Below are positions 1-64,000 of a DNA stretch of 64,000 nt, one piece after another. Origin of the DNA: Lysobacterales bacterium (GTDB lineage Bacteria; Pseudomonadota; Gammaproteobacteria; Xanthomonadales; SZUA-5); the NCBI GenBank assembly GCA_022844165.1, contig JALHMH010000001.1, forward strand, positions 224,001 to 288,000, given 5' to 3'. The translations under genes and the position numbers were made by a program. The notes beneath the pieces are model-generated. The model ran no database searches and had not been told where the DNA came from. It saw only the letters and a program-made list of their open reading frames with translations. The first letter of the stretch is position 1; each line of letters starts with the position of its first letter.

Positions 1-62
1 GTGAGTTCGCCCCAACGCGTACGTTTAAAGGTCACTCCGGTGACAAGAAGGCAGGGAAGTAA
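1..62 (+). CDS. rpsS: 30S ribosomal protein S19, 3' end (partial)
   Basis: Frame from nt 3 reads [19 protein letters not shown], the S19 C-terminus; lies directly before rplV. Confidence 0.93.
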
Positions 63-64
63 AC

Positions 65-406
65 ATGGAAACGCGTGCAATTCTGCGTACTGCCCGTATT
101 TCGGCGCAAAAAGTGCGGCTCGTCGCGGACCAGGTTCGCGGCTTATCGGTGGGACCTGCCGAGCAACTGCTGCAATTCAGCCCAAAGAAAGCGGCAGGTA
201 TCGTGCGCAAGGTTCTGCTTTCGGCAGTCTCGAATGCAGAAAATAACAACGGCGCGGACGTTGATGAGCTCAAGGTCACCAAGATCTTTGTTGACGAAGG
301 CCCGCAGCTGAAGCGTATGCACGCCCGGGCCAAAGGCCGAGGCAATCGAATCATCAAGCGCACGAGCCACATCACAGTCGTCGTCGGCGACGGTCGCGCG
401 AGCTAA
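65..406 (+). CDS. rplV: 50S ribosomal protein L22
   Basis: [17 protein letters not shown] and [20 protein letters not shown] motifs; S10 operon order. Confidence 0.98.
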
Positions 407-417
407 AGGGATTATTC

Positions 418-1098
418 ATGGGTCACAAAGTCAATCCAATCGGCATCCGTCTCGGCATTTCGCGCGAGTGGAATTCTAAGTGGTATGCCGGGCGCAAAGA
501 GTTCGCTGAGTACCTGAAGGCCGATTTGAAAGCACGCGAGTATTTGCGTACGCGACTCAGCCAGGCAGGAATCAGCCGTATTCAAATCGAGCGTCCGGCT
601 AAGACGGCTCGAGTGACGATCTTTTCGGCTCGCCCAGGTGTGGTGATTGGCAAAAAGGGTGAGGACATCGAGAAGCTGCGTCGGGATGTCTCCGAGTTGA
701 TGGGCGTTCCGACCCACGTCAATGTTTCCGAAATCCGTAAGCCGGAGTTGGACTCGCAGCTGGTCGCCGAGTCGATTACTCAGCAGCTTGAGCGGCGCAT
801 CATGTTCCGTCGAGCGATGAAGCGTGCTGTGCAAAACGCGATGCGCTTGGGCGCTTTAGGCGTCAAAGTCCACATTTCGGGCCGATTGAACGGTGCCGAA
901 ATCGCACGCTCGGAGTGGTATCGCGAAGGACGCGTCCCATTGCACACCCTGCGCGCGGATATCGACTACGGCTTTGCAGAAGCGAAGACCACGTACGGGA
1001 TCATTGGCGTCAAAGTTTGGATTTACCGCGGCGACGTGTTTGACCTTTACGCGCCGCAAGCTGACGCCAAGGCCGAACAACGGCCTGCGGCGAAGTAA
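418..1098 (+). CDS. rpsC: 30S ribosomal protein S3
   Basis: [13 protein letters not shown]; [14 protein letters not shown]. Confidence 0.99.
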
Positions 1099-1110
1099 GG
1101 AGCATTCAAA

Positions 1111-1524
1111 ATGTTGCAACCTTCACGCACCAAGTATCGCAAGCAGTTCAAGGGACGCAATGGTGGCCTTTGCCATGTCGCCAATGCAGTAAGCTTTGGC
1201 AATTACGGCCTCAAGGCTGTGGAGCATGGTCGCCTGACCGCTCGCCAGATCGAATCCGCTCGCCGCACCATTTCGCGCTTCGTCAAGCGCGGTGGCAAGT
1301 TGTGGATTCGGGTGTTTCCGGACAAGCCGATCAGCAAGAAGCCAATCGAAGTTCGAATGGGCGCAGGTAAAGGCAACGTTGAGTACTATGTTGCGCAAAT
1401 TCAGCCTGGTCGAATGATTTATGAAATGGAAGGCGTCACCGAACAGCAAGCGCGCGAGGCATTCGCGTTAGCCGCGGCGAAGCTCTCCGTCAAAACCACT
1501 TTTGTAACGCGGTCGGTGATGTGA
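1111..1524 (+). CDS. rplP: 50S ribosomal protein L16
   Basis: [16 protein letters not shown]; [14 protein letters not shown]. Confidence 0.99.
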
Positions 1525-1718
1525 TGAACGCGAATGAACTTCGAAAGAAAACCGCATCCGAGCTGTCTGAACAGCTTCTGGAGTTGCGTCGTGAGCAGTT
1601 CAATCTGCGCATGCAGCGCGCGCAGGGCCAACCGGCCAAGCCGCATATGACCAAGCGCGCACGCCGCGACGTGGCGAGGGTGAAGACCGTCCTCGCGGAA
1701 ATGCAGAGGAAAGGGTAA
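1524..1718 (+). CDS. rpmC: 50S ribosomal protein L29
   Basis: [11 protein letters not shown]...RRDVARVKT; ATG overlaps the rplP stop. Confidence 0.96.
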
Positions 1719-1721
1719 GCC

Positions 1722-1994
1722 ATGAGCGAAGTGCAGCAAGCTGCGACCAAAAAAGCGCGCCCGCTGGTGGGGGTCGTCGTCAGCGACAAAATGCAGAAGA
1801 CGGTCACCGTTCTCGTTGAGCGCCAGGTGCGACATGGTGTCTACGGGAAGTACATCCGCCGATCCACCAAGTTTCATGCACATGATGAAATCGGCGCCAA
1901 GCAGGGCGATACGGTCACCATCGTTTCGTGTCGTCCGTTATCGAAGACCAAGAGTTACACGGTCACCGAAATCGTGCGCCGGTCGGGCGAATAA
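1722..1994 (+). CDS. rpsQ: 30S ribosomal protein S17
   Basis: [14 protein letters not shown]; RPLSKTK. Confidence 0.98.
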
Positions 1995-2006
1995 TAGGAG
2001 CACGTC

Positions 2007-2375
2007 ATGATTCAGATGCAGAGCACGTTGGCTGCGGCCGACAATAGTGGCGCAAAAGAACTGATGTGCATCAAGGTGCTGGGTGGTAGCAAACGCCGCT
2101 ATGCACATATCGGTGACGTCATCAAAGTGTCGGTACGCGATGCAATTCCTCGCGGCAAAGTGAAGAAAGGCGAAGTCTACGACGCAGTGGTTGTGCGCAC
2201 ACGCAAAGGAGTGCGTCGCCCTGACGGTTCTTTGGTCCGTTTTGATGGAAACGCAGCCGTTTTGCTGAATAACAAGCTCGAGCCGATTGGCACGCGCATC
2301 TTTGGACCTGTGACGCGCGAACTGCGCTCCGAAAAGTTCATGAAGATCGTGTCGCTGGCGCCGGAAGTACTGTAA
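2007..2375 (+). CDS. rplN: 50S ribosomal protein L14
   Basis: ADNSGAK...[12 protein letters not shown]. Confidence 0.99.
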
Positions 2376-2387
2376 GGATCGAACGCT

Positions 2388-2720
2388 ATGAACCGCATTC
2401 GCAAAGGTGACCAGGTAGTGGTCATCACAGGCAAAGACAAAGGCCGAAAGGGCGCCGTTACTCGCGTCGCGGACGATGGCCGAATTTTTGTCGAAAACGT
2501 CAACGTCATCAAGCGTCACACGCGCGCAAACCCACAGGTCAATCAACCAGGTGGGATTATCGAGCGTGAGGCAGCCGTTGACGCTTCCAATGTAATGTTG
2601 CTCAATCCAAAGACCCAGAAGGGTGATAGGGTGAGCTTCAAAACGATCAAGAACGACGCTGGCATTGAGCGCAAGGTACGGGTGTACCGCTCAACTGGCG
2701 AAGTGGTCGACATCGTTTAA
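2388..2720 (+). CDS. rplX: 50S ribosomal protein L24
   Basis: [19 protein letters not shown] motif. Confidence 0.98.
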
Positions 2721-2733
2721 AGGACTTTTTGCC

Positions 2734-3270
2734 GTGACCAGATTGCAAGAGCATTACCGCCAGAACGTTCCCGCATTAATGGCGAGACTTGGCTACGAAA
2801 ATCCGATGCAAGTGCCGCGTCTGTCCAAGATCACGTTGAATATGGGCGTGGGTGAATCGGTTCAGAACAAGAAAATTCTTGAGAACGCGCTCGACGATAT
2901 GTCCAAGATTGCGGGCCAGAAGCCCATTGCGACCTTGGCGAAGAAGTCGGTTGCCACATTCAAGATTCGCGACGGTTGGCCGATAGGATGTAAGGTCACG
3001 CTGCGCCGCGAGCGGATGTATGAGTTCCTCGACCGCCTGGTCAATGTGGCGCTGCCCCGGGTTCGCGACTTCCGCGGGTTGTCGGGTCGGGCCTTCGATG
3101 GCCGGGGCAACTACAACTTTGGTATCAAAGAACAGATCATCTTCCCCGAGATCGACTTTGATCAGGTTGATGCCTTGCGTGGTATGGACATTTGCATCAC
3201 GACCACAGCCGGTAGTGACAAGGACGCCCGTGCCTTGCTCGAGACTTTTGGCTTTCCCTTCCGCAACTGA
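2734..3270 (+). CDS. rplE: 50S ribosomal protein L5
   Basis: [19 protein letters not shown]; GTG start at 2734 inferred from the AAGGA RBS. Confidence 0.97.
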
Positions 3271-3285
3271 TCAGGACCCACGACG

Positions 3286-3591
3286 ATGGCTAAGACCTCC
3301 ATGGTGAACCGCGAGATCAAGCGCGCAAAGCTGGCTAAACGCCACGGAGCAAAGCGGATCGAGCTTAAGAAAGTCATTAGCAGCCCAACGGCGAGCTATG
3401 AAGAGAAAATGGAAGCTCAAACCAAGCTGCAGAAACTGCCGCGCGATTCCAGTCCAAGTCGTCAGCGCAACCGCTGCGCTTTGTCTGGTCGTCCACGAGG
3501 TGTGTACCGCAAGTTCGGACTTGGGCGCAATAAGCTTCGTGAGGCTACGATGCGCGGCGATGTGCCTGGCCTTCGCAAGGCCAGCTGGTAA
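3286..3591 (+). CDS. rpsN: 30S ribosomal protein S14
   Basis: [12 protein letters not shown]...PGLRKASW. Confidence 0.98.
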
Positions 3592-3615
3592 CAACTAAGG
3601 AAAGAGGCAAACGCC

Positions 3616-4014
3616 ATGAGCATGACCGATCCAATTGCTGACATGTTGACGCGAATTCGCAATGCGCAAGCGATGGCGAAGCCGTCTGTGCAGCTTCCGG
3701 CCTCCAAGGTCAAACTGGCAATCGCGCAGCTACTCAGAGATGAGGGCTATGTTGACGATGTCGTTGTCAATGATGCAGGTCCCGGCAAACGGACGTTGAG
3801 CTTGAAGCTCAAATATTTCCAGGGAAAGCCTGTGATTGAAAAACTTGAGCGCGTCAGCCGACCTGGCCTGCGTAAGTTCCGCGGCAAAGATGCACTCCCG
3901 ACTGTATTGAACGGCTTAGGTTTGGCAATCGTCTCGACGTCAAAGGGAATGATGACTGATTCCAAAGCGCGCGCCGAAGGATTAGGCGGCGAAGTCATCT
4001 GCCTCGTGGCCTAA
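3616..4014 (+). CDS. rpsH: 30S ribosomal protein S8
   Basis: [17 protein letters not shown]. Confidence 0.99.
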
Positions 4015-4030
4015 CGCAAAAGGACTTGTC

Positions 4031-4558
4031 ATGTCACGTGTAGCGAAGAAACCCGTCACTCTGCCCAAGGGCGTTGAGTTGACGAACAAGGATGGCGCAA
4101 TTTCCATCAAGGGTCCCAAGGGAACTCTGTCTTTAGCGCAGCCCGCTGGCGTCGCGCTGACTGTCGATGGTTCGAGTGTCCAGATAACAACCAGCGACCC
4201 GGCCGCTAACGCTTTGGGTGGTACGTTGCGAGCGTTGTTAGCCAACTGTGTGACTGGCGTCACGCAGGGATATGAACGGAAGCTCGAACTTGTGGGTGTT
4301 GGTTATCGTGCTGCAATGCAAGGCAAGGATCTGAATCTGACGTTGGGTTTCTCTCATCCGGTCGTTTTCAAAGTGCCAGCGGGGGTCACGATCGAGACTC
4401 CTACGCAAACAGAGATATTGATCAAGGGTGCCGACAAACAGTCGATCGGACAGGTCGCAGCAAAGATTCGCGCATTCCGCCCGCCTGAGCCCTACAAAGG
4501 CAAGGGCGTGCGGTACAGCGGTGAGAAAATCACGTTGAAGGAAGCGAAGAAGGCCTAA
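4031..4558 (+). CDS. rplF: 50S ribosomal protein L6
   Basis: [13 protein letters not shown]. Confidence 0.99.
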
Positions 4559-4594
4559 CGTGCTTTCTCGCCGATGAAGCTCTAAGGACAAGTC

Positions 4595-4957
4595 ATGGCC
4601 AAAGTGGACAAAAAGGAAGCTCGTTTGCGCCGCGCGCAAGCGACACGGCATCGGATTCGGGAACTGGCGGTTCCGCGGCTGACCGTTCATCGTTCTGGAC
4701 AGCATATTTACGCGCAAGTGCTGGCTCCGAATGGATCGAACGTGTTGGCAGCGGCTTCGACAACACAGGAGTCGGTTAGCAATGGGCTGACCGGCACCAA
4801 GAACAAGGCGGCCGCTGCCGCAGTCGGCCGTGCCGTTGCAGCCAAGGCGCTTGCCAATGGCGTGACAGCTGTGGCCTTCGATCGCTCTGGATTCAAATAT
4901 CACGGTCGCATCCAGGCGCTTGCCGACGCGGCCCGCGAAGCTGGCCTGAAGTTCTAA
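4595..4957 (+). CDS. rplR: 50S ribosomal protein L18
   Basis: [26 protein letters not shown]. Confidence 0.99.
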
Positions 4958-4993
4958 CCTTAAGCGCTTGGCGCCCGAACGGAATTAAGATTC

Positions 4994-5509
4994 ATGAGCA
5001 TTGAAAACGAAAGTTCTGATGGCCTGTTGGAGAAATTGGTCGCCGTCAATCGAGTGGCCAAAGTGGTCAAGGGCGGTCGTCAGTTCGGCTTTACCGCGCT
5101 GACCGTCGTCGGCGATGGCAACGGCAAGGTTGGAATCGGCTATGGAAAGGCTCGCGAGGTACCGGCAGCGATCGCCAAAGCCATGGATCGTGCTCGCCGT
5201 AGCATGGTTCGCGTCAGCTTGAACGGTGGTACCTTGTGGTACGCAACGCATGGCACACACGGAGCAGCGAAAGTCTTTATGCAGCCAGCATCGGACGGCA
5301 CCGGCGTCATCGCGGGTGGGGCGATGCGAGCAGTGTTTGAAGTGGTTGGCGTGCAGAATGTATTGGCAAAGGCCTTTGGCTCGCGTAACCCGATCAATCT
5401 GGTTCGCGCTACGATCAAGGGCCTTTCGAACATGGCATCGCCGGGCGAATACGCAGCGAAACGCGGGAAGCGCCTGGAAGATCTGACGGGGAAGACCGAT
5501 GAGCAGTAA
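4994..5509 (+). CDS. rpsE: 30S ribosomal protein S5
   Basis: [12 protein letters not shown]. Confidence 0.99.
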
Positions 5510-5684
5510 CAGCACAATCAAAGTCACTCTGGTTAAGAGCCCGAACAGCACGCCTGAGCGTCACCGCCTGTGCGTTAAAGGGCTGGGTCTGAAGCGTCTT
5601 AACCACACCGTCGAGCTGAAAGATAGCCCGAGCGTGCGTGGTCTTATCAATAAAGTGAATTACCTCGTCCGCGTCGAAGGCTGA
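5499..5684 (+). CDS. rpmD: 50S ribosomal protein L30
   Basis: IKVTLVKS...[13 protein letters not shown]; position between rpsE and rplO. Confidence 0.96.
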
Positions 5685-5709
5685 GCCGCTACGCGAACTG
5701 GAGTTATCG

Positions 5710-6147
5710 ATGAAACTGAATTCAATCAAACCTGCCGAAGGCAGCAAGCGTGAACCGCGACGCGTCGGTCGTGGAATTGGGTCCACATTGGGCAAGACCT
5801 GTGGACGCGGGCACAAGGGTCAGTACGCTCGCGCCGGAAAAGGTAAGGTGAAGGCAGGTTTTGAGGGCGGTCAGATGCCCTTGCAGCGTCGTCTGCCCAA
5901 AGTCGGATTTCGATCCAAGCTGGCGGCAGAAACTGCCGAAGTCCTCTTGTACAGCTTGTCGAAAGTCGCGGGCGATGCCGTCACTCTGGAATCGCTGCGT
6001 GCCGCTCATCTGATACCTGCTGCCACAAAAAAGGCGCGTATCGTCAAACAAGGGGAAGTAACGCGTGCGCTGAAAGTTGGTGCCGGCGTTGTCTGCACCG
6101 CGGGTGCGAAAGCGGCGATCGAAGCGGCCGGTGGATCGGTGGAGTAA
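5710..6147 (+). CDS. rplO: 50S ribosomal protein L15
   Basis: RVGRGIGS; [15 protein letters not shown]. Confidence 0.99.
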
Positions 6148-6153
6148 GACGCC

Positions 6154-7491
6154 TTGGCCAAACCTACGCCAACAACCCCAGGTAGCGGCAAGCTCAGTGA
6201 GCTTCGCCAGAGGCTGCTTTTCGTACTCGGCGCGATCATCGTGTTTCGAGCCGGGAGCTTTATTCCGGTTCCGGGGGTCAATCCTGAGCAATTGCTGGCG
6301 CTGATGGAGTCCCAAAAGGGCACGATTATTGACGTCTTCAACATGTTCTCAGGCGGAGCATTGGAGCGGTTCTCAGTACTTGCTTTGAGTGTCATGCCGT
6401 ACATATCGGCATCGATCATCGTCCAAATTATGTCCACAGCCGTGCCATCCATGCAGGCCCTACGTAAAGAGGGTGAGGCAGGACGACGAACATTGAACCT
6501 GTATACCCGTTGGGGAACGCTCGGTCTGGCGATCTTTCAAGCATTCGGGGTGGCATTTGCGCTGCAACAGCAGGGCGGAAACGTCGTTATTTCCCCGGGT
6601 GTCGGCTTCATCGTCACTGCTGTCATCAGTTTGACGGCCGGGACGATGTTCCTGATGTGGCTCGGTGAACAAGTTACCGAACGTGGTATTGGCAACGGTA
6701 TCTCGTTGTTGATTTTTGCGGGCATTGTGGCCGGATTTCCTGGCGCCATTGTCTCCACAGGTGAGCTGGCGAGCACCGGTCAAATCCAGTTTCTCACTAT
6801 CGTCTTGGTGATTGCGATTGTCGTCGGTGTCACTGCGTTTGTTGTTTTCTTTGAGCGTGCGCAGCGGCGCATTACTGTCAATTACGCTCGAAAGATGGCG
6901 GGCCGTCAGGGATACTCTAACCAAGCGTCGCACTTGCCACTCAAACTGAATATGGCAGGTGTGATCCCACCTATCTTCGCTTCGAGTTTGATTCTGTTCC
7001 CGGCCACTGCAGCGACCTGGTTCGGGTCTGGTGAGGAGGCTCGTTGGCTACAGCGACTGGCTGCAATGCTGGGGCCCGAACAACCCTTGCATATGCTGCT
7101 ATACGGCGGCCTGATATTCTTCTTCGCATTTTTTTACACTGCGCTGATGTTCAACTCGCAGGAAACTGCGGACAACCTGAAGAAATCGGGTGCCTTGATT
7201 CCTGGAATCCGTCCGGGCAAGGCAACCGCAGACTACGTCGATGGTGTCATGACACGACTCACGGCCGTCGGCGCTGTGTACTTGGTCGCGGTCTGCCTGC
7301 TGCCCGAGATCATGCGTATCTACTTCAGCGTGCCGTTCTACTTTGGCGGGACATCCCTGCTGATTGTTGTAGTTGTCGTAATGGACTTCATGGCACAGGT
7401 GCAAGCACATCTGATGTCCCATCAGTACGATAGCCTGCTGAAGAAAGCAAACCTCAAAAACGTTGGTCGTGGCGGTGGTTTGCTGAAGTGA
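6154..7491 (+). CDS. secY: Preprotein translocase subunit SecY
   Basis: Multi-pass membrane protein with [11 protein letters not shown] and PGIRPG; TTG start uncertain. Confidence 0.98.
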
Positions 7492-7595
7492 AGCTGTATC
7501 GATTGCGCTCGGGTTGCCGTCTTTGGGCGTGCGCGATCGATTTCGACCTGTTACCATAGGCGGTTCAGAATCGCCAGATTTCGTGGAGATAGAGC

Positions 7596-7952
7596 ATGGC
7601 CCGTATTGCGGGAGTGAACATTCCGGTCAACAAGCACGCCTGGATCGGCTTGACCAGTATTTATGGCGTTGGTCGCAGTAGTGCGCGAAAGGTATGCGCC
7701 GGTGCGGGCGTCAATCCGGCCACGAAGGTTAAGAGCCTGACAGAAGCGGAAGTTGAGCGTCTGCGTGCAGAAGTGGGCAAACTGACGGTCGAAGGCGACT
7801 TGCGTCGTGAGGTCGCGATGAGTGTTAAACGGCTGATCGATCTGGGTTGTTACCGTGGATTGCGTCACCGTAAGGGACTCCCGATGCGTGGACAGCGAAC
7901 GCGAACCAATGCACGCACCCGCAAGGGTCCCCGCAAGCAAATCAAGAAGTAA
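7596..7952 (+). CDS. rpsM: 30S ribosomal protein S13
   Basis: [10 protein letters not shown]; [14 protein letters not shown]. Confidence 0.99.
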
Positions 7953-7988
7953 GCCCCAGTCGGCGACAGAAGAAACCAGGATTCGAAT

Positions 7989-8387
7989 ATGAGTAAGCCG
8001 GCCGCAGCTGCGGGTAAAGTCAAGAAGAAGATCAAGCGGTCCGTGTCTGACGGGATCGCCCATGTGCAGGCATCTTTCAACAACACCGTCATCACGATCA
8101 CTGATCGGCAGGGTAACGCGTTGAGTTGGGCGACGTCTGGCGGCGCCGGGTTTCGAGGCTCTCGCAAGAGTACGCCATTCGCAGCCCAGGTTGCAGCTGA
8201 AAAAGCAGGGAAAGTAGCGGTTGAATATGGCGTCAAGACGCTTGAAGTGCGCATCAAGGGACCCGGCCCAGGCCGAGAGTCTGCGGTGCGTGCGCTCAAT
8301 GCGCTGGGGCTCAAAGTCACCAACATCCTCGACGTCACGCCGATTCCGCACAACGGCTGCCGGCCGCCGAAGCGTCGACGCGTGTAA
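7989..8387 (+). CDS. rpsK: 30S ribosomal protein S11
   Basis: [18 protein letters not shown]. Confidence 0.99.
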
Positions 8388-8407
8388 TTCCAAGGAAGGA
8401 TTGAATC

Positions 8408-9034
8408 ATGGCTCGTTATCTCGGCCCCACCTGCAAACTCGCGCGTCGCGAAGGCACCGACCTCTTTCTTAAGAGCCCTGCGCGACCGCTGGATAAAAAG
8501 TGCAAGCTGGAGCAAAAGCCTGGGCAGCATGGCGCTGCCAAGAAGGCAAAGAATTCGGACTACTCGACGCAGCTGCGCGAGAAGCAGAAAGTCAAGCGGA
8601 TGTATGGCGTTCTAGAGCGTCAGTTCCGCCGCTATTACGCTGAAGCGAGTCGCCGCAAGGGCGCAACGGGTGAAAACCTGTTGCAACTTCTGGAGACGCG
8701 TCTTGACAACATAGTTTACCGCTTGGGTTTTGCTGTGACGCGTGCTCAGGCGAGACAGATGGTCGCTCATCGCGGCGTATTGGTGAACGGGAAGTCGATC
8801 AATTTGCCCTCGTATCAGTTGAAGGTCGGAGATGTCGTCGCCCTGGCTGATCGCGCCAAAGAGCAATTGCGCGTCAAAGAAGCGCTGACGATCAGTGCCG
8901 ACATGGATCTCGCCCCGAGCTGGCTTGAGGTCGATGCGGGCAAGGGTCAAGGCATGTTCAAGCAGTTGCCGGAGCGCAGCGACTTGTCGGCCGAGATCAA
9001 TGAGAATTTGATCGTCGAGTTGTATTCGAAGTAA
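8408..9034 (+). CDS. rpsD: 30S ribosomal protein S4
   Basis: [16 protein letters not shown]...LIVELYSK. Confidence 0.99.
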
Positions 9035-9052
9035 TTTAGGCGAGGTCAGTCA

Positions 9053-10048
9053 ATGGCGTCTGCAACGAACTTGCTGCGTCCGCATAACCTGGTAGTCGAG
9101 AATGGCGGCGATAAACGCGCCCGCGTAGTTCTCGAGCCGCTGGAACGCGGATTCGGTCACACACTGGGTAACGCGCTGCGGCGCGTATTGCTTTCCTCGA
9201 TTCCCGGTGCGGCAATCACCGAAGTTGAGATTGATGGCGTACTTCACGAATACAGCACCATTGAGGGTGTCCAAGAGGATGTCGTCGAGATTCTGTTGAA
9301 TCTGAAGGATGTCGCGGTGCGTCTGCATAACGTCGAGCAGACCACAGTTCACGTCGCTCGCAAGGGACGGGGTCCTTTGACTGCAGGGGACATCACAACG
9401 GACCACAACGTCGAGATCGTCAATCCCGATTTGGTCATTTGCACGTTGACTAAAGACGTGTCGGTTTCGATGCGCTTGAAGGTGGCTCGCGGCGTTGGAT
9501 ACGAACCGGCTAGCAGCCGTCGCCTGCCTGAGGACGAAGCCCGGCCGATCGGACGTTTGCAAATCGACGCCACCTACTCACCCGTTCGGAAGGTTGCGTA
9601 CTCTGTCGATAGCGCTCGCGTCGAACAACGTACCAATCTTGACAAGTTGGTGTTGGAAGTCGAGACGGACGGGACGGTCGATGCGGTGGATGCCGTCAAG
9701 CACGCTGCCGGGATCCTTGTCGATCAGTTGGGTGCTTTCGTCGACGTGACTCGCCGTGAGGCAGAGCGTCCGGTAGCTGGCCGCTCGGAAGTCGATCCTG
9801 TCCTGTTGCGTCCGATCGACGATCTGGAATTGACCGTTCGATCTGCCAATTGTTTGAAGGCAGAGAGCATCTATTACATCGGCGATCTGATCCAGCGCAC
9901 GGAAGTCGAGCTGCTGAAGACGCCGAACCTCGGCAAAAAGTCGCTGACCGAAATCAAAGACGTTCTCGCCGCGCGTGGTTTGTCGCTCGGCATGAAGCTG
10001 GAAAACTGGCCACCGCCGGGTTTGGCAACAAGCGGTTTTGGCGGCTAA
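9053..10048 (+). CDS. rpoA: RNA polymerase alpha subunit
   Basis: [17 protein letters not shown]; [14 protein letters not shown]. Confidence 0.99.
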
Positions 10049-10069
10049 GAGAATCAGGAGTAGACAATC

Positions 10070-10450
10070 ATGCGTCATCGTAATTCCGGCCGCGCCTTTG
10101 CGCGCACCAGCGCGCATCGCCAGTCGATGTTCCGCAATATGACCAACTCGCTTTTTCAGCACGAGTTGATCAAGACCACCCTGCCGAAGGCGAAGGAACT
10201 GCGCCGATTTGCCGAGCCTCTCTTGACGCTCGCGAAACAGGACGGCGTTGCGAATCGTCGCCTTGCCTTTTCGCGCCTGCGCGACAAGTCAATCGTGGGT
10301 AAGCTATTCGTAGAATTGGGTCCACGCTACCGTGCTCGTCCGGGCGGGTACTTGCGTATTCTCAAGTGCGGCTTTCGCGACGGTGATAACGCGCCGATGG
10401 CTTACGTCGAGTTGGTCGATCGTCCGCGCGCAGCGGCCGCTTCCGAATAA
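10070..10450 (+). CDS. rplQ: 50S ribosomal protein L17
   Basis: MRHRNSGR; [13 protein letters not shown]. Confidence 0.99.
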
Positions 10451-10474
10451 CGACGAACTTTGGCGTTGTTCAAG

Positions 10475-10501
10475 AAAGCCGCGCTCGTCGCGGCTTTTTT
10501 T
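10475..10501 (+). terminator. Intrinsic terminator of the alpha operon
   Basis: aaagccgcg-ctcgt-cgcggcttttttt hairpin plus T tract after rplQ. Confidence 0.85.
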
Positions 10502-10519
10502 GTCTTTTGGAGGATGAAT

Positions 10520-11032
10520 ATGCTCCACTGGTTGAAGTTGCCACGCGCCGTATTCGGCGCCGTCGCGGCCTGCGGGGTCGCGCTGCTCGGATACGCCTAT
10601 TACTCTCAATACGTGCTCGGACTCGAGCCATGCCCGCTATGCATGTTTCAGCGAATCGCGATGTTTGCTGTTGTTCTCTGGGCGCTGCTCGCCGCCGTCC
10701 ACGGCCCGAAAACTTGGGGATGGAGAGTCTATGGCGCTGGTGCGCTGTTGCTCACTGGCACTGGTGCAGGTCTGTCCGCCTGGCACGTTCGGCAGCAAAT
10801 GCAGCCGCCGGATCTGATGGGCACTTGTGCACCTCCCCTGGATGTACTGGTCCAAGGTGTGCAGTTCGGATCGATCAAGTTCGGCGACATGCTTGCGCGA
10901 GTGCTTGAGGCCAAGGGCGATTGCGCGAAGGTGGACTGGACGTTCCTTGGTCTGAGCATGCCTGCCTGGGTCTTTGTCTGGTTTGCCATCATGGGCACGC
11001 TCATGGTCTATAGCGCATTCTCGCGAAAGTGA
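10520..11032 (+). CDS. dsbB: Disulfide bond formation protein B
   Basis: LEPCPLCMFQR motif, a second Cys pair, TM helices; GGAGG RBS. Confidence 0.93.
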   Translation: MLHWLKLPRAVFGAVAACGVALLGYAYYSQYVLGLEPCPLCMFQRIAMFAVVLWALLAAVHGPKTWGWRVYGAGALLLTGTGAGLSAWHVRQQMQPPDLMGTCAPPLDVLVQGVQFGSIKFGDMLARVLEAKGDCAKVDWTFLGLSMPAWVFVWFAIMGTLMVYSAFSRK

Positions 11033-11215
11033 AGTGCAAGGTCGCTGCTTCGCCGCGTCGTCGATTGACTGATCGACAAAGTCAAACGCGAATCGCCGAT
11101 CGAGTACGATAAGTGGGCAAGCAGCTCTCCAGCGTTGTGCATTGCAGTACCTAGAAAGCTCGTCTACAGTCGGAGATATCGTAATCTCCGACTGAACGCC
11201 GTGAAGTTTGCCGCC

Positions 11216-12586
<1,371 letters not shown>

Positions 12587-12672
12587 TGCAGTTTGTGGCA
12601 GTCGGGACCAGCTTCAGGTTCCTCTGCAGCGCGCACACCTAAAACCACAAGCGAATCGAACCAGGATTCAAC

Positions 12673-14424
12673 ATGACCGAGCAACTCACCGGTGCCCAAA
12701 TCGTCGTCCGTGCGCTTCAAGACCAGGGCGTCGAGCACATTTTCGGATATCCCGGTGGCGCGGTTTTGCCGATTTACGATGCGCTCTTTCAACAGGACAG
12801 CATCGAGCATGTGTTGGTTCGTCATGAGCAAGGTGCGGCGCATGCGGCGGAAGGTTATGCGCGCTGTACCGGAAAGGTAGGTGTGTTGCTCGTCACCAGC
12901 GGGCCTGGTGCAACCAACGCAGTCACCGGTTTGGCCGATGCGATGATGGATTCGATCCCACTGGTCGCGATTACCGGGCAGGTGCCGACACATCTTATTG
13001 GCACCGATGCGTTCCAAGAGTGCGATACCGTTGGGATCACGCGTGCCTGCACCAAGCACAACTTCCTGGTGCGCGATGTCAATGAACTGGCGCGTGTGCT
13101 GCACGATGCGTTCTACATCGCCTCCACGGGACGGCCCGGCCCGGTGGTCGTGGATATCCCGAAGGACGTGCAGTTCAAGCGTGGTGACTATCAGAGCAAG
13201 AGCAACATCGTGCATCGCACGTATCGCCCGCGTGTGGAAGGCGATGCGCAGCGCATTGCCCAGGCCGTGGCGCTGATGGCCAGTGCGCGGCGGCCGGTGT
13301 TCTATACCGGTGGCGGCGTGATCAACTCCGGTACGCAAGCATCTAAGCTGCTGCGCGAATTGGTACGCATCACGGGCTTTCCGATCACATCAACATTGAT
13401 GGGCCTGGGCGCCTATCCGGCGAGCGACCGGCAATGGCTCGGCATGCTCGGCATGCATGGTACCTATGAAGCCAATCTGGCGATGAATCGCTGCGATGTG
13501 ATGATCAACATCGGGGCGCGATTCGATGATCGCGTGACGGGTCGATTGGACGCGTTTTCGCCAGCATCGAAGAAGATCCATGTCGACATTGATCCATCGT
13601 CGATTAACAAAACCGTGCGTGTGGACGTGCCGATCGTAGGCGATTGCGCGAACGTACTCGAAGCAATGATCGAAGCCTGGAAGACGTTGCCTCAAAAGCC
13701 CGATGTCGCCACGTTAACCGCGTGGTGGGCGCAAGTCGACGCGTGGCGCGCGCGCCGATCGTTGGCTTACGTCCAAGACGGTGACACGATCAAACCGCAA
13801 TACGCCGTTGAGCGCCTGTACCAGCTGACGAAAGGCCGCAAGACCTACATCACCACCGAAGTGGGCCAGCATCAGATGTGGGCCGCGCAGCATTACCACT
13901 TCGAAGAGCCGAATCGCTGGATGACCAGCGGTGGCTTGGGCACGATGGGCTACGGCATTCCGGCCGCTGTCGGTGTGCAAACCGCGCATCGCGACGCGCT
14001 GGTGATCGACATCGCCGGCGAAGCCTCGGTGCTGATGACCATGCAGGAAATTTCGACCGCCGTGCAATATCGGCTGCCGATCAAGATTTTCATCTTGAAC
14101 AACGAATACATGGGCATGGTGCGCCAGTGGCAGCAGTTGCTGCACGGTGGTCGCTACGCACACTCTTACTCGGAAGCCCTGCCGGATTTCGTCAAGCTTG
14201 CTGAGGCCTACGGCGCCAAGGGCATTCGCGCGATCAAGCCGTCCGAACTCGACGCCGCGATCCAAGACATGATCGACTTCGACGGGCCTGTCATTTTCGA
14301 CTGCGTCGTGGACAAGATGGAAAACTGCTACCCAATGATCCCTTCCGGTGCTGCGCACGACGAGATGATTCTTCCCGATGCAGTGCATGCAGGTGTGTCG
14401 GAAGCGGGGAAGATGTTGGTATGA
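12673..14424 (+). CDS. ilvI: Acetolactate synthase large subunit
   Basis: IFGYPGGAVLPIYD, RHEQGA, TSGGLGTMGYG. Confidence 0.95.
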   Translation: MTEQLTGAQIVVRALQDQGVEHIFGYPGGAVLPIYDALFQQDSIEHVLVRHEQGAAHAAEGYARCTGKVGVLLVTSGPGATNAVTGLADAMMDSIPLVAITGQVPTHLIGTDAFQECDTVGITRACTKHNFLVRDVNELARVLHDAFYIASTGRPGPVVVDIPKDVQFKRGDYQSKSNIVHRTYRPRVEGDAQRIAQAVALMASARRPVFYTGGGVINSGTQASKLLRELVRITGFPITSTLMGLGAYPASDRQWLGMLGMHGTYEANLAMNRCDVMINIGARFDDRVTGRLDAFSPASKKIHVDIDPSSINKTVRVDVPIVGDCANVLEAMIEAWKTLPQKPDVATLTAWWAQVDAWRARRSLAYVQDGDTIKPQYAVERLYQLTKGRKTYITTEVGQHQMWAAQHYHFEEPNRWMTSGGLGTMGYGIPAAVGVQTAHRDALVIDIAGEASVLMTMQEISTAVQYRLPIKIFILNNEYMGMVRQWQQLLHGGRYAHSYSEALPDFVKLAEAYGAKGIRAIKPSELDAAIQDMIDFDGPVIFDCVVDKMENCYPMIPSGAAHDEMILPDAVHAGVSEAGKMLV

Positions 14425-14942
14425 GTTGGATCGCGGTCACCACGCTTTTGGCGCTTGGCGCCGATTGCGGCGAACTAAAAATTGATGCCGAACAAGCGCG
14501 TGCGATTTTTCGCGTTACCATTGCACAGCAGAGCCCCGAACCCAAACGGTATCTTGGTCGCGCACTGGAGCCGAGATTTCGGTGCGAAGAAGGGCGCGGC
14601 GTGTGGATCATCAGCTCTCATGGTCCGAGCGGCAGCTTCGACGATTCCGAATTGGTCGTGATTGATGCAAATTCGGGGCGTGCCGATCATGCCACGGCCC
14701 CCTGCGCTGCCCCGCTGGCTCTAACGGCAGATCAAGCCCGAACGATTGCGGTGCAATTTGGCGAAGCCAACTCGGTTCGTTGGTCAGAATTTCATGAACG
14801 GTTTCTTCGTTCGCACTGCCGTCAAGGCGCGGCGCCGCACTGGCTGTTCTCCGCCATGCATCGTTCGCTCGCGCCCGATACGATGTTGCTCATTCAAATC
14901 GACGACGGCACCAGCGTCGCGTCAGACGTTCCTCAAGGCTAG
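14421..14942 (+). CDS. Hypothetical exported protein with an internal duplication
   Basis: ATGA overlap with ilvI, hydrophobic N-terminus, fills the ilvI-ilvH gap. Confidence 0.65.
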   Translation: MSWIAVTTLLALGADCGELKIDAEQARAIFRVTIAQQSPEPKRYLGRALEPRFRCEEGRGVWIISSHGPSGSFDDSELVVIDANSGRADHATAPCAAPLALTADQARTIAVQFGEANSVRWSEFHERFLRSHCRQGAAPHWLFSAMHRSLAPDTMLLIQIDDGTSVASDVPQG

Positions 14943-14970
14943 TCGCCGCTCAATCACAATTGGCATTCAC

Positions 14971-15513
14971 ATGACCCAACCCGCATCCGCCTACTTCCTG
15001 GTTGACGACAAAACCCGTGTCACGCGCGCCACGCTCTCGATCACTGTCGACAACGAAGTCGGCGCTTTGGCACGCGTCGTGGGCCTGTTCTCAGGTCGCG
15101 GCTACAACATTGAATCGCTCACGGTGGCCGAGACGGATCACCAGAAGCACACCTCGCGCATCACGGTGGTCACGTCCGGCACACCCCATGTCATCGATCA
15201 GATCAAGGCGCAATTGATGCGCTTGATTCCGGTGCATCGCGTGGTCGATTTGGCCGTCGACAAACCAGGATTGGAGCGGGAAATGGCGCTGGTCAAGATC
15301 GCTGCGACAGGAGAGCAGCGCGCGGAAGCGCTGCGTCTCGCCGAGGTCTTTCGCGCACGCGTCATCGACATATCGCCGCAGAGTTTTGTGTTTGAGTTGA
15401 CTGGCACCCCGGTCAAGATTGATGCCTTCGTCGAAATGATGATTCCGATCGGCCTCGTGGAGTTATCGCGCACCGGCGTCGTCGCGATCGGACGTGGCGC
15501 TGAGGCGACCTGA
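14971..15513 (+). CDS. ilvH: Acetolactate synthase small (regulatory) subunit
   Basis: LARVVGLFSGRGYNIESLTV ACT domain. Confidence 0.95.
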   Translation: MTQPASAYFLVDDKTRVTRATLSITVDNEVGALARVVGLFSGRGYNIESLTVAETDHQKHTSRITVVTSGTPHVIDQIKAQLMRLIPVHRVVDLAVDKPGLEREMALVKIAATGEQRAEALRLAEVFRARVIDISPQSFVFELTGTPVKIDAFVEMMIPIGLVELSRTGVVAIGRGAEAT

Positions 15514-15585
15514 CCGATGCGTGCTGCCTAGAGCAGGCCCCTGAGCGCCTGTCTCTCTTTGAGAGCCTCGATCATCCAGACCGCC

Positions 15586-16017
15586 TTAGGCAACCTTAGT
15601 GTTGGCCCAGATGTCAGTCGGTCCGTTTCCCACCGATTCCTTCAGCAGACGAACAGTGCGCATCACTGCCCGATGCATGTCTTGCATCTCACCGTATGGC
15701 ACATCGCGAGTTTCGTGGTAAGCAACCGCCAACCAGAGCGCGATGCCTCGAAGACGCAGCGGCACGTTGTCCGACTTAATGCGCTCAATGGCGATCGTCG
15801 TGCCGTTCCCCCAGGGACTGTAACGCTCGGCATTTTCGCTGGCATACAGATGCGGGGTCGCGTAAGAAGCTGCGTTGGCAAACTCCTTCTGCGTCAACCC
15901 GCAGAGCGCGCGCTTCTGATCCAGGGATAAACCGCCGATGGCCTTTTCCAGCTCTTTCAACTGACCGCGAAGGGTCAGGTAGCGAGCCAACGCCAACGTT
16001 CGAAAAACGAGTTTCAT
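15586..16017 (-). CDS. Hypothetical protein
   Basis: 143-aa ORF with a GGGGA RBS, fills the intergenic space. Confidence 0.7.
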   Translation of the reverse strand: MKLVFRTLALARYLTLRGQLKELEKAIGGLSLDQKRALCGLTQKEFANAASYATPHLYASENAERYSPWGNGTTIAIERIKSDNVPLRLRGIALWLAVAYHETRDVPYGEMQDMHRAVMRTVRLLKESVGNGPTDIWANTKVA

Positions 16018-16205
16018 GGAATTCCCCTGCCCAGAATGCACATATCTTGCCACAAAACGACATATCGCCACGGTGAATAATTGCGATGCGTGTCACATGT
16101 TGACGCTACGCGTCAGTGGGCGCGAAGACTGCCGTTCGTTTTCTGTGAAGTCAAGTTGCGGACAGCGTCGATCGTGTTCGCGAAGCTCGGGCTTCGCCAG
16201 GCGCT

Positions 16206-17723
16206 CTAAGCCACCGCTCGCGGAGACGCCGAGGCAGCGATGTTTTTGGTGTTTTCGACGTAATGCGCGCCAATGCTCTCACTGCGCTTTATGGCGGCCT
16301 CAATGATCAGCCGACAGACCAGGACCTGGCGAAGTGCGGGCGAGCCTGGCAAGAGTCGGCGCTCCATGACATGCATTTGTTGCAGAGCCTGCGTCAGCCG
16401 CTCTGGCGTGCGAACGATGCCGACATCGTTCCACATAATCTGCTGCGCCCGTGCGCTCACGAGCTTGTCGTTGGTCGAGAGCGGTCGAATGGGCGCCTGG
16501 GCCTGCGGATCTACTGCGGCGATCGGTTGCGCGGGTCCGCGCTGAGCGAGTCTCTCGCCAAGTGAGCGTCCATAGGCGATTGCTTCCAACAATGAATTGC
16601 TCGCCAGTCGGTTGGCGCCATGGACCCCCGTGCACGCCGCTTCGCCAACGGCATACAAGCCCTTGAGTGATGCCATGGAGTGCAAGTCGACCTTGATTCC
16701 ACCCATGTGATAGTGCGCCGCTGGCACCACCGGTACGAACTGCACTCGAGGATCTATCTGGCGGGCTTTGCACGCCTCAAAGAACGAAGGGAAGCGCGAG
16801 CGCAGGCTATCACCCATTTGCCGCGCGTCGATAAAGACGCGATGGCCGCGAGCCCACTGATCCCACACCGCGCGCGCAACGACATCGCGTGGCGCCAGTT
16901 CCGCCTGGCCACTGACGGCCCCCATAAAGCGCGAACCGGTCTCGTTGACCAGTGTTGCTCCAGCGCCGCGCAATGCCTCGGTCACCAGCGGCAGCTGTGT
17001 GTTCGAATCATCGGCTCTGGGTGCGAGTGCCGTGGGATGAAATTGCACGAACTCGAGATCCGCAAGCTCCGCGCCGGCGAGGTGCGCCAGCGCAATGCCG
17101 GAGCCATCAGCCTCGATTGGGTTCGTCGTGTAGCGATACAGTTGCCCGATGCCGCCAGTAGCAAGAACGACGTTGGGGGCCACAAGGCGCACCGTTTCGC
17201 CACGGCGATTGCGCAGGGCAACGCCGACCACGTTGCCGCCGCGTTTCAGCAGTTCCTGGGCTTCGCAAAACTCATAGCGTTCGATCCACGGCTGGCGTGT
17301 CATGGCCTCGCGCAAACAGCGCATCACTTCCGCGCCCGTAGCGTCGCCGCCGGCGTGCAGAATGCGCGGAAACGAATGTGCGGCCTCACGGCCCAGCGTC
17401 AAACGTCCTTGGTGCGTATCGAATTGAACGCCTAGCGACAACAACCAACGAATCACGTCTGGCGCGGCCTCGGCCAGCCATCGGACCGCGGATTTGTGGT
17501 TCAGGCGATGGCCTGCATGCAGCGTATCGGCGGCGTGCTGCGAAGGCGAGTCACCGGGCCCAACTGCCGCAGCGATACCACCTTGCGCCCAACAGCTGGC
17601 TCCATCCAGGCCGAGCACGCCCCGCGAGACCACAGCGACACGCAGCAGCCCGCCCGCGCCTAGCGCCACGCTCAGTCCGGCTGCTCCGCTGCCGACCACA
17701 ATCAGGTCGAATTGCTCTGCCAT
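16206..17723 (-). CDS. nadB: L-aspartate oxidase
   Basis: GSGAAG FAD motif, QFHPT, HYHMGG, GVHGANRLASNSLLE. Confidence 0.93.
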   Translation of the reverse strand: MAEQFDLIVVGSGAAGLSVALGAGGLLRVAVVSRGVLGLDGASCWAQGGIAAAVGPGDSPSQHAADTLHAGHRLNHKSAVRWLAEAAPDVIRWLLSLGVQFDTHQGRLTLGREAAHSFPRILHAGGDATGAEVMRCLREAMTRQPWIERYEFCEAQELLKRGGNVVGVALRNRRGETVRLVAPNVVLATGGIGQLYRYTTNPIEADGSGIALAHLAGAELADLEFVQFHPTALAPRADDSNTQLPLVTEALRGAGATLVNETGSRFMGAVSGQAELAPRDVVARAVWDQWARGHRVFIDARQMGDSLRSRFPSFFEACKARQIDPRVQFVPVVPAAHYHMGGIKVDLHSMASLKGLYAVGEAACTGVHGANRLASNSLLEAIAYGRSLGERLAQRGPAQPIAAVDPQAQAPIRPLSTNDKLVSARAQQIMWNDVGIVRTPERLTQALQQMHVMERRLLPGSPALRQVLVCRLIIEAAIKRSESIGAHYVENTKNIAASASPRAVA

Positions 17724-18061
17724 CACGCCCCCATCCATGACGACCGAGCGTCAGGAAATCAATCTTCATGTTGACCCATGGCCGTCACGTGAATTGTGCT
17801 GGCGACCACATTTTAGCCAGATACAGGCGCTAAATGTCAAAATATGACGTGAAAGGGCAGTTGGGAGATCCCGTGCAGTCAACCCGCGAACGCTTTTCGG
17901 ATCGCGTCGCTGACTATGTTTGCGCACGACCCTCCTACCCGCCGTTATTGGATGTGCTGAGATCGATCGGACTCTGTCCGCCGGCAAGAATTGCAGATAT
18001 CGGCGCGGGCACAGGATTATCGTCTCTGCGCTTGTTCGAAGCCGGCTTTGACGTCGTTGCC

Positions 18062-18298
18062 CTAGTGTGGTGTTCCGTCATTAAGTTGAACAATATTTCC
18101 GATGGATTTCGGCGTCAGGCAAGGCGCGACGAGGGTGAAAGTCGGTGGCTTTCGCGGCATGCCGCGAGCCGACTTGAACGACCGGCGGCTGCGCCGCCGG
18201 GCCGGACGACATAGCTCTTCTATGGCGACGAGAAGCAACGCTGCATGGGGTCGAAAGACGCGGAAATCGTTCAAGGTCATTACGGAACACCACACTAG
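18062..18298. mobile_element. MITE 1 (non-autonomous IS derivative) at a CTAG target
   Basis: Perfect 17-bp inverted termini CTAGTGTGGTGTTCCGT / ACGGAACACCACACTAG, extending imperfectly to about 40 bp; no transposase. Confidence 0.88.
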
Positions 18299-18450
18299 CA
18301 GGCTGTTGAGGAACAGCCTGCGGGCGCGAACCATGGATGGTTCGCACATGGGTCGAGCACGTAAGTGCTTGATCCATGGAGAGCGAGTCCGGACATGTGC
18401 CGGACTCGCGACTTGAGAAACGCACAGGAAGTGCGTTTCTCAACAATGTG
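18299..18450. mobile_element. MITE 2, five-hairpin element
   Basis: Flanked by CTAG/CTAA; imperfect TIR CAGGCTGTTGAGGAA versus CACATTGTTGAGAAA; five tandem stem-loops. Confidence 0.8.
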
Positions 18451-19007
18451 CTAAAGCCTAATGGGCCGATACGTGCGGCAGGAGAAGCGTTGTTGCCGCA
18501 GGTCGAATGGGCCGGGGGCACAGCTGAAGCAACAGGGCTTGGCGATATGAGCATCGACGCCTGGTTCGCGGCCCAAGCATTCCATTGGTTCGATCCGCTG
18601 GCAGCACGCCGCGAAGCTTTGCGTGTGCTCAAGCGCGACGCCTGTGGCGCAATACTGGTTTGGAATCAACGGCGGCTGGATGGCACGCCGTTTCATGCCG
18701 CTTACGAAGCATTGCTCATCGAGTTCGGTATCGACTACGGCTTGGTGCGTCATGATCACATCGACGTCCGACGCCTCGACGATTTTTTCGGTCCTCATGG
18801 TTCGACCGAGTGCCGACTGGAAAATGCGCAACGTCTGGATCGCGACGGCCACGTTGCAAGGCTCAAGTCGTCATCCTATATGCCGTCGATGGATCACCCA
18901 CGTTTCGGCGAAATGTTCTCCGTCGCAAACAGTGTGTTCGAGAGATTCCAATCGAATGGAATCGTCGAGTTCGAATATGATGTCCGCGTTTTGCACGGGC
19001 CGCTGCG

Positions 19008-19850
19008 GTGAGCCAAAGCCATTTGGAGAAACGGACTCAGATGTGCAGATCCGGCTCCGTCAAGGACGCTAGCGTGGAAATGACGGCAGCCTATCGTTTT
19101 TATCCGGGTCGCAACCAACGCTACTTCGTGCTTTGCGACCACGCAACGAATCGAGTGCCGACCGAGCTTAGTGGACTTGGTTTGCCAGCGATAGAGCGTC
19201 GGCGCCACATTGCCTGGGACATCGGCGCTGCTGATGTCGCACGACGATTGGCAGCGTATTTCGCTGCCCCCAGAATTGAGAGCCGCGTGTCGCGGTTGGT
19301 GATCGATGCCAATCGTGCCTGGGACGATCCGACGCTCATCCCAGAAAGCAGCGATGGCACCGTCATTCCCGGCAATTTGGATTTGAGCTTGGTCGAGCGA
19401 CAACGTCGATTCTTGACCTACCACGAACCGTACCATCGTCGCATCGCGCGTCACTTGGACCAACTCGCACGCCTGCCGCCGCTCGTCGTTTCGATTCACA
19501 GTTTTACGCCGCGGCTCGGCGCGCAGACTCGTCCTTGGCCGATCGGTGTGCTGTGGCGTCACGATCCAGAATTTGCCCACCGCCTGATTGCCGAGCTCGG
19601 CGTCGACGGTACTCTGGTTGGCGACAACCAACCGTACGACGGCCATGTCGCGATGGGATTTACAGTGGACTATCACGCTGTCCGTCGCGGTTCGCCGTAC
19701 ACGATGATTGAGTTGCGCCAGGACCAACTGGAAACGCCAGCCAGCCGACGGCTTTGGTCCTTGAAGCTATTCCGCGCACTTCAAGCTCTTACTGAGCCTG
19801 ATCCTGGTCAGAAAGAAGCCGCGAACCGCTTTCAGCTTCAAGAATGCTAG
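19008..19850 (+). CDS. N-formylglutamate amidohydrolase family protein
   Basis: LCDHATN, HIAWDIGA, SRLVIDANR, SIHSFTP; start uncertain. Confidence 0.9.
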   Translation: MSQSHLEKRTQMCRSGSVKDASVEMTAAYRFYPGRNQRYFVLCDHATNRVPTELSGLGLPAIERRRHIAWDIGAADVARRLAAYFAAPRIESRVSRLVIDANRAWDDPTLIPESSDGTVIPGNLDLSLVERQRRFLTYHEPYHRRIARHLDQLARLPPLVVSIHSFTPRLGAQTRPWPIGVLWRHDPEFAHRLIAELGVDGTLVGDNQPYDGHVAMGFTVDYHAVRRGSPYTMIELRQDQLETPASRRLWSLKLFRALQALTEPDPGQKEAANRFQLQEC

Positions 19851-20407
19851 GGCAAGGACGCCGCGAACCGCCGCCGTAGTCCGCAGGCGGTGAGCACTTG
19901 AGGCCATGGGAACTGCGGCCCGGGATCGCGTTTTCGACGCACCATTTGCGTGGCATCGTCGCTCGCGGGTACTTCGGTCAGGTCGAGGTCTTCGTGGCCA
20001 GCGATATCCGTGATCGACGGCGAACGAGCGCATATCCACAGCAGAATTTGCATCAGGCCGGCAATCTGGGCAGAAGAGTAGGGCTCGGTCATGGCCTGTC
20101 GTTGCGAATGCAGCCAATCTGGGTAACGACCGATGTTCACCAGTTCGATGCCGATGCTGCGGGCGTTCCATCCACGTGTGTGGTGTGCCACGCGCTCGAT
20201 CGGCACGTATTCGAATGCGCGACCATCGCGATCGAGATAGAAGTGGCCGCTGTTGCCTGTGCCACTTGGATAGCGCACCAGTTCGCCTTCGCGACGCGCA
20301 TCCGACAACTTCGGCAGTTCGGTGCAATGGATGATGACGATGTCCGGGTCGCGTGCACGGCGCTCGAGCAGATCGACGTAGGGCAAGTGCTCAATGTTAA
20401 TCTGCAT
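19847..20407 (-). CDS. N-acetylmuramoyl-L-alanine amidase (AmpD-like, Amidase_2)
   Basis: VIIHCT, AHHTRGWNARSIGIELVN, GHED, KRDPGPQFPW. Confidence 0.9.
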   Translation of the reverse strand: MQINIEHLPYVDLLERRARDPDIVIIHCTELPKLSDARREGELVRYPSGTGNSGHFYLDRDGRAFEYVPIERVAHHTRGWNARSIGIELVNIGRYPDWLHSQRQAMTEPYSSAQIAGLMQILLWICARSPSITDIAGHEDLDLTEVPASDDATQMVRRKRDPGPQFPWPQVLTACGLRRRFAASLP

Positions 20408-20438
20408 GTTCGTCGCGATCCGGACTCTTCTGGCGAAC

Positions 20439-20972
20439 ATGACACATATCGACCCGCCGCGTCATCCCGAGAATTGCAAAGGTCACGTGATCTTATCGCA
20501 TGGTATGGAAACCGGCCCCAATGCGACAAAAGTGACGCGCCTGGCGGCGCTGGCGGAGCAAATGGGCTTTAGTGCCCATCGTGTCGACGATGTTGGCATT
20601 TTCGACCCCGAATTGCGTATCGCCAGACTCCTGCCCCTGATTGACGCTGTGCCCAGGCCGTGCGTGTTGATGGGTTCGAGCCTTGGCGCCTACGTGTCTG
20701 GGCGCGCCTCATTGATACGCAACGTCGATGCCCTGTTCTTGCTTGCGCCACCGGTGCGAGTTCCGCCCCCGAATCCTATGCTCGCTTTGCGTGCGCCGCA
20801 TATTCGTATCGTGCATGGCTGGCGAGACGAACTGATCGCGGCCGGCGATGTGTTTGATCTCGCGGCGCAAACCAGAGCAACCCTGCATCTGGTCGATGCC
20901 GATCATCGGCTGACCTCGGTGATGGCAGATGTCGAACGCGAGTTTGCGACATTGTTAAGCTGCGTCGGGTGA
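20439..20972 (+). CDS. Alpha/beta hydrolase
   Basis: LSHG, GSSLG nucleophile elbow, HGWRDE, DHRL. Confidence 0.88.
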   Translation: MTHIDPPRHPENCKGHVILSHGMETGPNATKVTRLAALAEQMGFSAHRVDDVGIFDPELRIARLLPLIDAVPRPCVLMGSSLGAYVSGRASLIRNVDALFLLAPPVRVPPPNPMLALRAPHIRIVHGWRDELIAAGDVFDLAAQTRATLHLVDADHRLTSVMADVEREFATLLSCVG

Positions 20973-21170
20973 GCGGATTGACCACTGGCTCAACCTCGGG
21001 GCAAAGGCAATGAGTCGAGCAAGTGCGCGTCGCGATCGCCTCGCGGCGCCGGTCGACTTGTCGCCATGACAGTTTGAGTCGACGGCTGAAGGGCCTGCCT
21101 GAACATTGCCGAAATGTCCGCTAAGTCGTATCGTCCAAGGCCCGTCCGTGTTCAGTCAGGTGTCAGTCTT

Positions 21171-24100
21171 ATGAAGGGTTCGTCAGCGTCAGTTTGGCGT
21201 TGCGTCATCGTATCGATGGCGCTCCTGGGATCGATGGGTGCGCAGCTGGCGCACGCAGACGAAAAAGCGGTCATCGAACAATCGAGAGGCGCCGACCCTC
21301 GGGTTGATTATCCAGGCCTGACGCGGTTCGGGCCGTGGGACGACCGCAACTACGCGTTGCGCAAAGAAGACATCGATCTGTTGCACCCGAACGATCAATA
21401 CCTGCCGACGGTTCCCGCGTTCTTCAAGGTTCTAAAGCGCAAAGAGATGGCGACGCAGGGATTTCCGCTGCTGGACGATTTGTATCCGCGCGAAACCGAC
21501 AAGGAATTCCAGTACCGTTTTGGCGGCTTGATGCAAAACGGCCAGTTAAAGCTGACAGAACGTGGTCGCTACCATTACCAGGGTCCGGAGAACCCGAATC
21601 CTCTGAAGCCGGATCGTTTTGCGACCGATCCGGTCGCGCGGAACTTGGACAAAGCGGCGCCTGTGTTGAGCGAAGGGCCGTTCGACGGCACGCTGAGCAA
21701 CAATGAGACGACCATCGAGTATCACCCGACGAATCCCAATATCGCCATTGCGGGATCAAACGGTTCGGGCGGTCAGCGCATGTCGTTTTCGTCAGACGGC
21801 GGCGCAACCTGGGGGAACGCTGGTGCGCTGTCTGGCACGTGCTGCGATCCAGCGATCGAATACACATCGAACGGCGCAATCGCCTTCGCAGCGACCTTGG
21901 GCCAATCGGGCAGCGGCTGCACCTTCTCACTGTGCTCGACGGTGTACTGGTCTTTCAATAACGGCCAAACCTGGTTGGGGCCGGTGCATACCTCAACAGC
22001 CAGCTCCGATAAGGAGTTCATCCATGTGGACAGGTCGCCAGATTCGCCGTTCCGCGACCGTGTGTATTTGACCTGGCACCAAGGCAACGTGATGCAGTTT
22101 GCGCGCTCAACCGCGTTGCCAGTGCAAGGCGGCGCCGGGCTGCAATTTGCGCCAACGATTTCTTTTGCGCCGGACGAACGTGGCATCGGCAGCGATATTG
22201 CCACTGATCGCCAAGGGCGAATTTATTACGTTTACCCCAGCACCACGACCGGTTCTGCGGAAATGCGCTTGCTTCGTTCCGACGACGGCGGCGTCACCTT
22301 CGTCGATCTCAACGGTGCGACGGCCGGCCTGGCCAGTCAGATCTTCGATTTGCACGGCCGCTTCGACTTCCCCATTCCAGCGATGGAATCGCGCGAAGTC
22401 TTCATCTACGCAGTCGTCGACGTCGATATGAGCGGCGGGCCGCGCGATGGCCGTGTGTATGTCGCATTCACCGATGAAAACGCTGCTGCTGGCAGCCCCG
22501 GCAACGGCACTGGCGCTGTCAATTCCAATCATGCGTGGGTTCGCGTGATCTATTCGGACGATCAGGGTGCAACGTGGTCTACCGGCACCAGCCCACATTC
22601 GCTCGCCGACCAAACCACGGTCGATCGATTCCAGCCGTGGATGAAGCTGGATGCACAAGGCAATGTCCATATCGGCTGGCAAGACACACGAAATTCGGGA
22701 GACGGCTTGCGCAACAAGGCCGATTGGTACTACGCCGTATCGACGGATGGTGGCAATACCTGGGTCGAAGAAACGCGTGTTTCTTCGGTGGTTTCGCAGA
22801 ACATTGCCAACGGACAGGAATGGGGCGACTACAACGGCCTCGGTATCTCCTCGGACGGGCAGGTGATCGGAATGACCTGGACCGACAATCGCATCGTCAC
22901 GCCGCCATCCACGACATCGCAGCGTTCGTTTGCCGGTCGTGTGCAAAATCTGTTCAATACGCCGTCCTTCAACATGAGTGCGCCGAACTCGTCGATCAGT
23001 GTCTGCGCGCGCACGCCGTCGGCGACCAATGCACCGCCGGTGACCCTGAATCTCGTGGCGATTAACGGTTTCAGCGGCACCACCAACCTGAGTTTCCCGA
23101 ATCCACTTCCCTCTGGTGTCGCTGGCACGCTGACGCCAACGGCTGTGACCACATTGCCCGGCAGTTCCATCGCGCAACTCACCGCAAACAATACTGCGAC
23201 GCCGGGTACGGTCGGCGTGGTGGTTCGCGGTGTATCCGGCGCGATCACGCGCGACGTGCCGATTTCGCTGACCATCGCCACTGCGGCACCAACCGTGTCG
23301 ACGTTGACGTTGCCCGCCAACGGTGCAACTGCGGTCAGCACCTCGCCGACATTCACCTGGAGCGCCTCGACACAGGCCGCGTCCTATCAGCTGGACGTTG
23401 CAACAGACGCTGCATTCACCAATATCCTGTTCACGCGAACGTTGACCGATACCAGCTTGGTCTCGCCTGTCGCGCTGCCGACCTCGACGCAGATTTTCTG
23501 GCGCGTCACCGCAACGAACGCGTGTCCGGTGCAAGAGCCAGTCGAGCTGTTCATGGACGGATTTGAGGACCCGGTGCCTGGCGGTGCAGGTGCCGTGTCT
23601 GCGACGGGCAGCTTTACGACCCAATCCGCGCCTGGCGATTGTCCTGCGGGCCCTGCGCCAACCATCCTGCTGAGCGAGAACTTCGATAGCGGCACGCCGG
23701 GTTCGGGCTGGGGTCAGCAAGCTGGCGGTTCTGGAACAAACACCTGGGCGGTGACCAATGCGTTCCCGTTCGGTGGTTCCGGTCAGTCGTTACGCGCCAC
23801 TGCGCCGACCACGGTGTCCGATCAACGCTATGTCAGTCCAGCGATTGCCCTCGGTGCAGTTGGCAATGGTCTGACGCTGACCTTCCAATCGCGACACGCC
23901 ATCGAAATCCGCACCACTGGGGCCAACTGTTTTGATGCTGCGATTCTCGAAGTGTCAACCGACGGTGGTACCAGCTTTACGCAAGTTCCAGGCGCTCAGC
24001 TTCTCACTGATCCATACAACGCTCCCGTCGACGCGGGATTTTCGAGTCCGATTCCGGGCGTGCCCGCCTGGTGCGGAACCCAGCCCTTTACCAGCAATGT

Positions 24101-24224
24101 TGTTGATCTGGCGCCATATGCCGGGCAAACGGCACAGTTCCGCTTCCGACTGACTTCCGATTCGTCCGTCAGCCTTCCGGATGGCTGGATCATCGATAAC
24201 GTCGAAGTTAAGCGTTGCAATTGA
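21171..24224 (+). CDS. Large secreted protein: BNR/Asp-box (sialidase-like) propeller, FN3-like region, C-terminal jelly-roll-like domain
   Basis: Signal peptide; repeated SxDGGxTW boxes; WxIDNV at the C-terminus; start uncertain. Confidence 0.82.
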   Translation: MKGSSASVWRCVIVSMALLGSMGAQLAHADEKAVIEQSRGADPRVDYPGLTRFGPWDDRNYALRKEDIDLLHPNDQYLPTVPAFFKVLKRKEMATQGFPLLDDLYPRETDKEFQYRFGGLMQNGQLKLTERGRYHYQGPENPNPLKPDRFATDPVARNLDKAAPVLSEGPFDGTLSNNETTIEYHPTNPNIAIAGSNGSGGQRMSFSSDGGATWGNAGALSGTCCDPAIEYTSNGAIAFAATLGQSGSGCTFSLCSTVYWSFNNGQTWLGPVHTSTASSDKEFIHVDRSPDSPFRDRVYLTWHQGNVMQFARSTALPVQGGAGLQFAPTISFAPDERGIGSDIATDRQGRIYYVYPSTTTGSAEMRLLRSDDGGVTFVDLNGATAGLASQIFDLHGRFDFPIPAMESREVFIYAVVDVDMSGGPRDGRVYVAFTDENAAAGSPGNGTGAVNSNHAWVRVIYSDDQGATWSTGTSPHSLADQTTVDRFQPWMKLDAQGNVHIGWQDTRNSGDGLRNKADWYYAVSTDGGNTWVEETRVSSVVSQNIANGQEWGDYNGLGISSDGQVIGMTWTDNRIVTPPSTTSQRSFAGRVQNLFNTPSFNMSAPNSSISVCARTPSATNAPPVTLNLVAINGFSGTTNLSFPNPLPSGVAGTLTPTAVTTLPGSSIAQLTANNTATPGTVGVVVRGVSGAITRDVPISLTIATAAPTVSTLTLPANGATAVSTSPTFTWSASTQAASYQLDVATDAAFTNILFTRTLTDTSLVSPVALPTSTQIFWRVTATNACPVQEPVELFMDGFEDPVPGGAGAVSATGSFTTQSAPGDCPAGPAPTILLSENFDSGTPGSGWGQQAGGSGTNTWAVTNAFPFGGSGQSLRATAPTTVSDQRYVSPAIALGAVGNGLTLTFQSRHAIEIRTTGANCFDAAILEVSTDGGTSFTQVPGAQLLTDPYNAPVDAGFSSPIPGVPAWCGTQPFTSNVVDLAPYAGQTAQFRFRLTSDSSVSLPDGWIIDNVEVKRCN

Positions 24225-24249
24225 GAACTGTCAGTCGATGATGGAAATG

Positions 24250-24278
24250 AAAACCCCCGGCCTTGCCGGGGGTTTTTT
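24250..24278 (+). terminator. Intrinsic terminator, probably bidirectional
   Basis: aaaacccccggc-ctt-gccgggggtttttt between convergent genes. Confidence 0.88.
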
Positions 24279-24421
24279 CAATTTGCGTCACTTGCTAACA
24301 GTATGCTTCGAGATGAAGGGAGGAGGGATCAGGCGCTTGCGTGACCGATCCGTGTGATCCGCCACAGTGCCGCCAGTTGGCTTTCTGTTATCAGCCTGGT
24401 GCGAGATCGCGATTGCAGAAA

Positions 24422-24847
24422 CTACTTGCCAATGGAGAGGGTGACGCTGCAATCGTAAATGTCGATACAGCCGATCCCCAGCCAGTCGTTGCAGGTGTCG
24501 CCGCTCGGACCCTTGTCGCCGTTCTTGACCAGGGCGACCTTGCAGCTGATCTCCACGCCTTCGGTCGGATCGGCGCCGTCTGGAATGGGCAACTTCAGAT
24601 CGCCGACCTCAGCTGTGTAACTCCGGCCGTCGGAAGTGGCGCGGGTGGGACCGGACCAGGCGTCGCTGAGCAGTGGCAGTGCGTCACGCGGCCGGCCATC
24701 GGCTCCGAGGGTCATCGCTTGGTCGAGTGGAAAGCGGATGGTTCCGCGCTGATATTGCAGCTGAATCGACTGGCCATCTGCGGCGTTGGCGGTCGCCGGC
24801 ATCAACATCGGGAAGGTGCAAGCAATAAAAAGCAGACGAATGTTCAC
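24422..24847 (-). CDS. Hypothetical secreted protein
   Basis: GTG start with GGAG RBS; signal peptide ending ANA; four Cys in the C-terminal part. Confidence 0.7.
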   Translation of the reverse strand: MNIRLLFIACTFPMLMPATANAADGQSIQLQYQRGTIRFPLDQAMTLGADGRPRDALPLLSDAWSGPTRATSDGRSYTAEVGDLKLPIPDGADPTEGVEISCKVALVKNGDKGPSGDTCNDWLGIGCIDIYDCSVTLSIGK

Positions 24848-24952
24848 GGATAATCTCCCTCAGGTTCGGAGTGGCGGATGCCACGCCTTAACCCAACAGT
24901 ACGCACGCGAATGCGGCCACAGATCAACGTGCCAGGAACCTAAGCGGTGGGC

Positions 24953-27946
24953 TTACTCAAACGAGTTTGCGAAGACGAACTCAGGTGGAATTTGAGCGTT
25001 GTATCGTCCGCCGGTGTTGAGTAAACCGCTACCACTTTCGCCACCCCAGACGATCATCTCGTTGCCGGTCCATACGGCCGAGTGCCGACTTCTCGCACTT
25101 GGCGATCCGCTGCTTGATATCAATTGCCAACGATCTGTTTCAGGCCGATAGCGCCCTCCACTTGCTAGATAATCAGCACCAAAGCCAGCCCAGATTATCA
25201 CTTCGCTGCCTGTCCATATGGCCGTATGTCCGAACCTCGCACTTGGGGCATTGCCCATTGGCATTGCCTTCCAGCTGATAGTGCCTGGGTCGTAGCGAGC
25301 ACCGTCACCGAAATCAGAACCAACACGTCTGCCGCCCCAAACGACCATCTCGGCACCAGTCCACACGGCGGTGTGATCGTACCGTCCGGCTGGCGCACCG
25401 TTGCTTTGAGTCGCCTGCCAGACATCAGAGCGAGGGTCATAATGTCCACCATCGCCAATGTGAGTGCCGTCACCATAGCCGCCCCAGATGATCATTTCGC
25501 TCCCCGTCCACACTGCAGTGTGCGCGTACCGAGGGCTCGGCGCGCCACTGCTTTGAGTGGCCCGCCAGGTATCCATGCCAGGGTCATAACGTCCGCCACT
25601 GTCGAGAAACGGGCCGCCATAGCCGCCCCAAACAATCATCTCACTGCCAGTCCACACAGCGGTATGTCCGAACCGCTGACTTGGCACGTCAACGCCTTGT
25701 AACGAGCGCCAGCTATTGGTACCAGGGCTGTATCGACCCCCGCTCGCAAGCGCGGAACCGCCCCGACCACCCCAGACGATCATTTCATTGCCGGTCCACA
25801 CGGCGACATGTCCGTACCGCCCGCTTGGCGATCCACTGGTCGGCATAGGCAGCCAGCTGTCGACGCTTGGGATGTAGCGCATGCCGTCGGCAAGGTGAGT
25901 ACTAGCGAGACCACCCCACAAAATCATCTCATTGCCGGTCCACACGGCGGTGTGCAGGCGGCGTGCGTCAGGCGCATCATTCGGCGTCGCTTGCCAGCTA
26001 TTGGTGTCGGGACGGTAGCGTCCGCCGCTGGCCGCGAAGAAACCGTCCGAGCCACCCCAGCCGCCCCAAACGATCATTTCGCTGCCAGTCCATACCGCCG
26101 AGTGGGAGTGCCGCGCGCTCGGCGCACTGCTATTTTGCATATCTTGCCAATCATCGGTCCTCGGGTTGTAGCGCCCGCCGCTGGCGACGAAGGATCCACC
26201 CCAACCACCCCAGACGATCATCTCGCTGCCGGTCCACACAGCGATGTGGCCGGACCGTGCACTTGGCGCACCAATGCTCTGACTCGCCAGCCAGTCATTG
26301 GTGTCCGGACGATACCGTCCGCCGCTCGCGAAATGATCTTCGCCGTCAAAACCACCCCAAACGACCATCTCACTGCCCGTCCATAGAGCCGAATGATGCC
26401 GACGCCCAGATGGCGCACCGATGTTTGGCATCGGCTGCCATCCATTCGTGCGCGGGTTGTAACGTGCGCCGGTTGCCAAATAAGAACCGTCATAACCACC
26501 CCAGACAATCATCTCGTTACCGGTCCACACCGCAGTGTGATTTCGACGTGCCTCAGGCGCATCTGTGCTGGCCATCGCCTGCCAGCTATCCTTGCCTGGG
26601 TCGAAACGCGCCCCGCTGAAAAGAAGAGTATCGCCAGCACCACCCCAAACGATCATCTCGCTACCGGTCCAAACCGCCGAGTGGCGATGCCGGCCACTGG
26701 GCGCCCCGTCGGGCGGCATTGGTCGCCAGCTATCGATGCTCGGGTTATAGCGCCCCCCATCAGCCAAATTCAGGGGGCTGGCGAGGCTTCCTGAGCCGCC
26801 CCACACAATCATCTCGGTACCTGTCCATACCACCGAGTGACCACTCCGCGCCCTCGGCGCACTGTTGGTCTGCGTCTGTTGCCAGCTGTCGGTGGTCGGG
26901 TTGTAACGTCCGCCGACTGCAAGTAGTCCGCTATCGTTTTCGCCACCCCAGATGATCATCTCAGTGCCGGTCCAGACAGCGGTATGAAGCCACCGCCCGT
27001 CCGGCACGTCCTTCATCGATCGCCAACTGCCTGATGCCTCTTTCTCCACAATCAACTCGGTTCCTGTGATCTCGGGCAGCTCCAGTAGCTCAACCACGAC
27101 TCTTGCTGCTGGATGGGACTTGCGTTGATCTGTCCACCAAGCGTCGAAACTCCGCTTGGGCCAGTAGCGAGTGCGTACTTCCAGGCGATCTTGCTGATCC
27201 GACAGTAGCGTCTCCTCGACAAAACCATTTGCAGTCTCGCGAAGAGACGGTTGGTAGAAATCTGCCCAAAGTAGACGTTTTCCAGACAACTGTAACCGCG
27301 AACGCATTTGGCCAAAATCCGCAACGTTGAGATCGACGGTCATTGGCACTGTCGCTGATTCTGGAGCAACTCTTGGCGGAGACGATTCATCCCTTAGCAG
27401 GTACACAATGCGCTGCTCCGCTCCACCGCTGCGTTCAATCAAATCGGCGGCGGCGCCAGCCGCCAGAACCGACTGCGCCGTCGCGCGCAGCGCACGGCGT
27501 TGCCGTTCATCGTAAGCGTATGCCTCGCGCAAACGGCGCGCGACGAGCAGGGGGCGCACCAGGCATTCGCCAATCAACACGGCATCGTTACCCAGCGCCT
27601 GAAATTGCTCGCGAAGGCGATCCGGTGCGCGGGTGCCGAATGCAATGCGGTTAAGTTCCGTTTGAAGCGCATGCCGATCAATGCGCACGTTGTACCACTG
27701 GAAGAGCGCAGCTTCCTGGCGCAGCGCGTCAGTAACTTGCTGGCGGAGAAGCACATCACTGAAAACCGAAGCACGAGCCGGCTTGGGGTGAGGATTCGAT
27801 TCCGGCCAAATCGTGTGCGACCACTTCAAGTCCTCGATGATCGCCGAGCATGCGACGCGTTCGTCGAGCCTCAAAGCAGCAGCATTCGCCGTGCAGCATG
27901 CGATCATCAACATCCAAATCAGGCGGGCCAGCACGTTCGCTTTCAT
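24953..27946 (-). CDS. Secreted Kelch-like repeat protein
   Basis: Signal peptide; 14 repeats of HxAVWTGxEMIVWGG; ends FVFANSFE. Confidence 0.88.
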   Translation of the reverse strand: MKANVLARLIWMLMIACCTANAAALRLDERVACSAIIEDLKWSHTIWPESNPHPKPARASVFSDVLLRQQVTDALRQEAALFQWYNVRIDRHALQTELNRIAFGTRAPDRLREQFQALGNDAVLIGECLVRPLLVARRLREAYAYDERQRRALRATAQSVLAAGAAADLIERSGGAEQRIVYLLRDESSPPRVAPESATVPMTVDLNVADFGQMRSRLQLSGKRLLWADFYQPSLRETANGFVEETLLSDQQDRLEVRTRYWPKRSFDAWWTDQRKSHPAARVVVELLELPEITGTELIVEKEASGSWRSMKDVPDGRWLHTAVWTGTEMIIWGGENDSGLLAVGGRYNPTTDSWQQTQTNSAPRARSGHSVVWTGTEMIVWGGSGSLASPLNLADGGRYNPSIDSWRPMPPDGAPSGRHRHSAVWTGSEMIVWGGAGDTLLFSGARFDPGKDSWQAMASTDAPEARRNHTAVWTGNEMIVWGGYDGSYLATGARYNPRTNGWQPMPNIGAPSGRRHHSALWTGSEMVVWGGFDGEDHFASGGRYRPDTNDWLASQSIGAPSARSGHIAVWTGSEMIVWGGWGGSFVASGGRYNPRTDDWQDMQNSSAPSARHSHSAVWTGSEMIVWGGWGGSDGFFAASGGRYRPDTNSWQATPNDAPDARRLHTAVWTGNEMILWGGLASTHLADGMRYIPSVDSWLPMPTSGSPSGRYGHVAVWTGNEMIVWGGRGGSALASGGRYSPGTNSWRSLQGVDVPSQRFGHTAVWTGSEMIVWGGYGGPFLDSGGRYDPGMDTWRATQSSGAPSPRYAHTAVWTGSEMIIWGGYGDGTHIGDGGHYDPRSDVWQATQSNGAPAGRYDHTAVWTGAEMVVWGGRRVGSDFGDGARYDPGTISWKAMPMGNAPSARFGHTAIWTGSEVIIWAGFGADYLASGGRYRPETDRWQLISSSGSPSARSRHSAVWTGNEMIVWGGESGSGLLNTGGRYNAQIPPEFVFANSFE

Positions 27947-28058
27947 CAAACTATCGCTTCTTCTTATGTATCCGAAATTTTAGTGCGAAATTCTGACAGC
28001 CAAGCGGATCAGCTCACGGCCGGCGTCGACAACGTCTTGGGGTCGACGATATCGTTCT

Positions 28059-30538
28059 TTGCACCATATGTCGCGCGACTATTCGTACGACCGCTTCGCG
28101 CGCTCGGCGAGTGTGCAGACGTTATTGAAAGAGGACAAATACGTCAGCCGCACAACGTACGACAAATACGGGCGCGTGTTCCATTCCTTCGATCCGATCC
28201 GGACAGCACCAGCCCATTCGGCCAATTCCAGGTCTACTCAGCCGATGGATTCCCCATCGGGATTCGGGAAGCTGCGGATGGCACGACGGGTATCTTGTAC
28301 AACGAAGTCCTGTCGCTGACGGCACGGCAACAAGTCCGCCGCGAGCGTTATCACGGTAGCAACAATCTGGTCAGCGAGCGCACGTTCGACGACAACACCG
28401 GGCGCTTGGCGACAATTAGGACGGGCACATTCAGTGGAGGAGTCGTTGGTGGCCAGTTGCAGGATTGGACGACAAACTGGGACAAGAATGGCAATCTGAC
28501 GATGCGCCATGATCGAACCGCTGGCGCGGATTCGAAGGAAGTATTTGGCTACGATGCGCTCGATCGATTGACGACGGTGAACCAGACGATCGGCTCGTCG
28601 CCAGCCATCAACACGCTCACGCTCGCTTACGACCAGCTCGGCAACATCACCATGAAGTCCGGGTCTGGCGCCGCAAATCTTGGCGCCTACGCCTACAACA
28701 GCACCCCCGCGCAAACCGGTTGCGCGCTGCCCGCAGGCCCGCACGCGGTCAGTCTGGTCGCAGGCAAGAGTTACTGTTACGACGAAAACGGTAACAACAC
28801 GCAGGTGCGCAAATTCGGCAGCGCGATCCGTACCATCGCCTATACCGGCTTCGATCTGCCAGAGCAGATCGTGCGTAATGAGCCTACCAGTGAGGGAGCC
28901 ATCCAGGCCGAGGTGAGCTTCAAGTACGCGATCGATCGCAGTGTGTACGAGCGGCTTGACAACGATTCCACCAGGACGCGATACGTCGGCAATGTTGAGT
29001 TCATCGCCGATGGCAGGAGCGATATCGTCAAGCGCTACATTGGCGGCTTTCTGGTCATCACTAAAGTGCTCCAAGGTGGGAACGCCACCTATGACTATTT
29101 GCTGCGCGACAGTTTAGGGAGCATCGATACGGTTGCCAGCGAAACCGGGGCGCTCAGGAGCCGCCAGAGCTTCAATGCGCACGGCCAGCGGCGCAACGCC
29201 GCGACCGCCGGTGGCGGCTGGACCTTGTTGACGCTGCTCCAAGCCGCCGCATTTGCCAACACCACCAGCCCGACCACTCAGGGGTTCACCGGCCATGAGC
29301 AACTTGATCAAGTCGGCCTGGTGCATATGGGCGCACGGCTGTACGATGCCGAGATCGGGCGGTTCCTCCAGGCCGACGACTTCGTCGAACCTGAGGCCAC
29401 GCAGGGGCTGAATCGGTACAGTTATGTACTCAATAATCCGCTGACCGCCACCGATCCGACGGGGAACTTCTCGCTTAGGCAGGCGATCGGGATTGTCATT
29501 GGCGTCGTCGCCGCGATCATCAGCCAGCAGTATTGGGCAATCGACAAACTGATCTCGTTCGGCATCGCCGTTGCTGGCGGATTCGCAAGCGCAGCGATCT
29601 CGACCGGCTCGCTCAAAGCAGGGTTGTGGGGTGCGGTCAGTGCGGCAGTGTTCTGGGGCATTGGCACGCAGTTCTCGAAGGCGTGGGCGTTCGACACGGG
29701 AACTGCTTGCACGCAGCACATGACCCGAGGGGCTGTTGCGGCAAAGGTCGCGGCACACGCAGCGACAGGAGGAACGCTTAGCGTCCTGCAGGGCGGCAAG
29801 TTTGGCCATGGATTCTTCTCCGCTGGATTTACTGAAGCGCTAAGTCCGGCCGTGGGACAGATGGGCGATGGAAAGTCGTTCGGAAGCGTTCTCGGACGTA
29901 CCGCAGCTAGCGCCACAATTGGTGGGACGGTGAGTAAGTTGACCGGTGGGTCGTTCGCAAATGGGGCGGTCACGGCGGCGTTCACGGTTGCGTTCGGAAA
30001 TGCGATCAGCGAAACCATTGCGTTTTCTGGGCAGGAAACGATGGAAGAAATGGTTGATCCGGAAGAAGATATCGGGTCTGGGGAAGCCATATTTAACGAG
30101 GTTGTCACAGAGTTTCGAGATTCCGGAAGCCTCCCGAGTCATATACAAATCGCGTACAGCGACGATTTAGCATACTTCAGAAACAACGAAATAGTGCGTT
30201 TTAGATCAGCGGAAGAGGCGCGGGCAGCGGGCTTTTATGGAGCAGGGATCGCTGGCTATACCCAGACCCGAGTTGTGGATGGGCAAACTCAAGCGCGAAT
30301 CCTGATTTTGAGAGGCGCTGCGCACCCACGAAGTGCACTTGTCGCCATGACTTCTATGGACAGAGCAACTTGGCGACCTATCGTATTCACCAGACATGGC
30401 ATGATGCGTTTTACGATTGCTCATGAGATCCGCCATGCACTTGACTCGTCTCTTGGTAGCTCTTCGGGCTTAGATCATTGGCGTGCGAATGAATACGGCA
30501 GGACCGTGTGCAGGCAACTTGGAGGTGGTTGTGGGTAA
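28059..30538 (+). pseudogene. 5'-truncated, frameshifted Rhs/YD-repeat toxin with a C-terminal HExxH metallopeptidase-like tip
   Basis: YD repeats, GFTGHE...MGARLYD...RYSYVLNNPLTATDPTG core, HEIRH at 30422-30436; frameshift at 28191-28200. Confidence 0.88.
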
Positions 30539-31058
30539 GTATTTTTTCTGTTTGTTTTTGTGCCCCTCGTTTGCGAGTGCTACAACTGAGGCCGCCTTGG
30601 TAAACAAAGATTATCGGCATGCGACGATTGTAGAAGCAGAAGCGACGGAGGCTGTTGACCGGGATTGTTATGTGTTCGAAACAAAGTCCGCTGGCAAGAT
30701 CAGTCTACGGATAATAGGAGTTGGACCAGGGGACAAATTTGTTGTGGTTCTGCCAAGGAGAATTCCGAAGTGTTTCGCGGTCCCGAGAGACCCAAGAGTT
30801 ATTATGCTCGTGACGGTCGATGGGCTTAATTTGGCGACACTGTCGTGCGATGGCTTCGACCCACTCGCTCGTTTTTTGGAGCTGAGTAGCATTGCATTAT
30901 TGGATGACAAAGAGCCGCGCAATTTCAATGGGTGCAATACGTCCAAAATTGTAGATAAGAGAGATGCGATGGCATTTCTATACCGAATGTGGCTGGGTGT
31001 AAACGTTGATGTCGTTGGTGGGAGCGCAATCGAACCTTTCTTACAAACTAAAGAATGA
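30531..31058 (+). CDS. Putative immunity protein (exported)
   Basis: Overlaps the Rhs stop, lower GC, signal-peptide-like N-terminus; role inferred from position. Confidence 0.6.
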   Translation: MGKYFFCLFLCPSFASATTEAALVNKDYRHATIVEAEATEAVDRDCYVFETKSAGKISLRIIGVGPGDKFVVVLPRRIPKCFAVPRDPRVIMLVTVDGLNLATLSCDGFDPLARFLELSSIALLDDKEPRNFNGCNTSKIVDKRDAMAFLYRMWLGVNVDVVGGSAIEPFLQTKE

Positions 31059-31148
31059 GCGACGGCGACAACAATGCGTGGCGCACCTACACAGAATCAT
31101 TTGGTCCCTGTCGGCTCGGAGCACCAAGCTGAAAAAAGAGAAAGCTGA

Positions 31149-31448
31149 AAAAAGAGACACCCAGTTTTCGAAGCGCGCAAGCAGTGGTGGTGGCATCCAG
31201 GGCTACGGATGTCGAAATCGCTGTTCGGAGGAAGGAGGTTTTGAGCGCGCACGCAACGCGCCCAGACGCCAGCGGCGCCAAGAATCCCATGTGAGTTTCT
31301 CAGCCGGTCACGAGGCTCCGGGCGTAGCCGATGCCTTTGAGCCATTTCCGCTTCCACTCTGCGGCCTTGGCTTCGAGTGCTTCCACGCTGGCAACGAAGC
31401 GCCAATATCCAGAGCCGACGCCTTTGACGTGCGCGGTCCGGTAGTTGG
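31149..31448 (-). repeat. Copy 1 of the transposase 3' end plus downstream terminus
   Basis: Near-identical to about 31929-32228; includes the last ~49 codons and the stop at 31300. Confidence 0.92.
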
Positions 31449-31661
31449 AACTGGACTGCGGAGGAACTGGACTGCGGACACCCAGTGCGCCAGGCGAAGC
31501 TGGCGCGATCTAGGTGACAAATCGGAACTAACAATATTTGCCGCCTGTAACGTCTCCGCCGGGGCGATCATTCCGGAGTTTTGGCATCGAACAGCAAGGG
31601 GACATTGTTCGAGACTATTACTACCTGAGGCAGGGTAAGGAAAAAGAGACACCCGGTAAGG

Positions 31662-31874
31662 AAAAAGAGACACCCAGTTTTCGAAGCGCGCGAGCAGTGT
31701 GGTGGCATCTAGGGCTACGGATGTCGAAATCGCTGTTCGGAGGAAGGAGGTTTTGAGCGCGCACGCAACGCCTCCAGACGCCAGCGGCGCCAAAAGTCCC
31801 ATGTGAGTCTCTCAGCCGGTCACAAGGCTCCTGGCATAGCCGATGCCTTTGAGCCACTGCTGTTTCCACTGCGC
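31662..31874 (-). repeat. Copy 2 of the transposase 3' end plus terminus
   Basis: Encodes AQWKQQWLKGIGYARSLVTG*, versus AEWKRKWLKGIGYARSLVTG* in the intact gene. Confidence 0.9.
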
Positions 31875-31879
31875 AAGGG

Positions 31880-31926
31880 AAAAAGAGACACCCAGTTTTC
31901 GAAGCGCGCGAGCAGTGGTGGTGGCA
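31880..31926 (-). repeat. Copy 3 (terminus only)
   Basis: aaaaagagacacccagttttcgaagcgcgcgagcagtggtggtggca. Confidence 0.88.
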
Positions 31927-32079
31927 AAAAAAGAGACACCCAGTTTTCGGAGCGCGCAAGCAGTGGTGGTGGCATCCAGGGCTACGGATGTCGAAATCGC
32001 TGTTCGGAGGAAGGAGTTTCTTGAGCGCGCACGCAACGCCCCCAGACGCCAGCGGCGCCAAGAATCCCATGTGAGTCTC

Positions 32080-33066
32080 TCAGCCGGTCACGAGGCTCCG
32101 GGCGTAGCCGATGCCTTTGAGCCATTTCCGCTTCCACTCTGCGGCTTTGGCTTCGAGCGCTTCCACGCTCGCAACGAAGCGCCAGTAACCTGAGCCGACG
32201 CCTTTGACATGCGCGGTCCAGTAGTTGGTGTCGAGTCCGAGTTTGCTTAACGCCGTCGGCTCACGCTCATCGATCTTGCCGCGTTTGCCGGGCCTGAGTT
32301 GGCGGCCGGTGTAGTCCACCAGCTCAATGTACTGGCGATTGCTCATCGCCAGTCTGGCGAACGCTTGGTCTTTCAACATATCGAATCCAAGCCGAACGCC
32401 GGCAATGGGTTGGATTGGTTCATCCGCTTTGCTGGGATCTTTGCGCAGTTCCTCGGCACGCACCTGCACGCTGGTGTGATCGCTGCTCTCGATGCTGTCG
32501 GCAATCCCTGCTCGAACCGGATTGAGGTCCACGTACGCCATCGCCGCGGCGAGCGCGGCTTCGTCGTCAAGCAACTGAGATTTGAATCGGCCTTCCCAGA
32601 AGCGCCCCGTCACGTCATCTTCTGCGTTCGCCTTGCGCGCGATGTGCTCGTCAAGACAGCGCATAAACCACGAAAGATCCGTGAGCCGATCGCGGCGAGC
32701 CTTAAGTGCAGCTTTGTCAGCGCACAGCGCTGCGATTTTCGCCGTGTTCTGTTCCGCCTCACGCGCCGGGAACAATTGCACCCAACGCCGGGCAATTTCC
32801 TCATCAGACCAATTGCGCGCGGCGGTCGGTTCAATCGACAGCACCACGTGCAGGTGGTTGCTCATCACGGCGTAGCTGTAAACATAGACCGCAAAAATCC
32901 CAGCCAATTGCACAATACGCGAGGCGATCATTGGCTTGCGGTGCTCGTAGTCCACGCCCGTGATCGGATCAATGCCGCACAGCCACGCGCGTCGCACACA
33001 TCGTGCAACGCAGTGATAGAAGGCTTGCTGGCCTTCGGCGACCGTGAGGTGGCGAGCTTGAGTCAT
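32080..33066 (-). CDS. HUH/Y1 tyrosine transposase (IS200/RAYT-like superfamily)
   Basis: YHCVARCVRRAWLCG, YAVMSNHLHVVL (HUH), GRFWEGRFKS, YVDLNPVRAG (catalytic Tyr). Confidence 0.92.
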   Translation of the reverse strand: MTQARHLTVAEGQQAFYHCVARCVRRAWLCGIDPITGVDYEHRKPMIASRIVQLAGIFAVYVYSYAVMSNHLHVVLSIEPTAARNWSDEEIARRWVQLFPAREAEQNTAKIAALCADKAALKARRDRLTDLSWFMRCLDEHIARKANAEDDVTGRFWEGRFKSQLLDDEAALAAAMAYVDLNPVRAGIADSIESSDHTSVQVRAEELRKDPSKADEPIQPIAGVRLGFDMLKDQAFARLAMSNRQYIELVDYTGRQLRPGKRGKIDEREPTALSKLGLDTNYWTAHVKGVGSGYWRFVASVEALEAKAAEWKRKWLKGIGYARSLVTG

Positions 33067-33252
33067 GCGGCGATCATTGCGATGACCGCTGAGCTTGTCT
33101 GTAGGGCGTACGCTGAAAGTGGTGTCGGAATTTTCTGACAGCGAAGGAGTGCCGGCAATGTCTGGCTGGCTCGTCTGCTTTGCTGGGCTTGCCGCGCGGT
33201 TCTTCGGCACGCAATCTTGTCATGCCGAGTTGGCGAGTCGGCGCGCCCTTGC

Positions 33253-33282
33253 TTGACACATCCAGAATAATCCTCGCATTAT
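33253..33282 (+). promoter_or_regulatory. Sigma70-type promoter for tRNA-Asn
   Basis: TTGACA-18 nt-CATTAT, followed by a GC-rich discriminator. Confidence 0.6.
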
Positions 33283-33296
33283 TGCGGGCTCACCGT

Positions 33297-33371
<75 letters not shown>

Positions 33372-33380
33372 AGCATCGTC

Positions 33381-33407
33381 AGGCTCGCCCATCGAGGCGG
33401 GCTTTTT
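33381..33407 (+). terminator. Terminator after tRNA-Asn
   Basis: gctcgcc-catcga-ggcgggc followed by a T run. Confidence 0.7.
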
Positions 33408-33424
33408 CGTTTTTGGGGGCTGGC

Positions 33425-34585
33425 ATGCGTCGCGTGTTGTTTTCGATGTCGCTACTTCTCTTGAGCGTTGAGATTGCAGCCAATACATTGCGTTTAGCTG
33501 ATCCGGCATTCTTGGCAACCATCCGCGACGATGAACCGACTCTGCCGCGCGGTATGACGGCTTTCGAGCAGAGCGTTTGGCGCGTACCTGATCTCTCACG
33601 CATGCCATTCGCGCCGCCCAGCGGCGTGGTTGATACGCCCTCTGAATTTGAGCGCAACGCCGGTTTGATGATTCGCTGGGGTTCGCAGAATGCGCTGCTG
33701 ACCAGCATGGCCGTTGCTATCACAACCGGCGAGCCAAATTTCACCTTGTACGTCGTCGTTTCGGCTGGCTTGCAGGCCTCAGCCCAATCGACTTTGACTG
33801 GAGCCGGCGCGAATATGGCTCAGGTGCAATTTGTGGTCGCCAACTCCAATTCGGTTTGGATACGGGACTACGGCCCCCGTTTCATCGACGACAACGGACG
33901 CCGCGCAATTGTTGACCACATCTACAATCGGCCTCGGCCTCTGGATGATGCGATTCCGGGCGTCTTCGCAACCATACTTGGTGAGACCAGGTACGAGTTG
34001 CCGCTGAGCCATGGCGGCGGCAATTTCCATTTGTTCGATGACAGCAGCGCTTATATGACTTCGCTGATTGTCAACGAGAATCCGGGGTCGACGGCGCAGT
34101 CGGTGCGGGATGCTTTTCTCGCATACCAGGGTTTGAACCTGACCATCACAGATCCCATGCCGGCAAGTTTCGACTCGACGCAGCATATCGATATGTGGAT
34201 GCTGCCTGCGGACGACGGCCGGGTGATCGTCAACGAGTACCCCAATACCGGAGGCGTCTACGCAACGCCTCGTCAGGTGACCGAGGCAGTGGCGACGCAG
34301 TTGTCGAATGCTGGCAAGACGGTGTTGCGTTTGGGCGGATTCAGCGTCAGTGGTGTGCACTACACCTATGCGAACGCGGTTATTCTCAACAGCACCGTTC
34401 TGGCATGCCAATTCAATGGCTATCCGAATGAGAATCAGAATGCGATTGCGGTGTTCCAGCAGGCATTCCCAACACGCGCAATCGTGCCAATCGATTGCAG
34501 CGGCATTATCAGTTTGGCCGGCGCGATACACTGCATCGTGATGCACGTGCCAGCTGTGCTGTTGCGCAATAGTTTCGAGTCATGA
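33425..34585 (+). CDS. Secreted agmatine/peptidylarginine deiminase family protein
   Basis: WIRDYGP, HGGGN, HIDM, GAIHC catalytic motifs; signal peptide. Confidence 0.9.
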   Translation: MRRVLFSMSLLLLSVEIAANTLRLADPAFLATIRDDEPTLPRGMTAFEQSVWRVPDLSRMPFAPPSGVVDTPSEFERNAGLMIRWGSQNALLTSMAVAITTGEPNFTLYVVVSAGLQASAQSTLTGAGANMAQVQFVVANSNSVWIRDYGPRFIDDNGRRAIVDHIYNRPRPLDDAIPGVFATILGETRYELPLSHGGGNFHLFDDSSAYMTSLIVNENPGSTAQSVRDAFLAYQGLNLTITDPMPASFDSTQHIDMWMLPADDGRVIVNEYPNTGGVYATPRQVTEAVATQLSNAGKTVLRLGGFSVSGVHYTYANAVILNSTVLACQFNGYPNENQNAIAVFQQAFPTRAIVPIDCSGIISLAGAIHCIVMHVPAVLLRNSFES

Positions 34586-34616
34586 AGCTGTCATTGAGGT
34601 CGGCAATGCTGATCCC

Positions 34617-35456
34617 ATGGCGCTGCTTCCCTACCTGATCTGGCCAGGACTGCTGGCACTTTGCTGCCTCGGCACCGCATTTGGAATTGCGGTCGAACGG
34701 CCGTTGCTTGGATTCAATCTAAGTTATCTGTTCCTGGCTGGTACCTTGTTTGTCCTTGAGCGGACGATGCCGTTCGAGCGGTCGTGGTTGCGAGACGATG
34801 GTCAAATGTGGCCCGACTTCCTGCACACGCTGATCAGCAAAGGCGGCGTACAGCTATGGGTATTGGGTTCGACGGCGATCGGTTTTGCGCAACACGCGGT
34901 ACCGGCGTACTGGTGGCCGAGCCATTGGCCAATGTGGTCGCAAGTGTTGCTGACGCTCGTCATCGCAGAATTCGGCCTCTATTGGGCGCACCGCTTGTCG
35001 CACGAATGGCCCGCCATTTGGCGCTTGCATGCCGTACACCACAGCGTGACGCGCCTGTGGTTTTGGAATACCGGGCGCTTCCACATCGGCAATGCCCTCA
35101 CCAGCATCGCGTTCAGCGCGCCCCTGTTGTGGCTGATCGGCGCCCCCGGCGAGTGCCTGACCTGGTTGTCGGCGTTCACCGCTTTCGTCGGAATGCTCAC
35201 CCACTGCAATGTCTCTTTGCGCTGCGGTTGGTTGAACTTTGTCTTCAATACACCCGAACTGCATCGATGGCATCATTCACGGGTGCTCGACGAGGGCAAT
35301 CGCAACTACGGTGAGAATTTGGTGCTCTGGGACCAGCTGTTTGGGACGTTCTATTGGCCGCGAGATCGACGCCCTCCGGCCGATATTGGAATTGCCGAAG
35401 AGATGCCGCAGAGTTTCGCTGGACAACTGTTGTTTCCGTTCCGCCGCGCCGAATGA
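34617..35456 (+). CDS. Sterol desaturase / fatty acid hydroxylase family protein
   Basis: His boxes HRLSH, HAVHH, HRWHH; TM segments. Confidence 0.9.
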   Translation: MALLPYLIWPGLLALCCLGTAFGIAVERPLLGFNLSYLFLAGTLFVLERTMPFERSWLRDDGQMWPDFLHTLISKGGVQLWVLGSTAIGFAQHAVPAYWWPSHWPMWSQVLLTLVIAEFGLYWAHRLSHEWPAIWRLHAVHHSVTRLWFWNTGRFHIGNALTSIAFSAPLLWLIGAPGECLTWLSAFTAFVGMLTHCNVSLRCGWLNFVFNTPELHRWHHSRVLDEGNRNYGENLVLWDQLFGTFYWPRDRRPPADIGIAEEMPQSFAGQLLFPFRRAE

Positions 35457-35935
35457 CGACTTTGCCTTTGGTTCTGTTGCTCGCGCTGGGAGCTGGTGGC
35501 GAAATTCACCGCTGCGTAGAAAGTGGCCGGGTCGTCTTTCAGGACAAGCCATGTGCCGGCAGTGCTGCACAAGGGCTCAAGACCCATAGCGACTCGGCGA
35601 AAGCTGAGCGCGAGCTGCGAATTTGGTTGGCGCAACAGCGGGCGCGGGCCGAGCCACCAAGTCCCTCCGCTGGGCGGAGTAGCGAATCGGTAACCGTCAG
35701 CGAAGCGCGACTGGCGGTCTGTTCTGAGCGTTTTCTGCATTGCGCCGGCAGCGATGAGTCAGCGATGGACGCCTGTGTCGCCACGTTACCACGCTGCGGG
35801 CCAAATGGTGGGGATTGTTGCCCCGCCGCTTGCATCAATCGTTATCAGGTCTTGCGTGCGGATGGACATGAGCGCGCCAGCGCTGTTCGTTTGGCGCTGC
35901 TCGATCCCAACGCCCCTGCGTGCGCCAGCCCCTGA
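35453..35935 (+). CDS. DUF4124-like exported protein with a Cys-rich C-terminus
   Basis: IHRCVESGRVVFQDKPC motif after a signal peptide; ATGA overlap. Confidence 0.75.
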   Translation: MTTLPLVLLLALGAGGEIHRCVESGRVVFQDKPCAGSAAQGLKTHSDSAKAERELRIWLAQQRARAEPPSPSAGRSSESVTVSEARLAVCSERFLHCAGSDESAMDACVATLPRCGPNGGDCCPAACINRYQVLRADGHERASAVRLALLDPNAPACASP

Positions 35936-36019
35936 GCGCGACTTAAGCCCCCTTCCGCGCACCGCGTCGTTTCTTCGCCTGCGCCGTCATCACGTCAAAC
36001 CGTGGGCCATGCGCTCCGG

Positions 36020-36883
36020 TCAAGCCGCCTGAGGTTGCTTCTGCAGGATTCCGAGCATGGCCGCCAGCTTTTCGCGAAGCTCACGTCGGTCGACGATGGC
36101 ATCGATCGCTCCCTTTTCGACCAAGAACTCGCTTCGCTGAAATCCCTCCGGCAGTGTTTCGCGTACGGTTTGTTCGATGACTCGAGGGCCGGCGAAACCA
36201 ATGAGCGCTTGCGGTTCGGCGATGTTGAGATCCCCCAGCATCCCGAGACTGGCCGAGACACCGCCCGTTGTTGGGTGAGTCAGGACTGACACATAAGGAA
36301 CACCCGCACGCTTCATGCGAGCCAGCGCGGCACTGGTCTTGCTCATTTGCATGAGCGAAAACAAGCCCTCCTGCATCCGAGCGCCGCCGGTGGCCGAAAA
36401 TCCGACCAGCGGCACCCTTTCGTCAAGCGCTCGCTCGGCAGCTCTGGCGAACTTCTCGCCAACAACGGAGCCCATCGATCCACCCATAAACCCGAATTCG
36501 AAGGCGCATGTGATGATAGTTCGCGATTTGAGCAATCCACGAGCGCTGACCAGCGCATCTTTTTCGCCGGTCGCACGCTGCGACTGGATGAGGCGATCGC
36601 GATAGCGCTTGGCGTCCCTGAATTTGAGTGCATCGAACGGCGCCAGGTTTGTGTCGATTTCGGAGAATGTGCCGGGATCGAGGAACTCCTGCAAGCGTTT
36701 GCGAGCGGCTATCGGCATGTGGTGACTGCATTTCGGGCAGACCCGCAAATTTCGCTCCAGTTCCGGGCCATACAAAACGGCCTGACACGATGGACACTTC
36801 TCCCAAAGACCTTCGGGAACGTTCTTCTTTGCTGCGCCTTCGGTGCGAATACGCGAAGGCATGAGTTTGCTGAGCCAGGACAT
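36020..36883 (-). CDS. accD: Acetyl-CoA carboxylase carboxyltransferase beta subunit
   Basis: CxxC zinc finger, [29 protein letters not shown]. Confidence 0.98.
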
Positions 36884-37381
36884 CGTGATCGCCGATCTGA
36901 ATTGAGGGTTGCCAATCGTGTCAGTGCATCAACAATCTTCGTCAAGCGCTGCCGAATGGATGGCGGCCGGCCGATCGCCAACCTCAGTTGTACGGATCTG
37001 GCTTCAGATCATCCAGCAGTCGGTTCGTCTCGGCCAACGAGATCTATTTCGCCGTTGTGTCAACTCACGATTGGCGACGGATTATGGCGCTGTTTTTTCA
37101 AAACGCCATTCTCAAGGATGCGATCGGGCTTCGACGCTCACCACAGACTGAGGCTCACTCAGGTCGCGACCATGCCTCTTCGGCCCGACTGATGCGTGGG
37201 CGCTGTGCGTAAAACTCGAACCGCAGCAAAAGCGAATGCGATCGCGAGGATGAGCCATGAGGGCAAAGTGCCTCGAACACACGCGAAGGACCATGTCGCA
37301 GGACTACTGGAACAGCTGGCGGGGTTGCCCCGCCAGCTTACCCGATCGGCAATCGGGGAGGGTCGATTGCCGACGAGTTCT

Positions 37382-37762
37382 TCAGCGCTTCGATGCGGCT
37401 TTCGGCGTCTTGGCGACTGCATCGTTGGCGGCTTCGACGGTACCTTTCAGCAAGTTGCCAAAAGCCTCGGTGGTTTTCACAACAACGCCAGACACTTCTT
37501 GCGACACGGCGTACAGCTGTTCGGCCGAATCTTTCAGCGCGCTGACGCTCTTCGGCCACACGGCGCGAGCGGTATCGAAATCGCGCACTTCGCTGGCCTG
37601 GCCAACAAAATCCGTGGCCGACTTCAGCCCCGTTTCAAGCGATTTCAGTTGAATATCGACGAGCTTCTCGAAGCCGTCGACGGCGATTGCATTGACCTTG
37701 ATGAAGGTCTCAGCGGCCTGCTTGGAGAGGGCCAGGACCTGATTGCTGGTTTGCTCGAACAT
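37382..37762 (-). CDS. Phasin family protein
   Basis: Ala-rich helical 126-aa protein with a phasin-like pattern; AGGAG RBS. Confidence 0.8.
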   Translation of the reverse strand: MFEQTSNQVLALSKQAAETFIKVNAIAVDGFEKLVDIQLKSLETGLKSATDFVGQASEVRDFDTARAVWPKSVSALKDSAEQLYAVSQEVSGVVVKTTEAFGNLLKGTVEAANDAVAKTPKAASKR

Positions 37763-37785
37763 GACTTGTCTCCTGATAACGACGA

Positions 37786-37829
37786 ATGGTGCGGTGCAGC
37801 ATAATTCCGAGAATGCTGCACTGCAACAT
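37786..37829. promoter_or_regulatory. Two TGC-rich palindromic boxes, putative PhaR operators
   Basis: ATGGTGCGGTGCAGCAT (37786-37802) and ATGCTGCACTGCAACAT (37813-37829) directly upstream of the phasin. Confidence 0.65.
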
Positions 37830-37880
37830 TTTTCCGGAAGTTATTCAGGCGGACTTTACAAGTCCGGATGATCCGCGTCG

Positions 37881-38453
37881 TCAGGTCGAAGGCATGGTTG
37901 TAAGCGATGTGCGCACTGCGGAGTCCGCGTTCGGGCCCAGCCAGATCGACAACAACACACGATTGAACTCGATGCCGGCGATATGCGCGCTGTCGCCGCC
38001 CTCAACCTCGATCTTGGCACCACCATCGGGCGTATAAAAAATCGTGATGCGTTTGCCGCGCTCCGCAGCGGGAAGGACGGCGAGAAACTTCTCGATCCGG
38101 GACGCTGTGCGTGCCAGCGTCTCTGCGTCGGTAGCGAGTTCGAACTGACGGCGGAAGTGCTCGACGACTTGATCCTTCGGTAGGGAATTGGCGTACCAGA
38201 TCAACGTGATCCGCATCGGAGTCAAGCCAGCTGCGAGATCTTCGTGTTTGGCTGCACCCATCGGTGCATGCAACGCCAGCCCATAAAAGGGAATAAAGCT
38301 GCGATGCACAATCGCGCTGCCAGAAAGCGGCCATGGCCGCGATTCGTCTGGCACACGAATCATAGGCTCGATCTCAGTTCCAGCATGGTTGAGCGCTAGC
38401 ATTTGCGCGGGAAACAGCGCGACAGCGAGACCCAGTAGCGCTGTTCTGATCAT
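37881..38453 (-). CDS. Chalcone isomerase-like exported protein
   Basis: Signal peptide; FNRVLLSIWLG motif. Confidence 0.75.
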   Translation of the reverse strand: MIRTALLGLAVALFPAQMLALNHAGTEIEPMIRVPDESRPWPLSGSAIVHRSFIPFYGLALHAPMGAAKHEDLAAGLTPMRITLIWYANSLPKDQVVEHFRRQFELATDAETLARTASRIEKFLAVLPAAERGKRITIFYTPDGGAKIEVEGGDSAHIAGIEFNRVLLSIWLGPNADSAVRTSLTTMPST

Positions 38454-38523
38454 GTGCGGTCCATGTAAAGTGGATAGGCTCATCATAGACCTGTCGCGGC
38501 GGAACAAGCTAAGTGCTGGGTCG

Positions 38524-38886
38524 CTATTTTCCGGGCCCGTTATAGCGGGAGCCCGCTGTACAGGTTTCATGCACGACGATCGACGAAAGTAAGGGCAGGC
38601 GAGGCTTCAGCTGTTCCCAGATCCACTGTGCCAGGCGCTCGCTCGTTGGGTTCTCAAGACCGGGCACATCGTTCAGGTAGTGGTGGTCCAACTGATCGAA
38701 CAGCGGCTGAAACGCCGCCTTGACGTCCGCAAAATCCATCACCCAACCTTCGGGCTCAATCAACTCGCCGGTCAAATGGACTTCGATGCGGAACGAATGC
38801 CCGTGCAAGCGCGAGCACTTGTGCATTGCCGGCAGATTCGGCAGCCGATGGGCCGCCTCGATGGTAAAGGCCTTAAAGATGTCCAC
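38524..38886 (-). CDS. queD: 6-carboxy-5,6,7,8-tetrahydropterin synthase
   Basis: [26 protein letters not shown]. Confidence 0.96.
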
Positions 38887-38923
38887 GACGTGCAGATCGA
38901 GCGGAAAGAAAGTGACGCCGCTC

Positions 38924-39000
38924 TGGTGGCTATGGGTGGGCTCGAACCACCGACCTCAGCATTATGAGTGCCGCGCTCTGACCAGCTGAGCTACATAGCC
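38924..39000 (-). tRNA. tRNA-Met (CAT), elongator type
   Basis: Reverse complement GGCTATGTAGCTCAG...CTCATAA...CATAGCCACCA; paired G1-C72. Confidence 0.93.
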
Positions 39001-39537
39001 AACGTGCGAAGACCGCGGATCATGCCACAGCTGGTCCGCTGGCGAAAAGTACAGGCCATGTGCGTTCAGTGAATCGATAAAGTCGCGACATGGGTTAGAG
39101 AATTCACGGCCAGTCTTTGACGGAACCCCGGTCCACGTTTCTTGCAGAGCATCAAGCCATGATCGCTGTGGATAAACCGCTGTTGAGCGAAACGAATAAT
39201 GCTCGGCGGTCTGAGTCGAAGCCTCGCTGGTGTTGACGGAACTGGATCTCAAATGAGTCCAGTTTTCTTCGAAGCGGCTTTGGTTTTTGCAGCCCCATCA
39301 AGGGGGGGGCGAGGACCGGGGCTGACACGACGCAATGCATGTGTCGGGCCGAGCGCCCCGCGGCTGTGCCGTCGGGCCGGACATGCGAAGCGCGGGTTGT
39401 GGAAAGCACGCTGTCGAAGGAAGCCAACAGCGCTCGGCGATCTGAGGCGAAGCCTCATCAGATTTTCATTGAAGCGCTACGCCCGGCTGGCTAACATTGC
39501 GGGCGCCTATGGATGCCTCTTACCCATCAACCATCAC

Positions 39538-40029
39538 GTGAACCAGCCGATCAGCGAACTCAATACCGCGGGATCGATCGAAATCGTCGCGCGCCCCAAT
39601 CGTTCTTCATCAATTCCGACTTTAGTCTTGGTATTCTGCGCGCTGACGCTCGCCGTAACAGCGGTGGCTGTTTTTAGTTTTCGTCAGGGCAACGCTTTTG
39701 TGCCGTACTTCGCGTTGTTCGACATTTTGTTGGTTGGTGCGAGCTTGTGGTGGGTTTGGCGTCGGGGAGACGATTTCGACAGAGTCAGCATTGGCTTCTC
39801 AGCGCTAACGGTCGAACAACGTCGTCGCGGAAGATCGAGTTGCGCAGAGTACGCGACACCATGGGCGAGATTGTGGGCGGAACGGCAGGTACATCGCACC
39901 GCACTGCTCGTCGGCTCGCACGGCAGGGCGACAGAAATTGGCGAGTTTCTCGCAGACACGGAGCGCGAACAATTGTCGAGCTTGTTGCGGCAACGCTTGA
40001 CTGAAATGCGCGCCGGCGAACGAAAATGA
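39538..40029 (+). CDS. DUF2244-like membrane protein
   Basis: ARPNRS, two TM helices, EIGEFL...ER; upstream of the cox operon; start uncertain. Confidence 0.8.
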   Translation: MNQPISELNTAGSIEIVARPNRSSSIPTLVLVFCALTLAVTAVAVFSFRQGNAFVPYFALFDILLVGASLWWVWRRGDDFDRVSIGFSALTVEQRRRGRSSCAEYATPWARLWAERQVHRTALLVGSHGRATEIGEFLADTEREQLSSLLRQRLTEMRAGERK

Positions 40030-40895
40030 TGCAAAAGGAAGATATGGGCATGAGGAAGGCAAAGGGCGGGTTAGGAGTGGCGCTGATGGCGCTGTCGGTG
40101 TCGGCTTGGGCTGTACCCGAACGATGGCAACTGAACATGACGCCGGGCGTGACGGCAACCAGCCAAGACGTGTTCCAACTGCACATGCTGATATTGTGGA
40201 TTTGCGTAGCGATTGGCATCGTTGTGTTCGGCGCCATGTTCTACGCGATGATTAAATTCCGCAAATCCAAGGGCGCTGTCCCGGCCACGTGGAGCCACAA
40301 CACCACTGCCGAGATCATCTGGACCGTCATCCCGGTGCTGATCCTGTTGGGCATGGCATGGCCCGCAACACAAACCCTGGTTCGTATGGCCGACACCGGC
40401 GATGCCGATATGACGGTCAAGATCACCGGATATCAGTGGAAATGGCGTTACGAGTACCTGGGCGAGGACGTGAAATTCATGAGTTCGTTGTCGCGCGCAG
40501 CGGATGAGGCGCGGCAACTGGGATCGGGCATCGATCCCAACTCGGTCGAGAACTATCTCTTGGACGTTGATCGGCCCCTGGTAGTGCCAACGAACACAAA
40601 AATTCGTTTTGTGATCACGGCGGACGATGTCATTCACGCATGGTGGGTTCCGGCGCTTGGATGGAAGCAGGACGCAATTCCCGGCTTCATCAACGAAGCC
40701 TGGACCGAGATCGAAGAACCCGGTACTTACCGGGGGCAGTGCGCTGAATTGTGTGGGAAGGACCATGGCTTTATGCCAATCGTGGTCGTCGCGAAGCCGC
40801 GCGCAGAGTTCGATGCCTGGCTGGCAGAGCAAAAAGCGGCCAACGCGCCTGCGACTGACGCCGTAGTTCAAGCGCCGGCGCCCACCAAGAGCTGA
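40026..40895 (+). CDS. coxB: Cytochrome c oxidase subunit II
   Basis: GYQWKWRY, DVIHAW, CuA motif CAELCGKDHGFM. Confidence 0.97.
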   Translation: MMQKEDMGMRKAKGGLGVALMALSVSAWAVPERWQLNMTPGVTATSQDVFQLHMLILWICVAIGIVVFGAMFYAMIKFRKSKGAVPATWSHNTTAEIIWTVIPVLILLGMAWPATQTLVRMADTGDADMTVKITGYQWKWRYEYLGEDVKFMSSLSRAADEARQLGSGIDPNSVENYLLDVDRPLVVPTNTKIRFVITADDVIHAWWVPALGWKQDAIPGFINEAWTEIEEPGTYRGQCAELCGKDHGFMPIVVVAKPRAEFDAWLAEQKAANAPATDAVVQAPAPTKS

Positions 40896-40925
40896 TCGAT
40901 AGAGAATCTTAAAAGGCACGACTAA

Positions 40926-42548
40926 ATGGCTACGTACGCTACGACAGATCACCACGAGGATCACGACCACAAGCCGAGCGGCTTCTTTGAGCGTTGGTTC
41001 ATGTCGACCAATCACAAAGACATCGGGACGCTCTACCTGGTGTTCTCGCTGATCATGTTCTTTATCGGCGGGGCGATGGCCCTGGTGATCCGAGCTGAGC
41101 TGTTTCAGCCCGGCTTACAGTTGGTCGAGCCGGATTTCTTCAACTCGATGACGACGGTGCACGCCTTGGTGATGATCTTCGGTGCCGTGATGCCGGCGTT
41201 CGTTGGTCTGGCCAATTGGATGATCCCGATGATGGTCGGGGCACCGGACATGGCATTGCCGCGAATGAACAACTGGTCCTTCTGGATCATGCCGTTTGCC
41301 TTTGCATTGTTGCTCTCCACTTTGTTCATGGAAGGTGGCGCCCCGGCAGGCGGCTGGACGCTTTATCCGCCTTTGTCGATTCAAGGCGGCAACAATGTCG
41401 CATTCGTCATCTTCGCTGTCCACATGATGGGTATCAGCTCGATCATGGGCGCCATTAACATTATTGCGACGATCCTGAACATGCGCGCGCCGGGTATGGA
41501 TCTGCTGAAAATGCCGGTGTTCGTATGGACTTGGCTGATCACTGCATTTTTGCTCATCGCGGTCATGCCGGTGTTGGCGGGTGCCGTGACCATGCTGCTG
41601 ACCGATAAGTTCTTCGGCACCAGCTTCTTCAGCGCCGCTGGCGGCGGCGATCCCGTGATGTTCCAGCACATCTTCTGGTTCTTTGGGCATCCGGAGGTGT
41701 ACATCATGATTTTGCCCGCGTTCGGCATTGTCTCCGAGATCATCCCGACTTTTTCGCGCAAGCCGCTGTTCGGCTACCAGGCAATGGTGTACGCGACCGC
41801 GTCCATCGCGTTCTTGTCGTTCATCGTCTGGGCGCATCATATGTTCACGGTGGGCATGCCGCTCGGCGGACAGTTGTTCTTCATGTACGCCACCATGCTG
41901 ATTGCCGTGCCCACCGGGGTCAAGGTCTTCAATTGGGTGGCAACGATGTGGCGTGGATCGATGACCTTCGAGACGCCGATGCTGTTCGCCGTCGGTTTCG
42001 TTATTTTGTTTACGATCGGCGGATTCTCCGGTTTGATGTTGGCCATTGTGCCGGCCGACTTCCAGTATCACGACACTTACTTCGTCGTTGCGCATTTCCA
42101 CTATGTGTTAGTGACCGGCGCAATTTTCTCGATCATGGCCGCCGTCTACTACTGGCTGCCCAAGTGGACTGGAAGAATGTACAACGAGACGCTGGGCAAG
42201 TGGCACTTCTGGCTGTCGACCATCACCGTCAACATCCTGTTTTTTCCGCAACACTTCCTCGGTTTGGCCGGCATGCCGCGCCGAATTCCTGATTACAACC
42301 CAGCCTTCGCGGATTTCAATGTGATTTCTTCGGTCGGTGGATTTGCGTTCGGCATCACCCAACTGCTGTTCGCCTGGATCGTCATCGACTGCTGCCTCAG
42401 AAAACGCGGTGCCAAGGCGACATCGGGCGTATGGGAGTCGGCAAAAGGCCTGGAATGGACCTTGGCTTCGCCGGCGCCATACCACTCGTTTACCACGCCT
42501 CCGAAGATCGATGATCGGATGTTGGCGCACGGCGATGTGTCGCACTGA
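40926..42548 (+). CDS. coxA: Cytochrome c oxidase subunit I
   Basis: STNHKDIG, WFFGHPEVY, VWAHHM, HFHY. Confidence 0.99.
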   Translation: MATYATTDHHEDHDHKPSGFFERWFMSTNHKDIGTLYLVFSLIMFFIGGAMALVIRAELFQPGLQLVEPDFFNSMTTVHALVMIFGAVMPAFVGLANWMIPMMVGAPDMALPRMNNWSFWIMPFAFALLLSTLFMEGGAPAGGWTLYPPLSIQGGNNVAFVIFAVHMMGISSIMGAINIIATILNMRAPGMDLLKMPVFVWTWLITAFLLIAVMPVLAGAVTMLLTDKFFGTSFFSAAGGGDPVMFQHIFWFFGHPEVYIMILPAFGIVSEIIPTFSRKPLFGYQAMVYATASIAFLSFIVWAHHMFTVGMPLGGQLFFMYATMLIAVPTGVKVFNWVATMWRGSMTFETPMLFAVGFVILFTIGGFSGLMLAIVPADFQYHDTYFVVAHFHYVLVTGAIFSIMAAVYYWLPKWTGRMYNETLGKWHFWLSTITVNILFFPQHFLGLAGMPRRIPDYNPAFADFNVISSVGGFAFGITQLLFAWIVIDCCLRKRGAKATSGVWESAKGLEWTLASPAPYHSFTTPPKIDDRMLAHGDVSH

Positions 42549-42664
42549 TGATCGATGCTCGACGTAAAGCAGGCGTCAGGCGCACGGTGATTGTGTTATG
42601 CACAATCGCCGCGGCGCTGTACGGGTTTTTGTTCGTACGTGCTTTTTGGTTGACTGGACAATGA
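42548..42664 (+). CDS. Small single-TM protein in the cox operon (38 aa)
   Basis: MIDARRKAGVRRTVIVLCTIAAALYGFLFVRAFWLTGQ*; overlaps both neighbours; missing from the ORF track. Confidence 0.75.
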   Translation: MIDARRKAGVRRTVIVLCTIAAALYGFLFVRAFWLTGQ

Positions 42665-43239
42665 ATGCATCCGGCCGCCATCGCGTGTTACTCAAGCGCA
42701 TGTTGCTGACATGCGCGGCATCGTTCGTTTTCTGTTTCTCACTGATTCCGATCTACACCATCTACTGCGAGATCACAGGCATCAACGGCAAAACGGGCAC
42801 GCTGTCGCCTGTCGCTGCGGGCGCAACGACGATCGACTACAGCCGAACGGTGAAGGTCGAATTCGATGCCGCCGTGAAGTCTGGTCTCGATTGGGAGTTT
42901 CGCCCGAAGGTGGCCTCTGTCGATGTTCACCCCGGCGACGTGATCGAAGTAATGTTCGAAGCGATTAATCGCGAGCCCGAGTTGATTGTCGGGCAGGCGG
43001 TGCCGAGCGTTGCGCCGAATCGCGCCTCGCTGTACTTCAGCAAGACCGAGTGTTTCTGCTTCACTGAGCAGCCGCTTGAGGCGGGCGAAAGTAAAGACAT
43101 GCCCGTGCGTTTTGTGATCGATCCGGCGATACCGGCCAATGTGTCGACGGTGACTTTGTCTTACGTCTTTTATCGCAACGAACACGCCACACAAAGACTG
43201 GCGCAGAGCGCTGCTGCGATCGATAATCGAGTCCTGTAG
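42661..43239 (+). CDS. ctaG: Cytochrome c oxidase assembly protein CtaG/Cox11
   Basis: CEITGING; YFSKTECFCF. Confidence 0.95.
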   Translation: MNASGRHRVLLKRMLLTCAASFVFCFSLIPIYTIYCEITGINGKTGTLSPVAAGATTIDYSRTVKVEFDAAVKSGLDWEFRPKVASVDVHPGDVIEVMFEAINREPELIVGQAVPSVAPNRASLYFSKTECFCFTEQPLEAGESKDMPVRFVIDPAIPANVSTVTLSYVFYRNEHATQRLAQSAAAIDNRVL

Positions 43240-43284
43240 TCGCTATACACCGTTGCAGCTTTCAACCGCTTTAGGAATGACATC

Positions 43285-44163
43285 ATGGGTCAAGCAACAG
43301 CATCGTCGAACGCCTACTACGTGCCGCACGCCAGCGTGTGGCCGATTGTTGGATCTGTTGCATTGTTCCTTTTGATGAGCGGCGCCGCCACGTTGCTGAA
43401 CGGCGGGTCTGGAATGGGTCTGCTGAAGTTCTGGCTGGGCTTTGCGATTCTGATCTTCATGTTTTTTGGTTGGTTTGGCGCGGTCATCAAGGAGAGCCTG
43501 CAGGGGCTCTACAACAGTCAGGTCGATGTCTCCTTCCGCATGGGGATGGTGTGGTTCATTTTTTCCGAAGTCATGTTTTTCGCCGCTTTTTTTGGCGCCC
43601 TGTACTACGCGCGCATCTTTTCGATACCGTGGCTCGGTGGCGAAGGCGATGGGTTTGCGACCAACCAGCTGTTGCACCAAGGTTACGAGGCGGCCTGGCC
43701 GACCAACGGTCCGGACAACGTTGGCGGTTTCTTTGAGACGATCCCGGCATGGGGGATTCCGCTTCTTAACACGCTGTTGCTTTTGACCTCGGGTCTGACG
43801 ATCACCTTGGCGCACTGGGCGTTGAAGGTTGGTCAGCGCGGCGCTCTGATCTTCTGGATGTCGGCAACGATCGTGCTCGGCATCATTTTCTTGTACTGGC
43901 AGGCCTATGAATACGTGCACGCTTACCAGGATCTGGGGTTGACCTTAGGCTCCGGCATCTACGGCAGCACTTTTTTCATGTTGACCGGCTTTCATGGTCT
44001 GCATGTAACCTTGGGTACGATCATGCTGATCGTGATTCTATTTCGCTGTATGGCCGGTCATTTCACCAAAGAGAATCACTTTGCATTCGAAGCTGTCGCC
44101 TGGTACTGGCATTTTGTCGATGTGGTTTGGTTAGGCCTGTTCGTGTTCGTGTACGTACTCTGA
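43285..44163 (+). CDS. coxC: Cytochrome c oxidase subunit III
   Basis: FIFSEVMFF, TGFHGLHV, WYWHFVDVVW. Confidence 0.97.
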   Translation: MGQATASSNAYYVPHASVWPIVGSVALFLLMSGAATLLNGGSGMGLLKFWLGFAILIFMFFGWFGAVIKESLQGLYNSQVDVSFRMGMVWFIFSEVMFFAAFFGALYYARIFSIPWLGGEGDGFATNQLLHQGYEAAWPTNGPDNVGGFFETIPAWGIPLLNTLLLLTSGLTITLAHWALKVGQRGALIFWMSATIVLGIIFLYWQAYEYVHAYQDLGLTLGSGIYGSTFFMLTGFHGLHVTLGTIMLIVILFRCMAGHFTKENHFAFEAVAWYWHFVDVVWLGLFVFVYVL

Positions 44164-44214
44164 CACTGGAATGGGGCGCGGATCGGGTGCCGCTGGCCAA
44201 CGTTGATGTGAGTT

Positions 44215-45024
44215 TCACCGATGATCGGTATGCAGATCGGCTAAAAAGGCCTGCAGCGAGTGGTTCACGAGTGCCGAATTTTCCAGGTTAGCGCTGTGTC
44301 CGCTTCCGGCCACAACGATCAGCTTAGACTTGGCGATAGAATTCGCCATTCGCCGTGCATCGTGAATCGGCGTTGTTTGGTCGTGTTCGCCAGCGAAGAT
44401 CAGCGTTGGAGCTCGAATCGCCGACAGTTCATGCACAATGCCTTCGCGGCTTATGACGCCACCGACCGGACCTGCGATCCGACGCGGCAGTGATTGAATA
44501 TGATGCCTCCAGCGTTCCCGAAGTTCTGAGTGTTCGGTCGCCCGCAAAAAGCTCGGGCCGAACATGAGTGGCAGAATTTGAGGAACCAGCGGCTTTGGGC
44601 CGAATAGCCGCGCGATAAGCTGCATGATTCGATAGCGAAGTTTCTTGACGATCGGCTCACGGTCAGCCGATGAATTGATCAAGGTCAGGCTAAGCAGTAA
44701 TTCCGGATACCGCGCAGCCACGCGCAGGCCCACAAATCCACCCATCGACATACCAACGAAATGACAGGGTGCAGCGTTCTGCCGGATGAGTGCTGCTGCG
44801 TCTTCTGTCAGCGTGTCCATATCAAAAGGACCGTCGGGCGACGACTGCCCTTGGCCCCGATGATCGTATGCAATCGTCCGATATCGTGTGTCGAGCGCCG
44901 CGCGCTGAGCCGCAAACATGCCATGGTCCATCAGCAAACCATGTGAAAAGACGATGGACTCAGTTCCAATTCCGGACTGACTGACATACAACTCCGTGCC
45001 GTTCACCGCGACCATCTGATTCAT
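44215..45024 (-). CDS. Alpha/beta hydrolase
   Basis: FSHG, YDHRGQG, GMSMG, GHSANLE. Confidence 0.9.
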   Translation of the reverse strand: MNQMVAVNGTELYVSQSGIGTESIVFSHGLLMDHGMFAAQRAALDTRYRTIAYDHRGQGQSSPDGPFDMDTLTEDAAALIRQNAAPCHFVGMSMGGFVGLRVAARYPELLLSLTLINSSADREPIVKKLRYRIMQLIARLFGPKPLVPQILPLMFGPSFLRATEHSELRERWRHHIQSLPRRIAGPVGGVISREGIVHELSAIRAPTLIFAGEHDQTTPIHDARRMANSIAKSKLIVVAGSGHSANLENSALVNHSLQAFLADLHTDHR

Positions 45025-45166
45025 GTCGGCCCCTGTTGGTGCTCACCTGGCGTGAATTTACGTGAGCGGGAATGAGATTGCGCGATGGCAATCCGGCACG
45101 TTTTGCTTACGTACGGGTGCCCATAGAACGGGCTTCGAAATCGGGTCCAGCGACGCTGAAATGGTG

Positions 45167-45598
45167 TCAGGCATTCAGCGCGCTGACCACTCCAGGGTTC
45201 GCGATACGGGCCACGTTGCAAGCTTCGGCCAATGACGACTCCATCTCGAGTTTGATGCGGTTAATGACCCGCAGTGCCGCCAGCGCTTCAGGGGAGTCAG
45301 GTTCTTCTCCTGCGGCCAGTGCCATTGAATCCAGCTGTGCTTGGCCTTGCGATACCGCCATCGCCTCATCATCATCCACGAACTGGGCGAGAAAAATATA
45401 GCCTCGAATCAGAGCATCGCGCAGTGCTGCATCCTCGGGCTCAAGACGCTTGAGTACACCGAGCGTGGCCTCTCGTATGGCGGTCTTGGAGTGTGGCAGA
45501 AACGACAACGGCAGGGCGCAACATCCAGGTTCGATGTTACCCAGCAACTTGCCATAGTCGCTCAAAATACGCGTGGCCATGGAGATCATTCGGAGCAT
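45167..45598 (-). CDS. Hypothetical protein
   Basis: 143-aa ORF with protein-like composition; start uncertain. Confidence 0.6.
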   Translation of the reverse strand: MLRMISMATRILSDYGKLLGNIEPGCCALPLSFLPHSKTAIREATLGVLKRLEPEDAALRDALIRGYIFLAQFVDDDEAMAVSQGQAQLDSMALAAGEEPDSPEALAALRVINRIKLEMESSLAEACNVARIANPGVVSALNA

Positions 45599-45662
45599 TC
45601 TTCGGCTGACGACTGCTTGAACAGTAGAAATCGCAAGCGAAAAAGTAAAGTGCGGCCGTTAG

Positions 45663-45806
45663 CAGGTTCTTAAGAAACAAAGCAAAAAGCTGCTGAGCAC
45701 TGTTGACGACGTTCGACAGCGTGCCTGCCACAACCGCGCGCGGGGTTTGAAAAGCCAAGGCTGCCTCGGAGAAACTCAGATTCACTCACGGCTCAAGCAG
45801 AGCCTG
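45663..45806. mobile_element. Possible small MITE
   Basis: TTAG direct repeats at 45659 and 45807; termini CAGGTTCT / AGAGCCTG (7 of 8 inverted match). Confidence 0.35.
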
Positions 45807-45840
45807 TTAGGTTCTTCGTTACGTATCGAGGGCTTACCCC

Positions 45841-46017
45841 ATGAATACCGAACCGCCTCTGACGCCGTGCATCGGTGTGTGCAAGATGGATGCAGAGGGG
45901 TTCTGTATCGGCTGTCGTCGCAATAGCCGCGAAATTTCAGCTTGGGGACAGCTCAGCAACCTGGAACGCGCCCACATCATGCGTTATGAACTACCGAAGC
46001 GAATTGTGCGTGAATGA
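45841..46017 (+). CDS. DUF1289-like small Cys protein (58 aa)
   Basis: TPCIGVC...FCIGCRR..EISAW; missing from the ORF track. Confidence 0.85.
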   Translation: MNTEPPLTPCIGVCKMDAEGFCIGCRRNSREISAWGQLSNLERAHIMRYELPKRIVRE

Positions 46018-46672
46018 GTGGCTCACGGGTGCACCAATTGCCCAGGCGCGTTCCGCTCTGCGCCCACTGTCGGACTCGGTCGACTGCACACCTTTGAACC
46101 TGGATGAACTTGATGGGCTCCTGCCCCAGGACAGAGTATTTCGGGATGCAGGTGTTCTGGTTGGATTGGTGCCACGCTCCAGTGGCTGGCAGTTACTGCT
46201 GACGCGACGAACAGAAACACTGGCCAATCACGCGGGGCAAATCAGTTTCCCTGGCGGGCGAGTCGAAGCCTCCGATGCCGGCGTGGTTGCAGCTGCGCTT
46301 CGCGAGACTACTGAAGAAACCGGAATCGAACGTTCAGCAATGGCTCCGGTCGGTTTGCTTGATCGGTACGCCACGATCAGCGCGTTCAATGTGACACCCG
46401 TTTTGGCGCTAGTCCATCCTGAAGCCACCTATCGACACGATCCGGCGGAAGTCGATGAGGTGTTCGAAGTACCTTTGGCGCATGTGCTGGATCGTGCCAA
46501 CCTGGTCCGCGAGGAGCGCTTTTTTATGGGTCGAATGCGCGGCTACTACGTGATCTGGTATCAGCACTATCGCATCTGGGGGGCCACCGCTGGCATGCTC
46601 GTGAATCTCATCGAACGATTCGAGCGCCATGGACTCAAGCCCACTGATTTCAGTCGAAGAGTTGAGCCGTAG
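46010..46672 (+). CDS. CoA pyrophosphatase (Nudix)
   Basis: LLTRR, HAGQISFPGG, AALRETTEETG Nudix box, IWGATAG. Confidence 0.92.
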   Translation: MNEWLTGAPIAQARSALRPLSDSVDCTPLNLDELDGLLPQDRVFRDAGVLVGLVPRSSGWQLLLTRRTETLANHAGQISFPGGRVEASDAGVVAAALRETTEETGIERSAMAPVGLLDRYATISAFNVTPVLALVHPEATYRHDPAEVDEVFEVPLAHVLDRANLVREERFFMGRMRGYYVIWYQHYRIWGATAGMLVNLIERFERHGLKPTDFSRRVEP

Positions 46673-47465
46673 GGAACCCGGGATCGTGGTTCTCGATTGT
46701 CGCTTCGAGCTTTCGGATAAAGGTGCAGGACGACGCGCCTATGACGTTGGGCATTTACCGGGTGCATTGTTCGTCGATCTGGAAGACGATCTATCCGATA
46801 TGCGACAAGTCGCTACACGCGGGCGACACCCCTTGCCGACAGATCGGCAGCTGAGCGCTGTGTTATCGCGTCTTGGCGTCAACGCAAACTCCGAGCTCGT
46901 CTGTTACGACGCCGCCGATGGCATGTTTGCGGCGCGCGCCTGGTGGCTTTTTTCACACTCGACGCAACTTCGGGTCCGGGTTCTCGATGGCGGCTTGAAG
47001 GAATGGCTGGCGGCCGGACATTCGCTGACGATGGATAAGCCACAGGTCGAAACAACCGACTACCGTGCCTCATTGTCCGATGATGCGTGGATCGCAACGG
47101 ACAAGCTGACAGCGTTCCTGAAAGGCGGTGTGTTGCTTGATGCCCGCGCGGCGCCCCGATTTCGTGGCGAAGTGGAGCCGATAGATCCCATTGCCGGCCA
47201 CGTGCCCGGTGCCGTTAATGCGCCGTTTGGCGACAATCTGCGTAACGGAAAATTCAAGCCCGCAGAGGAACTGGCTGAGCGTTTTGCGCCATTGATTAAA
47301 CCCGGTGCCCACCGGGTCGCGCACATGTGCGGTTCCGGTGTCACTGCTTGCCACAATCTGCTGGCCATGGAGGTTGCCGGCTATCGCGGTTCGTGTCTAT
47401 ACGCGGATTCCTGGAGCGGCTGGATTACCGACCGGTCGCGAGCGATCGCTTTGGGCAGCGCCTGA
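46629..47465 (+). CDS. Sulfurtransferase (3-mercaptopyruvate/rhodanese family)
   Basis: GHLPGA, GRHPLP, CGSGVTAC, SWSGW. Confidence 0.93.
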   Translation: MDSSPLISVEELSRREPGIVVLDCRFELSDKGAGRRAYDVGHLPGALFVDLEDDLSDMRQVATRGRHPLPTDRQLSAVLSRLGVNANSELVCYDAADGMFAARAWWLFSHSTQLRVRVLDGGLKEWLAAGHSLTMDKPQVETTDYRASLSDDAWIATDKLTAFLKGGVLLDARAAPRFRGEVEPIDPIAGHVPGAVNAPFGDNLRNGKFKPAEELAERFAPLIKPGAHRVAHMCGSGVTACHNLLAMEVAGYRGSCLYADSWSGWITDRSRAIALGSA

Positions 47466-47499
47466 ACCTTGTCATGGCATGGTCAATTCCCGAAAGTCG

Positions 47500-50400
47500 T
47501 CAACTGCATGGTTTGCGTCCCGTGAGCAATGACACCGCCACATCAGTGGCAGTGAACTCACCGCTCAGTGGTGCCTGGAAATTCGATTGGAACGTCCAGC
47601 GGCCAGTGCTCCCGCCGATGGCGAAACTGCGGGTCCACTGCCCCGCAGGACGTTGCGTCACCGGCGTGAATGCGCAGGAGGGGCAGAACCCGGTGAATTG
47701 GTTCAGTGTCAATGGCGCCGCATTAAATGCGTTCTGTTGGCCCAGCAGCCAGCGTGGGCGGCCAGCGCCATCGTAAAGATAGAGCACAGAGAAGTCGATG
47801 CCAGGCCGGGTAAAGTAATTGGCCCCATAACCACTGCGGGCAGGTTCGAACCAGAGCCCGGTTGGATCAAAACTCTCTCCGGCATTTTGCACGCATGCGC
47901 TGCTCGCCAACAGTTCCATGGGCTCGCTGCCGCTGCGGCCATCGATCTCCCAGTTGAGCATCAGGCGCTCTTCTTGTCGAACCAATACAACTTCGCCCAC
48001 GCGTTGTCCATCAGCACCATTGTTCAACCAGTGATAGCGGAACAGATCAGTGCGAACATGGCTTTGTCCTGTGCTCAATGCGTCGGGGAAAGCGAGGTAC
48101 CAGGTCGGTTGCTGGTTCGCATCGTAGGTGTACCAAACCAATTGCACCGAATTCCCCGCCTGCGTGAAAAGCAATCCATGACCATCGCGCGCCGGGTTGT
48201 AATAGACCTCGGCAGCAAATGACGGCGCGATCGCCGCCGCCAACCGGGCGGTCACGACAACCGGTACTGCGGTGGCGCCGGTATTTCGAGGGACCACGTA
48301 GTAGCGCCCTTGTGTCAACTGCGGCGCATCCAGCGTGATGGTCTCATTCGAATCGCCGCTATCGACCGCGATCAGGGCATCGCCCAGGGGCGGAGCTGTG
48401 GGCAAGTCGGGTCCGACAATCGAAGTGGCACGCGCAACATAGAGCGAGGCGTTTCCAACACTGCCGCGTTGTTCAATTACCAGGCGCGTGGCACCCGCCG
48501 GCACATCAATCGCGAGCCGGTCGTGTTGGCTGCCGGCGCCGATCAAGAACCCGTAGGGCACGCCGTTACTCAAGAACCGCGTCGTCTGCGCGGCTGCACC
48601 TGTGCGTAGCAGAGTGACGGGGGTACGCGCAAAGGTCTCGGCGCTACTGCGACCTGCGCGCATTTCCAAAACCGCGAAAGCGCGTTGACCCAATGCGAGG
48701 CCCGCAACATCGTAGTGGATGGATACCGGCAGGCTGGCGCCCTCATCGACACGTGTCGCAGCCATTGCATGGCCATTGCGATTGGCGTCGCTGTAAGCGA
48801 TTGCCGCAAATTCGAGCACAACTTCGTTGCCTGCCGCACTGCCGCTGGCATTTTGGATTCGTACCCAATACTGCCCTGCAGGTTGCTCGTCCAGCACGCA
48901 GCGCTCGACGGAAATGCTGCTGATGGATCGACAGCGTGCTTCGCCAGCCACGGCGGCGCCATCGCTGTTATCGTCGCGGCCGACGAACAAATCGATGTCC
49001 GCTGCAGTGCTGGACACAACGTCGGCCCGTATGGTCCCGGTGCTCGGCAGATCGATGAGGAAAGTGACGGTGCCGGCATTGCTGTCGTATGGATCGTTTG
49101 GCGTTGGGTCCACGACGACATTCGGCCGTTCCCGGCGCGGCTCGACGGGGCCATGTAGCCGATAGCTCAGTGCATCGATCGCGACCAGATTGGCGAAACT
49201 CGCGTCGAATCTCCCGCGGTCGGCGTCCACGTTGACATTGACGTTATTCGGTAGATTGCCAGCCAGCGAACGCATCACAACCGGCAGCCGGCTTTCGGGA
49301 ATCGTGGGATCGCTGGCGCGGATCAGCACCTGGCCGTGAGCGATCTTGCCGAGTACCGTTGGTGCACTGACGTCGACCACAAATTCAACGCTCTGCGTTT
49401 GCCCCGCACTCAAAGTGAACGACGCCGGTGTGGCACTGATCGCAACGCCCGCCGACATACTTTCGACGGTGTAAGTACCAGCACGCACTGCGCGAAACGT
49501 CCTAACGAACGTGCAGCGCGTTCGGCACGTGTCGCGGTACAGGTTCGGCAAATTCAAACGCGACGGATCACCGCCGATGCGCGGGTTCTCGCGCTCGAAG
49601 TCTGCCAGCGACACTGGCATCACCAGTCCTGCTGACAGCGCACGATCAACACGGGCACGGCCTGAACCCACATCAAGAGCGGTCGCCAGAATAACGCCGT
49701 CTTGTGTCCGCGATCCCTGTGCTGCCGTGAGCTGCAGAGCCGAGTACAACTCGCCGGCAAGCAATTCTTGCCGGCGGCTCCTCAGAAGCGCCAGCGCGCC
49801 GGCCATATGCGGCGAGGACATCGATGTGCCGCTCAGCGTACGCTCGCCACTGGAGTTGTGGGCCGGGGCCTGAATACTGACGCCAGGACCGGAAATGTTC
49901 GGTTTCAAGACCCCCGTGATGTTGGGGTCGGGCCCGCGGGAGCTGAAGCTCGCCAGGACGTCGCCGAAACTGTCGTCGAGTACTGAACTCACACCGGCAA
50001 GTCGACCTCGCGCGCTGCCCTGGCTGGCGCGAACCCAGGCCTTGAGCGACTCGCCGTCGCGGAATCCCAAGTGCGTCGCCGGGAGAAAGTGGTCGTCGCT
50101 GACGATGCTGTCGCCTTCGGCCACCGTGTTGACCAGGACCATGCCACCTCCGCCGGCTCGTTGCACATTGAACCCCTTGGCGACACGCGCCTGTACGCCA
50201 CGGTCGCAGATGACGATTTCGCCATTGAACACTTGACCGGTCCATGGACTGGATGCACCCGTAGGTGGACTGTCGAGGTTATCGCCTTGGCTGCAACGCG
50301 CTGAGCCCTGGCTCTCGCCTAAGACAATACGCACAGGTCCAATACCGCCTGCGAGACCAGCGCCGATAAATCGCACGGCCGGTGGTGCCACGGCGTTGCT

Positions 50401-51498
50401 GGACAAATCTGTCAGGACATTAGCGATGCGACGGTTGCTCGTCGCGGCGGCGGCGGCAAGTACCCACGGCGAATTTGCCGGTGAACCAATGGTTGCTGCG
50501 GTTGGTCCGGAGTTTCCGGCTGAAACGGAAATGGCGATGCCCGCACGCGCGGCGTTGGCCATGGCTCGAATTGGCGGCGATGCACCACCGGCCAGCCCGG
50601 GCCACGGATCGATCGCGCTGCCACCAATCGAATAGTTGATCACGTCAACCGCATCGATCACGGCTTGTTCCAGTGCCGCAACCGTCGCCGAGTTCGGGCA
50701 AGAGCCGCTGGCATTGTCGTTAACGCATGCCTTGTAACTAATCATGTTGGCGCGTGGCGCAACGCCGGAGAGATTCAGTGCCAGCGTCGCGGTTTGACCG
50801 GTAACCGAAGTGCTGCGAACGTTGCCAACCGCGGTGCCGGCCACATGGGTGCCATGCCCGTTGGCGTCGCTGCCATCGCGAGCGCCTTCGTCGGTGAAAT
50901 CATGGATTCCGATGAGCTTGTTGTTACAGCGTGCGGCGGCTGTGCTGTTGCACAACCCGTAACGCTGCGATCGCGGATTGCTGTGGCGGTATCCGGCGCT
51001 GTCGAGTTCGGCAAATGCGGGGTGCGCAGAACTGATACCACTGTCGATGATGCCGACGATCACGCCTTCACCGCGCGTACCGGTCGCATTCGGCACCCCT
51101 GCCCAGGCTTCGGCGGCGCCAATCCAAGCTGGCCCGGCATCGGTGTGCAAACGCTCGAATGCGTCAGGACTGACCCGTGCAACGCCAGGCGTCTGCGCCA
51201 TTCGTAGCGCCTCCTCGGCATTCAGGTCGATGGTAAATCCATTGAGCACATAGCGATAGCGATGTGTGGGCACCTGACGACCCTTCAGTTGCGCACTCGA
51301 CAACACGGCCTGCTGCTCAAGATCGATACGGGCCACATAGCGCTGCACGTCCACCGACTTGGTGTCGAGTTGTTTTGTTGCCGCAAACTGCGCCGCAGGC
51401 GGAGAGATCAGCTCCACGATGTAACGCTGGCGCGTTTCAGCCAGGGCCTCGGTCAAGCCGCACAGAAGGACGATTACGGTAACGATCGACAAACGCAT
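47500..51498 (-). CDS. Secreted S8 (subtilisin) serine peptidase with I9 propeptide, PA and PPC-like domains
   Basis: IIDSG, HGTHVAGT, GTSMSSPH catalytic triad; signal peptide. Confidence 0.95.
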   Translation of the reverse strand: MRLSIVTVIVLLCGLTEALAETRQRYIVELISPPAAQFAATKQLDTKSVDVQRYVARIDLEQQAVLSSAQLKGRQVPTHRYRYVLNGFTIDLNAEEALRMAQTPGVARVSPDAFERLHTDAGPAWIGAAEAWAGVPNATGTRGEGVIVGIIDSGISSAHPAFAELDSAGYRHSNPRSQRYGLCNSTAAARCNNKLIGIHDFTDEGARDGSDANGHGTHVAGTAVGNVRSTSVTGQTATLALNLSGVAPRANMISYKACVNDNASGSCPNSATVAALEQAVIDAVDVINYSIGGSAIDPWPGLAGGASPPIRAMANAARAGIAISVSAGNSGPTAATIGSPANSPWVLAAAAATSNRRIANVLTDLSSNAVAPPAVRFIGAGLAGGIGPVRIVLGESQGSARCSQGDNLDSPPTGASSPWTGQVFNGEIVICDRGVQARVAKGFNVQRAGGGGMVLVNTVAEGDSIVSDDHFLPATHLGFRDGESLKAWVRASQGSARGRLAGVSSVLDDSFGDVLASFSSRGPDPNITGVLKPNISGPGVSIQAPAHNSSGERTLSGTSMSSPHMAGALALLRSRRQELLAGELYSALQLTAAQGSRTQDGVILATALDVGSGRARVDRALSAGLVMPVSLADFERENPRIGGDPSRLNLPNLYRDTCRTRCTFVRTFRAVRAGTYTVESMSAGVAISATPASFTLSAGQTQSVEFVVDVSAPTVLGKIAHGQVLIRASDPTIPESRLPVVMRSLAGNLPNNVNVNVDADRGRFDASFANLVAIDALSYRLHGPVEPRRERPNVVVDPTPNDPYDSNAGTVTFLIDLPSTGTIRADVVSSTAADIDLFVGRDDNSDGAAVAGEARCRSISSISVERCVLDEQPAGQYWVRIQNASGSAAGNEVVLEFAAIAYSDANRNGHAMAATRVDEGASLPVSIHYDVAGLALGQRAFAVLEMRAGRSSAETFARTPVTLLRTGAAAQTTRFLSNGVPYGFLIGAGSQHDRLAIDVPAGATRLVIEQRGSVGNASLYVARATSIVGPDLPTAPPLGDALIAVDSGDSNETITLDAPQLTQGRYYVVPRNTGATAVPVVVTARLAAAIAPSFAAEVYYNPARDGHGLLFTQAGNSVQLVWYTYDANQQPTWYLAFPDALSTGQSHVRTDLFRYHWLNNGADGQRVGEVVLVRQEERLMLNWEIDGRSGSEPMELLASSACVQNAGESFDPTGLWFEPARSGYGANYFTRPGIDFSVLYLYDGAGRPRWLLGQQNAFNAAPLTLNQFTGFCPSCAFTPVTQRPAGQWTRSFAIGGSTGRWTFQSNFQAPLSGEFTATDVAVSLLTGRKPCS

Positions 51499-51634
51499 AA
51501 TGCAGTTCTCAACGGACGCCAGTTGCGATTGTAAGGCCTTGGCAACGCTGCGGCGCGCAAGTCAGCTGAACGAACTTTGCTTGCAGTTGGCACGTGAGAT
51601 GATGTCGCTACCGTCGAAATTCAGGGGGGGAACA

Positions 51635-52435
51635 ATGACGCCAGTTCGGGTAGCTGTGAATGGTGCCGCAGGCCGTATGGGCGTCGAGTTACTGAAGGCG
51701 GTGCATCAGCAGCCTGACTGCCAGCTCGTCGCCGCGATCGTAAGAGCGGCATCGGGTTGGGTTGGCGAGCCACTGTCGGTAGCGCTTGGTCGTAGCGCAC
51801 CTGCGGTCGATTTCGGCGCCACGTTAGATCCCGATACGCACGTTGATGTGTTGATCGACTTTTCCACGCCGGAGGCTTTCGATACGGCGCTCGCGATCGC
51901 CGTAGAGCGGCGCATACCGTTTGTGTGCGGCACCACAGGGCTTGATCGCGCGCATATGCAAGCGCTACGTGAGTCGGCGAGCCGCGTGCCGGTTTTGTGG
52001 AGCGCCAACTTCTCGCTGAGTGTAGCGCTGCTGAAAAAAATGAGCGCGCAGGCGGCGGCTCAATTGGGCCCCGAGTTCGAAGCCGAGATTCTCGAGATCC
52101 ACCATCGGTTCAAGCGCGATGCGCCATCGGGAACCGCGCTTGCGTTGGGACGCGCTATTGCCGATGCCCGAGGGCAGCAGTTCGAAGATGTGGCGCGAAT
52201 GCCGAACCAGGTTGCAACGTCGACGCGCGCGCAACACCACATCGGTTTCGCCGTCATGCGAGCCGCCGATGTGGTAGGCGAGCACACCGTAGTTTTTGCC
52301 TCAACCGGCGAGCGCCTGGAACTCACGCATCGGGCCAATTCGCGCGCCATTTTCGCCAGTGGTGCAGTTCGTTGCGCGACTTGGCTGGCGCGACAAAAGC
52401 CGGGTTGGTACGAAGTGGGCGACGCGCTCAGCTGA
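51635..52435 (+). CDS. dapB: 4-hydroxy-tetrahydrodipicolinate reductase
   Basis: GAAGRMG, GTTG, EIHHRFKRDAPSGTA. Confidence 0.96.
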   Translation: MTPVRVAVNGAAGRMGVELLKAVHQQPDCQLVAAIVRAASGWVGEPLSVALGRSAPAVDFGATLDPDTHVDVLIDFSTPEAFDTALAIAVERRIPFVCGTTGLDRAHMQALRESASRVPVLWSANFSLSVALLKKMSAQAAAQLGPEFEAEILEIHHRFKRDAPSGTALALGRAIADARGQQFEDVARMPNQVATSTRAQHHIGFAVMRAADVVGEHTVVFASTGERLELTHRANSRAIFASGAVRCATWLARQKPGWYEVGDALS

Positions 52436-52530
52436 GCCTTGTCGGCGCTTGTTGGACTGACGCGAGACCCATCGGCTGACCTCGGCTGCCGCATGAAGCC
52501 AACAACGCTCGACGGCCGTCGCCAGCCAAC

Positions 52531-53331
52531 TTAATGAGATTCCAGCAGGCGCCGCAGTTCGGCGGTCGAGCACCAATCCCGGTTGCAAACATATCGTGGT
52601 AACCACCAGCGGTCGCTGCCGGGCCCGACCGCGCCGGGTTCCGTCGATACCGCGCCGCGTAAGCCGATCTGCGGCCCGCGCGATGGCAGGTAATGTCGCC
52701 GCAAATAGTCACTGGCCTGGCCATAGGGATAGGCAAACGCCTGCGGACGTCGCCCGCTGATCCGTTCGATGTCATGGCTGGCGCGGTCGATTTGCAGCGC
52801 GCAACTTTGCGGGTCATCGATTCGCGCGAAGTTGCCGCGCTTGGGATCGGTAGGATCGACGTCTGGGTGATCGTGATCCAAGCCATGGCTTTCGATGGCG
52901 ATCATCTGCTCACGTGTGGCTTCGGACCACCAGTCATCAGATAACCAGCCGCGACCAAATAGCGAGAGCCGATCCATTTCTTCGCGCGCGCGGCGTGAGG
53001 CGATTGCGAAGCTGCTGGCGCACAAGGGTGTCCCGGTCTGCTCAATATGATCGCGCATCAGATTGGCGAAACTACGCTGCGGCCCGAGCCCTGGATAGTC
53101 GATATCTCGCCAATCCAGGACCGCGCCATCGTCGAAGGTGAGCACCACGGCATGAGTCAGGCTCGACCAATTGCGTAACCCATCGAACGCATCGAGCACA
53201 AACGACAACGGAACAACGGGTCGGGCGCAATCGGTCAGCAGGCGCAGGTCGGCCGCCAATGCCACATGGTCGTTGCGCGCATAGTCGTCACCGCTGAGAA
53301 TCTGAGAGTGGTAGGTCAGTATTGTAGGCAT
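52531..53331 (-). CDS. Polysaccharide deacetylase family protein
   Basis: ILTYH, LTFDDG, SHGLDH, FAYPYG. Confidence 0.88.
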   Translation of the reverse strand: MPTILTYHSQILSGDDYARNDHVALAADLRLLTDCARPVVPLSFVLDAFDGLRNWSSLTHAVVLTFDDGAVLDWRDIDYPGLGPQRSFANLMRDHIEQTGTPLCASSFAIASRRAREEMDRLSLFGRGWLSDDWWSEATREQMIAIESHGLDHDHPDVDPTDPKRGNFARIDDPQSCALQIDRASHDIERISGRRPQAFAYPYGQASDYLRRHYLPSRGPQIGLRGAVSTEPGAVGPGSDRWWLPRYVCNRDWCSTAELRRLLESH

Positions 53332-53440
53332 CCGGCGATGCTAGCTCGCCAGAACGGGCGTTTCGTGATAACCAGTGAAATGGTCAACATTGGCTGTAGC
53401 GGCGCGAGGCCAAAGCCAGCGACGCGCGCGCCAGGGCCAT

Positions 53441-54211
53441 TCATTGCTTGAGTCGATAGCCTGTGCGGAAAATCCAGGAGACGATTGCCAGGCACAAGCA
53501 CAGGAAGCCCATGGTTGCGGCGAGGCTGATACCGACCGCAACATCGGCGTTGCCGTAGAACGACCAGCGAAAGCCGCTCACGAGATAGATAATCGGATTG
53601 AAGAGGGCTACGGTTTGCCACACGCCTGGGAGCATATCGATCGTGTAGAAAGCGCCGCCAAGGAAAGTCAGCGGTGTCACAACGAGCATAGGAATCACCG
53701 AGAGCTGCTCCCAGCTCTGCGCCCAGATGCCGATGATGAAACCGAACAGGCAGAAGCTCACCGCCGTAAGTGCGAGAAACCCGATCATCCACCCGGGATG
53801 GAGAATCTCGATTGGCACGAAGAGACGGGCAGTTGCCAGCGTCACGAATCCCAGAATCATGCTCTTGGTTGCCGCCGCGCCAACGTAGCCGCAGACGATC
53901 TCAATGGGCGACACCGGCGCCGATAACAACTCGTAGCTGGTGCCTGTCCAGCGCGGAAAATAAATGCCGAATGCGGCGTTGTTAATGCTCTCGGTCAACA
54001 CCGCGAGCATGATCAGCCCGGGGACGATGAAAGCACCGTAGCTCACGCCGTCGATTTCGCCCATCCGCCCCCCGATCGCTGCTCCAAAAACGACAAAATA
54101 GAGCGAGGTCGTGATCACGGGCGTCGCCAGACTTTGTCCAACAGTGCGAAAGAACCGCGCCAGTTCGAAGCGATATATGGCGGACATCGCGCGCCAGTTG
54201 ACTGAGATCAT
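53441..54211 (-). CDS. ABC-2 transporter permease (YadH-like)
   Basis: Multiple TM helices; [18 protein letters not shown]. Confidence 0.9.
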
Positions 54212-55152
54212 GCGGCCTCCCGGCGAGTCAGGCTGACAAAGATGTCTTCAAGCGAGCTCTGCTCGGTCGACAAGTCGCGAATGCCGATTCCGAGCGAGTT
54301 GATACGATTCAGCAGTTCGGGAATTCGGTTGTTCCCGGCATTGATGTCGAAGACATATTCGAAGGCATTCCCCTGATCGATCAGATTGAGCGACCAGGCG
54401 GCGAGTTCGGTCGGCAACTCTGGCAGCGGTTGCTGCAAATGCAACGTCAGGCGTTTGCTGCCCAGCTTGCGCATCAGGGCGCTTTTGTCGTCGACCAGCA
54501 CCAGTTCGCCCTTGTTGATGACGCCGATTCGATCGGCCATCTCCTCCGCCTCCTCGATGTAGTGCGTCGTCAGAACGATGGTGACGCCGCGCTCGCGCAG
54601 GCCGCGCACCAGCGCCCACATGTCCCGACGCAATTCGACATCGACACCTGCGGTGGGTTCGTCCAGAAAAAGTAGGCGGGGTTCGTGGGCGAGCGCTTTG
54701 GCGATCATGACGCGCCGCTTCATGCCGCCGGACAAGGTCTGTATGCGATCGCTGCGTTTGTCCCACAGCGACAGTCCGCGCAGCAATTCTTCAATCAACC
54801 GCTGATTGGGTGGTTTGGCGAACAGTCCGCGCGTAAAGCGCATTGCCGCCATCGGTGTCTCGAACATCTCAGTTGCCAACTCTTGCGGCACCAGGCCGAT
54901 GAGCGCACGGGCCTGCCGATAGTCGCTTGCGTGATCGAAGCCGCCGACACGAACCGTTCCGCCGCTAGCGCGCAGCAGACCGCAAACCAACCCAATCAAA
55001 GTGGTCTTGCCGGCGCCATTTGGGCCAAGAAGCGCAAAGATCTCGCCCTCGCGGATCGACAGATGAATCGGTTTGAGAGCCTGCAGGCCGGACGCATAGG
55101 TCTTGCAAAGTCCATCGATCTCCAGGATGTTGCGCATTGCGGCTGCCACCAT
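54208..55152 (-). CDS. ABC transporter ATP-binding protein (YadG-like)
   Basis: [22 protein letters not shown]. Confidence 0.93.
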
Positions 55153-55473
55153 CGACTCGGGTGCGCATCATGGCGAATTTGTTGATTGCGGCAAACGGTC
55201 AGGACTGTCTGGCTCTGCGGTGGCCGATCAATATGACGGTAGCACCTGGGGTACAGTTGTGCGTCGCCAGGGGTGAACCGATATCAATCGCCCAGTTCGG
55301 GTGTAACACTCGGCAAGTCCCTGCATTTTCGGCGGACTGACAGCGTCTTGAAGCACAGTGCGTGATCCGAAGCGTCATAACCTGCGCGCATTCGATCGCT
55401 CGATCAGGCCGGCTGGCGCCTGAATGAGCTGGAATTGTGCGATCACATGGTCGCCAGGAGCCGTCCTCGGCCG

Positions 55474-55503
55474 TTGACAGGCAAGCCCTCCTGCACTGAG
55501 AAT
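55474..55503 (+). promoter_or_regulatory. Sigma70-type promoter of the tRNA-tuf operon
   Basis: TTGACA-18 nt-GAGAAT, then GC-rich discriminator GCCGGGC. Confidence 0.65.
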
Positions 55504-55518
55504 GCCGGGCTCCGTTGG

Positions 55519-55603
55519 GGAGGGATACCCAAGCGGCCAAAGGGGGCTGACTGTAAATCAGCTGTCATCGACTTCGGTGGTTCGAATCCACCTCCCTCCA
55601 CCA
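55519..55603 (+). tRNA. tRNA-Tyr (GTA)
   Basis: 85-nt cloverleaf with long variable arm, CTGTAAA loop, CCA. Confidence 0.97.
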
Positions 55604-55653
55604 GTCGTTGTGTAACCGGAGTGTGTACGCGATAGCTGAGCGATCTCCAAAAT

Positions 55654-55727
<74 letters not shown>

Positions 55728-55887
55728 GGCATCAGAACGTTGTACTGAGATTCACTTGCCGGCCACGGATGGTCGGCTCAGCCAAGCCAAATAATGGCTT
55801 GGGTTGGGTCAAACGAAGACGGCAAGTGCCGTTTCGGTAGAAGGATCGTAGAGCTCCGGAAAGGCTCTCGGTCTGGCAAAAATTGCT

Positions 55888-55963
55888 GCCCCCGTAGCTC
55901 AGTCGGTAGAGCACCTCCTTGGTAAGGAGGAGGTCGTTGGTTCGATTCCAATCGTGGGCACCA
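55888..55963 (+). tRNA. tRNA-Thr (GGT)
   Basis: Cloverleaf, TTGGTAA loop, CCA. Confidence 0.96.
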
Positions 55964-56010
55964 CTCATCAATCGTTATTCATCATCTACAAACGCTAACA
56001 GAGGTTTCGC

Positions 56011-57201
56011 ATGTCCAAGGGTAAATTCGAACGCACCAAGCCGCACGTGAACGTGGGGACGATTGGGCATGTGGATCACGGCAAGACGACGCTGACAGCG
56101 GCGCTGACGAAGATTGGCGCAGAGCGCTTCGGCGGCGAGTTCAAGGCCTACGATCAGATCGACAAGGCGCCGGAAGAAAAAGCGCGCGGCATCACGATTT
56201 CGACGGCGCATGTCGAGTACGAATCGCCGAATCGCCACTATGCGCACGTCGATTGCCCTGGCCACGCCGACTACGTGAAGAACATGATCACCGGAGCGGC
56301 GCAGATGGACGGTGCGATTCTGGTGTGTTCGGCCGCTGACGGCCCGATGCCGCAAACGCGCGAGCACATTCTGCTGTCGCGTCAGGTGGGCGTGCCGTAC
56401 ATCGTCGTGTACTTGAACAAGGCCGACATGGTCGACGACGCCGAGCTTCTTGAGCTGGTCGAGATGGAAGTTCGCGAGCTGTTGAGCAAGTACGATTTCC
56501 CGGGCGACGACACGCCGATCATCAAGGGTTCGGCACTCAAGGCACTGGAAGGCGACCAGAGCGAGATTGGTGTGCCGTCGATCATTAAGCTGGTCGAGGC
56601 GCTGGACACGTACATTCCGGAGCCGCAGCGTGACATTGACAAGCCGTTCCTGATGCCAGTGGAAGACGTGTTCTCGATCTCGGGTCGTGGCACGGTCGTT
56701 ACTGGTCGCGTTGAGCGCGGCATCGTCAAGGTGGGTGAGGAAATCGAGATTGTGGGATTGAAGGCCACGATCAAGACGATCGTGACGGGCGTTGAGATGT
56801 TCCGCAAGCTGCTGGATCAAGGTCAGGCGGGCGACAACGTGGGTTTGCTGCTGCGCGGCACGAAGCGCGACGACGTTGAGCGTGGTCAGGTGATCTGCAA
56901 GCCAGGTTCGATCACGCCGCACACCAAGTTCGAAGCAGAGGTGTACGTGCTGAGCAAGGACGAGGGTGGGCGTCACACGCCGTTCTTCAAGGGTTACCGT
57001 CCGCAGTTTTACTTCCGCACGACGGACGTGACGGGCAATTGCGAGTTGCCGGAAGGCGTCGAGATGGTGATGCCGGGCGACAACGTGAAGATGGTGGTGT
57101 CGCTGATCCAGCCGATCGCGATGGAAGACGGCTTACGCTTCGCGATTCGCGAAGGCGGCCGTACCGTCGGTGCCGGAGTCGTTGCCAAGGTGATCGAATA
57201 A
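56011..57201 (+). CDS. tuf: Elongation factor Tu
   Basis: [23 protein letters not shown]. Confidence 0.99.
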
Positions 57202-57213
57202 GCGAATAGCCAC

Positions 57214-57289
<76 letters not shown>

Positions 57290-57355
57290 TGTTTCGGTGA
57301 TTTGAAAAAGAGCACCAGGGTTGGCGACAACCCTGGTGGTCGTGTAGCAGGCTCA

Positions 57356-57733
57356 ATGAACGACAAGACTGACATCAAGACAGGCGCGTCTGCGCTCGAC
57401 ATAGCCAAACTCGTATTGGGCGTGGTCATTGCAGTGGGCGCGGCCATCGCGTTTTACTGGTTCGAAGATCAGTGGCCCATGTATGCCCGCGTGCTGACGG
57501 TGCTCGTCGGTGTTGGCATAGGCGGGGCAGTTGCCGCCATCAGCGCGCCGGGCATTCAGTTCCGCAATTTTCTCAAAGACGCTCAGTTTGAGGTGCGTAA
57601 AGTTGTCTGGCCAACGCGCCAGGAAACCTGGCAAACCACGATGATCGTTGGTGTTGCGGTGCTGGTCATTGGCATCGTCATTTGGATGATCGACATGATC
57701 CTTGCCTGGATCGTGCGGCTGATGATGGGCTGA
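57356..57733 (+). CDS. secE: Preprotein translocase subunit SecE
   Basis: Three TM helices; [13 protein letters not shown]. Confidence 0.96.
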
Positions 57734-57737
57734 TGCC

Positions 57738-58298
57738 ATGAGCAAGCGCTGGTACGTAGTACATGCCTACTCGGGCTTCGAGAACACCGTGCGCAAGTCG
57801 CTCGATGATCGTATCGCTCGTTCGGGGTTACAGGATCGCTTCGGTCAGGTCCTGGTTCCAACCGAAGAAGTCATCGAAATGCGCCACGGACAGAAGCGCA
57901 AGTCGGAACGAAAATTCTTCCCAGGCTATGTGCTGGTGCAGATAGAAACCCATGTCGATGGGCGCAGTTTGCGCATCGACGATGAGTGCTGGCACTTGGT
58001 CAAAGAAACGCCAAAGGTGATGGGCTTTATCGGTGGCACGGCTGACAAGCCGCTGCCGATTGCTGATAAGGAAGCCGATGTCATCCTGCAGCGCGTGCAG
58101 GACGGTGTCGATAAGCCCAAGCCCAAAGTCTTGTTCGAGCCCGGCGAAATGGTGCGTGTCACCGAAGGGCCTTTCAACGACTTTAATGCAGTGGTTGAGG
58201 AAGTCAATTACGACAAGAATCGCCTCAAAGTGGCGGTCTTGATTTTCGGCCGATCCACACCGGTCGAATTGGAATTTGGTCAGGTAGAAAAAGCCTGA
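57738..58298 (+). CDS. nusG: Transcription termination/antitermination factor NusG
   Basis: [27 protein letters not shown]. Confidence 0.99.
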
Positions 58299-58419
58299 TC
58301 GCTAAAACGGTTCGCATTGCTGCCGAGTGCTGTACTTGTCACCTTGCAGGCCGAACGACAACCGATGGAGGAGTCCCGCAGCGTATGCGTGCAGACGTTT
58401 GAACTCCAGGAGAACTTAA

Positions 58420-58848
58420 ATGGCTAAAAAGGTCACCGGCTACATTAAGCTACAAGTTAAGGCTGGCGAGGCGAATCCGTCGCCGCCAGTGGGTCCCGCA
58501 CTCGGCCAACGTGGTGTCAACATCATGGAGTTCTGCAAGCAGTTCAACGCTGCCACGCAGAAGACTGAAAAAGGCACGCCATTGCCGGTGATCATCACCG
58601 TCTACAGCGACCGTTCGTTCACCTTTATCACCAAGACGCCACCGGCGACGATTCTGATCAAGAAGGCGATCGGTCTGGCGAAGGGCAGTTCGCGTCCGAA
58701 TACGGAAAAAGTTGGCAAAGTCACGCGTAAGCAGTTGGAAGACATCGCGACCACCAAGATGCCGGATTTGACGGCAGCCGACCTCGACGCCGCTGTGCGC
58801 ACCATCGCTGGAAGTGCCCGCAGCATGGGCTTGAATGTGGAGATCTGA
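58420..58848 (+). CDS. rplK: 50S ribosomal protein L11
   Basis: [13 protein letters not shown]. Confidence 0.99.
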
Positions 58849-58852
58849 TGCC

Positions 58853-59554
58853 ATGGCCAAAATGACCAAACGTGTAAAAGCGCTCCAGGGTGTTGTGACT
58901 CCGGGCAAGGCTTATGCGGTCGAGGAAGCGCTGTCGATCCTGAAGACGCACTCGAAAGTGAAGTTTGTTGAATCCGTCGACGTCGCAGTACGCCTGGGTA
59001 TCGATGCGAAGAAATCAGACCAGGGTGTCCGCGGCTCAACCTTGCTGCCCAACGGAACCGGCAAGACGGTTCGCGTCGCGGTGTTCTGTCCACCGGGTGA
59101 AAAGGCCGAGGCCGCCAAGGCCGCAGGTGCCGACGCAGTTGGCATGGACGATCTGGCCGAAAAAATGCAGGGCGGCGAGCTGAATTTTGGTCGCGTCATC
59201 GCAACTCCGGATGCGATGCGCGTCGTCGGGAAGCTCGGTCAGTTGCTTGGTCCGCGTGGCTTGATGCCCAATCCGAAAGACGGCTCGGTCACACCCGACG
59301 TTGTGACGGCGGTGAAAAACGCCAAAGCGGGTCAGGTCAAGTATCGCAACGACAAAGGCGGCATCGTGCATTGCACGATTGGCAAGGCCAACTTTGAGGT
59401 CGGCGCGCTGAAAGAGAATTTGAATGCTCTGCTGTCGGATCTGGTCAGGCTGAAGCCGGCTGCTTCCAAAGGACAGTATCTGACAAAGATCAGTCTGTCG
59501 ACGACGATGGGAATGGGTGTGATTGTCGATCCTTCGACGATCTCGACCAAGTAA
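58853..59554 (+). CDS. rplA: 50S ribosomal protein L1
   Basis: [11 protein letters not shown]. Confidence 0.99.
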
Positions 59555-59641
59555 AGCAATTGTGCGGTTTCGGGTAGCGAAAGTCGCAGCCCGAATCAGA
59601 CAAGAGGTTTTGAGGGCTCCCGCCATTGAATCGGCGAGAAC

Positions 59642-59730
59642 GCCGTCAAAGACCGCGGGTGCAACGGATGGTCCGCGCATCGGAAGGTGCTACGACCTCT
59701 ACGCGCATAAATCCCGCGCAGATGGTGCAG
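59642..59730 (+). promoter_or_regulatory. L10 leader (rplJL autoregulatory RNA)
   Basis: ccgtcaaagaccgcggg...aaatcccgcgcagatgg pairing pattern in the rplA-rplJ spacer. Confidence 0.65.
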
Positions 59731-59865
59731 CCCGCTCCGAGATGTTTGGAAACGGCGGTACCGAGTGAAGGAGCACGATGCTCCGGCGTTTGCGTTCGAT
59801 GCGAATCGAAGGCGAACGTTCCACGTAACACGCCGCTGCTTGCAGCGGCTCGCAAGAGGAATGCA

Positions 59866-60393
59866 ATGGCACTCAATCTCGCACAAAAGAAAGAGGTCGT
59901 TGCGGAACTCGCTCAAGTTGCTGGCAGCGCTCTGTCGCTGGTAGCAGCCAGGTACGACGGGTTAACCGTCGCCCAGCTCACTGCCCTGCGCTCCAAGGCG
60001 CGTAAGGACGGCGTCTACCTTCGAGTTGCCAAGAACACCTTGGTGGCTCGCGCCGTGAAGGGCACAGACTATGAGTGCGTTGTTGACGCACTCACGGGTC
60101 CGTTGCTGTTCGCGTTCTCAAAGGACGATCCGGGCGCTGCTGGTCGATTGGTCAAGGATTTCGCAAAAGGTAACGAGAAACTCGTTCCCAAGCTCGTGGC
60201 CGTGGGCGGCAAGCTCTACGGTGGAGCCGAGGTGGACAAGCTCGCTAGTTTGCCTACGCGCGATCAAGCCCTGTCGATGCTTCTTGGATGTTTGGTCCAG
60301 CCGGTCACGAAACTCGTGCGCACGTTGGCCGAGCCGGCCTCAAGCCTGGCGCGCGTTATTCGTGCCGCTGGCGAAGCCAAAGAAGCTGCTTGA
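59866..60393 (+). CDS. rplJ: 50S ribosomal protein L10
   Basis: MALNLAQKKEVV; RVAKNTL; LASLPTR. Confidence 0.98.
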   Translation: MALNLAQKKEVVAELAQVAGSALSLVAARYDGLTVAQLTALRSKARKDGVYLRVAKNTLVARAVKGTDYECVVDALTGPLLFAFSKDDPGAAGRLVKDFAKGNEKLVPKLVAVGGKLYGGAEVDKLASLPTRDQALSMLLGCLVQPVTKLVRTLAEPASSLARVIRAAGEAKEAA

Positions 60394-60446
60394 AGCGATC
60401 TTTCCGCAACATTTTTCAAGTTTCCTAAACAATTTGGAGTTTCACC

Positions 60447-60821
60447 ATGTCACTGAGCAATGAGCAAATCCTCGACGCCATCGCAAGCAAGAGCCTGATG
60501 GATATCATGGATCTCGTTAAAGCGATGGAAGAGAAGTTCGGAGTTTCTGCAGCGGCGCCAGTTGCCGCAGCCGCTGCGCCGGCCGCCGCCGCTGCCCCGG
60601 TTGAAGAGCAGACCGAGTTCACGGTCATCCTTGCGGCCGCCGGCGAGAAGAAGGTTGAGGTCATTAAGGCCGTCCGTGCGATCACCAACCTTGGTCTGAA
60701 AGAAGCCAAGGATCTGGTCGAAGGCGCGCCGGCGACCGTCAAAGACGGCGTCAGCAAGGACGACGCGAACAAGTTCAAGAAGATGTTGGAAGAGGCTGGC
60801 GCCAAGGTCGATCTCAAGTAA
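60447..60821 (+). CDS. rplL: 50S ribosomal protein L7/L12
   Basis: [10 protein letters not shown]; [11 protein letters not shown]. Confidence 0.99.
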
Positions 60822-61096
60822 TCGAGCGAAGGCACCAGTTGGGCCGTGTTTTACTTCGGAGCGATGCGCTGCATTTTCCTCTGACGCAAATCGCTGCTTA
60901 GCGCCAAGGTCGGGAATCGAAAGGTTCCCGGCCTTCTGGCGTCTCGCGTTTTGGCTTGCCAGAACGCCACTTGCCAAGGCTTCGAAGCGAAGTTTTGGCA
61001 AGTGAAATCTAATGGCACGAGCTGCCAAGCTCGCGCAGACAGGCCGGTTCTAGTTCACGTCGCGCGACAGCGACTCTTAAAAGGCGAGAGACCTCC

Positions 61097-64000
61097 ATGA
61101 CCTACTCGTTCACCGAAAAGAAACGCATCCGTAAGGACTTTGGCAAAACGCCGGGTGTTCTTGCGATTCCGTCTCTGTTGGCGATCCAAGTCAACTCCTA
61201 CCGCGATTTCCTGCAATTGGAGGCCTCGCCGAAACAATTCAAAGATGTTGGCCTGCACGCAGCGTTGAAATCCGTGTTTCCGATTTCCAGTTACTCCGGA
61301 AGCGCCTCGCTCGAGTACGTGACTTATCGACTCGGTGAACCGCCGTTCGACGTGCGCGAGTGCAAATCGCGTGGATTGTCCTATGGCGCGCCGCTGCGCG
61401 TGACCGTGCGCCTGGTCGTTTATGATCGCGAGAGCTCGAACAAGGCCGTCAAGTACGTCAAGGAGCAAGAGGTGTACATGGGCGAACTACCGCTCATGAC
61501 CGACACCGGCACCTTCATCGTCAACGGTACCGAGCGGGTTATCGTTTCGCAGTTGCACCGCAGCCCCGGCGTGTTCTTCGATCACGATCGCGGCAAAACG
61601 CACAGCTCGGGAAAGCTCCTGTACTCTGCACGCGTGATTCCGTACCGCGGCTCCTGGTTGGATTTCGAGTTCGACCCTAAGGACAGCCTGTACACCCGTA
61701 TTGACCGTCGCCGCAAGTTGCCAGTAACGATCCTGCTGCGCGCGCTCGGCTACAACAACACGCAGATCCTGAATATGTTCTTCGAGATCAACCGCTTCGA
61801 GTTAGGCTCGACGGGTGCTTCGATGGAATTGGTGCCGGATCGGCTGCGCGGTGAGACGGCGAGCTTCGATATCGTGATCGGCAAAGAACTGATCGTCGAG
61901 TCCGGGAAGCGCATTACCTCCCGCCATGTTCGGCAAATGGAAAAGACCAAAGCCAAGGCTCTGGCCGTGCCGGATGAATACTTGATTGGTCGCATTTTGA
62001 GCGAGGATGTGGTTGACAGCAAAACCGGCGAGGTGTTGGCGCTCGCCAATGACGAGTTGACGGATGATCATTTGGCCGCTTTCCGTCAAGCCAAGATTGC
62101 CAGCATTGGAACGATTTTCGTTAACGATCTGGATCGCGGACCGTACATCTCGAATACGCTACGCATCGACCCAAGCCGAACACCGCTTGAAGCGCTCGTC
62201 GAGATTTACCGCATGATGCGGCCGGGCGAACCGCCGACTAAGGAGGCTGCCCAAAACCTGTTCCAGAACCTGTTCTTCCAGCAAGACCGCTACGATCTGT
62301 CGGCGGTCGGTCGAATGAAGTTCAATCGCCGCGTCGGCCGCAAGGAAACCACAGGTTCGGGCGTGCTGTCGCACGACGATATTTTGTCGGTGATGCGTGT
62401 GTTGATCGATATCCGCAACGGCAAAGGCATCGTTGACGACATCGACCATCTCGGAAATCGCCGCGTGCGTAGCGTCGGCGAAATGGCCGAGAACGTGTTC
62501 CGCATCGGCCTCGTACGTGTCGAGCGCGCGGTCAAAGAGCGCTTGTCCCTGGCTGAGTCGGAAGGCCTGACGCCGCAGGAACTGATCAACGCCAAGCCAG
62601 TCGCTGCCGCAATCAAAGAGTTCTTCGGTTCCTCGCAGCTCTCGCAATTTATGGACCAGAACAACCCATTGTCGGAAGTGACGCACAAGCGTCGCGTCTC
62701 GGCGCTGGGCCCGGGCGGTTTGACGCGTGAACGGGCAGGATTCGAGGTTCGCGACGTGCATCCGACGCACTATGGTCGCGTCTGCCCTATCGAAACACCG
62801 GAAGGTCCGAACATCGGCCTGATCAACTCGCTCGCGGTATATGCGCGCACGAACGACTACGGTTTTATCGAAACGCCGTTCCGGCGTGTGATTGACGGCA
62901 AAGTGACGCCGCAGGTCGATTACCTTTCGGCAATCGAGGAAGCCGAGTTTGTCGTTGCGCAGGCCAATGCCGTACTGGATGAGAAAGGCACGTTGATCGA
63001 AGATCTGGTGACTTGCCGCGAACGCGGCGACATCCTGCTCAAATCACCGTCCGAAGTGAATTACATGGACGTCTCGCCGATGCAGACCGTGTCGGTCGCG
63101 GCGGCACTGGTACCATTCCTGGAACACAATGACGCTAACCGCGCGTTGATGGGCGCAAACATGCAGCGACAGGCCGTTCCCACATTGCGCGCCGATGTGC
63201 CGGTCGTGGGCACTGGCATCGAACGCAAGGTGGCCAGCGATTCTGGCGTGACCGTCAATGCGCGTCGCGGCGGTATCGTTGAGCAGATCGACGCAGGTCG
63301 CGTCGTAGTCAAGGTGCATGAAGACGAAGTCGGCGAAAACGACGCCGGCGTCGATATCTACAGCCTGATCAAGTACACGCGCAGCAACCAGAACACCTGC
63401 ATCAATCAGCGTCCGTTGGTGAATGTCGGCGACCGCGTTGCGCCGGGAGACGTGCTGGCAGATGGCCCGTCGACCGACATCGGTGAGCTGGCGCTTGGTC
63501 AGAACATGCTGGTCGCGTTCATGCCCTGGAATGGCTACAACTTCGAGGACTCGATCCTCGTGTCTGAGCGCGTCGTCAAGGAAGATCGCTACACCACGAT
63601 CCACATTGAAGAGCTGACTTGCGTAGCGCGCGACACCAAGCTCGGGCCCGAGGAAATCACCGCGGATATTCCGAACGTCGGCGAACAAGCGCTGTCGCGG
63701 CTGGATGAAAGCGGCATCGTATACATCGGCGCCGAGGTCAATGCGGGCGACATCATGGTCGGCAAGGTCACGCCGAAAGGCGAGACCCAGCTGACACCAG
63801 AAGAAAAATTGCTGCGCGCGATTTTCGGCGAAAAAGCGTCGGACGTGAAAGACAGCAGCCTGCGCGTTCCGCCGGGTATGGATGGCACCGTGATCGACGT
63901 GCAAGTGTTTACGCGCGACGGTCTGGAAAAGGACAAACGCGCGCAGCAAATCGAACAAACCGAGATCCGCCGGGTCCGGAAAGACTTTGACGATCAATTC
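61097..64000 (+). CDS. rpoB: RNA polymerase beta subunit (runs off the window end)
   Basis: [15 protein letters not shown]; [22 protein letters not shown]; [14 protein letters not shown]. Confidence 0.99.

Follow-up and report, generated by a model that had tools for sequence, protein, structure and literature searches.

Subclass 2.3 of the TnpA-Y1 transposases has been surveyed by Quentin et al. 2018 (PMC6006769), and in the accessible part of that survey it is reported without recognisable flanking structures. The same source gives its key motifs as NHYH, WE and YVDLNP and its median length as 325 aa, describes an insertion of about 55 aa between beta3 and alphaC as well as a long two-part C-terminal tail, and places most TIRYTs in another subclass, 2.1. 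For TnpA-REP, the available portion of PMC8266576 describes a 5'-phosphotyrosine link, the joining of the 3'-OH of an added oligonucleotide to the cleaved substrate, and cleavage both 5' and 3' of the REP of this enzyme, at a C|T site. The main text on TIRtrons (Di Nocera et al. 2013, PMC3733652) uses neither the word 'target site' nor 'duplication', and according to an accessible part of PMC5714925, missed or early termination gives rise to copies with one constant and one variable end.

The locus described here lies in a window of 64,000 nucleotides, which is the whole stretch of DNA that was analysed, from a Lysobacterales bacterium. Its transposase is a HUH/Y1 transposase of TnpA-Y1 subclass 2.3, as it has the traits WE (W157), YVDLNP and a length of 328 aa, with the HUH motif one residue off (NHLH). 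The open reading frame at 32080-33066 on the minus strand is intact, as had been predicted, and carries both the NHLH and the YVDLNP motif. Among 32 aligned homologues, N70, H71 and H73 of the HUH motif (residues 70-73) are invariant, as are Y178, V179, D180, L181 and P183 of the motif Y178-V-D-L-N-P, and Y178 is the single conserved catalytic-motif tyrosine. The best structural match of the AF2 model (pLDDT 81) is TnpA-REP (4ER8_A; Z 11.1, rmsd 3.4 Å, 162 of 165 residues aligned; next best Z 6.2), and Foldseek also matches 4ER8 (E 2.4e-3, probability 1.0). In the model, helices at residues 80-150 lie between the strands 71-78 and 161-166, and a helical tail extends to residue 327. About 8000 homologues are found at E <= 0.001; a sequence search of the PDB gave nothing at E <= 1, and the profile matches stay below their thresholds, with 17.4 bits against a gathering score of 23 for Pfam PF01797 and 38.9 bits against a cut-off of 80 for NCBIfam NF047646, the latter covering only profile positions 71-141. 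The low PF01797 score goes along with the divergent long form, and a precomputed hit to this family is present in a minority of the homologues.

The gene and its surroundings are organised as follows.

31126..31157, + strand: module A terminus, perfect tandem duplication of 16 nt; its second unit begins 14 nt ahead of the GACACCC at 31156; spanned by a contig of run X3 with 0 differences
31142..31448, + strand: module A, end-anchored truncated copy that comprises the spacer, the end module with GACACCC and the final 204 nt of the conserved core, among them C-terminal codons of the transposase
31447..31478, + strand: module X terminus, perfect tandem duplication of 16 nt, adjoining the truncated end of A; run X1 contig 31410-31740, 0 differences
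31463..31633, + strand: module X, resembling an end module in its spacer, its GACACCC and its hairpin of 7 bp
31634..31675, + strand: module B terminus, perfect tandem duplication of 21 nt that takes in the whole GACACCC motif
31655..31872, + strand: module B, end-anchored truncated copy made up of the end module and the final 114 nt of the core
31873..31927, + strand: module C, the terminal 47 nt of an end module with a 7-nt outer spacer, truncated at GGTGGCA
31928..32024, + strand: subterminal 3' end module of copy D, in which the terminal inverted repeat starts at 31935
32025..32079, - strand: conserved core past the stop codon, with a small, weakly supported hairpin GACGCC-AGC-GGCGCC at 32045-32059
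32080..33066, - strand: intact Y1/HUH transposase of 328 aa, TnpA-Y1 subclass 2.3
33107..33145, - strand: 5' end of copy D, with the inverted-repeat partner GGTGTC (+ strand) at 33121-33126 and the palindrome GTCGGAATTTTCTGAC at 33124-33139
33297..33371, + strand: tRNA-Asn(GTT), about 150 nt beyond the element (context)

Copy D, at about 31921-33140, is one intact copy of a multi-copy IS-like element that is bounded by inverted GACAnCC motifs. The segments 31935-31954 and 33107-33126 are inverted partners bracketing the transposase gene, the expected partner GACACCACTTTCAGCG being found on the minus strand with its start at 33126, and conservation at the 5' end of the copy stops at about 33140-33145. 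Its 3' end-module type occurs only at this locus and has relatives of 83% identity on contigs C15 and C28. The plus strand carries six GACACCC sites (31156, 31477, 31648, 31669, 31887 and 31935), that is six per 800 nt, compared with a genome-wide density of 0.05 per kb per strand. These sites and the three perfect tandem duplications (two units of 16 nt each at 31126-31157 and 31447-31478, and two units of 21 nt at 31634-31675) are positioned as in the original prediction. In all three duplications the second unit starts exactly 14 nt before GACACCC, with no ambiguity of phase, and also the fourth junction, B|C at about 31872/31873, which had been placed at about the same distance, was read off the sequence at -13/-14. 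The generalisation to a distance of exactly 14 nt holds for the three duplications of the window but not elsewhere, as the offsets are 10-16 nt at other copies in the genome and peak at 8-12 nt in relatives.

Outside the 3' end of D, the modules form a head-to-tail stack. By sequence identity, modules A, B and C each repeat, in truncated form, the 3' end of the transposase gene itself together with its end module: A is 95.7% identical to 31928-32230 (core positions 918-1121 at 95.1%), B is 92.4% identical to the 3' end of the element (core positions 1008-1121 at 91.2%), and 31880-31926 in C is 98% identical to 31928-31974. The end-anchored repeats of the stack are 16, 16, 21, about 54, about 218 and about 307 nt long; they start at a variable point in the interior and end 14 nt outside the motif, with the exception of the C|D junction, which lies at -8/-9. 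The stack also holds one foreign module, X (155 or 171 nt), which has no second copy in this genome or in the related loci that were fetched. The description of the locus as a cassette-like array of captured DNA is not supported by this comparison, since all modules but X are traced to the 3' end of the element itself.

The transposase gene has 19 matches in this genome, six of them full-length open frames at 93-100% identity, and there are at least seven near-full element copies, most fragments being anchored at one end or the other. In the bacterial family, the gene was found in 16 of 16 sampled genomes with up to 36 matches per genome, and a GACAnCC-type motif also flanks a Pseudoalteromonas homologue of 40% identity. 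Empty-site comparison could not fix the exact boundaries of the element, because the same-genus genome G001 has only about 74% identity in the flank by tRNA-Asn and carries the left flank at another place.

Other copies in this genome likewise carry short perfect tandem duplications in the same register, at either end, with offsets of 10-16 nt. Among the 172 perfect tandem duplications with periods of 9-60 nt in the 4.68 Mb, 24 have the motif in register (5.7 expected), and also 24 lie within 400 nt of element segments (1.3 expected), so that elements on under 1% of the genome (0.77%) account for 24 of the 172, a sizeable share. In the relatives, 31 of 79 loci, from 25 of 50 assemblies, carry an in-register duplication, these loci coming mostly from metagenome bins and those of one assembly not being independent. 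Across these 79 loci, the 3'-side junction offsets have their peak at +8..+11, which takes in 20 of the 36 duplications that have a motif nearby, and the 5'-side offsets have theirs at +8..+12 (22 of 34), compared with 0 and 1 in the wrong-orientation controls. Of 45 unit starts, 36 fall at -4..+1 relative to the end of the motif. Outward-facing motifs are present on 105 of 143 flanks in the relatives, and at least two of them on 64 of 143, compared with 2 in the wrong orientation. It was borne out that the motif is a conserved end signal and, in many independent copies and genomes and at both ends, that repeats start at a set distance from it: the terminus at which the repeat units end lies 8-14 nt outside the motif, whereas the point of restart is variable and interior. 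A target-site duplication was not found in the 40 nt outside the outermost motifs of 35 loci, where direct matches equalled those of permuted pairs, and this absence is as expected for HUH enzymes.

These sequence patterns suggest a mechanism to which we give about an even chance, in which motif-anchored nicking by the transposase, followed by 3'-OH extension or joining and by resealing, leaves end-anchored repeats that stack. The transposase would bind the motif and nick the strand 5'-spacer-GACAnCC at a ruler distance of 8-14 nt, at a cut site without fixed sequence, and would stay linked to the 5' phosphate. Host polymerase would extend the free 3'-OH of the flank into the element, often only to the protein-bound motif, or alternatively another free 3'-OH would attack the tyrosine link, and after resealing the terminal x nucleotides would be present twice in tandem. 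Further rounds would result in arrays, and new termini on old ones would become part of the element. Recognition of the motif, nicking at a distance and joining had already been proposed, and this proposal stands to the extent that it fits the chemistry of the related TnpA-REP as covered in the accessible text of PMC8266576. Several observations do not sit easily with nicking, extension and resealing: the outer 3-7 nt of the spacer vary among copies that are otherwise 90-95% identical, which is hard to square with a nick at the terminus that the element inherits; the C|D junction lies at -8/-9 and not at -14; module A is followed by the unrelated X, and a purely local process cannot give this A|X junction; the junctions in the window, read off the sequence, have no conserved dinucleotide, unlike the C|T of TnpA-REP; and the junction microhomology is the same as in other tandem duplications of the genome and does not discriminate against slippage. 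Extending the mechanism to subclass 2.3 as a whole is a tentative step that has a modest chance of being right: on each strand, the protein would measure the nick from the 7-nt inverted-repeat motif, with any cut sequence and any 3'-OH as partner, so that termini accrete and unrelated DNA such as module X is occasionally captured, and such a pathway would be unlike the peel-and-paste of IS200/IS605.

Instead of extension from a nick, the enzyme could cut a single strand twice, at the terminus and at the motif edge, and transfer strands unequally between the two cuts; the 9-16-nt spacer would be duplicated if the terminus is joined to the motif-edge site of a sister or another copy, and deleted in the reciprocal product. 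Both boundaries of the commonest duplications are in fact fixed, with starts at -4..+1 and ends at +8..+12 or +14, and cleavage by TnpA-REP on both sides of the REP, as described in part of PMC8266576, would provide the two sites, but units that restart 18-300 nt inside the element and the stacked foreign modules are left unexplained, and we regard this explanation as rather unlikely. It is likewise improbable that the locus is an ordinary nest of IS copies in decay, in which copies insert into or next to each other and are truncated by deletion, and slippage at the T/C-rich ends generates the short repeats. In most genomes of the family, copies do cluster at distances of 1-6 kb, fragments are many, and other tandem duplications in the genome are likewise without microhomology; however, slippage or random deletion would not give junctions that keep to a single register and respect both the side and the orientation of a 6-7-nt motif, as they do at either end in 25 of 50 assemblies, and the missing halves of the supposedly split copies are absent beyond copy D.

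The original prediction went further and saw a dedicated system for DNA capture and shuffling, with cassette arrays and a functional tie to toxin-immunity genes. The uniqueness of module X, the independent assortment of end-module types among copies, and a strand-transfer chemistry that would accept any 3'-OH (PMC8266576, in its available portion) speak for it. On the other hand, three of the four modules come from the end of the element itself, the motifs enclose no coding cargo, on contig C3 the genes that separate clustered copies look mutually unrelated and have no common theme, the supposed link to the neighbouring Rhs toxin-type gene is not supported, and the Rhs synteny is not common to the same-genus genome G001, so that this reading is very doubtful. 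That the three duplications are assembly artefacts, as one might suspect in a 59-contig draft that breaks at many element copies because of the repeats, is hardly credible, since contigs from two runs span all three exactly and the same pattern was seen again in 25 other assemblies. The spanning contigs come from a check against Logan k-mer contigs that confirmed the duplications as real sequence: a 331-nt contig from run X1, which is possibly the source sample itself, covers 31410-31740, and positions 31096-31346 are covered by a 251-nt contig from run X3, both with neither a difference nor a gap. The whole array is spanned by no Logan contig, and the long-range order of the modules rests on the assembly.

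Searches for structure gave little. Folding energies of the end modules are no better than those of shuffles (z -0.6 to +0.1 on 8 strands), and RNAalifold on a MAFFT alignment of 34 sequences of the region past the stop codon returned 0 pairs, while a stricter hairpin count there found a perfect stem of at least 5 in 9 of 25 loci, compared with about 3.4 in shuffles, which is a weak excess. Rfam found the tRNA only, repeat comparisons within the genome revealed no REP hairpin family, and inspection by eye gave nothing consistent for a guide-type pairing between spacer tip and module interior.

The long Y1/HUH subclass is abundant, judging from the roughly 8000 homologues and the up to 36 matches in single genomes of the family. 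The sole survey found (PMC6006769) reports no recognisable ends in its accessible part, whereas here ends are defined, and the literature, with ISfinder, subscription journals and supplementary files outside the scope of the search, yielded no paper in which such ends, or tandem repeats at the termini, are described for subclass 2.3. The terminal repeats are natural footprints that define the ends and indicate the likely cut position and strand, and they suggest a nick-primed mechanism by which element ends grow and are shuffled. The family thereby gains directly testable substrates, consisting of the 7-nt motif and an 8-14-nt spacer, and if a 'ruler nickase-ligase' is true, it would be a new mode of HUH transposition and possibly a tool for joining single-stranded DNA without sequence requirement.

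Among known systems, IS200/IS605 elements (IS608, ISDra2) share the Y1 HUH fold, the lack of a target-site duplication and cleavage at a set distance from a recognised end feature, which for the present element is a deduction. Unlike in these, the protein is twice as long (328 versus about 150 aa), has Y---NP and not Y---Q, and belongs to an element with inverted repeats in place of asymmetric hairpins and with end modules that are not significantly structured; membership was rejected on account of the length, the Y---NP and the inverted repeats. In rolling-circle HUH elements (IS91/ISCR, Helitrons, pT181-type plasmids), a nick primes synthesis from the 3'-OH, as is proposed here, and in pT181 synthesis continues for about 10 nt beyond the nick before it terminates. 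The rolling-circle enzymes have two tyrosines or act as Rep dimers, on elements without inverted repeats, whereas the element described here has the same scar at both ends; with its single Y178, its best fold in the single-tyrosine TnpA-REP 4ER8 and its inverted repeats, it is not a member of IS91 or the Helitrons, and the likeness is an analogy only.

With RAYT/TnpA-REP (4ER8), the element has in common the predicted HUH chemistry, with a 5'-phosphotyrosine and a joinable 3'-OH (PMC8266576, in the part available), a gene bracketed by inverted copies of the substrate, and a substrate that occurs in arrays. It differs in its flanks, which carry GACAnCC and variable modules and no GTAG-headed REP hairpins, in being a multi-copy IS-like gene and not a single domesticated one, and in having no C|T at the junctions; it was not assigned to the RAYTs or REPtrons, given the absence of GTAG REP hairpins and an NF047646 score of 38.9 against 80. 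TIRtrons, as described in the accessible text of PMC3733652, likewise have a Y1 transposase gene (TIRYT) within terminal inverted repeats and not REP hairpins, and their repeats are sometimes clustered, but the TIRYT motif is GGGGWSAS, and here it is GGGTGTC, or G(G)nTGTC(C). The closest agreement is with subclass 2.3 as presented in the available part of PMC6006769, in length (328 aa versus a median of 325), in WE and YVDLNP, in several copies per genome and in homologues in Alteromonadales, and the model suggests a large insertion in the core and a long C-terminal tail as well. The present element departs from that description in having NHLH and not NHYH and in its hosts, the Lysobacterales, and above all it has inverted GACAnCC termini, a fixed terminus and arrays of terminal repeats.

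Modules A, B and C of the array on the 3' side of the transposase gene are copies of the 3' end of the mobile element itself, so that the stretch 31142-32024 is ruled out as a set of unrelated cassettes. The features concerned are the following.

32080-33066, minus strand, open reading frame of the transposase, which is open, in the intact element copy D (about 31921-33140)
31142-31448, module A, 95.7% identical to 31928-32230, the last 204 nt of the conserved core (core: 32025-33145), including C-terminal codons of the transposase
31463-31633, module X, with spacer, GACACCC and a hairpin at its start, without a second copy in the source genome or in the fetched related loci
31655-31872, module B, 92.4% identity, the final 114 nt of the core
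31873-31927, module C, the terminal 47 nt and spacer
31126-31157, perfect tandem duplication, 16 nt twice
31447-31478, perfect tandem duplication, 16 nt twice
31634-31675, perfect tandem duplication, 21 nt twice

On the plus strand, GACACCC is found at 31156, 31477, 31648, 31669, 31887 and 31935, and as its density genome-wide is 0.05 per kb per strand, six sites within 800 nt are far beyond chance. On the minus strand, the inverted partner GACACCACTTTCAGCG begins at 33126, and its similarity to GACACCCAGTTTTCGGAGCG (31935) extends past the heptamer. The sites and the three duplications listed in the original prediction are all present in the sequence, and also its register of -14 holds in the window: in all three cases unit 2 begins exactly 14 nt 5' of GACACCC, with no freedom in the phase. 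The modules are contiguous, each directly followed by the next, and in the sense of the gene they all stop at one point, 14 nt past GGGTGTC, with differing interior start points. The three short duplications are this module pattern in miniature, with the final 16, 16 and 21 nt copied. The junction between C and D is exceptional, with -8/-9 instead of -14.

The core has at least seven near-full copies in the source genome (80-93% identity), besides more diverged copies and many fragments, and many of these are located at contig ends. Most fragments have one anchored end (counted by eye, about 10 extend to the core 3' end and about 6 to its 5' end, with about 7 internal). Beyond the core, every copy carries a subterminal module of roughly 100 nt, of subtypes that cannot be aligned with each other and that invariably finish in GGnTGTC and a T/C-rich spacer; copies on contigs C3, C4, C15, C28, C48 and C54 have cores of 90-93% identity and unalignable modules between subtypes. 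A 7-bp hairpin particular to the module type lies about 27-30 nt inward of the motif, and 5' and 3' types assort independently, one 3' type being paired, for example, with two different 5' types. In several copies, extra end modules are stacked beyond the 5' inverted repeat, and as one stacking junction is common to five copies, the stacked terminus is now part of the mobile unit. The 5' flank of the copy C28:58607-59725 (C28 about 58400-58600) is a long purine-rich array with at least four repeats of units like GAGGCGCAGAGAGGAGAGGAA, which begins right at the terminus. Among the genes between copies on C3 (1-24000) are those of a large Ig-domain protein, a methyltransferase and an IrrE-like peptidase, and no common theme was seen among the genes there. 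In the family genomes G001-G016, transposase copies are strongly clustered, with many neighbours 1-6 kb apart; single contigs in G003, G004, G014 and G016, for instance, have runs of three to four copies.

In the source genome, many independent copies have short perfect tandem repeats adjoining a terminus, at the 5' as well as the 3' end. A scan of its 4.68 Mb for perfect tandem duplications with a period of 9-60 gave 172, of which 24 have a correctly oriented motif 6-16 nt from the junction, versus 5.7 expected from 200,000 random positions; the offsets span 10 to 16 and are mostly 13-14. Likewise, 24 of the 172 are no more than 400 nt away from element segments, which make up 0.77% of the genome (1.3 expected).

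The flanks of homologues had been predicted to share the fixed offset, and the register indeed extends across the family, in which the exact value of 14 gives way to peaks at +8 to +12. The scan of one genome per species yielded 79 loci in 50 assemblies, mainly Lysobacterales metagenome bins (45-88% protein identity); only perfect repeats were counted, and loci of the same or related assemblies are not independent. In the 600-nt flanks, perfect tandem duplications number 55 for the 3' side (from 75 usable flanks) and 62 for the 5' side (from 78), and where a motif is nearby, the junction lies at +8 to +11 in 20 of 36 (3') and at +8 to +12 in 22 of 34 (5'), versus 0 and 1, respectively, when the motif is counted in the wrong orientation. 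Among the other cases, some offsets are negative only because the motif lies within the duplicated unit. Of the 79 loci, 31 (in 25 of 50 assemblies) carry one or more in-register duplications, and unit starts are grouped at -4 to +1 from the motif end (36/45). Outward-facing motifs are present in 105 of 143 flanks (26 for the wrong orientation), and as 64 of these flanks have at least two, compared to 2 in the control, arrays of termini are common. Outward from the motif, the conserved bases are C, GG and TTT in this order, and conservation dwindles at about +8, near the junction positions. No target-site duplication was detectable at the related loci. A plasmid copy of Pseudoalteromonas with about 40% identity has GACA[CT]C motifs 5' and GGGTGTC 3'; in this P. 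shioyasakiensis locus (L116), a segment of about 110 nt with three GACA[CT]C is tandemly doubled about 330 nt before the gene, and two GGGTGTC sites lie downstream of the 40%-identical homologue. The predicted cutting at a fixed distance, guided by the motif, has indirect support.

HUH enzymes cut one strand, keep the 5' phosphate bound and leave a 3'-OH. All of the repeats end at the terminus, with the restart lying within the element, and we infer that they arise by nicking, extension and resealing. A nick in the strand 5'-spacer-GACAnCC would fall at the outer spacer edge, the 3'-OH of the flank would then be extended into the element, and the enzyme would seal the 5' end bound to it to the lengthened 3' end. 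A polymerase stopped by motif-bound protein would fit the restart pile-up at the motif edge, modules of the kind of C, B and A could stem from longer read-through, and stacked foreign termini, among them X and the 5' modules found in other copies, could result from joining of a 3'-OH from elsewhere. For TnpA-REP, the 3'-OH of an added oligonucleotide has been shown to be able to resolve the link and to become joined to the cut substrate (PMC8266576).

Nicking, extension and resealing leave unexplained that close copies differ in the outermost 3-7 nt of the spacer, that there is no conserved dinucleotide at the junctions, that C and D join out of register, and that the unrelated X follows A. 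Unequal strand transfer between two cleavage sites is an unlikely source of the repeats, and ordinary nesting and decay combined with slippage is likewise improbable. A dedicated capture system is very unlikely: the predicted cargo cassette array tied to a toxin gene found no support, modules A, B and C being element-derived. That the duplications are artefacts can practically be dismissed, since Logan contigs of two runs (X1, which may be the sample of origin, over 31410-31740, and X3 over 31096-31346) reproduce all three with 0 differences and 0 gaps; none of these contigs covers the whole array, the order of which is beyond their reach.

The left flank comprises an Rhs-type protein gene (28061-30538, plus strand; RHS repeat-associated core domain, TIGR03696, E 4.8e-19), with about 350 variable C-terminal residues after the core domain, including a HEIRH stretch, and a small downstream ORF without a family (30483-31058, plus strand); a polymorphic toxin and immunity pair is plausible. 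Synteny on this side does not extend to G001, a genome of the same genus. On the minus strand, 24953-27949 encodes 998 residues with about 17 repeats and a recurring WTGxEMIVWGG, which judged from the translation looks like a beta-propeller-type repeat protein. On the other side (33146-33371), the 5' end of the element lies about 150 nt from tRNA-Asn(GTT), and in G001 the conserved flank begins about 47 nt upstream of this tRNA gene. Right after the transposase stop codon (32025-32079), and at the equivalent place in other copies and in the related loci L031-L109, there is a small hairpin, the stem of which varies by clade (GACGCC/GGCGTC, GGCGCC/GGCGCC, TCCCG/CGGGA), followed by a conserved GGGGCGTTG / GTGGGCGAT motif. 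The 5' leader has a similar stretch in inverted form (ACGCCCTACAGAC), and together these may, on weak statistics, form an inner pair of cis sites.

The transposase scores under the cut-off of both Pfam Y1_Tnp and NCBIfam REP_Tyr_transpos. Across 32 homologues, the HUH motif NHLH (residues 70-73) and YVDLNP (178-183) show little or no variation. Against E. coli TnpA-REP (4ER8), the predicted structure (pLDDT 81) reaches Z 11.1 with an rmsd of 3.4 Å over 162 of 165 residues, the next match being far lower (Z 6.2); Foldseek gives an E-value of 2.4e-3 and a probability of 1.0. In the literature searched, to which supplements, ISfinder and subscription journals did not belong, no description of the ends or terminal repeat scars of this element was found. 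Y1 genes flanked by inverted repeats have been named TIRtrons by Di Nocera et al. (PMC3733652), in the available text of which the words "target site" and "duplication" are absent, and the shared motif given there differs from that of the element. By motifs, length and copy number, the transposase fits subclass 2.3 as characterized by Quentin et al. (PMC6006769), a subclass reported there as lacking any flanking structure that can be recognized, and the element is a TIRtron-like Y1/HUH insertion sequence of that subclass.
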